From an uncultured virus (IMG/VR IMGVR_UViG_3300034374_009411) (lineage: Duplodnaviria; Heunggongvirae; Uroviricota; Caudoviricetes), in IMG/VR virus record IMGVR_UViG_3300034374_009411: a stretch of 64,000 nucleotides of DNA, one strand, 5' to 3'. Shown here in pieces: positions 1 through 64,000 of this stretch (its first letter is position 1; each line of letters starts with the position of its first letter). A program made the translations under genes and the position numbers. The notes under the pieces were generated by a model. It did no database searches, had not been told where the DNA came from, and saw nothing but the letters and a program-made list of their open reading frames with translations.

Positions 1-432
1 AGATGCTTTGTTCCAGGTCAAAACACCTTGCTGCAACCAGCGAGGTAAATTCTCATATGCGGTTTGCAATCTATCTAATAGATCTTTAGCAGTAGATGCC
101 TTGTTAGCAAGAATTGCAATATTTACATTATCATTAAAAATTGCATAATAAAGTAGATAAGATACAACAATAGTTGATTTACCAGACTGTCTTGGTAGTT
201 TGCATATATTAAATCTATTATTATGAAAACGATCAAGCATCACCTCTTGGAATGGATATGGATTAAACAACTGTAATCCATAGTCCAGGGTAACAATATT
301 AATATAGTTTTTGGCAAAATATACTGGATCATCAATACATTTTGCAAACTCTATAACTTGATTTTCAGTAAACCCTTGAGATGTATTTGCTTTTTTTAGC
401 AGTGGATTACCAAGATAATGATCAACAGCCAT
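1..432 (-). CDS. gp17: Terminase large subunit, N-terminal part (runs off the window start)
   Basis: Not in the ORF track; hand translation from ATG at 432 gives MAVDHYLGNPLLKKAN...DPVYFAKNY...KLPRQSGKST...AILANK...YENLPRWLQQG, typical T4 gp17 ATPase motifs; lies downstream of gp16. Confidence 0.95.
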   Translation of the reverse strand, partial: MAVDHYLGNPLLKKANTSQGFTENQVIEFAKCIDDPVYFAKNYINIVTLDYGLQLFNPYPFQEVMLDRFHNNRFNICKLPRQSGKSTIVVSYLLYYAIFNDNVNIAILANKASTAKDLLDRLQTAYENLPRWLQQGVLTWNKAS

Positions 433-440
433 AAATTAAC

Positions 441-710
441 TCAATAAATTGCGATTCCTACAGCATCAATTGTTCCAGATGCAGTTTTAAATAAATCTGT
501 TGGATCTTTTCTTAGTGTTACTTCTTTAGCTTCTGCTACCGCACTAATTGGATATCTTCCAATCTCAGTTCCTTCAGAATCTTCTCTAATAATAGTTGTA
601 GAAGTTAACCCACTAGTGCTTATTTGGAAAAAAGTAATTTCTGTCTGACCATCAAAGTCAGTTCCAGCAGTTCCAACTGTAACAATACCAGTTTTTATTT
701 TAATAGACAT
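441..710 (-). CDS. Hypothetical protein, probably late/virion
   Basis: 89-aa ORF preceded by the late promoter GATAAATA. Confidence 0.75.
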   Translation of the reverse strand: MSIKIKTGIVTVGTAGTDFDGQTEITFFQISTSGLTSTTIIREDSEGTEIGRYPISAVAEAKEVTLRKDPTDLFKTASGTIDAVGIAIY

Positions 711-730
711 TTTTTAGAAAACCTTTTTTA

Positions 731-738
731 TATTTATC
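731..738 (-). promoter_or_regulatory. T4-type late promoter GATAAATA
   Basis: tatttatc on the + strand, about 20 nt upstream of the ATG at 710. Confidence 0.7.
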
Positions 739-1473
739 TTATAACTCGTTCTTGATTAGTAATATATCAAATGCCGCAGTAAAACGACCATTATTACTTC
801 TAGTAGATAGGCGGACATCAATATCGGTTTTTTCTGGCATTTCTTGTGGAAACGAAAACTTGTAAGTATATTCTCCACCACCAGTAACTTCAAATGTATG
901 TCCAACTCTAAAAATTGTAGCAACTGAATTGTATCTTACATACATCCATCCAGTAGCATCAGCACCCTCCTGTGCAGTAGCAACACCCTGATAGAGATAT
1001 CCAGTATATCCTGCGGGTACTGTATAAACTGCCATCAGAGTTTGTCCCGCATCAGCAAGAATACGAAGAACTTGTGTGCCACCTCTGGAAAAGTTGAGTT
1101 CTCCTACATTGGCTCCAGCACCACTAGAAACATAGCCACGATATACTCTCTTAAATGTCTTAGTTCCTGTAACTGTACCAGCACTAGAGAGAGTAAATTC
1201 TTCTGAAATTAATTCAAAATTTTCATCAAGACCTTCAATAGTTACGACTTTACCATTATCATCTGCACCGACTTGTGCTCCTACAAGAACTCCAGGAGTA
1301 TCAAACGCACTCCAAGGATAAAGTGTATCTTCCTTGTCCCATATAGATGCAGTTGTATTGTTTGATTGTGAAGGAGTTGCACCGAACTTGTGGATCTGTG
1401 ATGCACCTCTTACTTTTCCACGGGCAACGTTAAGATCAAACTGTTCGTCCCAGATATAATTACGAAATCCCAT
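739..1473 (-). CDS. Hypothetical beta-rich protein, probably structural
   Basis: 244-aa ORF; start overlaps the previous stop (TAATG); Gly/Thr/Val-rich. Confidence 0.8.
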   Translation of the reverse strand: MGFRNYIWDEQFDLNVARGKVRGASQIHKFGATPSQSNNTTASIWDKEDTLYPWSAFDTPGVLVGAQVGADDNGKVVTIEGLDENFELISEEFTLSSAGTVTGTKTFKRVYRGYVSSGAGANVGELNFSRGGTQVLRILADAGQTLMAVYTVPAGYTGYLYQGVATAQEGADATGWMYVRYNSVATIFRVGHTFEVTGGGEYTYKFSFPQEMPEKTDIDVRLSTRSNNGRFTAAFDILLIKNEL

Positions 1474-1967
1474 TATCTACAATTCCAACGTCTCAATGCT
1501 TTATTTATTCTAGAATCTGGATCTCTTGCTGTTTTAGAAGAAGTTCGTTTGGATTTCATACCTTTCATTCTACTACAAAACGAAGAACGACGCTTTTTTC
1601 TTTTACCTTCTGGATTTTTCTCTGTTACAGCAGTTTGTAATTTTGAACCTGGATTTTCTTGGCGATATTTTTTTACCGTATCTTTGCTCATACCATCAGT
1701 TCTGTCTTTGCGATTTGCTGATTGCCAATCTTCATCAATCCAAGATAATGTTCCATGATTGTAGTGCTTTGCACTAGTAATGGTAACTGTACCTTTAGGT
1801 GTAGATGGATATACGTTTTGAACTACTGCTCCAGGATACTCATTTTGAAGTTGTTCACCAAGTTCTTTTCTTGATGGTAAATCTCCATTCTCTATAACCA
1901 TTTCCATATTATAGAGTCTTCCTCTCCAAAGAACGTCGGCGGTAAAATGTTCACCGACGTTATCTAC
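1473..1967 (-). CDS. C-terminal extension of the polyprotein, probably reached by -1 frameshift; ends in a basic module (DUF6321-like)
   Basis: Track ORF is 1473..1907, but the frame stays open 20 codons further up to the slippery site and encodes VDNVGEHFTADVLWRGRLYN; C-terminus RRSSFCSRMKG...DPDSRINKALRRWNC. Confidence 0.75.
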   Translation of the reverse strand, partial: VDNVGEHFTADVLWRGRLYNMEMVIENGDLPSRKELGEQLQNEYPGAVVQNVYPSTPKGTVTITSAKHYNHGTLSWIDEDWQSANRKDRTDGMSKDTVKKYRQENPGSKLQTAVTEKNPEGKRKKRRSSFCSRMKGMKSKRTSSKTARDPDSRINKALRRWNCR

Positions 1968-1987
1968 TTTTTTGGCAGATCTCCTCC
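1932..1987 (-). promoter_or_regulatory. Candidate programmed -1 ribosomal frameshift signal
   Basis: Minus strand: GGAGG (1983-1987), 9 nt, A_AAA_AAG (1973-1967), UAG in a 5-nt spacer, hairpin AACGUCGG...CCGACGUU (1961-1932). Confidence 0.8.
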
Positions 1988-3253
1988 AATAACAATTGTA
2001 CCAACACTGCCTCCAGAGATATTAACATCTTCTTTTACACAATTAGGAACTACTTTACCATTCTTTTTCTTGGTTCCCTTTGCCTTGTAACCATCCCAGC
2101 ACTTGCTAGCACCAACGTTGGCGCGTGCTGTTGCCATTTTACCCTCAACATTAAGAGTTTCTGGATAATTTTTATCACCTGGCTTTCTTTTGGGTTTTCC
2201 TGCTTTACGTCTCGCATGAATGTTGTCCCAAAGACCTTTCTTCTCCTCAATTTCTATATCATCACTCTTTGAACACTCACAAGGTGTCTTTTTACATTTG
2301 CCGCATTCTTCTTTAAGTTCTACTTCTTCTTTAGTAGTAACTTTAAATAATGGGGAATCAAAATTTGCATGATTGCTAGGAAGATCTGAAGTAGAGAACT
2401 GAAGAACTCTTCCTCCAGGATAAACCTTCTCAATTTCTGCTTGAATATCTTTCTTTGTAGGTAACTTTGCTTGTGGGAAGAACATTCTTAGATATTGTGA
2501 ACGTCCCCTCCAACTAACAATGACTGATAGCAAATGACCAAACTCTGAAGGTAGTCTAACTGCCTCTTCTAGTTCAACTTCCTCATTCTGACGCTCTGCT
2601 TCTAACTTAGCAGCAATCGCCATTTGGCGGATTTTTTCATCAGACTTACCTTTAAATTGAGGTTTTTTAGACTTACGAAAATCTTTAATTACATCTCCCA
2701 TGTCTGCTTTTGCAAGATCCATACCTTCTTTTGTTGTATATCCTGCTACAGCATCTGTATTATGCTCAGTATCAGTAAGTTTTGCTTGCATCCAGGCAGG
2801 AAGATTTTTTTCCTTTTTACCAATACTCTTCTTAACTTTCTTTAAGTTTTCTTGGGATTTACTAATCTGTTTATGTGCCATGGACACTTCATGATCTTTT
2901 TCTTCTCTCTGTGAGAGTAAAGATTCTGGTGTAATTAAGTCAATAAATTCTACAAATTTGTTACCAAAAGCATCTTCAATTGTAACTGATTCATCAACAT
3001 TTGGAATTGGTTTGCAACAGTTTTCTTCAGAGCACCAATAGTGCCCATCACTACACCTCTCCTCTCCAAGAATTTTATCTACTAATTTTATTTCTTCTTT
3101 CTTAATAGTTGGTAGTCCAACCTTCATAGAAGGACGCAATTTTTTATCGGCAACTTTTCTTTCATTTTCATTTGGAGAATCCTTCATAGCAGCAATTCTA
3201 TTCTGCTTTCTTGCTGAAGAATGTGCTTTAGTATCTATATTAAAACTGGCCAT
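1964..3253 (-). CDS. Modular Lys/Glu-rich polyprotein, putative internal head protein precursor
   Basis: 429 aa; short modules separated by (I/L/V)-x-E linkers; late promoter upstream; lies between gp16 and gp17. Confidence 0.7.
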   Translation of the reverse strand: MASFNIDTKAHSSARKQNRIAAMKDSPNENERKVADKKLRPSMKVGLPTIKKEEIKLVDKILGEERCSDGHYWCSEENCCKPIPNVDESVTIEDAFGNKFVEFIDLITPESLLSQREEKDHEVSMAHKQISKSQENLKKVKKSIGKKEKNLPAWMQAKLTDTEHNTDAVAGYTTKEGMDLAKADMGDVIKDFRKSKKPQFKGKSDEKIRQMAIAAKLEAERQNEEVELEEAVRLPSEFGHLLSVIVSWRGRSQYLRMFFPQAKLPTKKDIQAEIEKVYPGGRVLQFSTSDLPSNHANFDSPLFKVTTKEEVELKEECGKCKKTPCECSKSDDIEIEEKKGLWDNIHARRKAGKPKRKPGDKNYPETLNVEGKMATARANVGASKCWDGYKAKGTKKKNGKVVPNCVKEDVNISGGSVGTIVIGGDLPKK

Positions 3254-3274
3254 TATCCAAAAGAGTGCTTTTTA

Positions 3275-3703
3275 CTATTTATCGTTTAGTCGCTTTTGAT
3301 TTTTTAAATATTTAGATAACTCATCTGTAGATCCAAAAAATACTGCATTGTTAGTAACATTTGTTGTCTTCCCTTTGGGATTTTCCTCATCAAGTTCTTT
3401 CATCTTCTTTTGAAGATCTACTATTTTGTCCGTCGCATCTGATACATTTTTAATTAATTGTGCAACAACTTCATATGCTCTTGGTTGTCCACCATCAACA
3501 GCAATTTCTAAAGCACTATCAAGTGCTTCTTGACCCTTTTCTATAATTGAATATAAATTTCCTCTGGTATATTCATAATCTTTAGTAATATCTTCATTAG
3601 GATCTTTTATAGGAACTATTTTATCTTTTCTTTCTTTTTTTCTCTCTACTATATCAGCATCAACGTTAAAAGTTGAATTTAAGTCATCGAAGTGTTCTTT
3701 CAT
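3275..3703 (-). CDS. gp16: Terminase small subunit
   Basis: DYEYTRGNLY...PRAYEV...TNNAVFFGSTDEL motifs; synteny gp15-gp16-gp17. Confidence 0.95.
   Translation of the reverse strand: MKEHFDDLNSTFNVDADIVERKKERKDKIVPIKDPNEDITKDYEYTRGNLYSIIEKGQEALDSALEIAVDGGQPRAYEVVAQLIKNVSDATDKIVDLQKKMKELDEENPKGKTTNVTNNAVFFGSTDELSKYLKNQKRLNDK
3276..3283 (-). promoter_or_regulatory. T4-type late promoter GATAAATA
   Basis: tatttatc about 22 nt upstream of the ATG at 3253. Confidence 0.7.
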
Positions 3704-3708
3704 GATTT

Positions 3709-4698
3709 TTACCCACTAAAACCAAAGTCATCACCAGCACTGATTAAATTATTATCAGACTCATCTATTCCATATATTGCGCTACCACCAACATGCTCAG
3801 CTGCTACTGTATTGTAAGCAGCTCTTGTGACTGTAATTTCATTACCATTTACTGATCTAACATAAATTGTTTCCTCGTCAATTGTTATATAAGTATCTGC
3901 TGCTATTTGGGATCCATCTTCAACATCAAGAATGGTAGCATCTGGTAAAGTATCTATATTTAATGTTGTTTTAACTATTCCTGTATAATTTTTAGTTGCT
4001 ACTGGTTTCTTATAAATTAGATTTCTTGCTCCTGCACCAGAAGTATCTGCACCAGCAAGACCAATAGATACGCTCTTGATAACATCTCTGGTAGAATCTT
4101 TAACAGGACCAAACAAGTATGTTTTAGCTGTAAACTTCAACGTATAAAGTAAAACTCTTCTTGTTGTGAAATCTCCTTCATAATTATCTTCAAAATTAAC
4201 AGATTCTAAAGTTATAGGAACATCTCTTTTCTCACCAATTGTATCCACCAAATCTATAGTCAATGTATAATTTGGTTGAAAGTATGGAAGTATTTGTTCA
4301 ACTATTTGTAAAGCATCGTCATTTAATAATGTCATTATAGACAACTCAAAGTCCATATTGTATGGTACAGGAAAATATACTTTTTTAATATCAGTCTTAT
4401 CTGATTTTAGTGTAGTTGTAAAGTGTTGAGTTCCTGCTAATTTTCTACCAGTATCATAAGATATTCCTGTAAATTCAAATGACATTCTAGGAAGACTCAT
4501 TTGAACTGGTTTATTTAAATTTGCTTGCTGCTCAATCCTAGCAAGAAATTTTTGAGTGGGTCCATATGCTAATGGAACTTCAATTACTTCTTCTGCTACC
4601 CCATCAGTAGATTCTCTTTTAATTTTTATATTATTAAAAAGAGTTCCAAAAGATATTACAGTTTTTCTGAATATTTGGTGGTAAAAATGATCAAACAT
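3709..4698 (-). CDS. gp15: Tail sheath stabilizer / tail terminator with C-terminal extension
   Basis: FYHQIFRK...FGTLFNNI...VPLAYGP...LPRMSFE...QIVEQILPYFQP. Confidence 0.95.
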   Translation of the reverse strand: MFDHFYHQIFRKTVISFGTLFNNIKIKRESTDGVAEEVIEVPLAYGPTQKFLARIEQQANLNKPVQMSLPRMSFEFTGISYDTGRKLAGTQHFTTTLKSDKTDIKKVYFPVPYNMDFELSIMTLLNDDALQIVEQILPYFQPNYTLTIDLVDTIGEKRDVPITLESVNFEDNYEGDFTTRRVLLYTLKFTAKTYLFGPVKDSTRDVIKSVSIGLAGADTSGAGARNLIYKKPVATKNYTGIVKTTLNIDTLPDATILDVEDGSQIAADTYITIDEETIYVRSVNGNEITVTRAAYNTVAAEHVGGSAIYGIDESDNNLISAGDDFGFSG

Positions 4699-4710
4699 GG
4701 CTTTATTTTT

Positions 4711-6102
4711 TTAAGGATTTCCGAAAGGATTTGACTCACTAAAATCTAGTATGTTATCTGCTTCGATTTCAATAGTTTTGTTTTGTTTGAATTTATCTTC
4801 AATTTCAATATCATTATTTAGAATAGTATACTGTGCTCCACTTTCAGATCCAGTTAAAATCTCTCCATCAATAAATGTTCCCAATATGTTGCCCAAGGTT
4901 AAGACCTTGTTAATAGTATCCCAAGATTTTACTCTTGCAGTAGAACTGTTTGCAGATCCAACAACAACTTCATTGAATATAAATTTACCAGTTCCTATTA
5001 CTACATCAGGAGGATCTATAACAACAGTAGGAACTTCAGCATAGTTGTTTCCACTATCATGAATTACAATAGAGGTAACTATTCCAGATTCACTAATCAA
5101 TGCTGATGCTACAGCAGGAATAAATCCAGTCAATCCTGCCCCAACAAATGTAACATTAGGTGCTTCATAATAACCACTACCTCCACCAGTAATTGTTACT
5201 ACACCTACAGCATTATTTGCAATTTTACATACTCCATATGCTCCACTTCCACCACCTCCAGTAAATGTTATACGAGGAGTCACTGTATATCCATATCCAG
5301 GGTTTATAATATCTACTGCTTGAACTCTTAAAGACTCTTCAGATGTATCACATAGATCAACAATTCCAGAAATCATAGATGCAATTCCAACAGCAGTTAA
5401 TCCATTATCTGGTGCAGAAGTAATTGCGACTCTTGGAGATTCAAAATATCCAGAACCTCTATTTGATATTGAAACAGTTCTTATTGCACCATCCACTAAA
5501 CCAGTAAATGCTGTTGCAGTAGTTCCAACTCCAACCATTTGAAGTTTTTGTAAAAATCCTTCTTCCTCTATATTATCATCAATTTCATCTACACCCGTAG
5601 CAATAATTTCATCATTATAAACATATAGCTCACATTTTAATTCATAAACATAGTTTTTTTGTAATTGATAAAAAGGTTTTTCATGTTCTACATATTTTAT
5701 TTCGAATAATTTATCACCCAATGGAAAATAAATTAAGTCCCCCTCTTTGGGTCTCTCTGTTAATTTTGTATTCTCTATGGGTTCAATAATGGGTCGTATT
5801 CCCAACTCATACCTTTCTTTTGATATTATTAGTGTTAAATCATCTACTTCTTGAACACCAAATTTTGATAGTAAAGTTCCTGCTCCACCAAAACCTTCAT
5901 ATGTATCTACATATGCTTCAATAGGAATAGCAACAGTAAATTCTGATCTAGAGACTTCTTCTAATATAGTTTTTTCATTTACAAATATTCTTGGAATGTA
6001 ATAAATTTCTATCCCAAACATCTTAATGTGCTCGTTTACAAGGTCTTGAACTAAACCTTGTTCTCCAGAAGATCCGTGTAGAAAAAATGGATTTAATGGC
6101 AT
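4711..6102 (-). CDS. gp14: Neck protein with an internal Gly-rich beta-repeat insertion
   Basis: N-terminal ...YYIPR...SKFG...RPKEGDLIYFP...FYQL and C-terminal DFSESNPFG; insertion of GSGY repeats. Confidence 0.92.
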   Translation of the reverse strand: MPLNPFFLHGSSGEQGLVQDLVNEHIKMFGIEIYYIPRIFVNEKTILEEVSRSEFTVAIPIEAYVDTYEGFGGAGTLLSKFGVQEVDDLTLIISKERYELGIRPIIEPIENTKLTERPKEGDLIYFPLGDKLFEIKYVEHEKPFYQLQKNYVYELKCELYVYNDEIIATGVDEIDDNIEEEGFLQKLQMVGVGTTATAFTGLVDGAIRTVSISNRGSGYFESPRVAITSAPDNGLTAVGIASMISGIVDLCDTSEESLRVQAVDIINPGYGYTVTPRITFTGGGGSGAYGVCKIANNAVGVVTITGGGSGYYEAPNVTFVGAGLTGFIPAVASALISESGIVTSIVIHDSGNNYAEVPTVVIDPPDVVIGTGKFIFNEVVVGSANSSTARVKSWDTINKVLTLGNILGTFIDGEILTGSESGAQYTILNNDIEIEDKFKQNKTIEIEADNILDFSESNPFGNP

Positions 6103-6106
6103 AATA

Positions 6107-6946
6107 CTAACCTATCATATCGAACGGTGGTAATTCATAAGTAGAAGACATTTTCTCCATCAATGCAGCAATTTCTTTTTCTCCATCATCATACATTTGT
6201 CTTCCATTTAGTTCCACTCCTCCAGGTAATTTAACTCCTTGGAATTTTATGAGGTTTTGACCCCACTGCCTTTTAATTAATGCTGTTAAGTATGGTTTTA
6301 GAAAAGAATCATTCCATACTTGGGGAGAATCTGCTGGATCCAAAAGTCTATAACAATCAATAATCAAATATTGCCCAGGTCTAAGCATTCCCCAATCGAC
6401 ATCTAAATATAATCTATCTTGTCTCTGATTGTATCTTATTTGTTTTTTTGTACTTAGTAAAAAATCTATATCTTCAAGGTATCTTTTAACCATACTATAA
6501 CTTAAAAGTTCTATAGAACTCCAATTATAAACTTCATTTAAAAATAATTGATATTTTACACTAAACATTCCACTAGAAATTGAGTTAGCACCCTCAAAAT
6601 TCATAACTTTATTGATTCCCATAACATAATCTGGTATTTGTATATAATTACCAGTCTCAAAATAATTAAATGATGTTGGAGTCCCTGCAATAGTTGTATC
6701 AACAGTGGTAGTCGTAATTCCAACTCCCCCCATTGTTGCGGTTCCCCTATCAATATCTTCTTGAGTAACTTTATACTTTAAAAAAGTTTGAATAACCCCA
6801 TCAAAATGGCGCTCATAAAAAAACTGTAGCGCATCATCAACCAAATCTTCTATCTGTTCATCAGCAACATTGATTTCCAATACAGGATATCCAAGTTTCC
6901 TTTTACAATAATCAATTAATTCTGTTCTGGTTGTTGGTTTTGCCAT
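6107..6946 (-). CDS. gp13: Neck protein
   Basis: YCKRKLGYPVLEINV...KRQWGQNLIKF...LPGGVELNG. Confidence 0.95.
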   Translation of the reverse strand: MAKPTTRTELIDYCKRKLGYPVLEINVADEQIEDLVDDALQFFYERHFDGVIQTFLKYKVTQEDIDRGTATMGGVGITTTTVDTTIAGTPTSFNYFETGNYIQIPDYVMGINKVMNFEGANSISSGMFSVKYQLFLNEVYNWSSIELLSYSMVKRYLEDIDFLLSTKKQIRYNQRQDRLYLDVDWGMLRPGQYLIIDCYRLLDPADSPQVWNDSFLKPYLTALIKRQWGQNLIKFQGVKLPGGVELNGRQMYDDGEKEIAALMEKMSSTYELPPFDMIG

Positions 6947-6947
6947 T

Positions 6948-7181
6948 TTAGTTATTCTTGCTTAAGTTTAATAACAAACTTTTAATATCATTTATATCAT
7001 TCTTTAAACTATTTAAATCTGATTCTATTTTATTAATTCTAACAGAATCTCTTTCCTTCATTTTCCTTAATTTTATGTAGGTTTCATATCCAGATTTGTC
7101 TGTATTAATAATCCCGTTAGTGACAGTATCTCTAACGAGATTATTATGACCTTCTACCTTTAGTCTTTGATTATATTCCAT
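6948..7181 (-). CDS. Small coiled-coil hypothetical protein
   Basis: KVEGHNNLVRD..T.GIIN followed by a heptad-like C-terminus; tightly coupled to both neighbours. Confidence 0.8.
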   Translation of the reverse strand: MEYNQRLKVEGHNNLVRDTVTNGIINTDKSGYETYIKLRKMKERDSVRINKIESDLNSLKNDINDIKSLLLNLSKNN

Positions 7182-10100
7182 TATGCCAAAGCAATTACTC
7201 TAAGATCCTTTATCCTTGGTGGATTTGACTGACTTGTAGATGAACCAATAATTTTGATACTAAAATATCTAAACTCTGGAAGATCATCTGCAGTAAATGT
7301 ATAGTCATTAAATAATACATCATTAGTATTTGATGATAAAACATCAGTCTTAACAACTTTCTTATCTGATAAACCATCAGAAGCAGAAATATCAATCACA
7401 TTTCCATTCACATCCAAATTATTGTATCCTGGGAAGGGATAATAAACTGGATCATTTTCTGTAGTATTTGAGATCGAATAAAATACTCTAACATCATTAA
7501 ATATATTTACATGTGCAGAAAGTAGAACTTTTAAAGAAGTTGCTGGATTTTCCAATTCAACTGGTAAGTTACAATAAATGAATTCATTAGGATCAGAGTT
7601 TAAAGTAGAAGTTCTTGGATCATTTACATAGTCAGTTATTGGGGCATTTACCCTATTTGATGTTAGAATAACACCTATTCTATCAAGATCAACTACTGGA
7701 GAAACTCTAATATCAGCAGAAGATAGACTTAGCTCTAATTCTAATGATTTATTTGAAATTAAATTTGTATTATGAATGGATTCATTGACCGTTGATGTTA
7801 TTAATCTTGGTTCTGTAAAATAATTAGTTTCATCTAAGGTAATGTCTACTATTGGACTTTCTAAGAACGATACTTCATTACCATCTACACTAGTTCCTGT
7901 TATACTCTTAAGTTTTGCCGTTACATTAGTTTCTGGCAGAACTAAAGTTTGTACAATAGGTCTCATTGATTCATACTGTATATTTTGAGTTGCATTTACA
8001 AGCTCACCACCATCAGATTTTGACTTACGAATGTAAAGTTTCTGTACACTTGGATCAGAATCTCTATTGATACCATTTTGAGATGTATCTAGTTTTATGT
8101 AATAAAAATCAAAACCTATAGATCTTGGAACAAGTGCATCTTGTAGATAATGTAGTTTGTTTATTCTCCTTAAAGAAATACCATTATTTTCATATTTAAA
8201 TACCGTAGTTTCTTCTGGATATGATATTGATTGTGTATTATCAATTTGCCTTGTAATTCCAGTTAAAGTTCCATTTGATATTCCAGTGTATGAAATAATC
8301 TCATCATTTATTAGAATGTACCCAGGATTTGTTGCACTAACTTCAATATTTTCAAATGTTGTGAAGTTTGTTGTGCTAGCAATACTAACAGGACCAGAGT
8401 CCGAGAAAGTATATTCTGCAGTCAGTGAAGTTGGTTCTATATCAGATCCTACTTCTGATAACTGGACAACATTTGTTTTAGAATGCATTGCATGGTTTTT
8501 ATGATTTACTTTAATATGTAAACCATCTTCAAATGGAGATGAAATCTCTATGTTTGAAATGACAGAATCTGCTCCACCAGTATCAAAAATAGTAGTGGTT
8601 ATTCCTAAAGAATTATCATATAGTAATGATTTTGATGTGTTATTCTCAAAATTACCCTGAACATTATCCACTACTAATTGATTAATTCCATTAATATTGG
8701 ATATAGTAAATTGTGCATTTTTTCCTAAAGGTTGTGAACCAATACTATCAATAGTTACTACATCACCTTGCTGATATCCAAATCCACCCGAATTAATAGT
8801 TGCTGCAATTGCAACTCCATTTGTACTCCCATCAGCGCCTATAGTAATATCTGCTGTTGCATTTTTACCTAAACCACTTACCGATGTTAGAGATACTCCA
8901 TTAAATGTAAAAGAAGAACCATCTGATGGAGTATATCCAATTCCAGCATTTGTTATGGTTAATTGTCCAGAAGCAGATCCACCATATCCAACAACATCAC
9001 CCCTAACAAAACTATTGTTTTGTTGTTTAATAGTATTTCCAATATCTAAAGATGTAATATCTATCACATTTGTAGTTGTTATAATTACTTTTCTGGATTC
9101 AAATTCTAAAGGATCTGGAACCAAAGTAGCTATTTGATCATTACCCAAATCCAACCTTGGGTTAAAGAATGATATAGTTCCTGGGGAATCATTATTAAAT
9201 GTAGCAGCATATAGTCTAAACTTCAAATCTTCATATTGACTTGCAGTCCAGGTAGATCCATTTTGAGATTTAAATAGTGATCCCAAATCTGGTTGCTGCG
9301 AAACAAGAGTTTGTCTTGATTCTTCTTGAAGTAATGTTGATACGTCAATCTCTCCCATTTTTGAAATCCAAACAGTATAATCATTTGAATCACTTAATAA
9401 AACTATCGCATATTCTTTATTACCTTCCAAATATATTGGGGATGGGAAGAATACTTCAGTTACTGTTAAAGAATCTTCGGAAGTAAATACCTGTTGTGGA
9501 TTTATGACAACTTCAGAAAATGGACAAACTTCATTTGTTGGATACCCATTAACCATAGGTCTTAATTGAACTGTAACTGGTATTATTGGATCTTTAGTTC
9601 TAAAGAATAGATCAACACTAGTTACAAATATACCATTAGTTTCACTAACTAAAAATGATTGTGCTAAAGGATCCCTATTTCGAGTTGACCTAATTAGTTG
9701 TCTTGCGAATCTTCCTGCACTGGGTGGATTTCTTCTGGGTGGATTTCTTTGACCTCTACGTCCTTGGTTCGGTGCTGGAGCGGGACGCCCACGACCAGCA
9801 CTTACTGGTTGAGGAAAAACTTGTGGTCGTGGTGGCGGTGCTGGCGGTGGTGGTGGCGGCGGTGGCGGTGGATCTGGTATAAATCTTGATCTAGTTTCTT
9901 GGCTTCTATCTACTGCAGTAGTTACTTGAACATCTGGTACTGCTGGTCTTCTCTCTGTAGTATCTACAACTTCAAATCTTGGTTTTCGTGTAGATCTTAT
10001 AGTTTCTTGAACTGTATTCATAGTTCCAGAAGCAAAATATTGCTCTTCTCCAGAACTATCTACAAGTCCTCCAATTTTTGTATTAGTTGAACTATTTGTT

Positions 10101-13100
10101 AGTCTAAAGACCTTTGTTCCTGCCTCAAAACTTGGATTTGAAGGTACATTTGGGTTTGGAATAAAGAATGATCCTTTTATAGAACCAATACTATCAGTAA
10201 ATAACCTTACATTTACTACTTCTGCCTCTCCATTAGGACCTCTTAGCCTCATACCTGGAACAATAAATCCACGATACAGTGATTGATTGTTTTCTGATAG
10301 TGATCTAGTGTCAACGTTCAATAATATTGAAGAACTTGAATATTCTGCTGGTACTATATAATTTTGATCATATGGACTCTCAACGTAAACATCACTAGGA
10401 TTTGATATTGGTCCGTATTTGTGGTTTGACTTTGCTACTCTAAATTGAATTCTTGGTAAAGATCTACCAAAGAATAATCTTCTTCCTCTAAAAAATCTTC
10501 CTCTTCTTCCAATTCTTGTTCCTCTGACAAGATCACCAACATTAAAAATTCCCCTAATCATTCTTATTTCGATTAGTTTTGGAACTATAAATTGATTTAC
10601 ATCCTGCTCATCAAAAAATCCATATAATCTTGTAAAAGGTTTGAATCTTCTTGCAGTAAATTCTATATTTCTAGATCTCATGAAAGGAATAACAGAGGTG
10701 TTGACAACTCTGTCTCCCTCACTCCTAGTTTCAACTTGTTCAGATACTCTTAGTCTTTTACCATCTCTTTGATCAAAACCAGTTTGTGTTGTAGTGGTTA
10801 CAGTTGTTGTTGTTACATCTCTAACATCAGTTCTAACAGTACCCCTTCCTCTTCTTATATTACTTTGATTTCTCCAATTACTTCTAGTAGTTGATGATGT
10901 ACTCGTAGAAGTGGATCCAGTCCAAGTAGTTTCCCAAGAACCCCAAACAATTGGACCGAGACCAGTTTGTGCATCATAACCAGCATATTCTAGTTGTAAT
11001 CTTGTTTGGGTATAATCATCTGATGTTATTGTTTGTGGTCTTAATCTAGTTTGATCAATCCAGATATCAGATGATGGGAATAACTCAATTGTACCCGCAT
11101 AAGTAGTAACTAAATACGGAGTCACATTTTCAACTCTTGTTGCAAATGGATTTTCAACTATTACTTCATCAGTATAATCTAATGTTAGTAATTGTCCAGT
11201 TTTTCTTATATTTGATCCAATAAGATCATCCACAAATTCAGAATCTGCAACTGTACCTGAAGTAGTTCCAATGCCAAGTAAAGATCTTCCACCCAAAAGC
11301 AAATCAATTTGTGTAGTAAAGTGAGAAGGTCTTAGTTCTAGATTTACTGGATCTATACTGTTAGTAACCCTAGAACTCTTAATTTGCGTTTTTCTAGTAC
11401 TAAAATTATCAACATATATTCCAGATTTAAACCTTGTTAGTCCATTTGAATCTGGAATTGTTAGTGATTCTGCTTTTGACTCTAAAAGTGACAATGCAGT
11501 ATAGTATTCTAAATTATTAACTCTCTGTTCTAGTTGACCAACATCCTCCATTCTATAGCGTTTATATTTGTTTAATTTTATTTCACAATCATCAATATCA
11601 CACAAATATGGTGGTATTGATATAGTAGCTACTTCAAGAGCATCTTCTATAGGTATTGGTGGCAAAGGATCTTCTGAAGGAACTCCATTTAACAACTGAA
11701 ATTCTCCAGTTTTTAATAGGAACAATTTATCAATTCTTGCCAAGTAGTGAGAATATGTTAATCTTATAGATTCATCTGATGCAAGAATATTTTTTGCAGA
11801 ATTATTTGAGTCTGAAAATTGTCTTGAAGTAAATTCAAATGGTGATAGTTGTGAATTTGAATTGAATGGTAATACCCTTGGTCTAATATCAATAATGTCT
11901 GAGGTTCTGACATCATTTTTTACACTTAATAAGTCACAATAATCAAACTGAGAATAAGAATTGGCGGTTGTAATATCACCATTTTCAGAAGAAGAAAACT
12001 CTCCAGATTCGAAAATAACTTTTATCTGATTTTTTGGACTTTTGGAATTTTCCTTCCTAATGATTCTAGAATAATCACAAATAGTATCTCTTTGCCCAGA
12101 ATCTAAAGTGTATCTATCTGTTATATTTGTGGATCCTTGTCCAATGTCTGAAATTGTTCCTAAAATATTGCTTTTTTCTGATCTTACTGTCTCACCAATA
12201 ATAAATGCAAGATCGCTTAAATAAACTATAGATATTTTTGAAGAATTTATATTTTCTACATAAATTGCTTCAGCTTCAGAAGTTTCTCCTTTAATCACTT
12301 CAGAAATAACTAAATCATCAGTTCTACCAGTTTGACCATTTAAATTTGCTAATGTTAAAGAAGGTAATACAGGTTCAAATGTATCTGAAGATTCAAAAAT
12401 AGCATATACTTTAGTTACATCAGGTTCTAACAAGCAAATTTCTTTATCCTGAACTCTTAGACCATAACCATAACTTCCATATTCTAGTCCATCATCTAAA
12501 GTCGTACTTCCAATACCAGAAGAAACTGATGTAGATTTATTTACAATAATAGAGTTTGCTCTATTAGCAGTTTTTGTTCTACTAGTGACTCTATTTTTTG
12601 ATAATGTTGCTATAAGTCTTCCAGGTCCATTGGTAGACATTCCATATATGGTGATTGATTTTGATCCATCACCATATATAAATTTATCGCCTGTCAATAC
12701 TTCAAAATCACCATTAGAATTTATTAATACATACCTTTCTTCATCGAATGGTAAAAATGCTTCATCGGATTCACATTGAATTGTATTAGTAACATTCTGA
12801 TTTATTACTAAATTAAATTCTTTTCTAATTGTAATTTCTGATTCTGTTAAATCAACATTAGAAATATATTTTTTTGGTAATGGTGTATATAAAGTATTAT
12901 CTGTAGATGATTGCAATTTTGTTCCAATCAAACTAAAGTCCAATGCAATAACATCAGAAGAAGAAGGCATTAAACCATAATTTATTCCTGTTACTTCAGT
13001 AACACTTGTAATTCCAATAGTATATTCATCTGTTATACTTACTACTTTACCATAAGTTTTATATTCTGGAGACACTAATCCAGTATTTGTAAATGATACA

Positions 13101-14899
13101 TAGTCTCCAACTTTAAATATTTTATCTAGTTGAACATCTGTTGAAACAACAGTAGATACATTAGCAACTGCTTGCCCAACAGTAACTTGACCTACACTAG
13201 TGTAATTAGAAAGTTTTGTGTCTGCATTAAAAGTCTCACCAATACCAATTGTACTATGTAATGATTTTACATCTAAAGTTTTATATTCTGTTACACTAGT
13301 AATTAATGAATTTCCATCTACACCATTGAGAATTAATTTCTCACCTTTTATAAATTTTCCTCTTGTACCATAAACAGTTGCAATTCCTGCACTATTTGTG
13401 TCAAATCTTAAATGCCCACTTGCTCCACTAGACTTACCTTCAATATAAACTGGAGTTGTCCATGAAACAGAAGAATTTAAATTTAATTCTGTATAGTATT
13501 GTGTATCATATAAAGATATGTCCCAAGTATTTAATTCTTGAACAGCAGTATCATAAGATCCACCTTCTAAAGCATAATCATATATTCTTGATATACCAAT
13601 TTCTTTGCCACTAGGAATAAATTGGTTTTCTCCAATTCTACTATCTCTTAAACTAATTAAAGATGATGTAGTAAATCCAATTCTTGGAGCACCAACGACT
13701 CTATTAAGAGACATTGATGGACCAGTAAAATAGTTTATTGCTTGGTTTTCTAATGTACTAGTTGTTCTTGGTTTTTGGAAATCTAGATATGTTGAAGTTA
13801 AATATTCTATCTCATAACCCTTAACATATGCTTTTCCTGGAGAAATTTTATATGTCCCCAAAGATTCTCTAGGTACATTACCATTTCTAGTTAATTGATT
13901 TGATTTAAATACTCCATCATTACCTTTTCTATCATCTAGAGTTTCTTTTGCAGACACTGAAAATGATTTTACATAAAAATCACCAGATTGCTCATAAGTT
14001 CTTCTAGCAAGCTCATCTCCAATATCATTATAAACTGATCTGTTATATGCTTTCTCAACGCCTCCTGATCTTACAATAAAGAGTTCTACAAAGTTTTCAT
14101 GTTTATCTACTTCTATTGGTCTTTTTGCTAAAACAGCTCTTATTTGTAGTCTATCTGCACCAGGAGCTGCATAATTATTGAATCCAGAAGCATTATCGTT
14201 TAAACTATTATCTTGTCCAGATGTTACAATATTTTCATAAATTTCAAATCCAATTCTATATGATGGATTATTCTCATGAGGTTCTAATATTAAAGTCTGT
14301 GCTAAAACCTTTACAAAAGTTCCTCTTAGATAGTAAACTCCTTCCTGCATAAAAACTGCAGAACCAATAGAAGTTGATTGTGTAGGTGCAGTGGTTGTAA
14401 ATGCTTGCCCTTGCTGAAAAACTGCAGCAGTTGAATTTAGATTTTCTTCTAAAATCAATAGTTCATTATCATCAAATACCGCCTTATCATCATTTCCAGT
14501 TGAAAGATAATTTATGTATAATGTAATATACCCTCTATCAGAATATTCAGTTCCTATACTATCAACTATTTTTGCCTTAAGATTTGAATTTTGTCCCCTA
14601 ATTGTAATCCCAGCCAAATCTCCCCTGAATGAGTCTAAATTTATTCCTAGATATTGACTCTCTACTTCTACACAATTTAATTCATTATTATAAGAATAAT
14701 TTCCAGGAATAACTACTGACCCCTCTTTAAACAAATGTGTTCCAATTTGTTCAACTTGGTTTTGTAAAATAGACTGTAAAGTTGTAAGTTCTCTAGATTG
14801 TACTGGAAAACCTGGCTTAAAAAGAACTTTATGATATCCTTTTAGGGGATCATAATCATCAAAATAGGGAGATATATTTAAATTTGTTTCTTGTGGCAT
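7181..14899 (-). CDS. Large virion structural protein, DUF4815 / VrlC-like
   Basis: 2572 aa; PYFDDY...VLFKPG..VQSRELT, APGADRL, DPLAQSF, GSLFKSQNGSTW..SQYEDLKF; follows gp8. Confidence 0.9.
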   Translation of the reverse strand: MPQETNLNISPYFDDYDPLKGYHKVLFKPGFPVQSRELTTLQSILQNQVEQIGTHLFKEGSVVIPGNYSYNNELNCVEVESQYLGINLDSFRGDLAGITIRGQNSNLKAKIVDSIGTEYSDRGYITLYINYLSTGNDDKAVFDDNELLILEENLNSTAAVFQQGQAFTTTAPTQSTSIGSAVFMQEGVYYLRGTFVKVLAQTLILEPHENNPSYRIGFEIYENIVTSGQDNSLNDNASGFNNYAAPGADRLQIRAVLAKRPIEVDKHENFVELFIVRSGGVEKAYNRSVYNDIGDELARRTYEQSGDFYVKSFSVSAKETLDDRKGNDGVFKSNQLTRNGNVPRESLGTYKISPGKAYVKGYEIEYLTSTYLDFQKPRTTSTLENQAINYFTGPSMSLNRVVGAPRIGFTTSSLISLRDSRIGENQFIPSGKEIGISRIYDYALEGGSYDTAVQELNTWDISLYDTQYYTELNLNSSVSWTTPVYIEGKSSGASGHLRFDTNSAGIATVYGTRGKFIKGEKLILNGVDGNSLITSVTEYKTLDVKSLHSTIGIGETFNADTKLSNYTSVGQVTVGQAVANVSTVVSTDVQLDKIFKVGDYVSFTNTGLVSPEYKTYGKVVSITDEYTIGITSVTEVTGINYGLMPSSSDVIALDFSLIGTKLQSSTDNTLYTPLPKKYISNVDLTESEITIRKEFNLVINQNVTNTIQCESDEAFLPFDEERYVLINSNGDFEVLTGDKFIYGDGSKSITIYGMSTNGPGRLIATLSKNRVTSRTKTANRANSIIVNKSTSVSSGIGSTTLDDGLEYGSYGYGLRVQDKEICLLEPDVTKVYAIFESSDTFEPVLPSLTLANLNGQTGRTDDLVISEVIKGETSEAEAIYVENINSSKISIVYLSDLAFIIGETVRSEKSNILGTISDIGQGSTNITDRYTLDSGQRDTICDYSRIIRKENSKSPKNQIKVIFESGEFSSSENGDITTANSYSQFDYCDLLSVKNDVRTSDIIDIRPRVLPFNSNSQLSPFEFTSRQFSDSNNSAKNILASDESIRLTYSHYLARIDKLFLLKTGEFQLLNGVPSEDPLPPIPIEDALEVATISIPPYLCDIDDCEIKLNKYKRYRMEDVGQLEQRVNNLEYYTALSLLESKAESLTIPDSNGLTRFKSGIYVDNFSTRKTQIKSSRVTNSIDPVNLELRPSHFTTQIDLLLGGRSLLGIGTTSGTVADSEFVDDLIGSNIRKTGQLLTLDYTDEVIVENPFATRVENVTPYLVTTYAGTIELFPSSDIWIDQTRLRPQTITSDDYTQTRLQLEYAGYDAQTGLGPIVWGSWETTWTGSTSTSTSSTTRSNWRNQSNIRRGRGTVRTDVRDVTTTTVTTTTQTGFDQRDGKRLRVSEQVETRSEGDRVVNTSVIPFMRSRNIEFTARRFKPFTRLYGFFDEQDVNQFIVPKLIEIRMIRGIFNVGDLVRGTRIGRRGRFFRGRRLFFGRSLPRIQFRVAKSNHKYGPISNPSDVYVESPYDQNYIVPAEYSSSSILLNVDTRSLSENNQSLYRGFIVPGMRLRGPNGEAEVVNVRLFTDSIGSIKGSFFIPNPNVPSNPSFEAGTKVFRLTNSSTNTKIGGLVDSSGEEQYFASGTMNTVQETIRSTRKPRFEVVDTTERRPAVPDVQVTTAVDRSQETRSRFIPDPPPPPPPPPPAPPPRPQVFPQPVSAGRGRPAPAPNQGRRGQRNPPRRNPPSAGRFARQLIRSTRNRDPLAQSFLVSETNGIFVTSVDLFFRTKDPIIPVTVQLRPMVNGYPTNEVCPFSEVVINPQQVFTSEDSLTVTEVFFPSPIYLEGNKEYAIVLLSDSNDYTVWISKMGEIDVSTLLQEESRQTLVSQQPDLGSLFKSQNGSTWTASQYEDLKFRLYAATFNNDSPGTISFFNPRLDLGNDQIATLVPDPLEFESRKVIITTTNVIDITSLDIGNTIKQQNNSFVRGDVVGYGGSASGQLTITNAGIGYTPSDGSSFTFNGVSLTSVSGLGKNATADITIGADGSTNGVAIAATINSGGFGYQQGDVVTIDSIGSQPLGKNAQFTISNINGINQLVVDNVQGNFENNTSKSLLYDNSLGITTTIFDTGGADSVISNIEISSPFEDGLHIKVNHKNHAMHSKTNVVQLSEVGSDIEPTSLTAEYTFSDSGPVSIASTTNFTTFENIEVSATNPGYILINDEIISYTGISNGTLTGITRQIDNTQSISYPEETTVFKYENNGISLRRINKLHYLQDALVPRSIGFDFYYIKLDTSQNGINRDSDPSVQKLYIRKSKSDGGELVNATQNIQYESMRPIVQTLVLPETNVTAKLKSITGTSVDGNEVSFLESPIVDITLDETNYFTEPRLITSTVNESIHNTNLISNKSLELELSLSSADIRVSPVVDLDRIGVILTSNRVNAPITDYVNDPRTSTLNSDPNEFIYCNLPVELENPATSLKVLLSAHVNIFNDVRVFYSISNTTENDPVYYPFPGYNNLDVNGNVIDISASDGLSDKKVVKTDVLSSNTNDVLFNDYTFTADDLPEFRYFSIKIIGSSTSQSNPPRIKDLRVIALA
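9826..9873 (-). repeat. CCN codon run encoding a polyproline tract
   Basis: ggtggcggtg-type GC-rich run encoding PPPPPPPPPPAPPPRP. Confidence 0.9.
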
Positions 14900-14913
14900 G
14901 ATTTTAACGGAAT

Positions 14914-16497
14914 TTAGAATTGTAATACAACTTTAATGTCTTCTCTTTGATTCACAGATCTTGTAATAGATGGTCTATTATCAACATAAATTATGTTTCC
15001 CGAATATTTTTCTACCTCTGGTAGAGCAACTCCATTTACAAAATTTTGCCCTAAATAATACGTCTTATTATTTATGACAGTACTTATACCTGGATTATTA
15101 TTTTGACCAAATCCACTATCAATATATAGGTCACTAGAACCACCTACAATTTTCAACTCTCCACCATCTGATACGCTAGATGTAAATTTGTTTATCGATA
15201 ATCCATAGGTTGGTCTATCATTTATTGTTCCATCGGTGTTGAATCCAACTATAGACCTATCCTGCCAATACTTTAAAACTCCTGTCTGACTATCATAAGA
15301 AAGAACTCTACCAACAGCGGTCACTCCAGTACCAATTGTTTGGGTTATTATTGAATTTGGTTCATATCTTGTAGTTTTATAATCATCTTGGTTTGGTGCT
15401 AAACCAATAAGTTTTATAGCGTCTAAAGAAGTTACTCTATCATCAGTAAGTATTGTATTTGAATTATAAGATAATGGATTTTTGATTATACCTATTCTAG
15501 ATACTTTTGTTCCCGTAACAAAATCTGGATTCTGAACATCATTCTCTATTCGCGAATAGAGTAATACATTTGTAGAACCCAATTCCCTGTATACATCATA
15601 TCCATGTCCATTTACTGGTGGGATAATAACATCAAACTTTGGAGATGATGCACCTAAAGGAACAGAACCTTTAATTAAATCTACAGTACCAAAAGTGTAA
15701 CCACTTCCACCCTTAGATATTGTAACAGATTCTACTTTTGCATCATTATTCACAACTATTGTACATTCTGCTCCTGTACCATCACCAGATATTGGTACAT
15801 TTGTATATGTCGTATTTGGTGGTCCAACTAAAAGACCTCTATCCTTTATAAAAATAGTTTTTAATTGACCACTAGATAATGCATTATTTCTAATATTAGT
15901 ATATTCCGAATTTGATTCCCAATCAGTTGGAACTGGAATAAAATTTAAGGAGTCAAATTTTACAATATCGTTTGGATTGATAGTATACAGATACTTCCAA
16001 ACATATCCATCACCACTAGTTCCAGCAGATCTTGGCTCTAAATCTGTAAAATTTGGTTCATCTAGTGAGGGTTTTCCATTTGTATTTTCTGGATCCAATC
16101 CATTATTTAAACAAACATAAACCCTAAATTGACTATTAATTACATAAAAATTTGATGAATATAAACTTGTTTTGTTGGACGGTCTAGAAAGATTTGTCCT
16201 AGAAATATCATGTCTGTATGAATCATAAATCGTTCCAGATTCCCATTGAATTTTTCTAACAACGAGTCTTATGTCATCTGGTGATATTTTTTTTAATGCT
16301 ATTAATGATTCCCAATATGAATTATCTTCATCGAAACAGTCTTTTGGGGAAATTGGATTACTATCCCAAGAAGGACTTATAGAATCTGAATTTGGTAGTC
16401 CTACAAAAGTATAGTAAGACTGATTAGAATCTCGAATATCCTCCACAAAAGATTTGGCATTATTTATTCTCAAGTAATCAGTTATGATTGCAGCCAT
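14914..16497 (-). CDS. gp8: Baseplate wedge subunit
   Basis: DGYVWKYLYTI, GHG, YVDNR..ITRS.NQREDIK motifs; synteny. Confidence 0.93.
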   Translation of the reverse strand: MAAIITDYLRINNAKSFVEDIRDSNQSYYTFVGLPNSDSISPSWDSNPISPKDCFDEDNSYWESLIALKKISPDDIRLVVRKIQWESGTIYDSYRHDISRTNLSRPSNKTSLYSSNFYVINSQFRVYVCLNNGLDPENTNGKPSLDEPNFTDLEPRSAGTSGDGYVWKYLYTINPNDIVKFDSLNFIPVPTDWESNSEYTNIRNNALSSGQLKTIFIKDRGLLVGPPNTTYTNVPISGDGTGAECTIVVNNDAKVESVTISKGGSGYTFGTVDLIKGSVPLGASSPKFDVIIPPVNGHGYDVYRELGSTNVLLYSRIENDVQNPDFVTGTKVSRIGIIKNPLSYNSNTILTDDRVTSLDAIKLIGLAPNQDDYKTTRYEPNSIITQTIGTGVTAVGRVLSYDSQTGVLKYWQDRSIVGFNTDGTINDRPTYGLSINKFTSSVSDGGELKIVGGSSDLYIDSGFGQNNNPGISTVINNKTYYLGQNFVNGVALPEVEKYSGNIIYVDNRPSITRSVNQREDIKVVLQF

Positions 16498-16518
16498 TTC
16501 TAGTATCTAACTAAGATT

Positions 16519-16533
16519 TGTTTATTTATTTAT
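16519..16533 (-). promoter_or_regulatory. Tandem T4-type late promoter-like sequence (ATAAATAAATAAA)
   Basis: tttatttatttat in the gp7-gp8 gap. Confidence 0.6.
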
Positions 16534-19500
16534 CAGACAAAATACCCATCATATTTTAGTGGGAGTTTTCTACGCAAAATTGGGTTTGTTCCTATACCAG
16601 ATTGATTTTCAGAGAATGCAGTAAATGGTTTTGCTCTAAGTCTTCTTGTTAAATCAACTTTACCCCAGACATAATTGCCAAACAATTCTACACTATTAAA
16701 ACCAGTATTACTTGGATTCTGCCCAGGAGCTAAATTTGACAGTATAACAATAACATTTTTAACTGTAGTTGTTATACCAACAGGTAATCCAGATATTCCA
16801 GATGGTATTGTAACTATTTTTTCTGACCAATCATAGCATTGAACTACCATATCAGTAAAAATAGTTGATATTCCAACTGGATCTGGTAAAGGTCCAGTTT
16901 GTGCAGTAAATCCAGAAGGTAAAGAAACTCTACCTCCACTTGGATCTCCAAATACAGTATGTGTAATATTAAAATAATCTCCTGTAGTTATACCAACATC
17001 ATACACTCCATTCTTTCTTAAATCCGAATCCATAGGAATAAATAAATCTAGTCCAAGGAAATATTGATTTGTTGATTCTGAAATTCTAGACGTGTCAAAA
17101 CCAACTATTACTCCATAATCACCATAATAATTAACAAAAATTGATTCCTCAGTATTTCTCCATGGTGGTGCAATTAAAATTGGAGGTGGTTCAATTTCAT
17201 TTACAATAAACTTTATAGAGTTTTCTAAAGGCCATCTTCTATAAGAACTTGCAAGACCAACGTTATCATAAACTTTAAGTTCTAATATATCACCAACAGA
17301 ATAATTGACTCCCTTATCATTAATTGATGTTAATGATGTAATGGAAGTTTCTGAATTGACCGATATATCTACGGTTGCATTTCTTCCAACACCAGTTACC
17401 GTATGTAATTTTGCACTCGTCATTATGGTTTCGCCACCAAATAAAGGTGGAAATCCAGATCCTTGAGAATAAATTGATAGTGTCTTTATTGGTCCATTGT
17501 AATAATTTGTTCCCCCATAACTAACATTCACACTATTTACAGAAGATCCCGACATTAATGCAAAAGCAGTTGCTTGAGATCCATCTATAAATGGTTTTTG
17601 TATAGTTATTTCTGGTGCCGCTGTGTACCCAAATCCAGGATTTGTAACATTTATACTATCAATTGTACCATTTGTATTTAAAACTACCTCTGCTTCTGCA
17701 GAAATGAGTTGATCTGTAGGTATAATCTCAATTCTTCTTTGTTCTGTTGGTTCTATACCTTCTCTTGAAATATTGAACAGTGATGTATCAAAAACATAAA
17801 CATGTTCTGATGTTATTGCAATACTATTGAGTATATTTGTAGTTGGATTTATTATTGGTTCATAATAAACTCTATCTTTACCAATAAAACTATTATCGAT
17901 TATTATATCTTGTTCTTGCTTAATCCAACTAATAGGTCTCTCATATAATTCATCTAAAACAACACCAACATTTGCATAATTATTAGTAATAATTGTATCA
18001 GCTGACTTCACATCTACAACAAGTCTTTCTTCTTGAGTAAGGTTGGAATCTACATCACTAAAAATCTGTACATTATCTCCTACTTTTACTGAAGGTAAAA
18101 CTCTTACAAGTCGAACATCAATTTCTGATGTTCCAGTATATGCTAAAATCTTTACAGTATCACCAACAGTACTAAATCCAACTAATTGACCTTTAGGTGC
18201 TTCTGTAAATCTGATTCTACTTCCACCATTAAACTGATAACCTTCTCCTGGAGTTTGTAGTACATCATTTACAAATACCAATAGATTTGACTGTAAACTA
18301 ATTCCAGAACTAGTTTTTGCATAGAATGATATATCTTCACCATCTATCTGTAATGGGAATAATCTTCTTACTCCATTAAAATATTTGGAAATATCATCCA
18401 ATATTATAAATTCACCAACGTTCCAACCAGAGAACTTTGATCTGAATACTTCTGTAACGTTTAATTCAAAATGTTCAAAATTTGATATGCCAGTTAATGT
18501 TGGTATGCCAACAGTTCCCCCAATAGAGACTGTAAGTAAATCATTTTCATTATATCCATATCCATAATTTTTAATCTCAAAAGAACGTATTGTTCCATCA
18601 TTACTTGGAACCAAATCTACCGTTGCTTCTGTACCAATTCCACTAGAACCTTGTGAATATATTAATGGCAAATTTGTATAACTTAAAGGTGCATCAAAAA
18701 TAACTTCTGGTGGATTTGATTGATCATATCCTGATAGAGAATTAGTTATGTTTACAGAAGTTACATATCCACCATTTACTACAGCTTCTCCAAAGTACAC
18801 AATTGTATCAGAATCTGTTCTTACACCAACTTTTACTGTTTGTAAACCAGATCTATATCCAGATCCAGTGTTACCAATAGCAACAGAGGTAAGAACGCCT
18901 AACGGATTAATTATTGCTGTTCCACCAGCACTTACTAGTGGTTGATATCCAAATCCTTCTGTAGATCCTACGCTAACTATTATACCACCTTTTGGTAAAC
19001 GATTTACATTTACATCCTTAGTTATTGTTGGGTCTGTTGGATTCAAGTTAAATCCTACTTTTAAATTTCCACCATCAACAAAAAGTTTGTAGTCTCCATA
19101 AATGCTGTATTTTGGAGTGCTTATTCTTTGAGGTCCTTGGAATATACCATCAATTAAAAGAATTGTATTTGTGTAAGGGATATTTGTAATATTATTTCCC
19201 TCATAACTTAAATTGAATGTTGTTGATATACCATTAAATTGTGTAGTAATATCATCATAAACATAGTTATTATCATATGCTTTGTCGAAATCGTTAGTGT
19301 ATAAAAAGTTAAGTGCGGATCTTAAAAACACTCTCCCACTAAATTTTGAAGATGTGGTCAATCCAGTATAGTCAATTTCATTTGCAGATGTTGCAGTAGT
19401 TCCAAATCCTACAGGTATTTTGCCCCATATTCCCTCTGAGAAGTTTAAATTATTACCAACAATATTAAAATTACCAGAAAGTTTTGATATTATTTGATTG

Positions 19501-22500
19501 GAATTGTGAGTATCCTCTTTTGTTCCAACTACCGATCTATCAACATTAATTTGATTGAGTGATTTATTTACAGATTTTACCAACACAATCTCATTATCAA
19601 TTTCTAGTAAATCTCCAGACTTAATAAAGTCGATAGTATTTACTGATATATTTGTATCACCAATTCCAATAGAACTTGAAGTTGCTATAGTATATCCAGA
19701 TCCAACAAGTGGTGATTGAATAGCTCCATTTATTGTTATAAGTAGTCTATTATTTGCATCAATAGATCTAATTCTATGAGTAACTCCAGCACCAACTCCT
19801 ACAATATCTACTCTATTTGGGTTAAATTGTAAAGAATCACCTACTGTTGCTGCTATACTTATTTTCTGATTATCTTCCTTAATAATATAGAATCTGGAAG
19901 GTAATCTTGATGTTATTCCTATTCCTGGCCAATTAATTGGAGATATTTGTATTCCATTGTTTGGATTTTCATCGTGTGGTATGTATTCAACCTCCTCACC
20001 ACTAACGAAGTAGTGATTTCCTAAGTTTATATTGTTTTGATCTACAAGCACTACATTAGAGTCTGTTCCATCAAATTCAACCTCAAATATTGGATTATTC
20101 TTTTCAAAAATCCCAAATGATTTAGTGTTAGAATCAAACTGATCACTAATATCATCTATAGTTAAAACTCTGTTACCTATAAATTCTCTATACTCTGCCA
20201 AAAACGGTAAATTAAAAAGTATCTCATTAGATACAAGAGATTCATCTACTTTAATACTCTTTTCTCTGGCAATATCAAAATCTTTAACTGCATTAAGATT
20301 CACTGATTCTGTGAGATCTGATATTGCAACAACAACGTTATCATCTTGTTCTGTTGGCATTCTATAAAGATCATTATCAGATGGTTCCAAAATCAGATCA
20401 CTGAATTTTTTAAATCCAACAGTATGTGTTAAATTACTAACCAGAGGATTCCAAACAGTAAAATCTAATGGAGATTTTACCGAATATGAAAAATATTGAT
20501 AATAATCATTGTCAGACAATCTTTGGAAAAATGTATTTAACTTACCAGTTTCTTTTTTCCATCCCTCTCTAACTATACTGCTTGAAGATACTTTGTAATC
20601 TCCTTCAGATCCAAAGGCTGATGATATTAGTGCCAGATTTTTTGAAGATTGACCATAAATTATATCTCCAGGTGAGAATTTTTTATTGGTTCTAATTTTT
20701 ATATACTCATTGTTCTGGTCATATCTTTCCACAACTCCAACATTGTCTTCATATATGACTAATTCATTTTCATTAAATGAACCCTTTTCTAGGGTAATAT
20801 CAAAGATTGGAAAATATGATTCTGGTGTTGCTGTACCAAAAGATTCAAATTCATCATAAACTCCTGGAGATTCACCAACTTTAAGTACATCTGATATATT
20901 ATATACAATAGAAGGAAACTCGCCACCGATGTTTGGATCTGATTGCTTAACTTTAAATAGAGAATATCCATATGATGAAGAGTTATAACCCTTTCCGCCA
21001 ATATTTAAATCAATATTAGTATTTTCAATGATTACATTATCACCAACATTAAATGGAAAGTCTGAAGCATTTGCAAAAGTAACCGCAAATGCGACTGTAA
21101 CATCATTAGTAATGCTATCAAACGTAATATTACTAATTCTAATTCCATTTGGATTATTTACTGGTAGTATTTTTGGTGTAACATTGTATAGCCCAGTAGT
21201 ATTTCTAATAATATTTACTTCAGTATCTCCAATATCATATCTAAGTCTTGCTTCAGTATTAACTCTTCCAGTGAATCCATCAATAACAACTAATTGTGGA
21301 GGTACAAAGTAATTTGTACCGAAAGATGATATTTTTATCTTTTTGAATTTTGATAACGGTTCTATTTTATATGTACTTGGGAAAATTGCAGATGGTCTTA
21401 ATGTTTTATCTGAAGGATAGTCTAATCCAAGATTTAATAATTTTATATTATCTATCTTACCAATTGACTTTGAAAATGGTAAGAAAATAGCTCCAGAACC
21501 CTGTGAAGATACTACTTTAGTAACATAGGGTAAAGTTCTATAGTTTCTTCCTTGTGATACTAAAGAGACTTCTGCTATTGGACCAGTACCATAAATGGAT
21601 TTGTATGTAATTATTCCATCATTTTCACTATATGAAGATTGTTCTGGATCAGAGTCTAGTGGTATTATAAAAGATGTGGTGGTTATTCCAGATATATTTG
21701 ATTTACCAGAATATACACTATCAAGAATTTGTATTGAACTAGAGTTTTTTATATTACTAAAATCTACCTTTAAATTTAACTTTGTTACTGGAGTATTTGG
21801 TAGATTGATAGGAGTTAACTTATAGTAAAGTGTTTTTGGAGTATCAGAGTCTATTTTTATTTGAACATAAGCTCCATCAGAACCAATGTCCCCAACATAA
21901 GTTACATTGAAGGTATCTGTTTTATCTGAAGAAGAATAATACTTATTTGTGAAGTTAACATCAGTATAAAATTCAAATTTAAAAGATGGGTCTTCATTAT
22001 ATTGCAATGATCTATCAGATAGATCAAATATTATATTTTCATTTTTATAAAATTTCAATTCTGGATTTATAAGAGATATTGATCCATCTTGTTGAGATCC
22101 AATATTTACTAATATTGAAGAATCTAACTCAGATATATCGGAATAATACTTTGTAGATAGTGCAATCGTATTAGAATTTATACTTATAATATAATAAATT
22201 CCAGAATTTATTAGTCCGATTGATGGACTTTCTGAATTATAAATTACCTTATCTCCAGTTTTAAATTGGTGGTTATTAATGGTTATTGTATTTAAATCAA
22301 TATCTACATCAGAAGAACTAAATTCAGTTTTATTAACTAAGGTTCTATAAACTAAATTATCATAAGATACTTTTATTGTTCTAGTTTTATTGCTGGACAA
22401 AGACAAATCTATTTCATTTCCAGCAACTAATCCATGAGGTGATTTTGTTATTATATTAGCATATTTTTTTACAATGCTAGATTGAATGACATCATCCCTA

Positions 22501-25500
22501 TTTGTTTTTAGTTTTTGATTATTTCCTACTCCATAATCATTATATTTAATCAATTCAAAAATAGATTCAGATCCAATACCAACATACTGGTTTGTAGATC
22601 CTATAGAAACTTTTTGTGTTGATAAACCAATATAATGATTAGAATAAGGTACAACGTATAAAGAATCAACATCAGTAAGATCTTTTGTTGTTGCTGCATA
22701 AGATACATTTATTGGAGTATCTGTATCATTTATTATATAAGATACTTTATCATTCAATATAAATTTATGATTTGGTAAAAATATTGTATTTGGTATAGTA
22801 TCTTTTGTTTTTACAGGATCCAGTTCTGGAACATTTACATACAATAGTCCACTCTTACCCTCCGAACGTTGAAGGGTGGAAGCATAATTTTCGTAGTAAA
22901 GACTTAAATTTTCTCTCTCAACTTGAGCTCCCCAAATATAAAATGTTGGAGTTGAATTTAGGGTAAATCCTGCTGGACCGTAAGTACCAACTCTAAAATT
23001 GTGTGTCCCCGAAGAAGTAAGTTGCTTAAATGTATATCTTCTATACGTATTTGTTAAAGTTACTAATTGACCATAATATAAAATTCCATCATCAACTATT
23101 AAATAGACAGATTCTCCTCCTTCTTCACCCTTCAAAAATACCGAGAATACATTTTCTTCATTCGACAAGCTTACTCCATTATATCCATATAAAAAATAAT
23201 CAGAGTTTCCTGTAGTATTTGCGATACTAATTTTAGCTGCTTCTTTTTTATTTTCTATAGGAGATTCTTGTAAATAATCAATAGATCCAGTGATATTGGC
23301 ATCATCTTCCCAAGGAGTTCCTGGTAACTGTGATGATGAAATTGGATAAGAATATTCTAATAAATTCTCAGAATCTATTATAATAGATTCTTTAGGATTA
23401 AAATAATATTCAGAATTTGTATTGTATGATTTATCTGTAGATAATCCAGTATTAACTATTACTTTTCTTGGTAATTCCTCAATAATATCACCAGAAGAAT
23501 GTGTAGTAGAAATTGATCCAGCATAAGATCTTTCTATTTTTACAGTATAATTTTTACTGTAAATATTCAAAATTTTAAACAATTCTTCATTTGATTTATA
23601 TATATCACCAATAGATATTACAGATGTTAAGTCTCCATTGACTTTTAAATATGTGACTATGCCAGTTTGTGAAGAATTTTCTAAATCATTTAAAATAGTT
23701 AATCTATTACTCTTCTTAATTTCTAATGATTTGACAGGACCAATAAATTTTGTTGATATTATATTACAATTATCAATAATTGGTATATCCTGGTTTGTTA
23801 TATCTATAAAGTGACTAGAAATTCCTAAGTAATTACCATCAGTGTCTAATCTAGAATATTCAAAATCTGGATAAGTATCTTCACTAAATGTAATAGTACC
23901 TATTTCCCTACCACTAACCGATTTTACAATGGCAAAGGCATTACTTCCAAAAGTTCCTTCATTATTAAAATAAATTTCATCGCCTGCCGCATAATTTTCA
24001 CCACCTGAGATAATATCTAGTTTATCTACAGAACCAGAACTAGTATTAGTTATTTTTGGAAGTACATTTTTAAATGTTTCTGGACTTACCAACCCATCAT
24101 AGAATGTATTATCTTTAGAAAATCCAAAATATGATGTAAATCTAAACCAATTATCACTATCTACAGATTTTCTAGATAAATTTGAAAAATCTTCAAAATT
24201 ATATGGTATTGGTTTTGAATTAAAAGAATTTCCAATTACATAAGGAAATATTGGTTTTAAAAATCCATTATATGGACCACTAGACTCTTTAGTGGTATTA
24301 AAAGTTGAAAAATATGCATATACTCCGTTTGGAAACTCTGGAGTTTTACAAAATCTTCCGTTATTAATATCCAAATCTCCAGCATTAGTAAATACATAAT
24401 CCTCAATAAAATATCCAGTTGGAAAAATGCTTACTGGTGGTCTATTCTCCACTATTGGTCTTAATTCATATCCACTACTCAACTGTTTAATGGCACCACC
24501 TTCAATATTTTCATATCCATATGGACCATATATTGGATTTCCATCATATGCCCATCCAACTATGGGAGAGTGATATTTGATTGTATCCGAATCGTTAAGT
24601 AAATCTTGTTTAAATATTGGATTTCCTTCATTATCTAAGGATGATGCCAAACACTGCTCTCTAATTCCTCTTGGAGTAAATCCATGACCATAAGATAATT
24701 CTTTGGTAATATCTTTTGATTCATATATTATTCCATCATCATCATTTATTGATGATGTACTGAAAAGTTTTTCGACCAAATTTAAAGTCCAAGATTGGAT
24801 ATTGACATCAAAAGATACTCCAAATCCATTAGAAATTACTTCTATGAAAGTATCTTTCGTATATCCAAAACCTCCATTCAGAATAGTAACTGATTGTATT
24901 CTTCCATTAATTATAACAGGAGTTAAAATTGCATTAAATCCATCACCATAAATCTTGATCTCTGGGGCAGAGTTATAATTTGAGCCACCATCAATAACTG
25001 TTACTTCAATAATTCTTCCATCACTGGAAATAGTTGGTAATAATTTTGCATTTTCTCCATTGTATACATTAATAGTTGGTTTTCTATTATAATTGACAAT
25101 AGAATTATCACCATATCCACTACCAGGATTTTTTACTGAAGTTGAAAAAATTTCTCCAGTAAAGATAGGATTTAATTTTCCAGTAAATGTTTGACTACTA
25201 ACAGTGTTTATTCCTATAGGAGCTTCAACTTTTACTATTATTGGTGTATATGATACTCTGTGTTGACCACTTCCAAAATCTGAAAATGGAATACTTAATT
25301 TATTGTTGTAATTAAAGTCTTTATCAAAATCTGTTTGAAGTACTTCATATACTTTAAATTCATCATCATTTACTCTTCTTACAAAGTATTCTGATGTTGA
25401 TGATAATCCTGTAGGAAGAACACCATCACTATTAAAAATTACTACTTCCTTATCTAAAAATCCGTGATTTTTTATTTTAATTGTATCAAAATTCTTATTA

Positions 25501-28232
25501 ATATTGTTTGAATTAAAATATAAAATTTTATTTGTATAGTTTTGTCCAGAATCCAAAACATCAACAGAAGATATACTGTTTTTTGCAGTTACTGATGTGA
25601 TTTTATGGATACCATCTCCATAAGATGAAAATGTTATGGTGTTTATTCCAGAAACAGATTCTTCAAAACTATTATACAATTTTGCAGTTATTCCATCATT
25701 TGAAGTAATGTAATATATTGATCCATCTACTAATCCACCAACAGCATCTTGATTTAGAGTGTTATAAATAACAGCTTCATAATTTTTAAATCTATTGAAC
25801 TTTTTAAAGTCTATAGTGCCAGTAGATAGATTTAATTGATTATATAAGTTAGATGCGTTGAAAAACACTTCATTCTTTTTACTGGATAAATTGCATTTTA
25901 CTTTTGCACCAAAACCATTTCCACCACTAATGGTAACAATTGGTTCTGATTCATATCCAAATCCAGGATCGATTACATCAACTCTTTTTAGACCACCTCT
26001 AACATTAGCAGTTACCAGAGCGTCTGTCCCAAATCCAGAAGAACCTCCTTCCCCAACATTATCTACAATTTCTATTTTGGGTGGATTTATAACATCATAA
26101 TTAGAATCTCCTGGAGAAGATACAATAACTTCTACAATTTTCCCATAAAAAACTGTATCGGTAGATTTATAATTTAATAATTCTATTCCATTTAAAAAGC
26201 ACCCAGTAGACCCAGGACTTGTAATTTTCTCAGTATCTAGTGCTTCATTTGTTGGAGAATTGTATTTTCTTATTATGTCTTGTGGGTATAAAGTTTTATT
26301 ATAAAATTTTGTAAATATAAGCTTATTATTAGTTGCCGTTCCAAATAGACTTAAGAAATTTTCGGATCTAATATTTGATCTACTGGAAGCTAATTTTATA
26401 GTGCTATCATTAACTCTCTTTATAAAATATTGACCTTCTGGTATGTTAAGTCCAGAATTTCCATCATAAGTGTAATATATAGAATCACCACTAAGAAATG
26501 GATGATTTCCAATTATTAATTCTTCAGTTGGGACTGGTAATACCTTTGAAAATTTTATTGTTAGTGTATTATCACCAACATCTCTTGATAGATAACTTGG
26601 TAATTGTGAAGAAGTTATATAAGTCTCATCTTTATCAATATAAACATTTTGAATGTTACTAGAAACTATATTTAAGTTGGAATTGAAAAGAAATTTTGGT
26701 TTAGAAATATTTCTTTTGATAGTATATTTTTTATTTGTATCCAAAGAAGCAGTAATATTGATATCAAAAACTCTTTTATTTGAAAAACTTATAACAAAAT
26801 TAGAATACTCTTCTCCAGAACTACTGTTTAATGTAAATACATCTCCTGCCCTAAAAAGATTATCATCAAAAGTTTCTACTCTATATTGAGAAATCCCATT
26901 TAATTTTTCCGATACTTTAAATAAAGACTTAACATTATATGTTGGACCAACATTTAAAAACCAAGTATTGTGGATTTGTTTTGTACTTTCTTTCCCCAAT
27001 GCTGTAATATTAACATTGTCATCTTCCTCATAAAAATAACTTTCTTCTCTATCATAACTAATATCTCCAAGAACACCCCTTACCCTTACTGTTATTATCT
27101 CATCATTATCATTGAATGAATATGCAAAATGATTATCTAATATATTAGTACCAGATTTTATATCCACTGGTAAAGTTAAGTTAAAAAATTGATTATCATT
27201 TTTTCCATTATATTCTACTTTAGTTAAAACACCATTATTATAAAACTCAATAAAACCAGAGTCATCAAATCCTAAAGTAGAGTCTACATCCAAATATGTT
27301 TGTCCAGCAACTGCATTATCAGTAACTTTTGTTTTGGCATGAACAGAAAAATTGAAGAATTCTATATCTGGATTATAGTCTAATGTTAATGAATAAAATT
27401 CTGCACCTTCACTAATAACAAGCTCTGATGTTATGATAGTAGCAAAAGCACTTTTCTCTACACCATTAACGTCTTCGAACAAGGTTCTACCAGCAAGATC
27501 CAGAGGATCTCCCTCATAAGGTTCAACAACAATTTTTCTTGTTACTCTAAAGTCAGCATCTGATGATTGAATTAGATAATCTCTTGGTTTTATTATTTTA
27601 CTTTCTACACCCCATACAATATTGAATAATATTTCAAATGATCTATCAGTTCCCCTTGAAGAATAAAAATCCTTAATTCTAGATACTAATATTTTTTCAT
27701 TTAATTCTTGATAAAAATCAATTTCTTCAAATCCAGGTGTGTATTGTGATTTGAATTTTTTATATAACTCAAATAAAAACAGAGCATTTAAATTATATAC
27801 AACAGTATTTGCTGTATGATCTTTTTTAAATGAAGTGGAAAATTTGAAATTGTCTTTGGTATATCCAGTTATACCACTAAATCCTCTTTTACAACCCAAA
27901 AATTCAGTCTTTGTTTTTTTATCATAAAATATAATTTCATCATCAATTTTAATTAAACCATTTTTAAAAGGAAATCCATCAGTATTTGTAACACTAATTG
28001 AATTTGAATTTGCAACAATATTAGAAGATAATTCAGTGTAAAATACAAGTTCAGATATATTCTCTAGTTTTGTGTAATCATTAATATTATTGAGAATATT
28101 TGTTGGACCACCAGAGGACTCTAAAGACTTATAATAATCCTTTAAGAGTTGTATGAAGTCCGAATAAGACTCTTTTACGTAAGATGGTTGCTGATCTGTG
28201 ACTAAATTTTGAATTTGTACTCTATTTTTCAT
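16533..28232 (-). CDS. gp7: Baseplate wedge initiator, very large multidomain form
   Basis: 3899 aa between gp6 and gp8; IKDFYSSRGT..SF, DNDYYQYFSYSVKS, H.VGFK; many beta-repeat domains. Confidence 0.88.
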   Translation of the reverse strand: MKNRVQIQNLVTDQQPSYVKESYSDFIQLLKDYYKSLESSGGPTNILNNINDYTKLENISELVFYTELSSNIVANSNSISVTNTDGFPFKNGLIKIDDEIIFYDKKTKTEFLGCKRGFSGITGYTKDNFKFSTSFKKDHTANTVVYNLNALFLFELYKKFKSQYTPGFEEIDFYQELNEKILVSRIKDFYSSRGTDRSFEILFNIVWGVESKIIKPRDYLIQSSDADFRVTRKIVVEPYEGDPLDLAGRTLFEDVNGVEKSAFATIITSELVISEGAEFYSLTLDYNPDIEFFNFSVHAKTKVTDNAVAGQTYLDVDSTLGFDDSGFIEFYNNGVLTKVEYNGKNDNQFFNLTLPVDIKSGTNILDNHFAYSFNDNDEIITVRVRGVLGDISYDREESYFYEEDDNVNITALGKESTKQIHNTWFLNVGPTYNVKSLFKVSEKLNGISQYRVETFDDNLFRAGDVFTLNSSSGEEYSNFVISFSNKRVFDINITASLDTNKKYTIKRNISKPKFLFNSNLNIVSSNIQNVYIDKDETYITSSQLPSYLSRDVGDNTLTIKFSKVLPVPTEELIIGNHPFLSGDSIYYTYDGNSGLNIPEGQYFIKRVNDSTIKLASSRSNIRSENFLSLFGTATNNKLIFTKFYNKTLYPQDIIRKYNSPTNEALDTEKITSPGSTGCFLNGIELLNYKSTDTVFYGKIVEVIVSSPGDSNYDVINPPKIEIVDNVGEGGSSGFGTDALVTANVRGGLKRVDVIDPGFGYESEPIVTISGGNGFGAKVKCNLSSKKNEVFFNASNLYNQLNLSTGTIDFKKFNRFKNYEAVIYNTLNQDAVGGLVDGSIYYITSNDGITAKLYNSFEESVSGINTITFSSYGDGIHKITSVTAKNSISSVDVLDSGQNYTNKILYFNSNNINKNFDTIKIKNHGFLDKEVVIFNSDGVLPTGLSSTSEYFVRRVNDDEFKVYEVLQTDFDKDFNYNNKLSIPFSDFGSGQHRVSYTPIIVKVEAPIGINTVSSQTFTGKLNPIFTGEIFSTSVKNPGSGYGDNSIVNYNRKPTINVYNGENAKLLPTISSDGRIIEVTVIDGGSNYNSAPEIKIYGDGFNAILTPVIINGRIQSVTILNGGFGYTKDTFIEVISNGFGVSFDVNIQSWTLNLVEKLFSTSSINDDDGIIYESKDITKELSYGHGFTPRGIREQCLASSLDNEGNPIFKQDLLNDSDTIKYHSPIVGWAYDGNPIYGPYGYENIEGGAIKQLSSGYELRPIVENRPPVSIFPTGYFIEDYVFTNAGDLDINNGRFCKTPEFPNGVYAYFSTFNTTKESSGPYNGFLKPIFPYVIGNSFNSKPIPYNFEDFSNLSRKSVDSDNWFRFTSYFGFSKDNTFYDGLVSPETFKNVLPKITNTSSGSVDKLDIISGGENYAAGDEIYFNNEGTFGSNAFAIVKSVSGREIGTITFSEDTYPDFEYSRLDTDGNYLGISSHFIDITNQDIPIIDNCNIISTKFIGPVKSLEIKKSNRLTILNDLENSSQTGIVTYLKVNGDLTSVISIGDIYKSNEELFKILNIYSKNYTVKIERSYAGSISTTHSSGDIIEELPRKVIVNTGLSTDKSYNTNSEYYFNPKESIIIDSENLLEYSYPISSSQLPGTPWEDDANITGSIDYLQESPIENKKEAAKISIANTTGNSDYFLYGYNGVSLSNEENVFSVFLKGEEGGESVYLIVDDGILYYGQLVTLTNTYRRYTFKQLTSSGTHNFRVGTYGPAGFTLNSTPTFYIWGAQVERENLSLYYENYASTLQRSEGKSGLLYVNVPELDPVKTKDTIPNTIFLPNHKFILNDKVSYIINDTDTPINVSYAATTKDLTDVDSLYVVPYSNHYIGLSTQKVSIGSTNQYVGIGSESIFELIKYNDYGVGNNQKLKTNRDDVIQSSIVKKYANIITKSPHGLVAGNEIDLSLSSNKTRTIKVSYDNLVYRTLVNKTEFSSSDVDIDLNTITINNHQFKTGDKVIYNSESPSIGLINSGIYYIISINSNTIALSTKYYSDISELDSSILVNIGSQQDGSISLINPELKFYKNENIIFDLSDRSLQYNEDPSFKFEFYTDVNFTNKYYSSSDKTDTFNVTYVGDIGSDGAYVQIKIDSDTPKTLYYKLTPINLPNTPVTKLNLKVDFSNIKNSSSIQILDSVYSGKSNISGITTTSFIIPLDSDPEQSSYSENDGIITYKSIYGTGPIAEVSLVSQGRNYRTLPYVTKVVSSQGSGAIFLPFSKSIGKIDNIKLLNLGLDYPSDKTLRPSAIFPSTYKIEPLSKFKKIKISSFGTNYFVPPQLVVIDGFTGRVNTEARLRYDIGDTEVNIIRNTTGLYNVTPKILPVNNPNGIRISNITFDSITNDVTVAFAVTFANASDFPFNVGDNVIIENTNIDLNIGGKGYNSSSYGYSLFKVKQSDPNIGGEFPSIVYNISDVLKVGESPGVYDEFESFGTATPESYFPIFDITLEKGSFNENELVIYEDNVGVVERYDQNNEYIKIRTNKKFSPGDIIYGQSSKNLALISSAFGSEGDYKVSSSSIVREGWKKETGKLNTFFQRLSDNDYYQYFSYSVKSPLDFTVWNPLVSNLTHTVGFKKFSDLILEPSDNDLYRMPTEQDDNVVVAISDLTESVNLNAVKDFDIAREKSIKVDESLVSNEILFNLPFLAEYREFIGNRVLTIDDISDQFDSNTKSFGIFEKNNPIFEVEFDGTDSNVVLVDQNNINLGNHYFVSGEEVEYIPHDENPNNGIQISPINWPGIGITSRLPSRFYIIKEDNQKISIAATVGDSLQFNPNRVDIVGVGAGVTHRIRSIDANNRLLITINGAIQSPLVGSGYTIATSSSIGIGDTNISVNTIDFIKSGDLLEIDNEIVLVKSVNKSLNQINVDRSVVGTKEDTHNSNQIISKLSGNFNIVGNNLNFSEGIWGKIPVGFGTTATSANEIDYTGLTTSSKFSGRVFLRSALNFLYTNDFDKAYDNNYVYDDITTQFNGISTTFNLSYEGNNITNIPYTNTILLIDGIFQGPQRISTPKYSIYGDYKLFVDGGNLKVGFNLNPTDPTITKDVNVNRLPKGGIIVSVGSTEGFGYQPLVSAGGTAIINPLGVLTSVAIGNTGSGYRSGLQTVKVGVRTDSDTIVYFGEAVVNGGYVTSVNITNSLSGYDQSNPPEVIFDAPLSYTNLPLIYSQGSSGIGTEATVDLVPSNDGTIRSFEIKNYGYGYNENDLLTVSIGGTVGIPTLTGISNFEHFELNVTEVFRSKFSGWNVGEFIILDDISKYFNGVRRLFPLQIDGEDISFYAKTSSGISLQSNLLVFVNDVLQTPGEGYQFNGGSRIRFTEAPKGQLVGFSTVGDTVKILAYTGTSEIDVRLVRVLPSVKVGDNVQIFSDVDSNLTQEERLVVDVKSADTIITNNYANVGVVLDELYERPISWIKQEQDIIIDNSFIGKDRVYYEPIINPTTNILNSIAITSEHVYVFDTSLFNISREGIEPTEQRRIEIIPTDQLISAEAEVVLNTNGTIDSINVTNPGFGYTAAPEITIQKPFIDGSQATAFALMSGSSVNSVNVSYGGTNYYNGPIKTLSIYSQGSGFPPLFGGETIMTSAKLHTVTGVGRNATVDISVNSETSITSLTSINDKGVNYSVGDILELKVYDNVGLASSYRRWPLENSIKFIVNEIEPPPILIAPPWRNTEESIFVNYYGDYGVIVGFDTSRISESTNQYFLGLDLFIPMDSDLRKNGVYDVGITTGDYFNITHTVFGDPSGGRVSLPSGFTAQTGPLPDPVGISTIFTDMVVQCYDWSEKIVTIPSGISGLPVGITTTVKNVIVILSNLAPGQNPSNTGFNSVELFGNYVWGKVDLTRRLRAKPFTAFSENQSGIGTNPILRRKLPLKYDGYFV

Positions 28233-28236
28233 GTCT

Positions 28237-30144
28237 TTATATTCTTACTAAGTCTTCGTTTAAGTAACTAGATGTAACTATATATCCTGATCCAGAAAGA
28301 TCAGTTCCTGAACTGATAGTATCGTTTATTAAATTTACAGTTGAAGATGTTGTATCTAACTGTAGGTATAGGTCTTGTTTTCCTATAATATCATTTGATT
28401 CTGGAGTAGCTGATATTTCTATTATTTTATCTCCAGCAGCATTTAATTTTGTGGTTGAGATTATGTTTAAGTAATTTAAATTAATCTCACCAGTTTTATA
28501 ATTTATATTTCCTACCTTATTCTTTACTACTACTGGACTATTTTTTGACTGCAATCGGAATATAAAGAGATCCCCATTAACATCATCTATAGGTTTATCT
28601 GCCAGATACACCACTCCAGATATGTCACTGACAGTAAATCCACTTGATTTTATGTTATAACCCGTTTTTCTTTTTATATAGAAAGAATTACCAAAGCAAA
28701 TTTCATACTGTGTAGTTGTACCTTCAGTTATTTTTAGATCTCTTCTAATTGAAATTTTTGTAATATTTGATGTTATTGATTCTGACGTATCATCAATCAA
28801 CTTTAAAAATTTACTGTATTTGAATCTAGATCCATAACTATTTAATTCTTTAGATTTTGAATATAATTCTAAGTTATTCTGTATCTTGTCCTTAATCGTG
28901 TTAGCATAACCTCGATTTATATTATAATAAACTGAAGAATTGTATTCAATATAAAGATATTTTAAATCAATAAATTCTGGTATGATTCCAGCAACCGAAT
29001 ATTTTTTTAATTTTTGTTTTAATGAGTCTTTTAGTAAATTTGATAGATAAGTTCCATTTCTAGGTTTTACAGTAATAAAGACTTTTCCATATTGTGGAGG
29101 ATTTAGTTCTTCTCCACCAAAAACAGCAACTGATTCTGTTTCTGGATAAATTAAAGGAACTATAGTTTCATAATCTGACGCTGTTACTGCCCTATTTTGA
29201 CTTGCATATAATCTAGGAGCGAATTTTTTTATTGATGATATTGATTCTATGGGTGATCCATAGTCACTAAATTCTATTGTTGTTAATATAGGAACATCGA
29301 TATTAAGAGGATTTCCATTATTATCTGTTAATATTCCATTAAATTCAAAAGATCTAACTCCATTAGCAAGTTCTCCTTTAGTCTTAATATAAGACACTAT
29401 AATAAAGTTTTTATCTGAAAGAGCACTGCCAAATGTCCCATCACCAAATATTAATTCATACTTACTATCTTCAATTTCATTGATAAAGAATACTTTATCT
29501 GAAGATTTTACATTTGTAATATTATCTGCAAATTTATAAATTATAGAATTGCTGCTAGTCTTGCTATCCCTTACAGTTACTCTTATTGTATTTGTATCTA
29601 TGTTATTATTGGATAATATAAATCTTTGATTCTTACTTAATGAATCTACAGTAAAAGTCTCCTCAATATAGTTACCTTCAAAAATATCAACATCTTTAAA
29701 TTCTGCTAATTTTCCAGATACTCTAGATCTAATATCATCTGGAATTGAATATACAAAACTATTTAAAAGTGATCCATCAGATGAAGAAGCTATAATTCCT
29801 TTTTTTACAACAACTGAAATCGGATTCTGATCATATTCTGTTAAATCGACATAAAAAGATACCCTTGCTTTAGAGCACCTAACGGATCTTGGCAAATAAC
29901 CAATATTTCTTGCAATAGATACTACGTTTTCTCTTAAAGTTGCTCCGTCTAAGAATACTTCATTAGTCAACATATTAGCATTGTAAGAGCTAATATATGT
30001 GTTGTATGCTAAAGTATCTAAAAGAACTCTAAAATTAGATCCTTCAAAATCATAATCCGTAAATCTACCATCAGCTCTTAAAAAACTTTTGATAGATTCA
30101 CGTATATCATTGAAGTCTAGTGATGATACGTTAACTAATGACAT
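28237..30144 (-). CDS. gp6: Baseplate wedge subunit
   Basis: LDFNDI...FTDYDFEGS...LAYNT...QNRAVTASDY. Confidence 0.95.
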   Translation of the reverse strand: MSLVNVSSLDFNDIRESIKSFLRADGRFTDYDFEGSNFRVLLDTLAYNTYISSYNANMLTNEVFLDGATLRENVVSIARNIGYLPRSVRCSKARVSFYVDLTEYDQNPISVVVKKGIIASSSDGSLLNSFVYSIPDDIRSRVSGKLAEFKDVDIFEGNYIEETFTVDSLSKNQRFILSNNNIDTNTIRVTVRDSKTSSNSIIYKFADNITNVKSSDKVFFINEIEDSKYELIFGDGTFGSALSDKNFIIVSYIKTKGELANGVRSFEFNGILTDNNGNPLNIDVPILTTIEFSDYGSPIESISSIKKFAPRLYASQNRAVTASDYETIVPLIYPETESVAVFGGEELNPPQYGKVFITVKPRNGTYLSNLLKDSLKQKLKKYSVAGIIPEFIDLKYLYIEYNSSVYYNINRGYANTIKDKIQNNLELYSKSKELNSYGSRFKYSKFLKLIDDTSESITSNITKISIRRDLKITEGTTTQYEICFGNSFYIKRKTGYNIKSSGFTVSDISGVVYLADKPIDDVNGDLFIFRLQSKNSPVVVKNKVGNINYKTGEINLNYLNIISTTKLNAAGDKIIEISATPESNDIIGKQDLYLQLDTTSSTVNLINDTISSGTDLSGSGYIVTSSYLNEDLVRI

Positions 30145-30546
30145 TTATCTTGTGGGTAGTAATATGAATGATAACTGCTGAGGAGAAGATTCAATGCCAA
30201 TAATTAAATATTCTATATCCACATTTAGTTGGTTTAAATCATAATCTGGTATTACAACTACATTTAAAAGTTTTACTCTAGGTTCGTTATTTTTTATAAC
30301 AACTTCAATTTCTCTTTTTACATCATTAACTAGATCTTGTGAAATATTCTCAAATAGTAAACGACTCAATAAAGACCCTATTTCTGGTTCAAAAAACTTC
30401 TCACCCTTTGATGTGAATACTAAATTTTTAATAGAGCGTGCTATCGCATCTTGATTTCTCAATACAACAATGTCTTTTGTTAAAGGATTTCTTTTGAGAG
30501 AAAGGCTTATATCCTTAAACCCAGAACTGACACGCTCTATTGGCAT
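30145..30546 (-). CDS. gp25: Baseplate wedge subunit / sheath initiator
   Basis: AIARSIKNLVFT..GEKFFEPEIGS...EPRV. Confidence 0.95.
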   Translation of the reverse strand: MPIERVSSGFKDISLSLKRNPLTKDIVVLRNQDAIARSIKNLVFTSKGEKFFEPEIGSLLSRLLFENISQDLVNDVKREIEVVIKNNEPRVKLLNVVVIPDYDLNQLNVDIEYLIIGIESSPQQLSFILLPTR

Positions 30547-30568
30547 TGTAGTAGGTATAGTTATGCTT

Positions 30569-30576
30569 TATTTATA
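30569..30576 (-). promoter_or_regulatory. T4 late promoter TATAAATA
   Basis: Exact consensus 22 nt upstream of the gp25 ATG. Confidence 0.85.
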
Positions 30577-30585
30577 CCTATTTTT

Positions 30586-30849
30586 TTACCATTCATGTCC
30601 CCAAGTAGGTTCTGTGCCATATGACCAATCATCATAGTCATTATCGTTACGAATTTTTTCGTGAATTTCATTTTGATGTTCAAAGTCATGCTTTTTTGGA
30701 GTGATATCATCTTCAACTATCTCCCTAAGCATTCTTTTTTCCGTATTTGATTGCAATTTTTTTGCTAATGAACCATAATCTGTTATTAATGCTTCGGTTC
30801 CCCACATTTCCATCATGTATTCTTGATTACGATCTGCTGGTTGTCCCAT
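30586..30849 (-). CDS. Hypothetical protein
   Basis: 87 aa; SD CAGGAG upstream. Confidence 0.8.
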   Translation of the reverse strand: MGQPADRNQEYMMEMWGTEALITDYGSLAKKLQSNTEKRMLREIVEDDITPKKHDFEHQNEIHEKIRNDNDYDDWSYGTEPTWGHEW

Positions 30850-30903
30850 TTTTGCTCCTGATTGTTTAGATCAGAACTTTTTACGGGGTTGCTATCCCGT
30901 GAT

Positions 30904-31407
30904 TTATGTCCAGTGATTGTTTGGTTGTTCCCACCAGTAATGCAAATCTTCTATATTATCATTATAGTATAGTGAAACCATATCACTTTGGAATTTACTA
31001 TTGATATTTTCACATAATGCGACTGTATAATAGTTTTTTTCAGTATATTTTTTCATTATCTCTGTAATCCAGGTATAAGTTCCACCTTTAATTACACCTG
31101 CTTCTATCAAAACAAAGTTTTGCCAGTCTAAAACCCATTCAATATAGTTTAATTCAAAATTAATTTGATATTTTTTGGGGTCTTCGTCTGGAAATGGTAC
31201 GTTTACCGCTTCAATATGAAAAATCTCCCGCCCCATTGACAATGAGTGCGAGAGATGTTGAGTTACAATACTTGAATAATCAGGAGAAACGCACAAGAAG
31301 CAAGTTTTACTTGGATGAATGTCCCAATTGGACATTTTAATCTTATACGTTAACTCCTGAATCAGTGCTAATTCTTTGTCTTGAGATATAAACTTCAAAT
31401 TTTTCAT
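30904..31407 (-). CDS. Putative phosphoribosyltransferase-fold protein
   Basis: FVLIEAGVIKGGTY resembles a degenerate PRPP-binding loop; late-promoter-like ATAAATA at about 31433-31440. Confidence 0.55.
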   Translation of the reverse strand: MKNLKFISQDKELALIQELTYKIKMSNWDIHPSKTCFLCVSPDYSSIVTQHLSHSLSMGREIFHIEAVNVPFPDEDPKKYQINFELNYIEWVLDWQNFVLIEAGVIKGGTYTWITEIMKKYTEKNYYTVALCENINSKFQSDMVSLYYNDNIEDLHYWWEQPNNHWT

Positions 31408-31435
31408 TCTAATTTAACCCAAGACTATGTTTTAT

Positions 31436-31576
31436 TTATTTTCCTTGACCCCTATACCGTTTACGTGCTGCATTACGGGATGATGCTGCATATTTGGTAT
31501 GCTGCCCTTGCCCTTGACGAGTTTTTTTGGGTTTGGATTCAATTTTAGTGTTACCAGAAGTCCTACGAGTTGCCAT
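31436..31576 (-). CDS. Small very basic protein (46 aa)
   Basis: Below the track cutoff; hand translation MATRRTSGNTKIESKPKKTRQGQGQHTKYAASSRNAARKRYRGQGK. Confidence 0.8.
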   Translation of the reverse strand: MATRRTSGNTKIESKPKKTRQGQGQHTKYAASSRNAARKRYRGQGK

Positions 31577-31581
31577 AATTT

Positions 31582-31749
31582 TTAATCAAATAAAGGATCA
31601 AGTTCAATAAGTTCAGGGTCAATGTCTGCACCTGAATAAAATTGCTCAGATAGGTCTTGTATTATATCCGAGCAATCGTCGAATGAGAGGTTTTTGTAAA
31701 TTACTCGACCATTATAGCATAAGTTATAACGGCCTTGTGAATTACTCAT
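31582..31749 (-). CDS. Hypothetical protein
   Basis: Probable start MSNSQG at 31749, overlapping the previous stop (track start 31800). Confidence 0.7.
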   Translation of the reverse strand: MSNSQGRYNLCYNGRVIYKNLSFDDCSDIIQDLSEQFYSGADIDPELIELDPLFD

Positions 31750-32534
31750 CAAATTACGCGAGTCTTTTCGTGTCCAACACGAATACGAGGATCGCACCAA
31801 GTCTCAATACCTGCTTCCTTTGCATCCAGACAGAAGGACACGTCCTCTCCACACATATCCTGAACTGCTCCAGATTCAAAGACTTGCATCTTAGGTGCGA
31901 ACCAGGGGTACTCAAGACGCTCAAAGACGCCATGACGAATCATAACCCATCCAAAACCTGTATAATCAACTGTGAATGGTTTACGACGCTTCGAGATGCT
32001 CTCCACAGTCTCGTGATTCATCACCCCACCATTACGGCGGAAGTCCTCTTCGTCCAACCAGTGGGCAACCGAGGTGGTTTGCCCATCCTCAGTAGCATAC
32101 CAACCAGCGACAATCTCTCGCTCATCCTGAGCATTACCGTCTTTATCTGGTCCAGGTACTGCAAGATCGCACAGTTGCCAGAACTTTTGACTATTAAAAA
32201 CAATGTCATTATCAATCCAAAGTTGATAATCATACTTCAATTTGCCGTCCCAGGGAATTTGATTGGGTCCGCGCAACACGTTTGCACCAAGACACTTACA
32301 ACGTGCAAAGTTAACCATCGATGAGTAGTCCTGTGAGATTTGGATACTCATGTTGTTTTGTACAAGGTCAAAGCATAGTTGCACAAAACTCTTTAGGAAT
32401 GTATAAGAACAACCGCGCCCAGGCAGACAGAACACAATGCTCTTGCCTTGCATACGCTCTTTAATTGCATCATAATCCCAGTCTTCCTTCGGCGCAGTCG
32501 GTGCTGCTGCCTTTACAGTAAATCCTTTTGCCAT
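31749..32534 (-). CDS. Glycosyltransferase-like protein (GT-A fold)
   Basis: WIDNDI (DxD), TGFGWVMI...VFE, GEDVSFC...RVGHEK. Confidence 0.8.
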   Translation of the reverse strand: MAKGFTVKAAAPTAPKEDWDYDAIKERMQGKSIVFCLPGRGCSYTFLKSFVQLCFDLVQNNMSIQISQDYSSMVNFARCKCLGANVLRGPNQIPWDGKLKYDYQLWIDNDIVFNSQKFWQLCDLAVPGPDKDGNAQDEREIVAGWYATEDGQTTSVAHWLDEEDFRRNGGVMNHETVESISKRRKPFTVDYTGFGWVMIRHGVFERLEYPWFAPKMQVFESGAVQDMCGEDVSFCLDAKEAGIETWCDPRIRVGHEKTRVI

Positions 32535-32582
32535 TTTAGAATAATTCTCTCAGATCAATTTTAACAGTTTATATGTAGCAAG

Positions 32583-32750
32583 TCAATATGAAGATTCTGC
32601 CACCATTCTCTTATTTATCTCTAGTTTCTCATACTCATAATTCTCATCATCAAGATTGTCCCACTTCTCACGGAATTCTTCTTCAGTTAATACTGCATAT
32701 AAACATTGATTCCTTTTGTTATAAATGTGATAAACTGTCTGTGATTCCAT
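32583..32750 (-). CDS. Hypothetical protein
   Basis: Probable start MESQTVYH at 32750, downstream of a TATAAT (track start 32801). Confidence 0.7.
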   Translation of the reverse strand: MESQTVYHIYNKRNQCLYAVLTEEEFREKWDNLDDENYEYEKLEINKRMVAESSY

Positions 32751-32760
32751 ACAAAATTCA

Positions 32761-32904
32761 TTATCGGAACGTATTATATATGACCATAATGAGAATTCCA
32801 ATGCTAACTAAAAAACCCTTCGGGTGCTTCGCAATCCAATATGTAAAGATTACTCTCCACATGTTCCAATAAGGTCTTCGGCGGCGCATCATAAAAATTC
32901 TCAT
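32761..32904 (-). CDS. Small putative membrane protein (up to 47 aa)
   Basis: Hand translation MRIFMMRRRRPYWNMWRVIFTYWIAKHPKGFLVSIGILIMVIYNTFR; extended -10 TGCTATAAT at about 32912-32920. Confidence 0.65.
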   Translation of the reverse strand: MRIFMMRRRRPYWNMWRVIFTYWIAKHPKGFLVSIGILIMVIYNTFR

Positions 32905-33106
32905 CAACTCTATTATAGCACCTTTTTACCCGAAAAATTTTCTGCGAGATTTTTTTATATACCTTATAACACACACTCGAATTGTCACCTCTGTAGGTTA
33001 GAGGGACCCGCTCATTATAAACGCAGGGGGCCGCATTAGTATAACTTATCGATCGAATTAACTGCCATAAGGAATGCTGATCAATGAAATGTGTCCGCAC
33101 GAACAA

Positions 33107-33135
33107 TAAAAAACCCCCGCACGAATGCAGGGGTT
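33107..33135 (-). terminator. Intrinsic terminator
   Basis: Minus strand AACCCCTGCA-TTCG-TGCGGGGGTT followed by a T run. Confidence 0.8.
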
Positions 33136-33151
33136 AAGTATACCTAACTCA

Positions 33152-33239
33152 CGGGTCGCTGGGTATAAAGAACTCAGCGACTCTAAGTGTTGCTCTCACG
33201 CATAAAAGGGTCGCTGAGTTCTTTATACCCAGCGACCCG
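33152..33239. repeat. Perfect 30-bp inverted repeat whose arms are themselves hairpins
   Basis: 33152-33181 cgggtcgctgggtataaagaactcagcgac is the reverse complement of 33210-33239; 28-nt spacer. Confidence 0.95.
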
Positions 33240-33250
33240 CTAAATGTAAC

Positions 33251-33508
33251 TTAGTGTGCCATTACGATGTAACGGAAGAATGTACCTTCTGCCAATTCTT
33301 CATCACTAGCGTCACAAATAGCAGTCCACGCAGGAACACTATTCGGACAATATACATCAACAGAATCTACAACGTCATCAGGAATAGCGTCAATTGTTGC
33401 TCCAAACCGCGCCCATAGTGTGCGGTTGCTAAGATCAAAATCGAACGATTCATCAATCGCAGCAATCCAATCGGTTTCAGATTGCAGTTCGGAGATGGTA
33501 AGTGCCAT
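33251..33508 (-). CDS. Early hypothetical acidic protein
   Basis: 85-aa ORF on the coding strand. Confidence 0.7.
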   Translation of the reverse strand: MALTISELQSETDWIAAIDESFDFDLSNRTLWARFGATIDAIPDDVVDSVDVYCPNSVPAWTAICDASDEELAEGTFFRYIVMAH

Positions 33509-33563
33509 GAGAATTGAAAGAATCAGGGTGTGAGATAAGGGGGACGATTGTCCCCCGATTGTT

Positions 33564-33698
33564 CTATTCTTCGGGACCGAAAGCGCACTCTAGAGAGTAC
33601 ATTTCCAGTTCCTGATCATCATCATAAACTGCCTGCCAATCCTCATCAGTGGGAGTGTAGATTTCTTCAATCTGCTGCTGATCAGTGAAAGGATTCAT
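33564..33698 (-). CDS. Early acidic peptide (44 aa)
   Basis: Hand translation MNPFTDQQQIEEIYTPTDEDWQAVYDDDQELEMYSLECAFGPEE; -10 TATCAT upstream. Confidence 0.7.
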   Translation of the reverse strand: MNPFTDQQQIEEIYTPTDEDWQAVYDDDQELEMYSLECAFGPEE

Positions 33699-33770
33699 GG
33701 GGTTGTCTGTGTGGGACTTGATCATGATAGCGACTAGGGGGGCACCCCGTAGGGTGCCCGTTACCTTTGT

Positions 33771-34052
33771 TCACACTACAGCGGCGGCGATCAGATCACG
33801 CTTGCGACGGGTGGAGGGCATGGAAAACCAGAGGTCCCGCTTGCCAGTTTTCTGATTTCGGGTTGCTGCCAGTTGCCCACGGGTTTCCAGATCCACCAGC
33901 ACGGCGTGGATGGTGCCCTTGTGGCGCTTAGGATCAAGACCCATGGCGCGAACTAGGTCGGTGCCTGTCATCGGACCTTTCTTGATCAGGATGCTGCGGG
34001 CAGCGATGCGGATCGCGGTGTGGAAGCAACGGTCGATTGCGGTGATGATCAT
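33771..34052 (-). CDS. Putative winged-helix DNA-binding protein
   Basis: GPMTGTDLVRAMGL...TIHAVLVDLETRGQL...DLW pattern. Confidence 0.6.
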   Translation of the reverse strand: MIITAIDRCFHTAIRIAARSILIKKGPMTGTDLVRAMGLDPKRHKGTIHAVLVDLETRGQLAATRNQKTGKRDLWFSMPSTRRKRDLIAAAVV

Positions 34053-34102
34053 GGTCTGGGTTGGGTTGTGCGGGTGTGTCCCGCGTGATCTAATGATAAC
34101 GC

Positions 34103-34267
34103 CTAGAGGGTCACCTGCCAGGTCGTCGGAGCGGGTTTGTCACAATCTGAAATAATGAAAAGTTGTGAGAGAAAGTGTTGCCATTCAGCATCAGTCATCA
34201 CCACACAATTCTTTTCATCAAGTTCGCGTTGTGCGCGTTCGGAAAGTTTCAAGCGGAGATCTTTCAT
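34103..34267 (-). CDS. Early hypothetical peptide (54 aa)
   Basis: Hand translation MKDLRLKLSERAQRELDEKNCVVMTDAEWQHFLSQLF... Confidence 0.5.
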   Translation of the reverse strand: MKDLRLKLSERAQRELDEKNCVVMTDAEWQHFLSQLFIISDCDKPAPTTWQVTL

Positions 34268-34277
34268 TGTTCTGATG

Positions 34278-34439
34278 TCAGTTTTTTGTGGACTTGAAAG
34301 TTACAACCTCAGCAGGAGATCCGCAGGAGCGATAGAAATCAACCATACGGTTTGCCTCATCAATAGTGGCAAATGTTTGCTCTCTCCACTCACAAGAATT
34401 GTAGGGAGTTTGGTAGCGAATAGTGATGCCGATTGCCAT
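34278..34439 (-). CDS. Early hypothetical peptide (53 aa)
   Basis: Hand translation MAIGITIRYQTPYNSCEWREQTFATIDEANRMVDFYRSCGSPAEVVTFKSTKN; preferred over the other-frame track ORF 34301..34489. Confidence 0.7.
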   Translation of the reverse strand: MAIGITIRYQTPYNSCEWREQTFATIDEANRMVDFYRSCGSPAEVVTFKSTKN

Positions 34440-34490
34440 GATGTTAAGGTGAAGAATGGGAGGGGGATTGCTCCCCCTAAGTGTTTCAAA

Positions 34491-34667
34491 TCAGGCGGTG
34501 ATTTCCATCCACTTGATCGGTTGAATAGTTCCCATTTTCCAGATGGTAACTTTTCTCCCGTGCAGTTCTACACTCCAATCGAATGCAGCATCCCTGGCAG
34601 AATCGAAATCAGAAAACATTTCGATCATTGCCTCGTTAAAGTTGAAATCAGGACCGATTGCCCACAT
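34491..34667 (-). CDS. Early hypothetical protein
   Basis: Probable start MWAIGP, downstream of a TTGAAA-containing promoter (track start 34736). Confidence 0.65.
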   Translation of the reverse strand: MWAIGPDFNFNEAMIEMFSDFDSARDAAFDWSVELHGRKVTIWKMGTIQPIKWMEITA

Positions 34668-34744
34668 GATGCTCGTTTGGGTTGTGCGAGGTCCGTTGCC
34701 TCGCTTGAATGTATATTTGCACCGATCGGGGTGCATTTCAAGCG

Positions 34745-34942
34745 TTAGTGTGCGCTTTGCCGATTGGCACGTACCTTTGCAATTGTTTTCTTTATGTTTG
34801 CAATTGCGCGATGATCGCTGATAGTTTTGGCGGTGACAATTTGCACACCGTCAGCATCACGCCAAACATAATGTTTCTTCTCACGGACTAGTTCAAATCC
34901 GCAGGATTTCATGTACTCTTTTAGAATGTTTTTGGTTTTCAT
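34745..34942 (-). CDS. HicA-like small RNA-binding / RNase protein
   Basis: GFELVREKKHYVW...VT...SD.RAI.NI; size and pattern of the HicA fold. Confidence 0.6.
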   Translation of the reverse strand: MKTKNILKEYMKSCGFELVREKKHYVWRDADGVQIVTAKTISDHRAIANIKKTIAKVRANRQSAH

Positions 34943-34977
34943 GATAAAGAATGGGGGGCAATCGCCCCCCTGTTAGG

Positions 34978-35592
34978 TTAGATCAAACCCTTGTGAATGC
35001 GACGGTATGCAACCCATGTGATCGCTTGAATTTGCGATGCTAGGTGTACCTTACCTGTCACCTCAGAGATTAACTTAGCAGCGTCACGGTAAGCATCTTG
35101 AATCTTACCGAAAGTCTTGTCTGACATAGCAGGAACCGCTTTCAGGTTAGAAACACTGCCGTTCCAAACATTGTAGGCGTGACCATCAATGCAAGGCGTG
35201 TCACTTTTACCATCAGTGGCAATACAGAGAAAAAATGCGATAGTTTTGTTGCCACGCAATACTTTCACAATTTGCTCCCTTTTAAGTTGCAAATCAAGAA
35301 TCATGATCGCCTTATCTTTGTTTGCAGAGTAACTACAAACAGAGACAGAATTGTAGGGGATTTCATATGCCCAGGCACGCAACATTGCCTCAGCATCCTC
35401 TACATTTCTTTCCCACTTATTGTTTGGGGAAAGTGCAGCGATCACACCTGCCACGATGTCAGAATCGACACCATACTTTTCGCCAAGGTCAACACAAACG
35501 CCATAGGCGTTGCTGTACCATTGCAGACCTATTTGGCGATCGAGAGTGTTGCTCTGGAAATACATCGCAACGATCGAATCAGTGTGTGCCAT
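34978..35592 (-). CDS. Phage protein with LSP...WxxN, IDxHA and QAxTW motifs; possible HhH DNA-glycosylase-like fold
   Basis: GLQWY, AALSPNNKWERN, KTIAF, CIDGHA, IQAITWV; own promoter TTGACT-17-AATACT. Confidence 0.55.
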   Translation of the reverse strand: MAHTDSIVAMYFQSNTLDRQIGLQWYSNAYGVCVDLGEKYGVDSDIVAGVIAALSPNNKWERNVEDAEAMLRAWAYEIPYNSVSVCSYSANKDKAIMILDLQLKREQIVKVLRGNKTIAFFLCIATDGKSDTPCIDGHAYNVWNGSVSNLKAVPAMSDKTFGKIQDAYRDAAKLISEVTGKVHLASQIQAITWVAYRRIHKGLI

Positions 35593-35618
35593 GTCGTGAA
35601 ATGAATTTCGACCCTCAA

Positions 35619-35647
35619 AGTATTGCAGCGATCCGCTGCAAAGTCAA
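35619..35647 (-). promoter_or_regulatory. Sigma70-like early promoter
   Basis: TTGACT-N17-AATACT with the spacer palindrome GCAGCG-GAT-CGCTGC. Confidence 0.75.
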
Positions 35648-35704
35648 CAGGTTTTAGATCAGCAACGCTTATCAGTGACATCAGAAATACTTATAGCCCA
35701 GGGG

Positions 35705-35734
35705 TTGACTTTAGGGGCACACTGCCCCTACGCT
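35705..35734 (+). promoter_or_regulatory. Sigma70-like antisense promoter
   Basis: TTGACT-N18-TACGCT with the spacer palindrome GGGGCA-CAC-TGCCCC. Confidence 0.55.
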
Positions 35735-35772
35735 AGAGGGCGGGAGGGGTGGGAAGCACAATAAAAAATATA

Positions 35773-35800
35773 AAAAAATACCACGCCGAAGGCGTGGTAT
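35773..35800 (-). terminator. Intrinsic terminator
   Basis: Minus strand ATACCACGCC-TTC-GGCGTGGTAT followed by a T run. Confidence 0.85.
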
Positions 35801-35858
35801 GATACAACCCACTTACTTACAAATCAATCACACAAACTATACAATAGGCATTCTCCGT

Positions 35859-36047
35859 TTAGTTTAACATCCAATGGGGGTCATTGTTGACATTAACCCA
35901 GAAGAAGTTGCGATTGTTTGCACTTCTTAAGAATAGCATGTCGCCTTTAACCTGTTCAATGATACAGGTTCCGTCACATCCCATTAGATTAGCAAAACGG
36001 TTTTTTGCTTTGCTAGATTTTGGCGTGACGGTTGCCAGGGTGTCCAT
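35859..36047 (-). CDS. Early hypothetical protein
   Basis: V.PKSSKAKNRFAN.M; resembles the ORF at 60486..60680. Confidence 0.75.
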   Translation of the reverse strand: MDTLATVTPKSSKAKNRFANLMGCDGTCIIEQVKGDMLFLRSANNRNFFWVNVNNDPHWMLN

Positions 36048-36220
36048 CAGAATTCAATTGGTTGATCTGTTGGTTGAATTGTAGCACACTTTGTCATGTA
36101 CTTATGAATCTTCTGATCCATTGATGGAGTCTCCTCAGAAGTAAGATTCTCAAGAATCCAGAGGATCTCAGAACCAGTTTGACCTTTCTTCAAAAGAGTA
36201 GTCATCATTTCAGTAGACAT
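36047..36220 (-). CDS. Early hypothetical peptide (57 aa)
   Basis: Hand translation MSTEMMTTLLKKGQTGSEILWILENLT...; TGATG overlap with the next gene. Confidence 0.65.
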   Translation of the reverse strand: MSTEMMTTLLKKGQTGSEILWILENLTSEETPSMDQKIHKYMTKCATIQPTDQPIEF

Positions 36221-36243
36221 AATTGAATCCTTAGATGACGTGA

Positions 36244-36305
36244 ATTTAGTCGAGATTAATTGATTGATACTCGACGAGATAATTTGATGATTACCTCGTC
36301 GAGAT
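36244..36305. repeat. Three degenerate copies of the ATCTCG-N-CGAGAT palindrome
   Basis: 36244, 36268 and 36293 (24-25 bp period), intergenic. Confidence 0.75.
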
Positions 36306-36314
36306 TTTCTACAC

Positions 36315-36575
36315 TCAGGCAGTCACGATTTGCAGAGTGCCATCCTTGATCTGGCAGTTGATGAAGGAACCAACGCTCTCACCCAGGCGGATCACCTCAT
36401 TGGCATCCTGTTGGAAGCGAGCAGGATCCTGCACAGTGTAGTTGTAATTGCGTCCGCCCTTAAAGGTCACGGTCACGTTACCATCATCCATGATGCTCAG
36501 GGCATCAAGGGCAGAGGAGGTGAAGGTGGAGACTTCCAGAGCGGTAGGAGCAACAGGGGTAGCAGTCATGATCAT
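36315..36575 (-). CDS. KTSC-like domain protein
   Basis: SSAL..L......VTVTFKGGRNYNYTV...SVGSFIN..IK. Confidence 0.6.
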   Translation of the reverse strand: MIMTATPVAPTALEVSTFTSSALDALSIMDDGNVTVTFKGGRNYNYTVQDPARFQQDANEVIRLGESVGSFINCQIKDGTLQIVTA

Positions 36576-36683
36576 AAAAAAATAAAGGTTTGAGTGAAGT
36601 GTTTTGAGCGGGATGCTTCACCCCCGCTGATGCAATCAGTATAGCATGGACTGGTTGGGGGGTGGAACCCCCCTTGTGCCAGT

Positions 36684-36935
36684 TTAGAGATCGGTCAGCA
36701 TCTCATCCAGGGCAGCGGTGTCGATGGTGGGATCCATCCAGCGAGCACCATCAGGAGTCATCTGACCCCACATGATTTCCAGACGGGGAATCAGGGAGTC
36801 GTAGGAGTCATAACGCTGAGCGACCCGATAGGTTTCGTAGTCGTTCTGAATCCAGAGGGACACGTTCCAGGTTGCCCAGTTCTTCCAACCGTTGAAGTCG
36901 GTGCGCTCAGGGATCAGAGAAGTGAGGCGGTCCAT
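36684..36935 (-). CDS. Early hypothetical phage protein
   Basis: FNGWKNWATWNVSLWIQND motif; promoter TTGACT-17-TATTGT at about 36957-36985. Confidence 0.8.
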   Translation of the reverse strand: MDRLTSLIPERTDFNGWKNWATWNVSLWIQNDYETYRVAQRYDSYDSLIPRLEIMWGQMTPDGARWMDPTIDTAALDEMLTDL

Positions 36936-36997
36936 GTGTTTGTTTGAACTGAGGTCACAATAGGACGGATGGGGGGCAGAGTCAACCCCCTGACTGA

Positions 36998-37725
36998 TTA
37001 GTTTTCCTGATCCTCCAACAGTTCAGGATAATAATCTTTAATCTCAGTGATTAGTTCTTCTTGAGTGTAATCAGTGAGATTTTCTACCAATGTGTCATAA
37101 ACAAAACATTCCATTGTTTTCATGTCCATGCTATCCAGCAGTTGCTGAGCATAGGAATGAATCAGATCTTCTTTGTTCATGTCAGAATGAGAGGTAGGGA
37201 TGATCAGAGTCTAACTCCTGATTGGTGTCGGATGCGGTGAGAAGTGTTGTGATGGGATAATACTCATCAGCATCTGGATCATACACCATAGGAGTGCAGT
37301 CTAGTTGCTCTGCTGTCATAGACTGTAACATGATCAAAAGATCTTTGTAAGTCTGACAACCGTAGGGTGCATTAGGTGTCATTTGAGAATAATGCGATAA
37401 TCTACAGATTTGACGCACCATCCTGATGCAGTGCTGATCTCATCCATGAGATCTTCTTCATCATCAGCATCCCAGAATTGACCGACATAAACATCACTAA
37501 GACGTTCTTCTGTCATGATCTGATCTGATTCTGACCAATCATCCTCACAATCGAGAGAACAATCGAATTGAATTGAAGTGATTTGATACTTCATGATACT
37601 TGCGTGCGCGTCTCGTCGAGATTTTCTGAACAAAGAAATTCTAGCATGTAGTAATCTACCGTGACTTCTTTCGCCGCGGCCAATTCCTCAAGAGCAGAGT
37701 CAAATGCAGCGTCAAGTTCGTTCAT
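36998..37725 (-). other. Cluster of four small acidic early ORFs (36998..37180, 37182..about 37382, 37379..37594, 37591..37725)
   Basis: Abutting or ATGA-overlapping ORFs; 37591..37725 (MNELDAAFDSALEEL...) translated by hand. Confidence 0.7.
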
Positions 37726-37793
37726 TGGAGTGGTGTGAACTGAAGTAATTATTGCACCCCCCAGGTGGTTCTGGGGGGATTGGTGGACAGTGC

Positions 37794-38315
37794 TCAGACC
37801 GTCACAAGAGATCCTTTGCCAACAGTCAGTGGTTCCTCTGTAAGGAAGTCATACTCAGCGGTGTTAGTGTCACCCCATCCCAACTTCCAACACTGCCAAC
37901 CATCACCAGGAGTGAACAGATAGCACCACTCTTCTCCACAATTACCACTGAGGAAGTCATCGAAGTCGCCAATCTTAGGGGGAGCATCCTCACCTCGCTC
38001 ACTGTAATACAGGGGCGAAGGTGTTGCTTTCACTGGAGAATAGACCCAGTTGTCATCAGCATCACGCATGTAATCGACGGTCTTTGTACCATCAGCATGG
38101 TGAATTGTTTGCTTCAACGGTGCAGATTCCCACATGTGGGTAGAGTGAAGCGAGGACATATCGCCACCGTTGATGAGTTCTTCTACCTGTTCTTTATAAA
38201 GGTAGTTGTCAATTAGTTTGCGACCAGTATACTGAATGTAACCGTCATAATGACAGTAAACACTGATGATCTGATCAGGACCGAGGGCAAGACCGATGCG
38301 AGAGCGAGTTCCCAT
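37794..38315 (-). CDS. Conserved-type phage hypothetical protein
   Basis: Start reassigned to MGTRSRIG...SVYCHYDGY...GGDMSSL...EEWCYLF; promoter TGGACA-16-TACACT upstream. Confidence 0.8.
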   Translation of the reverse strand: MGTRSRIGLALGPDQIISVYCHYDGYIQYTGRKLIDNYLYKEQVEELINGGDMSSLHSTHMWESAPLKQTIHHADGTKTVDYMRDADDNWVYSPVKATPSPLYYSERGEDAPPKIGDFDDFLSGNCGEEWCYLFTPGDGWQCWKLGWGDTNTAEYDFLTEEPLTVGKGSLVTV

Positions 38316-38383
38316 GGGTTGTGAGTGGGGTGAACTGGAATCAGTGTAGCAGATTTGGGGGTGGTGTCCACCCCCTGAGGGAA

Positions 38384-38557
38384 TCAGTAGCGAGAATCCT
38401 CCAAGGTCTCCTTGAAGACCTGACTGACCTCCTCCCAGTGGTAGTCCTTCAGAGGACCGCACTGGTCTTCCATCCAATCATACACCATGCACCAGTCGGC
38501 GTCCATTTCTAGGACGAACTGAGGCAGGGACTGGAGAGCGGACTTAAAAGTGGTCAT
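38384..38557 (-). CDS. Early hypothetical peptide
   Basis: Start reassigned to MTTFKS; promoter TTGCCA-17-TAATAT at about 38581-38609. Confidence 0.7.
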   Translation of the reverse strand: MTTFKSALQSLPQFVLEMDADWCMVYDWMEDQCGPLKDYHWEEVSQVFKETLEDSRY

Positions 38558-38766
38558 GACCCGTTGGGTGAACTGCACAAATATTACCAACCCCTCCAAC
38601 CCCTGGCAACCGCTTCCGAACCACCTCACAGACTGTCACAGGCACCTCTCACAGCGTTTTAAAAGTCGTTATAATCTATGGACAATCAGCACCAACGGCA
38701 GTGGGGTAACTGCCTGATCAATGCATCGTCACTCAACTTGCAATATTTTTTTATAAAAAACATTAA

Positions 38767-38816
38767 GAAAAAACCCATTAATGTGTGCCATCCCACAAAC
38801 ACACACTAATGGGTTA
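38767..38816 (-). terminator. Probable intrinsic terminator
   Basis: aacccattaatgtgtg / cacacactaatgggtt stem followed by a T run on the minus strand. Confidence 0.65.
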
Positions 38817-38852
38817 TTATAATATGTTAAGAAGTAGTTATGGTGTACCCAC

Positions 38853-39026
38853 TCACCAATTCGTAGCGTCTAGTTCTTCAACATATGCACTCACGGTCTC
38901 ATCACCCTCCAGTTGGAACACGTCATCATAATTGATTTGATGAGCATCAAAATCGTCACGAACTTCGAATTCTAAAGTAACACGAACTTTGCGCTTTTGT
39001 GCTGCGTGGTAAACTGAAGATGCCAT
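38853..39026 (-). CDS. Early hypothetical peptide (57 aa)
   Basis: Hand translation MASSVYHAAQKRKVRVTLEFEVRDDFDAHQINYDDVFQLEGDETVSAYVEELDATNW. Confidence 0.75.
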   Translation of the reverse strand: MASSVYHAAQKRKVRVTLEFEVRDDFDAHQINYDDVFQLEGDETVSAYVEELDATNW

Positions 39027-39050
39027 GAGAACCTTTGTGCGAACAGTGAT

Positions 39051-39079
39051 ATTATACTATGAGATTTAATATCCGTCAA
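39051..39079 (-). promoter_or_regulatory. Strong sigma70-like promoter
   Basis: TTGACG-N17-TATAAT. Confidence 0.85.
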
Positions 39080-39156
39080 CGCATGAACGTGACAATCACG
39101 ATGATATTTAGAATGTTATAATGATCTTATGATTGATATTATGATGATTCGCACAC

Positions 39157-39238
39157 ATCTCGTCGAGATTTATATGATTGATATATGATTGATGACGCAC
39201 ATCTCGTCGAGATTGTCAAGTGCGCGTCTCGTCGAGAT
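39157..39238. repeat. Three ATCTCG-T-CGAGAT palindromes
   Basis: Copies at 39157, 39201 and 39226 (the last has one mismatch). Confidence 0.9.
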
Positions 39239-39273
39239 TTGTGAGACCCCTCATATATTTTTCTTCGCGGTTC

Positions 39274-39302
39274 TTGTATTTTTTTCGCGGTTGTGCTATA
39301 AT
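39274..39302 (+). promoter_or_regulatory. Sigma70-like antisense promoter with extended -10
   Basis: TTGTAT-N17-TATAAT with TG-n-TATAAT; no ORF downstream. Confidence 0.75.
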
Positions 39303-39374
39303 ACGCGGTCCAAGATCACAAGGATCTAGAGGATCTAGAAGATTTATAAGAGATTTTAGATCATATTTATAACA

Positions 39375-39425
39375 TTATCCACAGTAATTCATACCTTTTC
39401 CACAGAATACGCAGAGTTTTCCACA
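39375..39425 (+). promoter_or_regulatory. Three DnaA-box 9-mers, candidate replication origin
   Basis: TTATCCACA at 39375, TTTTCCACA at 39396 and 39417; 21-bp period; followed by an AT-rich tract. Confidence 0.7.
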
Positions 39426-39538
39426 GTATGTCAGCAAAAGAACAAACAACACATATACATTTATTTTAACATTTATAAGTTAAAAAAGCATTAAAAACAG
39501 GTAATTTCAGGTTAAATCTGCATATTATCAAATAGAAT

Positions 39539-39733
39539 TTAAAATCCCTTATTCTTCTTACTCACTGGTTCAATCACTTCAATATGACTTAACCATTTTG
39601 ACTCAGTAATAAACCAATGATTCTGAGTATCCTCCCAGTTATCAAAAACAACTTTTTTTCCATTCTGATGAATTACCACATAATGATGGCGATCATACGG
39701 AAGATGACTTGTTTGCTCAAATACTTTAGTCAT
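39539..39733 (-). CDS. Hypothetical protein
   Basis: 64 aa; PYDRHHY motif, C-terminal KGF. Confidence 0.75.
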   Translation of the reverse strand: MTKVFEQTSHLPYDRHHYVVIHQNGKKVVFDNWEDTQNHWFITESKWLSHIEVIEPVSKKNKGF

Positions 39734-39738
39734 AACAA

Positions 39739-40749
39739 TTAAACAGTTACAATGTTTGCCGATGCAGTGCCAATCTTCAATGCAGTCTCAGAGAATGCAG
39801 AGATTGCTGGTGCAGTAATTGGTTTTAAGATTAAAATCTCTCTACAGTATAATAAGACAAACCAATCAAGCATTTGGTATAGCATCTTATACTTCTTTGG
39901 TTTCTTTAGAATCTCATCACCATAATATCTTACAAAAATTTCTTTCACCTCGTCTATTATATCATGGCGCGTAACTACTCGTCCAGGTAGAACACTCTTC
40001 CAATATTTGAGATAATATTTTTCTGGTAAATCAGTAGAGACATAAAACACTGTATCATGAGAGTATTTCTTCATCTCTTGAAGATACACATCATCTGGTA
40101 TATACTTCCATGTATCAGATGTTGACTTCCATGGACAATACTTTATAAAATCTTCCTTTTGACTTGGAGTTAAATGATTTAAATCATCCTCTGTCCAGTT
40201 GATACCATAATATCTTCTAACATGTACTCCAACATACTTCTTAAATACATTCTCTAAATCAACACGAAGACCATCATAATGTAATGTAATTAATGATAAT
40301 GGATTCTTTCCATAAGGATAATAACCTGTTCCTATTGGCGCACTGTTGATGAACATTAAATCACTTAACTCATATGATGCAAATTCACGATTTAATAACC
40401 GATTAAACATTCCATTATCAACATGCCTAAAATGACCAATTCCAGTGAGGAACTTCTCTTTACTCATAAAATATGTTTTGGGGAATTTTAAAAAATATGT
40501 CTCTGGATATTGATCTAAACAATAAACAATCTTATAATTCCATCCAGTAAATCGACCAATTAAAAATCCATGATGCCAAAAGTGTAAACGACTTCCAAAT
40601 CCTGTATCTTGTATATCATTCTGATTATGAGATTCTAAATTGCTAAATGGTGAATTTTGACAATTATAAAATGAATAATTAGGAATCTTCCATGCTTCTG
40701 GCATACCAGAGAATTGATATAACTCCATTAAAAATCGAATCTGTTTCAT
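39739..40749 (-). CDS. Fucosyltransferase-superfamily (GT-B) protein
   Basis: GFGSRL, VGVHVRR, FYVSTD, DWFVL, SAFS motifs. Confidence 0.65.
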   Translation of the reverse strand: MKQIRFLMELYQFSGMPEAWKIPNYSFYNCQNSPFSNLESHNQNDIQDTGFGSRLHFWHHGFLIGRFTGWNYKIVYCLDQYPETYFLKFPKTYFMSKEKFLTGIGHFRHVDNGMFNRLLNREFASYELSDLMFINSAPIGTGYYPYGKNPLSLITLHYDGLRVDLENVFKKYVGVHVRRYYGINWTEDDLNHLTPSQKEDFIKYCPWKSTSDTWKYIPDDVYLQEMKKYSHDTVFYVSTDLPEKYYLKYWKSVLPGRVVTRHDIIDEVKEIFVRYYGDEILKKPKKYKMLYQMLDWFVLLYCREILILKPITAPAISAFSETALKIGTASANIVTV

Positions 40750-40790
40750 TCAATCTATAACTTACCTACTTTTACATTATTTAAGCACAT

Positions 40791-40819
40791 AAAAAAACTT
40801 CCCCATTGAAGAGGAAGTT
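40791..40819 (-). terminator. Probable intrinsic terminator
   Basis: Minus strand AACTTCC...GGAAGTT followed by a T run. Confidence 0.6.
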
Positions 40820-40942
40820 AGGATCAATCTCATCTAATTTGAATTAAAATGATTGCTGCAATCACTAAACATACAACTGCAACATGACTCAATAATCCTA
40901 GATGATGTAAAACCAAAAGAATCGCAAGAGTTAAAATTAAAT

Positions 40943-42231
40943 TCAATTGGACATCACCTTTTCATACAATGAATCAAATGCTTCTGCATCCATGTCATCA
41001 GGTGGATCACCCTCAAACATCCTCATTATCAGTTGCTCTAATACAACTAACTCATCCTCAGTAAAATGAAAGATATACTCATGCGCCATAGTCAAATCGC
41101 TCCTGCCATAATTCAGTAAGTTTTTCACGTACACTCTTGAGCGCACATACTTTGTCTGGATCTTCTTCACGATAGTCGTAAAGTGCATAGTATGCATCCA
41201 ACATTTGAACGACTGAAGAGATAAGAATTTCATGTTCTTCACATGTCATCTCAAGATTCATGTTATCTTCATTCATGCTGCTACCTCCACAACATATGCA
41301 CTCTCCCATACATTATAAAACATATCCCATGCCCATTCATCAGCAACAAAACTCAATAGATCACATTGATCACATACCCAATCATAGGCAGCATCACAAT
41401 CTGCATTGGTGTCTGCTACAAACTCATACAGTTGTGCAATCGTACTGCGGAACTTTGGATCCTCTACATTGCTGATGAAGAACTTACCTTCATCCATCAT
41501 GATGTGCTTACCAGTGATGCTGAATGATTTGGTGTACATGGTGTTTTTTGAAGAAGAGAACGTGTGTCCTGTACAAATGAATTATAGAGTATCGAACAAT
41601 GCTCGCAACTGCTCCTGTGCCACCTTGCTCGGTGGCATACGGTCGAACTTGCTCAACTGATACCCCTCCTTCAATGCTTGCATAATAATGTTGTCATATG
41701 AATGAGAATGAAGAGGAATGTGACGATGATTCAAATAATCCTCACAATCCTCTGCAAGTTCCTCCTTTAACTCATGTGACAGCAAATTTAAATTAATGTT
41801 CATAGTGACAATGATGCCCAACGATCAATGTTACTATTATAATACACATTGATGACATCTGTCACACATTGGTTACATTCTGAATCACTAAATCCCCATT
41901 CACGATGATTCTCATACAAATAATTGTATGCACGCTTCTGAGCAATAATGGGATTGTCGTGGCGATTCAAAATGCACAACAAACGTGTGTTCACACGTTC
42001 AATCACTTTGTCAGGAGTGTCAGTGTAACACTCCCACTCACTGCGCTTGATGACCAGTTGCTTCTCAGATACAATCATGACTCAAAACTCCCGAACAATC
42101 GAAGGCAGTTCTTCAGTGGGGAACTCACTGTCAATGTCCAGATCATTCCAATCCATAAAGTTTTCTTCCATCAACTGCTGAAGTTTCCATTCGTTGTAAC
42201 TGTCAGCACCATCAAACAAAAGAGTTGCCAT
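40943..42231 (-). other. Cluster of six small acidic early ORFs (about 40943..41089, 41079..41276, 41273..41539, 41582..41803, 41800..42078, 42082..42231)
   Basis: Abutting ORFs downstream of the promoter TTGATG-17-TAGATT at about 42274-42302; starts approximate. Confidence 0.7.
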
Positions 42232-42243
42232 GAGAACCTCAAT

Positions 42244-42273
42244 AAAAAAGGTGTGTGGTCTTCCCACACACCT
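42244..42273 (-). terminator. Intrinsic terminator overlapping an early transcription start
   Basis: AGGTGTGTGG-GAAGA-CCACACACCT followed by a T run, immediately 3' of the -10 TAGATT. Confidence 0.75.
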
Positions 42274-42331
42274 AATCTACATGCCACTCTCAACCCCATC
42301 AACCAGTGCTGTGACACCTGATCAACTGTCC

Positions 42332-43435
42332 TTATTGTACAACCGTAATTGTTCGATCATCTGGATTCTCAACTGGATAATAATGATCTTGCCCCACAAT
42401 TACCCCACAACCACTAAGTGTTTGATTAAAACCATTAAGATCTCTAAGAACATTTGGAATATCATCCTCTGGATGTCCTTGCATCCAGTACATTGGATAA
42501 ATCACCTTTGTTGGATTTCCTAAAACTGTCGCCCACAAACTGTATGTACTATTACCCATAATAATATACTCACACATTGACATTAAACAAAGATCATATG
42601 AATAATTATATTGTCCAGTTACAATCTTAGTTCTTGATGGTTCGTCCAAACTATTTAAAATTTTCTTTAATTCCTCATTCAACTGTTCTTGACTTGGATT
42701 TGTAATATCTACTGAATTTAGATTATTAATTGCAGTATCTAGTAAAAATGCATTATAGTTGAATCGATATGTTCCATCATAATCAAGTACCCTATCAATA
42801 CTTTCCATCGTACTATCAAAACCTTGATTGTTTTGATAAATGTCCTTAATAATGGTAAATCTGGATCTATCATAACTCAAATTATCTAAGATATACTCTG
42901 CTCTTTCTTTATTATTTGAAAATACTAGAACAGGTAGATCTTCTGGTAATTGTGCTAGAGCATTCTCATAATAATCATAATTACATAAAAACATTCCACT
43001 GACAATATCTTCAAAATCACCAGCACGAATGTGCATCGCAATTACTTCACTACCAAATTGATTCTTAAATTCTTCACATTTATTCCTAATGTTCTCTTTA
43101 AAAACTAACTCACTCTTGATTTGATCAAAAATATCAGAGATATAGTTGTTTGGAGTTGGATATACTGATATAGTGTGATCATCAAGAACTCCATTGCAGA
43201 TTGTATCAAATCCAGCATCATCATCAAATTCAAGATAACTTGTCCGTTCTTCAAAATTAGGATCAATGTTTAAAGTCAAATTATCAAATGTATTTCTAAG
43301 TGCCTTTAAATCTGAATTCTTAAGAACCCAATCAAATCCCCTCTTTGTTGAGATAGTTCTCATCATTACATAAGAGGATATTTGATATCCTAATCCTGTC
43401 GCAGAATCGTTAATTTGTTGTTGATAGGTAATCAT
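42332..43435 (-). CDS. Alpha-1,2-fucosyltransferase-like glycosyltransferase (GT11)
   Basis: GLGYQI, AMHIRAGDF, YYENAL, DLCLMSMC..IIMGNSTYSLWA, VIYP..W. Confidence 0.85.
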   Translation of the reverse strand: MITYQQQINDSATGLGYQISSYVMMRTISTKRGFDWVLKNSDLKALRNTFDNLTLNIDPNFEERTSYLEFDDDAGFDTICNGVLDDHTISVYPTPNNYISDIFDQIKSELVFKENIRNKCEEFKNQFGSEVIAMHIRAGDFEDIVSGMFLCNYDYYENALAQLPEDLPVLVFSNNKERAEYILDNLSYDRSRFTIIKDIYQNNQGFDSTMESIDRVLDYDGTYRFNYNAFLLDTAINNLNSVDITNPSQEQLNEELKKILNSLDEPSRTKIVTGQYNYSYDLCLMSMCEYIIMGNSTYSLWATVLGNPTKVIYPMYWMQGHPEDDIPNVLRDLNGFNQTLSGCGVIVGQDHYYPVENPDDRTITVVQ

Positions 43436-43500
43436 GAATCTTGTGTATAAATGTCTCTGTAAGGTGTCTAGAATCGCCTGTAATGCCCTTTAAATATTGT

Positions 43501-43713
43501 TTAGTGTAGTTTATCCATCTCTTCTGCAATTTCCAACAATTCCATAGATCCTTTGTAACTTATGGAATCACAATCTTCAACTAGTTCCTTAATCAAATAT
43601 GCCAGAGACTTTGCTCCTATTTGATCTTTTTTATATGAAGTTACTTTAGTTAAACGAGCGGCATATACTAAAAACTTTCTTTCTAATTCAATTGCTTTAC
43701 TCTTTGCTGACAT
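43501..43713 (-). CDS. Hypothetical protein
   Basis: 70-aa ORF between the two GT11 paralogs. Confidence 0.65.
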   Translation of the reverse strand: MSAKSKAIELERKFLVYAARLTKVTSYKKDQIGAKSLAYLIKELVEDCDSISYKGSMELLEIAEEMDKLH

Positions 43714-43718
43714 GATTT

Positions 43719-44795
43719 CTAATTAATAGTAAAAGAACGATGATCTGGATTATCTACACCTATATATGTCTCTTTATCCATTACCTTACCTTCCTCAACT
43801 CTTGTTTGATCAAATCCTTCCAGATCTCTAACAATTTTCTTTATATTATTTTGCTTCCAATACTTTGGATAAACTACTTTTTTACTGTCTCCAAGTATGG
43901 TTGCCCACATGCTATAATAACTATTTGACATTATGTGATAATCACACATTGACATCAAACACAAATCAAAAGAATAATTATAGAGGTTGTTCTTTACTTT
44001 ATCAACATACTTGGGATGCAACTCTCTCACAAGTTCATCAATCTTCATTTTAATAGACTTTTTATTAATTGCTATGTCATTGGAGGCAAGATTGTCCGAT
44101 GCCATTTTAATTAATGCAGTTTTATAATTATATTTGCACGTTGGATCAGTATCAATCAATCTATCCAATTCTTGTCCAACATCACAATTAATATATTCAT
44201 TGTCATTGAATATATCAACGATTAGTTCAAATCTACTATCAAATAAAAAATAAGGATCATTTAAATGTTGATCCTTATCATTTGTAAACAATAGTACTTT
44301 TACATCTTTTGGTAGTTCTTCCAATGCATATTCATAATAATCTACATTTGCTTCAAATCTAATTGATTTGGCACCCCTTTTGGGAACATGCATCGCAATA
44401 AATTGGTTCTCCTCAAACTTATCTAAAAAGTCTTTACACTTTTGATATACCTCATCCCTAAACTCTAACTCACTAACAATATCATAAAAGTAATTGTCAT
44501 CTTTAAAGATATTAGATGTTAGATTTAAAGATAAAATAGAATTGTCATTTAAGAATCGAACCACATTATCAAACTTATCAACATGATTTAGTTTTAATTC
44601 TTCAAATTCTTTATTACTATCATCAATCTTCACATCAATATTTGAGAATGTATTCTTTAGTGCTAGTAAGTCACCATTATCAATACAATACTCAAATCCA
44701 GTAGTTTTTGATAGAGACTTCATCAATGTGTAGATTGACAACTGATGACCAAGACCAGTTCCATATGTATTATATCTTTGCTTGTACTTGATCAT
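43719..44795 (-). CDS. GT11 paralog with an altered donor-binding motif
   Basis: GLGHQL, AMHVPKRG (not HxRxxD), DLCLMSMCDYHIMSNSYYSMWA. Confidence 0.8.
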   Translation of the reverse strand: MIKYKQRYNTYGTGLGHQLSIYTLMKSLSKTTGFEYCIDNGDLLALKNTFSNIDVKIDDSNKEFEELKLNHVDKFDNVVRFLNDNSILSLNLTSNIFKDDNYFYDIVSELEFRDEVYQKCKDFLDKFEENQFIAMHVPKRGAKSIRFEANVDYYEYALEELPKDVKVLLFTNDKDQHLNDPYFLFDSRFELIVDIFNDNEYINCDVGQELDRLIDTDPTCKYNYKTALIKMASDNLASNDIAINKKSIKMKIDELVRELHPKYVDKVKNNLYNYSFDLCLMSMCDYHIMSNSYYSMWATILGDSKKVVYPKYWKQNNIKKIVRDLEGFDQTRVEEGKVMDKETYIGVDNPDHRSFTIN

Positions 44796-45769
44796 CGTCG
44801 TAAATTGATTTTCTACTTTTTATGTATTTTAATTCATCCCATTGATGTTGATAACATAGAACAAGAACTCTGTCATTCTTATGTAGATTACAATCTATAA
44901 AGTTTTGTTCGTCTTTTGGTTTTACTAACAATTCAATGGTAATGTATTCACTACATTTAAAATAAACCCAACCTTGAACGTATTCATCCCAAATAACGTA
45001 ATCATTTACTTTGGGGGTATAGTTACTCATATGATGTTAAATCTTCCATGAACATCCATTCTATAGCGTCATAACCATCAATCCTAAACTCATCATGCAT
45101 AGAATCTGCATCTACAAGTTTACCTTGATCAATTAGACTAACAATGCGATTCATAAAATGTTCTTCCATTCTCACAATAGAGTCCGCCTGGACTTTATCT
45201 TGATCATATCCTCTTGGGTGAGTATTCATTCAAAAACTCCTGAATTGTTTTCATCTCTTTTACAATCTTTTCCAAATCTTTCTGAAGACTTGAGAGTCTA
45301 TCTTGTTGTGCTTTAATGAATTCGGGGTCATGAATGACAATCATGTAGTAAACTCCTCAACAACTTCAGAGGTAAGTCCTTCCTCTGCTAGCAAAAATGT
45401 AAGAGACTTTTGAATGTTTTCACGAAGATGACCATAAAATTGCTGATTGAATCCTTCATCTTTTTCTGCAATAAGATCGAAGCACTCTTCATCATTTTCA
45501 GCAATCACATTCCAAATTCCACCATATTCAGATTGGGGGAAGGGAATGAAGTGCTCAACAACGTAAAGGAATTTGTCTGCCATTGTTTCTTGTAATTTAC
45601 CTCTTAATTTTAGAACAAATTAAACTGAGTGTCAAGAATCATGCATGGGATGTTCATTCATAAGAATTGCCATCATGAACTCATTGTAGTCTGAAACTTC
45701 ATTGAGATCCTCTTCTTCACAAGATTGGTGCAGAAGAGCAAGACGCTGTTCAAACTCTTGATCAGTCAT
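44770..45769 (-). other. Cluster of small early ORFs (44770..45030, 45023..about 45229, 45341..45583, 45632..45769)
   Basis: Abutting ORFs downstream of TATAAT at 45795-45800. Confidence 0.7.
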
Positions 45770-45839
45770 TAGAATACCTGTTTGGTACATACTCATTATA
45801 GGGGTGGTTCCACCCCCATTGGGGTGGTCGTGTGCCAGT

Positions 45840-46280
45840 TTACAGACCTGTCCAGACCCTGCCACTATCGCACATGTAGTGAAGAAGGTATTTTTCTTCA
45901 TTTCCATGCGCTTCTACCTCATGTGGTGCATCGACACCACCACTGCTACAATCAATCCCTTTGTACACAAGAGAACCCTTTTTGAGTTTAAGACTACCAT
46001 CAACCCACTGCTTCACATGAATCAATTCATGCATGAGAGTGGTTGCATACAAACGTTTATCAAGATTGGATTGAATCTCAATCAAGAAGGTTCTTGGATT
46101 CCGTTCATTGCTCATGATGTCACACCAACCATAAACACCCTCTCGCTTCAATCCACGATGGTGTACTGTGATGTCAATAGTGTGTCGTGGATAAAATGTG
46201 GTAGAGAACCAAGTCAGTATATCTTCACAGAGATACTTTGGATACCCATACCCAGTGGTCTCAAAATAGAGCATGATCAA
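45840..46280 (-). CDS. Putative zinc metallopeptidase (zincin)
   Basis: TLMHELIHVKQ (HExxH) plus downstream PHEVEA. Confidence 0.8.
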   Translation of the reverse strand: MIMLYFETTGYGYPKYLCEDILTWFSTTFYPRHTIDITVHHRGLKREGVYGWCDIMSNERNPRTFLIEIQSNLDKRLYATTLMHELIHVKQWVDGSLKLKKGSLVYKGIDCSSGGVDAPHEVEAHGNEEKYLLHYMCDSGRVWTGL

Positions 46281-46306
46281 ACTGAGGTTCTATCCCATTG
46301 TAGCAT

Positions 46307-47290
46307 CTATCTCAAACCTATGACTTCACATTTTCTAAAGTGATTTGGTCGATTGTTAAGTCTTACTGATGATTGCCCCCATTGAGAGTCTGAGGACAAT
46401 ATAAATTTATAACAATTGCTTAAAGCAAAAAGATCAAACAGATCCCGAACTACTGTTCTTAAAGGAGCATTTACTACATTGGTAGTATTATTCAAATCTA
46501 AAGAATATTCTTCATTAACCAATTCTTCAAATTCATTAACATAATCACTTATACAATACAAATTATCATACCTATTCCTATAATATTGATACAATTCTTC
46601 TGGCAAATCAGTACTCATATACACATTTGAATCAACTTTATCCAAGACACTAAAATATTGTTTATCAGTAATCCAAGGAGGATCTGTTGATATTTTTTCT
46701 CTAAGCATGGTGGGTGTATTCCACAATTTATAATATTCAAGTCTTATTTTTGCATTTGGTAAAGATCTCAATTTTTTATTCCAGTCTTTTTTGGGAACTC
46801 TGACACCATGCCATCTCCTCAAATGAAAACCCACAAAATTATTAAATTTGGTAAAAAATGAGTTTACTTTATCGGATTTAAATTTTATATTCCATAAAGG
46901 ATCCTTAAATTTTTGTGCAAATTGATCATTAATAGCACACATACCAAAGATTCTCCAATATGGATAATGTTTTAAATGATTCCCATAATAATGAAGAGGT
47001 TTCCATTTTATTTTGGAAATCTCTTCAGCATTCATTACAATTGTATTTGGTAAATGTAAAAATTCATATTCCGCCCATTCATAATCAGGTATTACTATGG
47101 TAAGAGAATAATCCTGGGCACATATTGATGCCTGTGCCCAGGCAAATAATCTACTACCCAAACCTAAATCAAAACTATGGGCAGAACAGTTGCCCTCTGT
47201 CAGAATATAACCCACCCTATCCCAAACAATCAATAAACAGCAATATTTATTAATCCATATACAACTCGTGTTCCCCAATGCATGAACCAA
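46307..47290 (-). CDS. Fucosyltransferase-superfamily protein; true start probably near 47216-47237
   Basis: GLGSRL, VGFHLRR, YMSTD, DLFALSNC, SQW; late promoter ATAAATA at about 47244-47250. Confidence 0.65.
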   Translation of the reverse strand: MVHALGNTSCIWINKYCCLLIVWDRVGYILTEGNCSAHSFDLGLGSRLFAWAQASICAQDYSLTIVIPDYEWAEYEFLHLPNTIVMNAEEISKIKWKPLHYYGNHLKHYPYWRIFGMCAINDQFAQKFKDPLWNIKFKSDKVNSFFTKFNNFVGFHLRRWHGVRVPKKDWNKKLRSLPNAKIRLEYYKLWNTPTMLREKISTDPPWITDKQYFSVLDKVDSNVYMSTDLPEELYQYYRNRYDNLYCISDYVNEFEELVNEEYSLDLNNTTNVVNAPLRTVVRDLFDLFALSNCYKFILSSDSQWGQSSVRLNNRPNHFRKCEVIGLR

Positions 47291-47421
47291 ACGAATGATC
47301 CAACAAAGATAAGTTTGTCAATTCTTGTCATGTTTTTTGTGCTCATCTAGATGATTGAACCAAGGAGAAAAAAGTGCTAGCATTGCCCACGCAACACCAG
47401 CACTTATGATAATGAAGTACA

Positions 47422-47862
47422 TCATTTTGCATAGAGATAAGAACCTGCCCAGTCAGCGTGCTCAAACAACCACTCACGTTGCTCAATCAATCGCAGGTCA
47501 TAACGAACACCTTTGGCAGGTGACTTGATGCTGGCAGGTTTATACACTTCACCAGTCTTCTTATCAACAAAAGCATGAACAGATCGAGAACCATTAGCAC
47601 TCATCATGATTTTGTGATACTTACGTCCACTCTCAACAGTGAACTCATAACCACACTGACCATTGCGAAGATCTTGAATGCAGGCAATGTGGTAGTGAGC
47701 GTTCTCACCACGCACCACACTGCGATTATGTGCTTTGATGCTGTAATCAATGTAGTTCTTCAGCAGAGCATCACACAGCATATAGCACCACTTTGTAACA
47801 TTCAGTTGGATGGTGTTGCGGGCATCCTGCTGGGAAGCGTAGTCAGCGAAGGTGGCAGTCAT
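47422..47862 (-). CDS. Conserved-type phage early protein
   Basis: GRKYHKI...SVHAFVDKKTGEVYKPAS..PAKGVRY...DWAGSYLY; TATAAT at 47885-47890. Confidence 0.85.
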   Translation of the reverse strand: MTATFADYASQQDARNTIQLNVTKWCYMLCDALLKNYIDYSIKAHNRSVVRGENAHYHIACIQDLRNGQCGYEFTVESGRKYHKIMMSANGSRSVHAFVDKKTGEVYKPASIKSPAKGVRYDLRLIEQREWLFEHADWAGSYLYAK

Positions 47863-47923
47863 GGGGTTGATTGCGTATGAGACTATTATAAGGGGTCTCC
47901 ATTGGTTTGGAGACCCTCAGTGG

Positions 47924-48349
47924 TCAGTCTTTAAACTGGGCGAACCCAGTTCCAGAGTTCCATCCACCAGGACCACTCTGGAACATCTCAGATCCTCCAC
48001 CAAGTTCAGGCATAGGATCAAGTTGAGTGGTAGTGTTACCACCATTTGTTGCCATTTGATACATCACCTCATGAATGTTATCAACTTCTACAGTAATACT
48101 ATTAGGAGTAGAATTGTTATGATGTTCGACATGAATGTTGTTTTCATGTTGATCAAGGTACTCTTGACCCTTTTCAGTAATGATCGGAGGTTCAAACCAT
48201 GGATCATATGGAGCAATTACAGGTGCAGGAACACCCACATATGGTTCTGGTTCTGGAATTGATTTGAGTTCTGTACAATCAACTACTTTATCGTCGATTG
48301 TACAAGTTACTTCTTCTTTTTTAAAAGGTTTGAGAATCATAAGAATCAA
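47924..48349 (-). CDS. Hypothetical protein
   Basis: ORF on the coding strand; start uncertain. Confidence 0.65.
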   Translation of the reverse strand: MILMILKPFKKEEVTCTIDDKVVDCTELKSIPEPEPYVGVPAPVIAPYDPWFEPPIITEKGQEYLDQHENNIHVEHHNNSTPNSITVEVDNIHEVMYQMATNGGNTTTQLDPMPELGGGSEMFQSGPGGWNSGTGFAQFKD

Positions 48350-48355
48350 AGCAAT

Positions 48356-48529
48356 TTAATTATATCCCATGCCAGTAAGAATGGCACGTCGAGCACCCAT
48401 TGCTACAAACTCATTTGGGAAGGTGCCAATTTTAATCCAATCTTCTTTCCAGTACAATGCCCATTTGGTGCTTCCCCAAACCGCCTTAACTGCGATAGGA
48501 TTGTCAATGCCCAATGGATAGGGTTTCAT
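48356..48529 (-). CDS. Hypothetical peptide (57 aa)
   Basis: Hand translation MKPYPLGIDNPIAVKAVWGSTKWALYWKEDW... Confidence 0.65.
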   Translation of the reverse strand: MKPYPLGIDNPIAVKAVWGSTKWALYWKEDWIKIGTFPNEFVAMGARRAILTGMGYN

Positions 48530-48553
48530 GGTTGTTTTATTGGAACACAGTAA

Positions 48554-48937
48554 TTATACCACAGGATCAGCATTTAGGTAATACCCCTTCCAATCAGCAA
48601 CTCTTATGCATTGATCAATGTCCCATGATAAATTCTTATTTGGATAACCATTTGAGTTTGGTTTATAAACTGTTCCAGTATCACTGTCTATGACAGCATG
48701 TAGAATGTGTCCATCTTCATTATAGTGATAAATTCTATAATATTTTGTTCCTGAAGTATCAAGCAAAAATGAACCCAAATCAAGATTTTTATTGAGTTGC
48801 TTCTTTCTCAATTTAACTTCAAGAGTCTCACCTTCTGCTTGTTCTTTTCTACTCAATATAAACTTAGTTTGATTTCTATAGTGTGAAGTCAATTTCAAAC
48901 AAAGCAGACCAGATTTGTTGAGAACATTTGAGTTCAT
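48554..48937 (-). CDS. Distant paralog of 47422..47862
   Basis: GTKYYRI...HAVIDSDTGTVYKP...ADWKGYYL. Confidence 0.75.
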   Translation of the reverse strand: MNSNVLNKSGLLCLKLTSHYRNQTKFILSRKEQAEGETLEVKLRKKQLNKNLDLGSFLLDTSGTKYYRIYHYNEDGHILHAVIDSDTGTVYKPNSNGYPNKNLSWDIDQCIRVADWKGYYLNADPVV

Positions 48938-48965
48938 TTTCTTTATGCTTTACTGTATGTACTAT

Positions 48966-49187
48966 TTAATCTATAGTTGGTCCCCAAGCACCAGAATCTC
49001 CTGGTTTACGATTCTCAAGTTTATCCAAAAGAGAATCTGTAGTCATGATCGTATCAATTTTACCAATCATATCTGCTATACAAACACATACCATTGGTCG
49101 TTCTTGTCTAGCAGCAAATGCAAGTGCGTTGCGAAGTGATTGATTTGCCTCCTTTAGAGACTCTTCTACAGATTTTGATAATGCCAT
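48966..49187 (-). CDS. Hypothetical protein
   Basis: MALSKSVEESL..A...LRNALAFAARQERP. Confidence 0.8.
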   Translation of the reverse strand: MALSKSVEESLKEANQSLRNALAFAARQERPMVCVCIADMIGKIDTIMTTDSLLDKLENRKPGDSGAWGPTID

Positions 49188-49205
49188 AATAATTAAGTAA
49201 TAATT

Positions 49206-50372
49206 TTAAATAAACCAAGTAACGATAGAGTATCTAATACCCTCAAGAACTTTCATTATTTCATGTGGATACATGAAGTTTGAGGGGAACACTATTACAG
49301 ATCCTGGTGCTGTTCTAATTTGAATTTCCCTATCAAAGAATGCCATCTCACCACCAATATAATCATCATTTAGATTGATTGACATTGATAGTGTTCTTGG
49401 ATTTGCTTTGTAACTATCGGTATGTTGTCGGTAGAATCCACCAACGTTATACCTTAAAAGATCATATCCACTATCTGATTCTAGTGTAAGAGTTGGGAAT
49501 TCGTCAACATATTTTTTTGCTGCAATAAATGACTTCTTAAATAACAAATCATCAATACTTTTTCTAACTTCTTGATTATTTGATATTACATCAGGTCGTG
49601 ATACATTTAAAATATCACAATTTCTTACTGTCGTAGACTCTTGACCAGTTCCTACCAATGCAGTTGTCCACTCATCACTATTACAGTATTCTTTAATAAT
49701 ACTGTCACATTCTTCTTTAGTAAGAATGTCATCATAGACTCTAATAAAGTCAGCAAGTGGATTTGTACTTGTAAATACTATTGTTTTCTCTGGTGGTTCT
49801 TCTCTTTGTGGTGGTTTAATTGCATCCTCAACGTATTTGTTTTGTTTGCAAAAGTACTTTAACTTATGTGGTCCATTGACATTAACGTAATGTAAGAACA
49901 ACTGAGTGCAATATTCACCATCAAAAGCATCTCTACCATGTCTAGCAATTGTCCCCAGATAGATCATTGCATCGCCTGGTTCTAAAGAGACATGAGTTCT
50001 TGTATTATCTGGAGATTCAATCCAAATATCCCAAGGTTTATCACAATCAAGGTTCAAGGTCAAAGATATTTCACATTCACCCTTATCAACATGACCATCT
50101 AATACATTACCATTTTGGTATATCCTTGCATAGGAATATGTGGGAAGAACTTGCTCCCCAACCAATTGACCCACTTGTGTGTTTTTTTCTACAAGTAACT
50201 GTACAAATGGTATATGATCAAACTTAGATACACAACCCTGAACTTGAGGATCATCCTCCAAATTATGAGTTTTACTATAATGTTTGAATTCTTCTGCTAA
50301 TTCTTTTGCCCGTTCCGATGATATAAAATTGGGAATAACTAAGTAATTTTTGTCAATCAATTGTTGGTTCAT
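49206..50372 (-). CDS. Tandem 2OG-Fe(II) oxygenase; C-terminal domain prolyl-4-hydroxylase-like
   Basis: Domain 1 HVD...H.R; domain 2 HTD...GGE...H.I..V..G.RYSIVTW. Confidence 0.9.
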   Translation of the reverse strand: MNQQLIDKNYLVIPNFISSERAKELAEEFKHYSKTHNLEDDPQVQGCVSKFDHIPFVQLLVEKNTQVGQLVGEQVLPTYSYARIYQNGNVLDGHVDKGECEISLTLNLDCDKPWDIWIESPDNTRTHVSLEPGDAMIYLGTIARHGRDAFDGEYCTQLFLHYVNVNGPHKLKYFCKQNKYVEDAIKPPQREEPPEKTIVFTSTNPLADFIRVYDDILTKEECDSIIKEYCNSDEWTTALVGTGQESTTVRNCDILNVSRPDVISNNQEVRKSIDDLLFKKSFIAAKKYVDEFPTLTLESDSGYDLLRYNVGGFYRQHTDSYKANPRTLSMSINLNDDYIGGEMAFFDREIQIRTAPGSVIVFPSNFMYPHEIMKVLEGIRYSIVTWFI

Positions 50373-50374
50373 AT

Positions 50375-51175
50375 TTAATCAGGAATTTCTGCATTTGGTA
50401 CATCTTCTTCAGAAGAATCTGATATCAATTCTTCAATTTCTGGAACGATTTGTTCCGTAGGATCTTCATCAAAAAGCAATTCTAACTTAAATTCATCTTC
50501 TAGTAAAGATAAATCAATACTACTAAAATCATCTGTCAACATCGTTTCCATTAACTCATCATCACCATCATCATCATCAAAATTTTCTTCATCAAGTTCA
50601 ACTTCTTCAATAACATCTTCAAATAGACCAGGATCAACTTCAGCATCAAAGACTACTAAACTTGGACTATTTTCATCCTCAAAGACAACTTCATTTTCAT
50701 CGTTTACTTCTTGTACTTTTGGTACTGAATAGAATAAACTTTCATGTGCTTCTGCTATCCTTCTATGCGCTTCATCTACTTGCCTGTCTGCATCTAATTG
50801 TGCTTGCCTTAAAGAATCCTCATGTCTCTGTTGCATTGATTCCATTCTTTCTTCAAGTTCTTGCATTACTTGTTGCCAAGAACCAACATTATTTGCTTCC
50901 TCTTCTTCTTGTCTCCTTTTTGCTTCAAGTTGAAGTTGATGCTCTTCATTAAAATGCTCAACATAACGTGTGAGCATATCCTTAGTTGCTGGAGTATTTG
51001 GAACTGGAGAATCGTACTCTACTTCACCAGTTCCTTCAGGTGTTCCATCATCTTTCCATTGAATTGCCCACAAATGCTCAATATCAGCAAAAGGCCACTT
51101 ATCTTCGGGAAAGAATATACCTACACCATCAATACTGATATATCTATCTGCTTCAATTAAAGTGAACTTCTTCAT
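50375..51175 (-). CDS. Hypothetical protein with coiled coil and acidic tail; possible tail-fibre chaperone
   Basis: WAIQW...GEVEY N-terminus; adjacent to fibre-like genes. Confidence 0.6.
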   Translation of the reverse strand: MKKFTLIEADRYISIDGVGIFFPEDKWPFADIEHLWAIQWKDDGTPEGTGEVEYDSPVPNTPATKDMLTRYVEHFNEEHQLQLEAKRRQEEEEANNVGSWQQVMQELEERMESMQQRHEDSLRQAQLDADRQVDEAHRRIAEAHESLFYSVPKVQEVNDENEVVFEDENSPSLVVFDAEVDPGLFEDVIEEVELDEENFDDDDGDDELMETMLTDDFSSIDLSLLEDEFKLELLFDEDPTEQIVPEIEELISDSSEEDVPNAEIPD

Positions 51176-51507
51176 TGATCGGAGACCTCTTCTACGTTTG
51201 CTTTAAGTATTTTATAATCTTGTGTATTTTGAAGCATTTGTGCTGCGGCAGACAATATATTAATATTGTTCTCATTTGCTTTTACCATCTCATTCCTGAA
51301 TGACTCAACAGCAGAACTTGTAGATCTTTGCTGTTGGGAATTCTCAATCATAAGCATAGGTAACCAATTAACTGCACATTGCCACTCATCAACTGGTTCA
51401 CCAGTGTTAGGATTTACTCCTCTAATTTGAGTATACCAAGAACACTCAATGCCTTTGCATTTATCCTGAATCAAAGGACAAAAATCACCCGATTTGATCT
51501 GTGCCAT
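51172..51507 (-). CDS. Cys-rich hypothetical protein
   Basis: CPL....C....C.W...W.CA...AVESFRNEMV. Confidence 0.8.
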   Translation of the reverse strand: MAQIKSGDFCPLIQDKCKGIECSWYTQIRGVNPNTGEPVDEWQCAVNWLPMLMIENSQQQRSTSSAVESFRNEMVKANENNINILSAAAQMLQNTQDYKILKANVEEVSDQ

Positions 51508-51542
51508 ATTTTAAAATACATTCAATAAAATTATAACAGTAT

Positions 51543-52178
51543 TTAGTCTATTGAGCAAAGTATAACATTAATATATTGCACTTCCATAGCAACAGTAGCA
51601 CTACTTGCAATATTAGTAAATGTAACAGTTCCACTAAATGGATGTCTATGAGCACCACCTCCTGTAGACTCAACCATTCCACCAGTGGCAACAGTTCCAC
51701 TTCTAACTCTTGCACCAGCATTACTAAATGGAGTAGCGTTAGAACCAGATGTTCCCGCAAGTGTTCCTGTATGTGTGTGATTTGGTATTTGACTTAAAGC
51801 AAGAGTTGTATTTCCAACATTGGCAGCAAGTGGAACAGGAATACTTACAGGAAATGTTCCACTATAAGTTTGGAATAAATTTGGAGAAGTTCCCCCCAAT
51901 ATTGTACTGAATGATGAACCTAATGTTCCTTGAACTCCACCAGTTCCCCAACTACCACCAGTAGTTGTGCTGTTTACAACTCTCAAAGCAAGATCATTGA
52001 TGTTAGTATTAACTGGTCCTGGAGCAGTTGCAGTAGTAACTTGTGTCCATCCAGTTGGAGCAGATGCCTGATAGAATAGTTTTTTAGTTCCTTGTGGATA
52101 CAACCAATAATAACTGTTAATAGAATTAGCAGGATCTGCCAGATCAAATTGTATCCCAGTGTTTGTTAATCTTGCCAT
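51543..52178 (-). CDS. Short tail-fibre / collar-like protein
   Basis: FYQASAPTGWTQ, TLALSQIPNHTH, HRH metal-binding HxH motifs. Confidence 0.8.
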   Translation of the reverse strand: MARLTNTGIQFDLADPANSINSYYWLYPQGTKKLFYQASAPTGWTQVTTATAPGPVNTNINDLALRVVNSTTTGGSWGTGGVQGTLGSSFSTILGGTSPNLFQTYSGTFPVSIPVPLAANVGNTTLALSQIPNHTHTGTLAGTSGSNATPFSNAGARVRSGTVATGGMVESTGGGAHRHPFSGTVTFTNIASSATVAMEVQYINVILCSID

Positions 52179-52185
52179 GATACTA

Positions 52186-52725
52186 TCAATTAAAACTGCA
52201 GATAATTACATCAATATATTGCAAATTCATATTCATAGTACCAGTACCAGTGGTTGTAAAATTTATCTCTCCTGAGAATGGGTGATCATGAGATTGACCG
52301 ATTGTAGGAGAAACAACACCACCAGTTGCATTTGTTCCTGATATTCTAAACGTGCCCGTTCCACCTGCTGCACTAGCAGTTCCACCAGTTAAAGAATCGT
52401 GAGTGTGATCTGGAATTTCACTTACAGCAAGAGTATGTCCACCAACAGTACCACTAACTGGAACTATTGCACTAAAATTAAGAGTAACTGTTCTAGCAGC
52501 ATTTGGAAATATTGACGAGAATACAGTAGCACCACCAAATCCACCTCCAGGTCCACTTACAACTCTTAACGCTCTATCATTATAAGAGGTATCCTGAGTC
52601 CATCCAGTTGGAGCAGATGCTTGAAAAAACACTCCTACAGTACTCTGAGGTATTACATCATATTTTGTAGTTAATGACGTACCATCAGGAAATGTTATCC
52701 CCGTAGACGTTAATATTGCAGCCAT
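52186..52725 (-). CDS. Short tail-fibre / collar-like protein (paralog)
   Basis: FFQASAPTGWTQ, TLAVSEIPDHTH, HDH, QYIDVIIC. Confidence 0.8.
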   Translation of the reverse strand: MAAILTSTGITFPDGTSLTTKYDVIPQSTVGVFFQASAPTGWTQDTSYNDRALRVVSGPGGGFGGATVFSSIFPNAARTVTLNFSAIVPVSGTVGGHTLAVSEIPDHTHDSLTGGTASAAGGTGTFRISGTNATGGVVSPTIGQSHDHPFSGEINFTTTGTGTMNMNLQYIDVIICSFN

Positions 52726-52753
52726 CTTTTAAATAATAACCTTTTAATATTCT

Positions 52754-52761
52754 TATTTATA
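52754..52761 (-). promoter_or_regulatory. T4 late promoter TATAAATA
   Basis: Exact consensus 28 nt upstream of the ATG at 52725. Confidence 0.85.
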
Positions 52762-52768
52762 GATGCTG

Positions 52769-53382
52769 TTATTCTTTAAACCAAAAACCATCAGCACTCA
52801 TAGTCCAACCATCAGCAACCATTTCATCATAAGTTTTATTCCTATCAGGTTGCCAGTAGTGCTCAGACTTCTCAGACTTCTCTTCCAAACACTTACCGTC
52901 GTTCTTTTTATACAGTTTACGGCACTTTTTTACTTCTTTTAATTCGTCTTTGATACGTTGATATGATTCTTCTGGAGTAATCTTGCGGGACATTTCCATA
53001 GCAATAATCACATCAACTCTTGTTCCAAAGTGCTTTAATGCTTCTTCAAAGCAATTTAGTTCTTCGTACATTTTATCTGTAGATGTAAGGATCTCTGTTT
53101 TTATTTTTAAGTCTTTGAACAAAATTTCTAATTCTATTCAAAATCTTTTTTATCTTATTCTTCATTTTGTTTTTTATTGAATCCAAATGGTTGATTTTCT
53201 ATCTCTTTTTGAACGCGAAGTTTTTGTGCTAATCCACAAATTTGTTCCATAGATTTAAGAACATCTTCTGCTTTACATTCCAAACCTTGATCATAAAGAT
53301 CTTCTTTTACAATAGAAAACAGTTCAAAGAACTGTTTAGATGCTGCTGTTACTTCTTCAGGAGTCAGTGGTTTGTTGTTCAT
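52769..53382 (-). other. Two small hypothetical ORFs (52769..about 53071 or 53122, and 53155..53382)
   Basis: Track ORFs on the coding strand. Confidence 0.7.
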
Positions 53383-53520
53383 TTGCTTTACTCACAGTTT
53401 CATGTAGTTGCTTCAATGCTTCAATAGTTTCTGGGGTCTCTTCCCATTCCCAAGTATCTCCAGACTTGGTTACAAATTGTCTAGTAGTCATAAATCCCAA
53501 TCATTGACAAATCAATTTTA

Positions 53521-54252
53521 TCACAAACTCATAGATTCTGCAATATACTTTGCAATCTTCTCATTAGTAACAGTTCCAGAATGAACACAATCTCTTGCAG
53601 AATCAACCTTCTTAATAAACTTACATTCTGGTATTATATTCTTATTTGACGGGAATAATGTAAAATCAGAATACCTTATTTTATTCCATAATTGAATTGC
53701 ATTAATCCTAGTCAACTTTAAAAACGATTCTGCATGAGAATCAAATAATCTCCAAGATTTGCCCAAACTAGCAATATCGTCATTCCAACTACCACAATGA
53801 ACTACCTTATCATTCAAATACAATGGACATCTTAGATAGGAAGACCAACCAAAAACAACACCAATAGGATTTGGTAAAGACTCTAACATCATTAAAGAAT
53901 TGTGCAATGAGAACATTGGAGAAGAACCAGGAACTCCCATATTTACAACATTCACTTTTGACATATCAGAAAGATGATAAGATATTGTCTCATCTTCAGA
54001 TACCCCAACCCCAAAAACATGAGAGCAACCAAATATAACTATTGATTTTGCCCAGTTTATATCTTTAAATTCTTTAGTCCTATACCCATGAGAATTTGTA
54101 AAGTATCTAACTATTTTATTCCTATAAGTCCAATTTGTTGGTTGAGTCTTTAAATTCTTTTTATATAATGCTTTACTATCCTGATCAAACCAATTTGCAT
54201 CTTCAACCTTATCTTCTATCGGAAAGAATTTTAAATCCTCTATATTTTTCAT
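53521..54252 (-). CDS. SGNH/GDSL-like protein
   Basis: NSHGYR, FGCSHVFGVG, NMGVPGSS, RDCVH (DxxH). Confidence 0.75.
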   Translation of the reverse strand: MKNIEDLKFFPIEDKVEDANWFDQDSKALYKKNLKTQPTNWTYRNKIVRYFTNSHGYRTKEFKDINWAKSIVIFGCSHVFGVGVSEDETISYHLSDMSKVNVVNMGVPGSSPMFSLHNSLMMLESLPNPIGVVFGWSSYLRCPLYLNDKVVHCGSWNDDIASLGKSWRLFDSHAESFLKLTRINAIQLWNKIRYSDFTLFPSNKNIIPECKFIKKVDSARDCVHSGTVTNEKIAKYIAESMSL

Positions 54253-55673
54253 GAAAATATCTTTACTTTATTTTCCTTTGACCATCTGATACAATCATCT
54301 TCATCATTTAATATTGGTTCACCCTTAATGTTCAAACTAGTATTTAAGAGGATTGGATGACCAGTTTGCTTTCCCCAACGTAAAAGAAGATCATGTAACC
54401 TTGGAGCATCAGACTTTTTAACTGTTTGTACTCTACTAGTATTATCAACATGAACAATGCCAGGGAACTTTTCTGGCATCTTACACTTTACAGCATATTG
54501 CATAAAAGGACTCTCAACCATATCCTCATGCATGTCAAAATACTTCGATGCATACTCAATTGGAACTACTGGTGAGAATGGTCTAAAAGGTTCCCTTTTC
54601 TTTATTCTATTTGCAACATCTTTTATATTTCTAAATGTAGCATCTCCAATTAAACTCCTAGCACCTAATGCCCTAGGTCCAAACTCTGCTCTACCTCTAG
54701 CAACACCACAAATTCTATGCTTAGTTAAGTAATTAACAATATCGGCATTAGTATCTTTGTGCAATATCTTATAACCAATATAGGGAGTAAAGTTAATCTT
54801 TACCTTTTTATGTGCAAGAACGGCACCTATTGCAGAACCAGCGTCTCCTGGTGCGGGAATGATCCAAACGTTTTTATAATAATCATATGCATTGATATTT
54901 GCTACACAGTTTAAAGCACAACCACCAACCAATGTAAGATTATCAGATTTTATGAGTCTTTTTGCCTTTGTCAGTATAGTTTTAAATAACAATTCATAAA
55001 CCTCTTGGGTTGCAGCAGCAATATCTTCAACAGACTCTTCAGGTCTCCAATCCAAACAACCTTTATGAAAATTTCTTTTACAGTTAAAGTTTAAGTCTAT
55101 CAGCTCATCTATAATTGCATCTTTTAATTTATTTTTATCTCCAAATGCAGATAATGCCATTAAGATATACTCTTCTTCATTTGGTTTAAATCCACAACGT
55201 TGCGTCATTGCAGAATACCAAAGACCTATACTATTTGGATATGTAAGTTTATACTTTAATTTTAACTCTTTTTTATATGCTTCCCAAATACTTAAAGTAG
55301 TAAATTCACCAATAGCATCAATAACAACTACGGCAGAATGATGGAATTTACTGGTAAAATGACCAGCAGATGCATGACTATAGTGATGATCTATAAACTT
55401 ATGCTTACATTCAAAATATTTTTTAAAATTTTGAATGCCAAATCCTTGTCCTGCGGTTACCTGTCTTAGTTTTTTCTTAAGTGGGTTTTCGTACCAACAA
55501 ACTAATTCAGGTTTACCATATGCAAGAGCATGATGTATTAATGACTCTGGTATATCAGGGTCATTTTTTATTTTACTAAATCTTTCACTCTCACTAGCAA
55601 AAACTAATGTATCATTAGAAAAAACAGATAATGCTGCATTGTGACTATTTGCAGATATTCCCCAGGTAATCAT
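54249..55673 (-). CDS. Carbamoyltransferase (NodU/CmcH/TobZ family)
   Basis: ERFSKIKND, HH.SHA, DAIGE, GGCALNC.AN, EFGPRALG.RS, KKREPFRPF, H.D.TSRVQ, LNTSLN..GEP. Confidence 0.95.
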   Translation of the reverse strand: MITWGISANSHNAALSVFSNDTLVFASESERFSKIKNDPDIPESLIHHALAYGKPELVCWYENPLKKKLRQVTAGQGFGIQNFKKYFECKHKFIDHHYSHASAGHFTSKFHHSAVVVIDAIGEFTTLSIWEAYKKELKLKYKLTYPNSIGLWYSAMTQRCGFKPNEEEYILMALSAFGDKNKLKDAIIDELIDLNFNCKRNFHKGCLDWRPEESVEDIAAATQEVYELLFKTILTKAKRLIKSDNLTLVGGCALNCVANINAYDYYKNVWIIPAPGDAGSAIGAVLAHKKVKINFTPYIGYKILHKDTNADIVNYLTKHRICGVARGRAEFGPRALGARSLIGDATFRNIKDVANRIKKREPFRPFSPVVPIEYASKYFDMHEDMVESPFMQYAVKCKMPEKFPGIVHVDNTSRVQTVKKSDAPRLHDLLLRWGKQTGHPILLNTSLNIKGEPILNDEDDCIRWSKENKVKIFS

Positions 55674-55686
55674 AATTTACCTCCTT

Positions 55687-55938
55687 TTACAATTTACCTC
55701 CAACATAACTATCCCCAACCACTCTTGTATATTGATCAAGAGTTCCTTCCTGTTCACATTTAAGATGCCAGCGTGTCATATGAATCACTGCCTCTTTAGT
55801 AACACCAAACAAAAAGTCTTTGCCAGTATCTTTACGAACACTCTTCCACATGAATCTGGTTTGTTCTACATAGAATGCATCATCAATCCATTCTACTTCA
55901 GCGATTTCAGGATGTTCATTTTTAATATCTTCACTCAT
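55687..55938 (-). CDS. Hypothetical protein
   Basis: 83-aa ORF in the operon. Confidence 0.75.
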   Translation of the reverse strand: MSEDIKNEHPEIAEVEWIDDAFYVEQTRFMWKSVRKDTGKDFLFGVTKEAVIHMTRWHLKCEQEGTLDQYTRVVGDSYVGGKL

Positions 55939-56764
55939 TTAAATTCTCCCAATAACTAACAGGTAATGTTGGATCTTTTTTAATATAGGGTTCTAATGTA
56001 TTTGCTGGGCACATAGAACAGAATAATTCATCTTCTTTTGATAGAAATTCGATTAATTCTTTATCAGTACAGTTGTAATCGAGTGGTTTATATTTTAGAT
56101 AGTAATTCCACTTTGAGTTCAATTTGTATTTATTGGATTGCATTGGTAAGTATGCCAAAGGTGGACACTTCCATAACTTACCTTCATGAAGTTGTATAGC
56201 ATGTTTTGATATACATTTTTCCCAACTTAACCTTGGATTATCATCTTCATATGGCATCATATTACTGCCATATCCTTTGTATTGGGGTATCCAATGTTTG
56301 TTTGTAAAATCCCAAAATTCAACATGAACTCCCAAATCATGTCTCCATGACTTAGCAAGTTCATAACCTCTTTTGAATTTTTTAGCGTAATTTTTATCCT
56401 TAATACTGTGGATAGATATTGCTAAGTTTGTTTTTGTTGCCAATAATGCTTGAGGGAGTCTAGGGTGTTTATGTAAAAAACTAGCATTTGATACTAAATC
56501 TATTTTAATTGATGGATCAGGATATATCATCCTGATCAAGTATATAATGTCTGTTAAGTCGTTGTTTAATGTTGGTTCTCCACCTAAGATGACAAATGTA
56601 TCAGGCACCACCCTTTGACCCCAATTATATAGCCATTCTCTAGCAGTATCTAATGACAAGTTGCCAAAGTGTCCATGATTAGAATAATGAGAGCAACCCT
56701 CACAAGTAAAATTACATGCATGAGTAACATGCAATTCTATTTGTCTGGTCTTAATCTGATTCAT
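55931..56764 (-). CDS. Radical SAM protein
   Basis: CNFTCEGC (CxxxCxxC), GGEP, C-terminal C...C...CxxC. Confidence 0.92.
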   Translation of the reverse strand: MNQIKTRQIELHVTHACNFTCEGCSHYSNHGHFGNLSLDTAREWLYNWGQRVVPDTFVILGGEPTLNNDLTDIIYLIRMIYPDPSIKIDLVSNASFLHKHPRLPQALLATKTNLAISIHSIKDKNYAKKFKRGYELAKSWRHDLGVHVEFWDFTNKHWIPQYKGYGSNMMPYEDDNPRLSWEKCISKHAIQLHEGKLWKCPPLAYLPMQSNKYKLNSKWNYYLKYKPLDYNCTDKELIEFLSKEDELFCSMCPANTLEPYIKKDPTLPVSYWENLNE

Positions 56765-56942
56765 TTTTCTTTTTTCTTGGTTTGGATAATTTATATTCCC
56801 TTTTTGTTAGTCCATACCTTTTGATATACTTATCTGCATGAGATATATCAGCAAAAAAACATAGTTCTGTAGTTATCTTTTTAGATTTAATATCAAGTCT
56901 GATTGGCATAGATTTATAAGGAAATTTAGATTCACCCATCAA
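56751..56942 (-). CDS. Small basic hypothetical protein
   Basis: 63-aa ORF overlapping both neighbours. Confidence 0.65.
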   Translation of the reverse strand: MMGESKFPYKSMPIRLDIKSKKITTELCFFADISHADKYIKRYGLTKREYKLSKPRKKKNESD

Positions 56943-57480
56943 TAAGTCCTCGATTAATCAAATGTTCAGAAACTTGCTCAAAAGATTTATCTTTGATTTG
57001 TAAGGATAAAAACTTTCTATCAATCACATCACTGTCAAAAAAGGACTTTACAGAGTGTGGTTTAGTGACATCTAATAAAACAATATCACCAATTTTTGCA
57101 ATGAATTTATCTACTTTTTTAAAGTAATCGTGAAAAAATAACGCATTTTCAACATCATCACTTAGATTTTTTGTGTCAACATCATGTCTCATTTCATAAA
57201 AATGCGTAACACATCTATCAGTTTTTAAATAAAAATTTATTGAGCATTTAACATCCAAATCTACATGAACTGGAATAGATGTGTTGATTTCAACTAGTGA
57301 CCATCTAATTTTTGAATCTTCTGGAATATATGATGCAAATGAGTCGCTATCCACATTTACATCATAGTATATCATACCCCTCAATCCCGATGGAGTATCA
57401 ATACAGTAGTCCATTCTAGAATTTAGTTTTCTATAGTATGGATCATAATCAAGTTTTTTATTTAATTTGCGGTAAAACAT
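56932..57480 (-). CDS. Putative DSBH / 2OG-Fe(II)-like oxygenase
   Basis: HVD...INF...PHSV...R. Confidence 0.65.
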   Translation of the reverse strand: MFYRKLNKKLDYDPYYRKLNSRMDYCIDTPSGLRGMIYYDVNVDSDSFASYIPEDSKIRWSLVEINTSIPVHVDLDVKCSINFYLKTDRCVTHFYEMRHDVDTKNLSDDVENALFFHDYFKKVDKFIAKIGDIVLLDVTKPHSVKSFFDSDVIDRKFLSLQIKDKSFEQVSEHLINRGLIDG

Positions 57481-57482
57481 AA

Positions 57483-57956
57483 TTAGTAACTAAATTGCTC
57501 CCACTCAGAAACTTTTGAGTTCATAAGTTCAAAAGTTATTTTATTCCATGGTGCTCTTGGTTTTCTCATTAACTTCATAGTAGTATGTTCAAGTAATTTA
57601 TCACTTTTTTTGATGTTACATGAACTACATGCAACAACTAGATTTTCCCAACTATCTTCTCCTCCTTTGCTACGAGGAATTACATGATCCAATGTCAATT
57701 TTGATTTTGAACCACAATACTGGCAGGTATTATTATCTCTCTTATAAATTCCTGTTTTTGTTGGTCTTTCTCTTGATGACATACTCAATGGAATTTTAAT
57801 GTAGTTAACAAGTCTAACAACTCTTTCTGAAATTACTTGGACTTTTTGCTTTAAAATCAAAACCACTGCCCTCTTCCAACTTGTAAAATTTATTGGAATA
57901 TATGAGGAATTAAGTACCAATATAGTATGATGTGGTTTTATTTTTAGATGTTCCAT
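57483..57956 (-). CDS. HNH endonuclease
   Basis: RDNNTCQYCG...TLDHVIPRSKGG..SWENLV.AC..CN..K. Confidence 0.93.
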   Translation of the reverse strand: MEHLKIKPHHTILVLNSSYIPINFTSWKRAVVLILKQKVQVISERVVRLVNYIKIPLSMSSRERPTKTGIYKRDNNTCQYCGSKSKLTLDHVIPRSKGGEDSWENLVVACSSCNIKKSDKLLEHTTMKLMRKPRAPWNKITFELMNSKVSEWEQFSY

Positions 57957-57993
57957 AAAACCTTTAGAGTAGTGCTTAGTGGATACTATTATA

Positions 57994-58242
57994 TCACCTA
58001 ATCAATCTATCTGACAAATTTAACTTACATAACATTTTTTCCAAATCAGCATTTCTAGAACTATGAGATGCAATATATGTCAAAAACTTCTTCCTTATAT
58101 TGTTAAATATGTTTTTATTATTCTTCATCCACATAAATTCATCTCTAGTGAAGTGAGAAAAATCATTGTAGTCAATTTTTTCTTGATGTTTGCTTATTTT
58201 TCTTATTATACTTAGTAGAATAATTCTATCTGGTGCTATCAT
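57994..58242 (-). CDS. Hypothetical protein
   Basis: 82-aa ORF with ATGA overlap. Confidence 0.6.
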   Translation of the reverse strand: MIAPDRIILLSIIRKISKHQEKIDYNDFSHFTRDEFMWMKNNKNIFNNIRKKFLTYIASHSSRNADLEKMLCKLNLSDRLIR

Positions 58243-58886
58243 ATTGCACCTCCACGAATATAATGATCCATTTTTGATGGATGCATAAAATCAACAACTA
58301 TAACGCATCTATAGTAATCTTCAGCAACTATTGGTGGAGGCATAGCTGGTTGATGATTGATATGAGAGTGATGTATTAATAAAGAATTTTCATCTCCAGG
58401 TACGATAATTTCTCTACCACCATTTTCAATTAAGGTTCCATATATTCTAGATGGATTCTTAAGATAAAATATCATTCCCAAATCAAAATATTCATGCTTA
58501 TGAGTATTACCGTAATTTATATATAATTCTTCATTATAGTTTTCTATTTTTGTTCCCTTGAATCTTTTTGCCCAATAAGATTGTACTTCAAGTTGAGAAT
58601 ACCATGGATTGTCCGAAATTGCAGCATAGTTATATAAGTGCGATTTGACTAATCTAAAGAAATTAGTCCAACTTACTTTATGCTGCAAAGTTCTATTTGG
58701 AAGCTCATGTGTTGCCTCAACAGACATATCCCATTTATTTACAGACACCTCCAACTCATTATCAATTTCATCAAGTAAATTATGAATATCATATTTACTG
58801 AGTAAATTGTATGCTTTATAGATTAAATTGCCACAAAAATAGAAGGATTCAAAATTTCTTGGATCATCAGGATATTGTAATTCCAT
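58239..58886 (-). CDS. Putative 2OG-Fe(II) oxygenase
   Basis: HKH...IFYL...H.P...R. Confidence 0.6.
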   Translation of the reverse strand: MELQYPDDPRNFESFYFCGNLIYKAYNLLSKYDIHNLLDEIDNELEVSVNKWDMSVEATHELPNRTLQHKVSWTNFFRLVKSHLYNYAAISDNPWYSQLEVQSYWAKRFKGTKIENYNEELYINYGNTHKHEYFDLGMIFYLKNPSRIYGTLIENGGREIIVPGDENSLLIHHSHINHQPAMPPPIVAEDYYRCVIVVDFMHPSKMDHYIRGGAI

Positions 58887-58891
58887 ATTCT

Positions 58892-59449
58892 TTAAAAATT
58901 TGCAGACAGTATTATCCTTTGATCTTCAGTAGTATTTGTGGGGGCATAATGAGACAAGGCAGATGGAAAAAAGATGATGGTTCCCTCATCAACTCCCTCT
59001 GGTTCATATTCCAATACATTACCATCAATCATAGAAACAAATGGGGCAATAAAAGTAGTTGGTAAATGACTTGACGGATTATAGTTTATATAACAAACCA
59101 TACTAAATCCACCAAGTCCATGATTATGAACTCCATGGTAATGTGCTTTATTATATGCTTGGAACCAAGCAGATTTAATTTTAGTTTGATTAAGATTTAG
59201 GGAATCAAAAAATTTTTTTATATCATCATATAAGATAGATTCAACAAATTGTGTGTAATTATTCGTCTTTTCAACATCATAATCACTAAATTGTTCATCA
59301 AATTTTTGTTTTGTTAATTTTGCCGAGTTATTATATATTTTCAGTAAATATTGTTTCTTTTTCTCCCAACTAATTACTTTAGACTGATAGAATGGGATTG
59401 CGAACTCTTTAATAAAAAAATCAGTTGAACTCGGCATTTCTCCTTCCAT
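58892..59449 (-). CDS. Putative 2OG-Fe(II) oxygenase
   Basis: AWFQ.Y...H..HNH...EGTIIFFPS.L.H...R.ILSANF. Confidence 0.8.
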   Translation of the reverse strand: MEGEMPSSTDFFIKEFAIPFYQSKVISWEKKKQYLLKIYNNSAKLTKQKFDEQFSDYDVEKTNNYTQFVESILYDDIKKFFDSLNLNQTKIKSAWFQAYNKAHYHGVHNHGLGGFSMVCYINYNPSSHLPTTFIAPFVSMIDGNVLEYEPEGVDEGTIIFFPSALSHYAPTNTTEDQRIILSANF

Positions 59450-59589
59450 CTAGATGAAATAAAACCTCACTTCTCCACTCCATCAATTCATAAAAGCATT
59501 CTTGTTCATGTGCCACTTGACGTAGTTCGTGATCTGGTTTTAAAACGCTCTCATAAAAAAGATTAAATGCATCGCGGCGTTTTTGTAGT

Positions 59590-60111
59590 TTATCGTCCAT
59601 AAGATTCTCTCTTAATTTTTAATCCACCAACAAGTACTTTTTTAGAGTTCGAATAATTTGAACTATGTACTATCTCTGAGGAAAACAGTAAAACTTTACT
59701 TTTAACAGGTTTTACTTCTTTGGTGGTATGTGTGTATTTTAACACGGTTTCCCCATCAGTACATGTATTTAGATATAAAATGTAACTAAAATCTTCTGCA
59801 TGTTTATGACTATGGGGAGACATAATCCCACCATTACTGTAATCTACAAGATGTAGATAAGTATATTCTAATTCAGATTCTAGAATCTTTGAGCATATTA
59901 GTTGAAGTTCTGCTACTAATTCATAGAATATTTCTTCTTGTTGATACTTAAGAAGATTTACTGTAGCAAAGCAGTTTTTACTCAAGGAACTAAGTTTTGT
60001 TTCTTCTAAAAACTCAAGTGAATATGCAGAATGAAAGTATTCATTAAAAAAATCAACAAACTTAGAATCTACAAAAAATTCTTTATTCATCAATATATCC
60101 ATCAAATTCAA
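59590..60111 (-). CDS. Putative 2OG-Fe(II) oxygenase
   Basis: HSH...SYILYLN...GET...H.S...KKVLVG; start probably about 60093. Confidence 0.7.
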   Translation of the reverse strand: MNLMDILMNKEFFVDSKFVDFFNEYFHSAYSLEFLEETKLSSLSKNCFATVNLLKYQQEEIFYELVAELQLICSKILESELEYTYLHLVDYSNGGIMSPHSHKHAEDFSYILYLNTCTDGETVLKYTHTTKEVKPVKSKVLLFSSEIVHSSNYSNSKKVLVGGLKIKRESYGR

Positions 60112-60898
60112 ACTCTTCTATGTCGCTAACAGGAACTTCGTATTCATTAGCAACCAAATACCAATGTTCTCCGTCACGGATACCAAGGTACTTCATTTGA
60201 TCTTCATCAAAATGATTCTCTCGCATCGCTGCTTGTATTTTTAAATGAATTAGTTCTGATTGACTAGGAACCTCCATTAAAACTCTCCATAAACTTCTTC
60301 GTATTTTGCCATGAGAGCATCCTTCATTTCATGATACGGACCAACATCCGTATCGTACTCATCACCCATGTTAAAGTCATTTGACCACTGAATAGCAGCA
60401 GTTGCTGCTTGTATCATAATTCGCAATCCTTCACGATCACATGTAATTTGTACAAGTGTCTTTGGATCTGTCATTGTTCCAATTTTCATCGAATAATCCT
60501 CCAATTAGAGTCCTTTTCTTTGTTAACTGAGAAATAATATTCTTTATTGAGAGATTCTAGGTAATAAACATCATTCTCTTCATGCTTTACCCTACAAGAA
60601 TGAAGACCCATCATGTCAAATTCAAAGTCAATTTTTGCCTTTGAACTAATGGGAGATACACAGACAAATTTAGTTTTCATTGTACAAAAATAGTTCCAGA
60701 TTTGGGTTTGGTACGATGCTTTTTAATGAAGTTCATCGCAGATGATTGAGTTCTACATTGTTTAAGATGCTCGCCATAGTATACTACCATATATCCTTTT
60801 TGACAAGGTACAGCAGCGTATCCATCTTTAGTTACAAAACCATCACTACAATCCTTGTAAAAATTGTAAATTTCCTTTAGTTCTTTATCAGTAGTCAT
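60083..60898 (-). other. Four small hypothetical ORFs (60083..60277, 60277..60504, 60486..60680, 60677..60898)
   Basis: Overlapping start/stop junctions. Confidence 0.75.
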
Positions 60899-62142
60899 CG
60901 TTTGATAGTGGAGATTGCTGGTTGACCTTTTACAAATACGGTATCTACAACGTCCTGAAGACGCTTAATAGTAGAGATACCCACGTTGTCGTAGACAGGG
61001 ACATGGACAAGACCAAATGATTTAGTGTAATCTTCCAGTTTGCCAGGAGTAAGAGTTCCATTCTGAATCCTCTTGATGTCATCAAGATGAAGGCGAATAA
61101 CCCTACCAACAGACTGACACATCTCAATAACATTCATCTGACGCATGAGGATCAGAGAAGTGAGACCAGGAACAGAGATGCCTTCACTGAGAATAGAATA
61201 GTGCATAACAATGAACTTCTTGTCTGGATCTGCACCAAACTCTTGAATCAGACTAAAGAATTCTTCGCGGGTAATCTTCCTATCGTTTAAGAAGGCACCA
61301 TGCTTGCTAGTGATCCAAAGAAGGTCATACCCCATAGACTGCACTTCTGTCATGAAGTCTGTCTCAGCAAGCATCCGCAGCATTACCTTTGTGTTTGGTG
61401 CTGCGATCAGAACCTTCTCCATATGATCTTCATTGTAGATGGTATCAAGCAGGGTCATACAGTCCCTCTCTGCCGCCTCCTCGCCCTTCAGACGGTCGGA
61501 ACCGACGCGAATGGTGTTGATCTTAGGAGGAAGGATTGAACCGTCGTTAATGAGGCGTGGAGCGGGCACGTTGTAAATGATACGGTTGTAAACCTCAGTA
61601 TCATTCATGCCAGGTTTGGAAGAAGTGTGAGAATACTTAGGAGTAGCAGTGAAGAAATAGCAGCGGTTAGAATTAAGAGAGAGATTCCTGGTAGCACCAA
61701 AGAAGTTTTTCTTGATTGAGTTGTGCGATTCATCAAAGTAAACTGTGTCAACATGAATATTGGAATCTACAACTTTATGAAGAGAGTTGTAGGTGGTAAA
61801 GATTATACAGGACTCTGATGCTGCACGGGCAGTATTGTTAAAAAGTGCAATCTTTTCTGGTTTAGTGGTATTGAAGTAAACGGTCTCTCCCGTATGAACA
61901 TGACAAACATGGACCCAGGTAGAGGGAAGAAACTTCATAAAGTCTTCACGCAATTGCTTTGCTAGAAGAATGCGAGGAGCAACAACAACGATAGTCTTAG
62001 GACCAGACTTAAGTTGCTCAAGTGCATCTGCAACCATCGTGAAGGACTTACCTGCCCCAGTGGGCATAACGATGATTCCTTTGCGAACTCGATCCATGAT
62101 GGATCGTGCTTCTGCCTGTGTCGGTCGGAGGTTAAGGGTCAT
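60895..62142 (-). CDS. SF2 (DExH, ResIII-like) helicase
   Basis: MPTGAGKS, DESH, TATP, SEGISVP, QSVGRVIR. Confidence 0.92.
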   Translation of the reverse strand: MTLNLRPTQAEARSIMDRVRKGIIVMPTGAGKSFTMVADALEQLKSGPKTIVVVAPRILLAKQLREDFMKFLPSTWVHVCHVHTGETVYFNTTKPEKIALFNNTARAASESCIIFTTYNSLHKVVDSNIHVDTVYFDESHNSIKKNFFGATRNLSLNSNRCYFFTATPKYSHTSSKPGMNDTEVYNRIIYNVPAPRLINDGSILPPKINTIRVGSDRLKGEEAAERDCMTLLDTIYNEDHMEKVLIAAPNTKVMLRMLAETDFMTEVQSMGYDLLWITSKHGAFLNDRKITREEFFSLIQEFGADPDKKFIVMHYSILSEGISVPGLTSLILMRQMNVIEMCQSVGRVIRLHLDDIKRIQNGTLTPGKLEDYTKSFGLVHVPVYDNVGISTIKRLQDVVDTVFVKGQPAISTIKR

Positions 62143-62200
62143 GGGTCGTGTGCGTTGAACATACTATACAGCAAAATCCCCCCGTTTGGGGGGGATGCGA

Positions 62201-62617
62201 TCAATCCATAAATTGGTCTAATGTGATTGGTCCCATTGTACCATCAAAACGATAATGATATTCTAAAGCATTTGCACAAACATAATGATGATGGTCTGTT
62301 GGGACACCCAACCTCCTACACAACTCCTTGTGGTTATCTTCCATGAGTTCAACTGCATAAAGCATGTTATTGAGCACATGCTCTTCAGAATGGTATTTTG
62401 TCAGGACTTCAAACAGTTCAACTAAGAAGTTACCATCACCAGCACAGTTGTCGATAAAGGAAGATTCTGGATCTTTAAGAACTTTTTCTGGAAGATCACC
62501 AATCATCTTCCGAATAAGTGCAGGAGGAGTAAATACCTCCTGCGTTTGCTTGATACGCTCATCTGAGCGTTCAAGTTTAGATCCATGCTCCTTGTTGTGA
62601 CTGTTCTTAGATGACAT
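62201..62617 (-). CDS. Truncated amino-methyltransferase, SAM-binding half only
   Basis: EVFTP (motif X), DNCAGDGNF (motif I), YAVEL, ANAL; no (N/D)PP(Y/F). Confidence 0.8.
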   Translation of the reverse strand: MSSKNSHNKEHGSKLERSDERIKQTQEVFTPPALIRKMIGDLPEKVLKDPESSFIDNCAGDGNFLVELFEVLTKYHSEEHVLNNMLYAVELMEDNHKELCRRLGVPTDHHHYVCANALEYHYRFDGTMGPITLDQFMD

Positions 62618-63917
62618 TCTTTTCCTCCAAATATTTTACCTCCTCTTCAGTAAAATTGAATTGATCAACAAGGTTGTTATAGTCCTTAATGTGAGGTACT
62701 TCCGCATTCTTAATAGCAGCAGTATATCCCGCAGTTTTTTTATAGTTATCAATATAAAACTGAATGAGTTTATTATCAAAAATCTTACTAAGGGCATTCC
62801 CCTCTTCTTCTGAAGTAATAGGACACCAAACATTAAGCATACCAACATATCCATTTGAGATAAACTTGTGCTTTTTGTACGTGCGGGAGTATCCTACAAT
62901 AAACTTCAACACTTCACCAGTAGTAGGAATGACATTTGTACGAGCAATAAAATTACCAGATTGATAAACCTCATACTTACCATCAGGAACATATTCACTC
63001 TTGGCAATGTCCTGACCCATCTTCAAGGGAATGCGAGGATGCATTGAATTGGCAATTTTGTTGAGAATAGAATGCTTAAGTGCAGCATCTCCAATGAGAG
63101 GAAGACCATCTCGCAAATCCCAAGTAAAAGAACCATCATGAGTAATAACATGAGTTTTACCTTGATATGGTTCATTTGTAAGATGCCAACGGCAAATGGC
63201 AACACCTTCGACAAAATAATCATTTGCAGTATAATCGATCAGTTTTAGATTATACTTTGTAGAGAACAATTTAAGGAACTTCTTACCTTTACCAGTTGTA
63301 CCCAGAACAGAGGAAGGAGTAACCTCACACATGTCTCCACCAGGAGCAGTAAGTTCAAGATGTTGCTCTACAATAATTGGCCAAAGTTTATTGTTTTTTG
63401 CCTTCTTAGTGGGATCTTTATAGGGTGGATTAGCAATAATAGCAGTGAACTTCATATCAGGATTCGAATCAACAATATCTACAACATCATTTATATATTT
63501 TACACGATTACGGTGACTATCACAACTCTCCCAAACAGTAATACTATTTGGATCCAGGTCCCTTTCAAGAAGGCGAGCAGTATGAGATCCACTAGGATCT
63601 CCAAACATATAAATTTTAGATAGATCTTTACAATCATCAAGCATAGAATCCAAAAGATCTGTGGGAATATGCCTTTGCATTTGTGAAGACACACTGTACT
63701 TATCTAATGTTTTTGCCTTAGACTCTTTAAACTGCATTTTTATAGAAGAACTAAGCATCAGGATTTTGCCATTGATTGCATTCTTACCACTAGGATTTTT
63801 GGCAATAACTTTTTCAAGAATTTTATAATGATCGCTAGTAATATTTTTATAAACTTCAGTTTCAATAATAGAGTTAATTGTACACACTTTAATGTCTTCA
63901 GAAATAAGATAAGTCAT
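62607..63917 (-). CDS. N6-adenine DNA methyltransferase-like protein (gamma class)
   Basis: IIANPPY, F.EGV, long C-terminal TRD-like region; motif I degenerate (FGDPSGS). Confidence 0.8.
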   Translation of the reverse strand: MTYLISEDIKVCTINSIIETEVYKNITSDHYKILEKVIAKNPSGKNAINGKILMLSSSIKMQFKESKAKTLDKYSVSSQMQRHIPTDLLDSMLDDCKDLSKIYMFGDPSGSHTARLLERDLDPNSITVWESCDSHRNRVKYINDVVDIVDSNPDMKFTAIIANPPYKDPTKKAKNNKLWPIIVEQHLELTAPGGDMCEVTPSSVLGTTGKGKKFLKLFSTKYNLKLIDYTANDYFVEGVAICRWHLTNEPYQGKTHVITHDGSFTWDLRDGLPLIGDAALKHSILNKIANSMHPRIPLKMGQDIAKSEYVPDGKYEVYQSGNFIARTNVIPTTGEVLKFIVGYSRTYKKHKFISNGYVGMLNVWCPITSEEEGNALSKIFDNKLIQFYIDNYKKTAGYTAAIKNAEVPHIKDYNNLVDQFNFTEEEVKYLEEKNVI

Positions 63918-64000
63918 AACAAGAGGAATAGACTCTAAAAGTGCCTTAACCGTCTTTACCCGTTGTGTTTCTGGATTGTCCGATTTTTCTTTATTTTCTT

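Follow-up and report, generated by a model that had tools for sequence, protein, structure and literature searches.

The window analysed here, a 64,000-nt stretch of an uncultured virus (IMG/VR IMGVR_UViG_3300034374_009411, Caudoviricetes), carries on its minus strand two consecutive open reading frames between the terminase genes gp16 and gp17. The longer, ORF1, is a chain of small modules; behind it, in the -1 frame, ORF2 (1907..1473) encodes the end of a small beta-beta-alpha-beta domain followed by a DUF6321 module (Table 1). The ATAAATA upstream of ORF1 presumably corresponds to the T4-type late promoter consensus, and no such motif lies between ORF1 and ORF2. We found no tRNA gene in the window and no Rfam match. 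Homologues occur in Synechococcus and Prochlorococcus myoviruses (311 records), and 20 of the 24 listed runs contain the stretch, all 20 being freshwater metagenomes; the phage is presumably an uncultured freshwater T4-like cyanophage infecting a picocyanobacterium.

Table 1 Features of the locus, in window positions
Feature	Position	Strand	Remark
Terminase small subunit gp16	3275..3703	-	upstream neighbour of ORF1
ATAAATA, late-promoter-like	3276..3282	-	motif match
ORF1, 429 aa, zero frame	1964..3253	-	small, often Cys-paired modules in chain; short product
Paralogous beta-beta-alpha-beta copy in ORF1, residues 239-283	2405..2539	-	repeat alignment
Zero-frame ORF1 end	1967..2032	-	homologous to low-confidence N-terminal segment of stand-alone 105-aa phrog_1742 protein
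SD-like GGAGG (Gly-Gly codons)	1983..1987	-	9 nt upstream of heptamer
Slippery heptamer A_AAA_AAG (Pro-Lys-Lys)	1967..1973	-	final ORF1 codons
Zero-frame stop UAG	1964..1966	-	directly after heptamer
10-bp stem, 10-nt loop (predicted)	1932..1961	-	begins 5 nt past heptamer
20 pre-Met codons, -1 frame	1908..1967	-	strand 1 and part of strand 2 of domain
beta-beta-alpha-beta domain (phrog_1742), 79 aa	1731..1967	-	whole fold in -1 frame
DUF6321 module, 85 aa, pI 11, two Cys	1473..1730	-	C-terminus of predicted long product
Terminase large subunit gp17, N-terminal part	1..432	-	neighbour

The preliminary description of this DNA had proposed a -1 ribosomal frameshift cassette joining the two frames, and recomputing the positions reproduced most of its anatomy. 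ORF1 ends GGA GGA GAT CTG CCA AAA AAG TAG, with the internal Shine-Dalgarno (SD)-like sequence, the spacing to the heptamer and the adjoining stop as described. The -1 frame is that of ORF2, and the computed fusion is 593 aa long. This frame is open from 2021 with no ATG, GTG or TTG before 1907, as had been claimed, and no CTG or ATH start either. The hairpin does begin 5 nt after the heptamer, at 1961; the extended, bulged stem drawn for it did not hold up, the predicted structure being a 10-bp stem (1961-1952 with 1941-1932) closed by a 10-nt loop. Its predicted stability is -15.2 kcal/mol (z -4.8), which none of 200 shuffles reached over 40 nt; a 52-nt segment around it gave z -2.9, with two of 200 shuffles as stable. 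That stability was matched by 10 of 5000 synonymous shuffles and, among 73 homologous segments taken from in-frame relatives, by one; the stem is built from rare C-ending codons.

The heptamer is rare in frame: it occupies 3 of 17,677 codon positions in the window's ORFs, and for related loci the figure is 45 of 104,401. It ends one of 259 distinct ORFs in related loci, and that one belongs to the second frameshift lineage described below. A_AAA_AAG is also under-used in frame elsewhere (43/214 vs 178/365 for AAG-first pairs), in counts drawn from related and thus non-independent genomes. At the slip sites of the two lineages the codon preceding Lys-Lys is CCA, TTA, GTA or GCA, its third base being A every time. 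Passages of PMC5009743 and PMC4066793 place the SD-like element 9-14 nt upstream and the stem-loop 5-8 nt downstream in E. coli dnaX and the IS3 family; as far as those passages go, the window shares with dnaX, IS911 and IS3 the A_AAA_AAG heptamer, an SD-like sequence at 9 nt and a predicted stem at 5 nt.

Recurrence of the break and an in-frame relative

A sequencing error had been named as one way in which the frameshift reading could fail. The split was kept in 11 of 11 near-identical loci with differing flanks, eight of them from IMG/VR and three from metagenomes (L176 and L003 might be a single contig). Among 14 stored proteins that contain the window's ORF1 segment, 13 terminate at this Lys, including one that is present on 31 contigs. 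One RNA-library contig, from one of four runs compared, bridges the slip site without a gap; the RNA-library contigs do have gaps, and strand and level cannot be read from them.

The most diverged split copy with DNA, L002, allowed us to compare substitutions by segment. In the last 62 zero-frame codons it differs from the window by 19 synonymous and two other changes. The 20 pre-Met codons show two synonymous changes (both in the loop) and no others, the rest of the domain five synonymous and no others, and DUF6321 20 synonymous and eight others, for a total of 27 and 8. From this pattern we conclude that purifying selection acts on the -1 frame; the low divergence extends over the whole domain and is not confined to the pre-Met segment. 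Gene callers give 142-144-aa products on many contigs. The protein P0384, which is 83% identical in ORF2, has been given this internal start on 50 contigs, the longest of 118 kb; judged from the protein, this suggests a more distant split copy. The preliminary description had suggested looking for stem covariation and for conservation of the signal across T4-like cyanophages. No compensatory pair was seen in the stem among the 11 copies, which are close and differ there by two changes in the loop, and the signal is confined to particular lineages rather than conserved across these phages.

The junction itself is best read from P0382, a 943-aa protein from a 36-kb contig in which the same junction and architecture are encoded in one frame. 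The end of the zero frame of ORF1 corresponds to residues 755-779 of this protein (18/25, E 5e-10), with residue 779 corresponding to the last ORF1 Lys, and residues 781-943 match -1-frame residues 2-164 at 137 of 163 positions (84%) without a gap, including 15 of 19 in the pre-Met codons. Because P0382 is colinear with both parts in one frame, the predicted shifted product exists naturally as an ordinary protein. P0382 came from a cluster look-up; the protein search for longer in-frame fusions, with none among its 14 candidates, had missed it.

Relatives of the domain likewise place the break inside what is elsewhere a continuous protein. Phrog_1742 stands alone as an unbroken gene of ~105 aa in 79 of 79 evaluable loci among the matches listed (80 sampled), and the zero-frame end of ORF1 aligns to its N-terminal segment over 24 columns (E 8e-4, probability 24%), a match that is weak alone. 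In AlphaFold models (mean pLDDT 69 and 76) strand 1 spans residues 6-14, ahead of Met21, in agreement with the earlier claim that the first part of the domain precedes Met1907; the shift falls in a low-confidence linker and the fold begins just after it. The duplication of this domain within ORF1, previously aligned by eye, was recovered with 14 of 45 residues identical (E 2e-7 for the pair). DUF6321 (PF19846) scores 45.5 bits against a gathering cut-off of 28.5. For the domain, sequence searches gave no PDB match and the best Foldseek E was 0.25; likenesses of fold to eL20/LX, phi29 p6 and T7 gp2 were rejected, the best Z of 4.6 lying within background, and therefore we draw no function from the fold. 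ESM Atlas matches were to DUF6321 clusters only, and PHROG matches at the locus are of unknown function.

A second lineage with DUF6321 in the -1 frame

The best 80 DUF6321 loci in IMG/VR comprise 63 complete in-frame genes and 10 that are open to the locus edge, giving no break in 73 of 80; the others are two of window type, two of a further type (type B) and three short genes with their own Met. In the type B loci L234 and L243, which were found without conditioning on the heptamer, a 544-aa ORF ends A_AAA_AAG-UAG and DUF6321 follows in the -1 frame. A heptamer-conditioned scan added L266 and L288, bringing type B to four contigs; its 29 matches were four type B (two on known contigs), five in-frame DUF6321 genes and 20 unrelated. 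All type B loci lie between gp16 and gp17. The type B shift is 3-9 codons before DUF6321, outside phrog_1742, and that of the window 79 codons upstream, so the two differ in slip point.

The flanking signals of type B are weaker. Its hairpins have 7 bp at 7-8 nt (z -2.1 and -1.0), and 19 of the 64 distinct junction segments contain the one seen in L266. A GAGGU lies 15 nt upstream in three of three sequences, just beyond the 9-14 range, and GAG-GT is found in none of 15 in-frame relatives with G-E-E-V. On a gp16 tree the window type clusters with two in-frame loci, L253 and L205 (100/98), and type B with one, L241 (95/91); a single clade for both frameshift lineages is rejected (p-AU 3.25e-5), in a test of 21 hand-chosen rows on a gene that adjoins the frameshift gene. 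As alternatives to separate origins, gp16 and the gene may have recombined with respect to each other, or the signal may have been lost repeatedly.

Elsewhere the split appears to be scarce. None of 17 cultured phage records examined, from the ~310 with a match, has the split gene; an apparent split in S-RSM4 proved to be a short gene that has its own Met and follows an unrelated gene. Pattern searches of viral contigs and one metagenome scan gave no fused arrangement beyond the near-identical lineage, and five of seven distinct non-lineage or chance matches (L174, L177, L178, L180 and L182) were unrelated. In the parts covered of genome contigs at three of five loci there was no break.

Modules, joints and virion association

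Relatives shuffle small modules within the gene, so that module content varies. Homologues encoded in one frame are virion proteins. Among them, S-SCSM1 gp29 is annotated 'virion protein', and passages of PMC9602691 report 45 proteins by mass spectrometry. For another in-frame homologue, T4-GC119, Table S8 of PMC3037559 lists 13 peptides, in the portion of the table whose first column we took as S-SM1 from S-SM1-only rows. At the joint before DUF6321, Glu occupies P1 in 64 of 64 distinct junctions and F/I/L/V/M occupies P3 in 63 of 64, with the upstream modules varying. The [ILV]-x-E pattern is not enriched within ORF1 (6 vs 7.2 in shuffles). Stand-alone versions of both modules have a short leader ending in Glu at residue ~9-10, which we take to resemble the T4 capsid-targeting signal; a leader-like start is not evident at the start of ORF1 in the window.

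The protease of T4 heads, gp21, cleaves after L/I-X-E according to passages of PMC9026906. The gene has the look of one for a modular virion polyprotein whose joints resemble gp21 sites, a product presumably located in the head and cut by a gp21-type head protease after hydrophobic-X-Glu, and therefore the shift probably sets the amount of the last two modules. As described in those passages, the T4 internal proteins IPI-III and gp21 offer a likeness in their small basic modules and L/I-X-E-like joints; unlike IPI-III, many modules are here chained in one ORF; the likeness is not known to extend to sequence, and cleavage is predicted from the joints.

Mechanism, alternatives and meaning

The signal spacings, the recurrence of the break and the match of P0382 at the junction, residue for residue, make programmed -1 frameshifting the best reading: ORF1 and ORF2 are very probably one late gene read in this way, as the preliminary description had it. 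A ribosome would decode Lys-Lys at A_AAA_AAG with UAG as the next codon, held by pairing of the internal SD 9 nt behind and by the hairpin 5 nt ahead. In a fraction of ribosomes the two Lys tRNAs would slip in tandem one base back, yielding the 593-aa product with the beta-beta-alpha-beta domain and DUF6321 added; the remaining ribosomes would stop at 429 aa. The slip, its rate and its effect on copy number are predictions from sequence, under which the shift would lower the copy number of the terminal modules, DUF6321 being the one module gated in both lineages. As to origin, the protein alignment suggests that an in-frame ancestor probably lost a single base immediately behind a Lys-Lys pair that it already had, and the hairpin would have been gained afterwards by synonymous changes.

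We consider it quite improbable that the two frames are separate genes, ORF1 ending at UAG and ORF2 starting at Met1907 or Met1901, with a hairpin that pauses ribosomes or stabilises the RNA. The GGAGAGGA ~12 nt before Met1907 is more SD-like than the other listed starts, and other genes here start without an SD; the purine run is, however, what W-R-G-R codons would give. Products of 142-144 aa are called on many contigs and DUF6321 occurs as stand-alone genes elsewhere; a start at Met1907 would nevertheless drop strand 1 and half of strand 2. The pre-Met codons are largely identical to P0382 and have changed only synonymously in L002. There is no late-promoter motif before this Met, and separate initiation would leave the heptamer and stop of two lineages unexplained. 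It is very improbable that a recent frameshift mutation has simply become fixed, the 3' modules being dispensable, decaying or made by an unselected leak. Such a mutation would suit a lineage-restricted split with an in-frame relative, in which loss of one base would explain the break, and passages of PMC3037559 describe the gp16-gp17 region as a variable hot spot. Against this, ORF2 shows purifying selection between split copies (the 27 synonymous and eight other changes of L002), P0384 shares the internal start on its 50 contigs (a comparison of protein only), the construction of the hairpin from rare C-ending codons counts against decay, and both lineages break exactly at A_AAA_AAG-stop.

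The remaining alternatives place the missing base in the transcript or in the data. Slippage of RNA polymerase on the A6 run, adding a base in some transcripts, is less credible again: an A-run is present, and since contigs drop rare variants the RNA contig could have missed slipped transcripts; the run is, however, just six A ending in G, polymerase slippage needs no SD or hairpin at ribosomal spacings, and the one bridging contig has no gap. A homopolymer error of sequencing or assembly in a single in-frame gene has a negligible probability. P0382 is in frame and one copy, L001, probably carries an assembly indel elsewhere in ORF1, yet such an error would have had to recur in all eight IMG/VR and three metagenome loci, between different flanks, and in 13 of the 14 stored proteins.

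Programmed frameshifting at this locus can be set against several known systems. Frameshifting in dnaX yields the truncated product; in the present gene a stop follows immediately in the zero frame, and the shifted product would be the long, ancestral form. Unlike dnaX and IS3, this is a virion gene of a phage, lineage-restricted and with in-frame relatives. Lambda gpG/gpGT, as outlined in passages of PMC5009743, is similar in that a late gene carries a -1 shift near its 3' end and so gives short and C-terminally extended forms, whereas the present gene lies between gp16 and gp17, is not a tail chaperone, is not beside a tape-measure gene and is not broadly conserved. The arrangement also recalls known virion proteins that are produced in a short and a long form in fixed proportion, a proportion that is here predicted; unlike those it concerns neither a major capsid nor a major tail protein, and the extension is two modules that are probably released by protease. 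Most annotated phage frameshifts are in tail chaperones, which account for 2397 of the 2476 cases used to train PRFect according to passages of PMC10885494, and 'cyano' does not occur in the passages of that paper on the training set. We found no description of the slip site in the literature searched, where large prediction tables (e.g. bioRxiv 10.1101/2025.10.02.679949) could contain it, and no papers on DUF6321. The mechanism is classical; the setting and the apparent repeated origin are the new part.

We propose, tentatively and as a possibility we would not yet favour, that T4-like cyanophages load their heads from a shuffled, protease-cut polyprotein and that at least two lineages separately evolved a frameshift as a dosage dial for DUF6321. 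For annotation, the two hypothetical genes called here would be corrected to one gene with two products, and the site would bring recoding to a class of genes, and to a group of phages, without a described example in the literature searched. Because in-frame, stand-alone and two frameshifted forms coexist, they provide a usable natural series for the origin of frameshift signals, one that also bears on what a phage would gain by limiting DUF6321. If the proposal is correct, programmed frameshifts would arise repeatedly and recently from in-frame ancestors, with all three states extant.

Slippery and SD-like motifs

The heptamer A_AAA_AAG is by itself not unique in the gene proposed to undergo -1 frameshifting, because the same seven bases recur in frame within the segment encoding DUF6321, the C-terminal module of the predicted long product, where they specify Arg-Lys-Lys. 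The internal SD-like GGAGG at 1987 is conspicuous since the seven late-gene starts at positions 432, 710, 1473, 3253, 4698, 6102 and 6946 (all on the - strand) have no clear SD upstream. Elsewhere in the window, a 2OG-Fe(II) oxygenase gene ends in A_AAU_UUU_UAA and is followed by an ORF in the -1 frame that has its own ATG 5 nt past the stop; this gene end is probably ordinary.

Features of the window
Feature	Position	Strand
244-aa gene, phrog_8198	739-1473	-
Second in-frame A_AAA_AAG	1599-1593	-
2572-aa protein	7181-14899	-
Glycosyltransferases (2), tandem 2OG-Fe(II)-oxygenase-like gene, carbamoyltransferase	42332-44795, 49206-50372, 54249-55673	-
A_AAU_UUU_UAA gene end	58901-58886	-

Close relatives and stand-alone DUF6321

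Among the near-identical relatives, ORF1, the upstream frame, is interrupted after 284 aa in L001 (511-1970) and continues through the same point in L003; an indel introduced during assembly, within a run of A, probably accounts for the break. The phrog_8198 gene, which by eye resembles gp31 of the cultured phage S-SCSM1 (annotated 'virion protein'), is replaced in the close relative L002 by a different 437-aa gene (937-2250).

In the T7-like Prochlorococcus phage P-SCSP1u (OM416779.1; locus L183, 2388-2713), DUF6321 is a stand-alone gene directly behind the major capsid gene, preceded by an unannotated, Lys-rich ORF of 23 codons whose stop overlaps the DUF6321 start. Pelagibacter phages also carry DUF6321.

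Other genes of the window

The 2572-aa protein contains a low-complexity Pro/Arg-rich insert at about 9700-9890. The glycosyltransferases, the 2OG-Fe(II)-oxygenase-like gene and the carbamoyltransferase belong to the type of auxiliary gene that large cyanophages carry.
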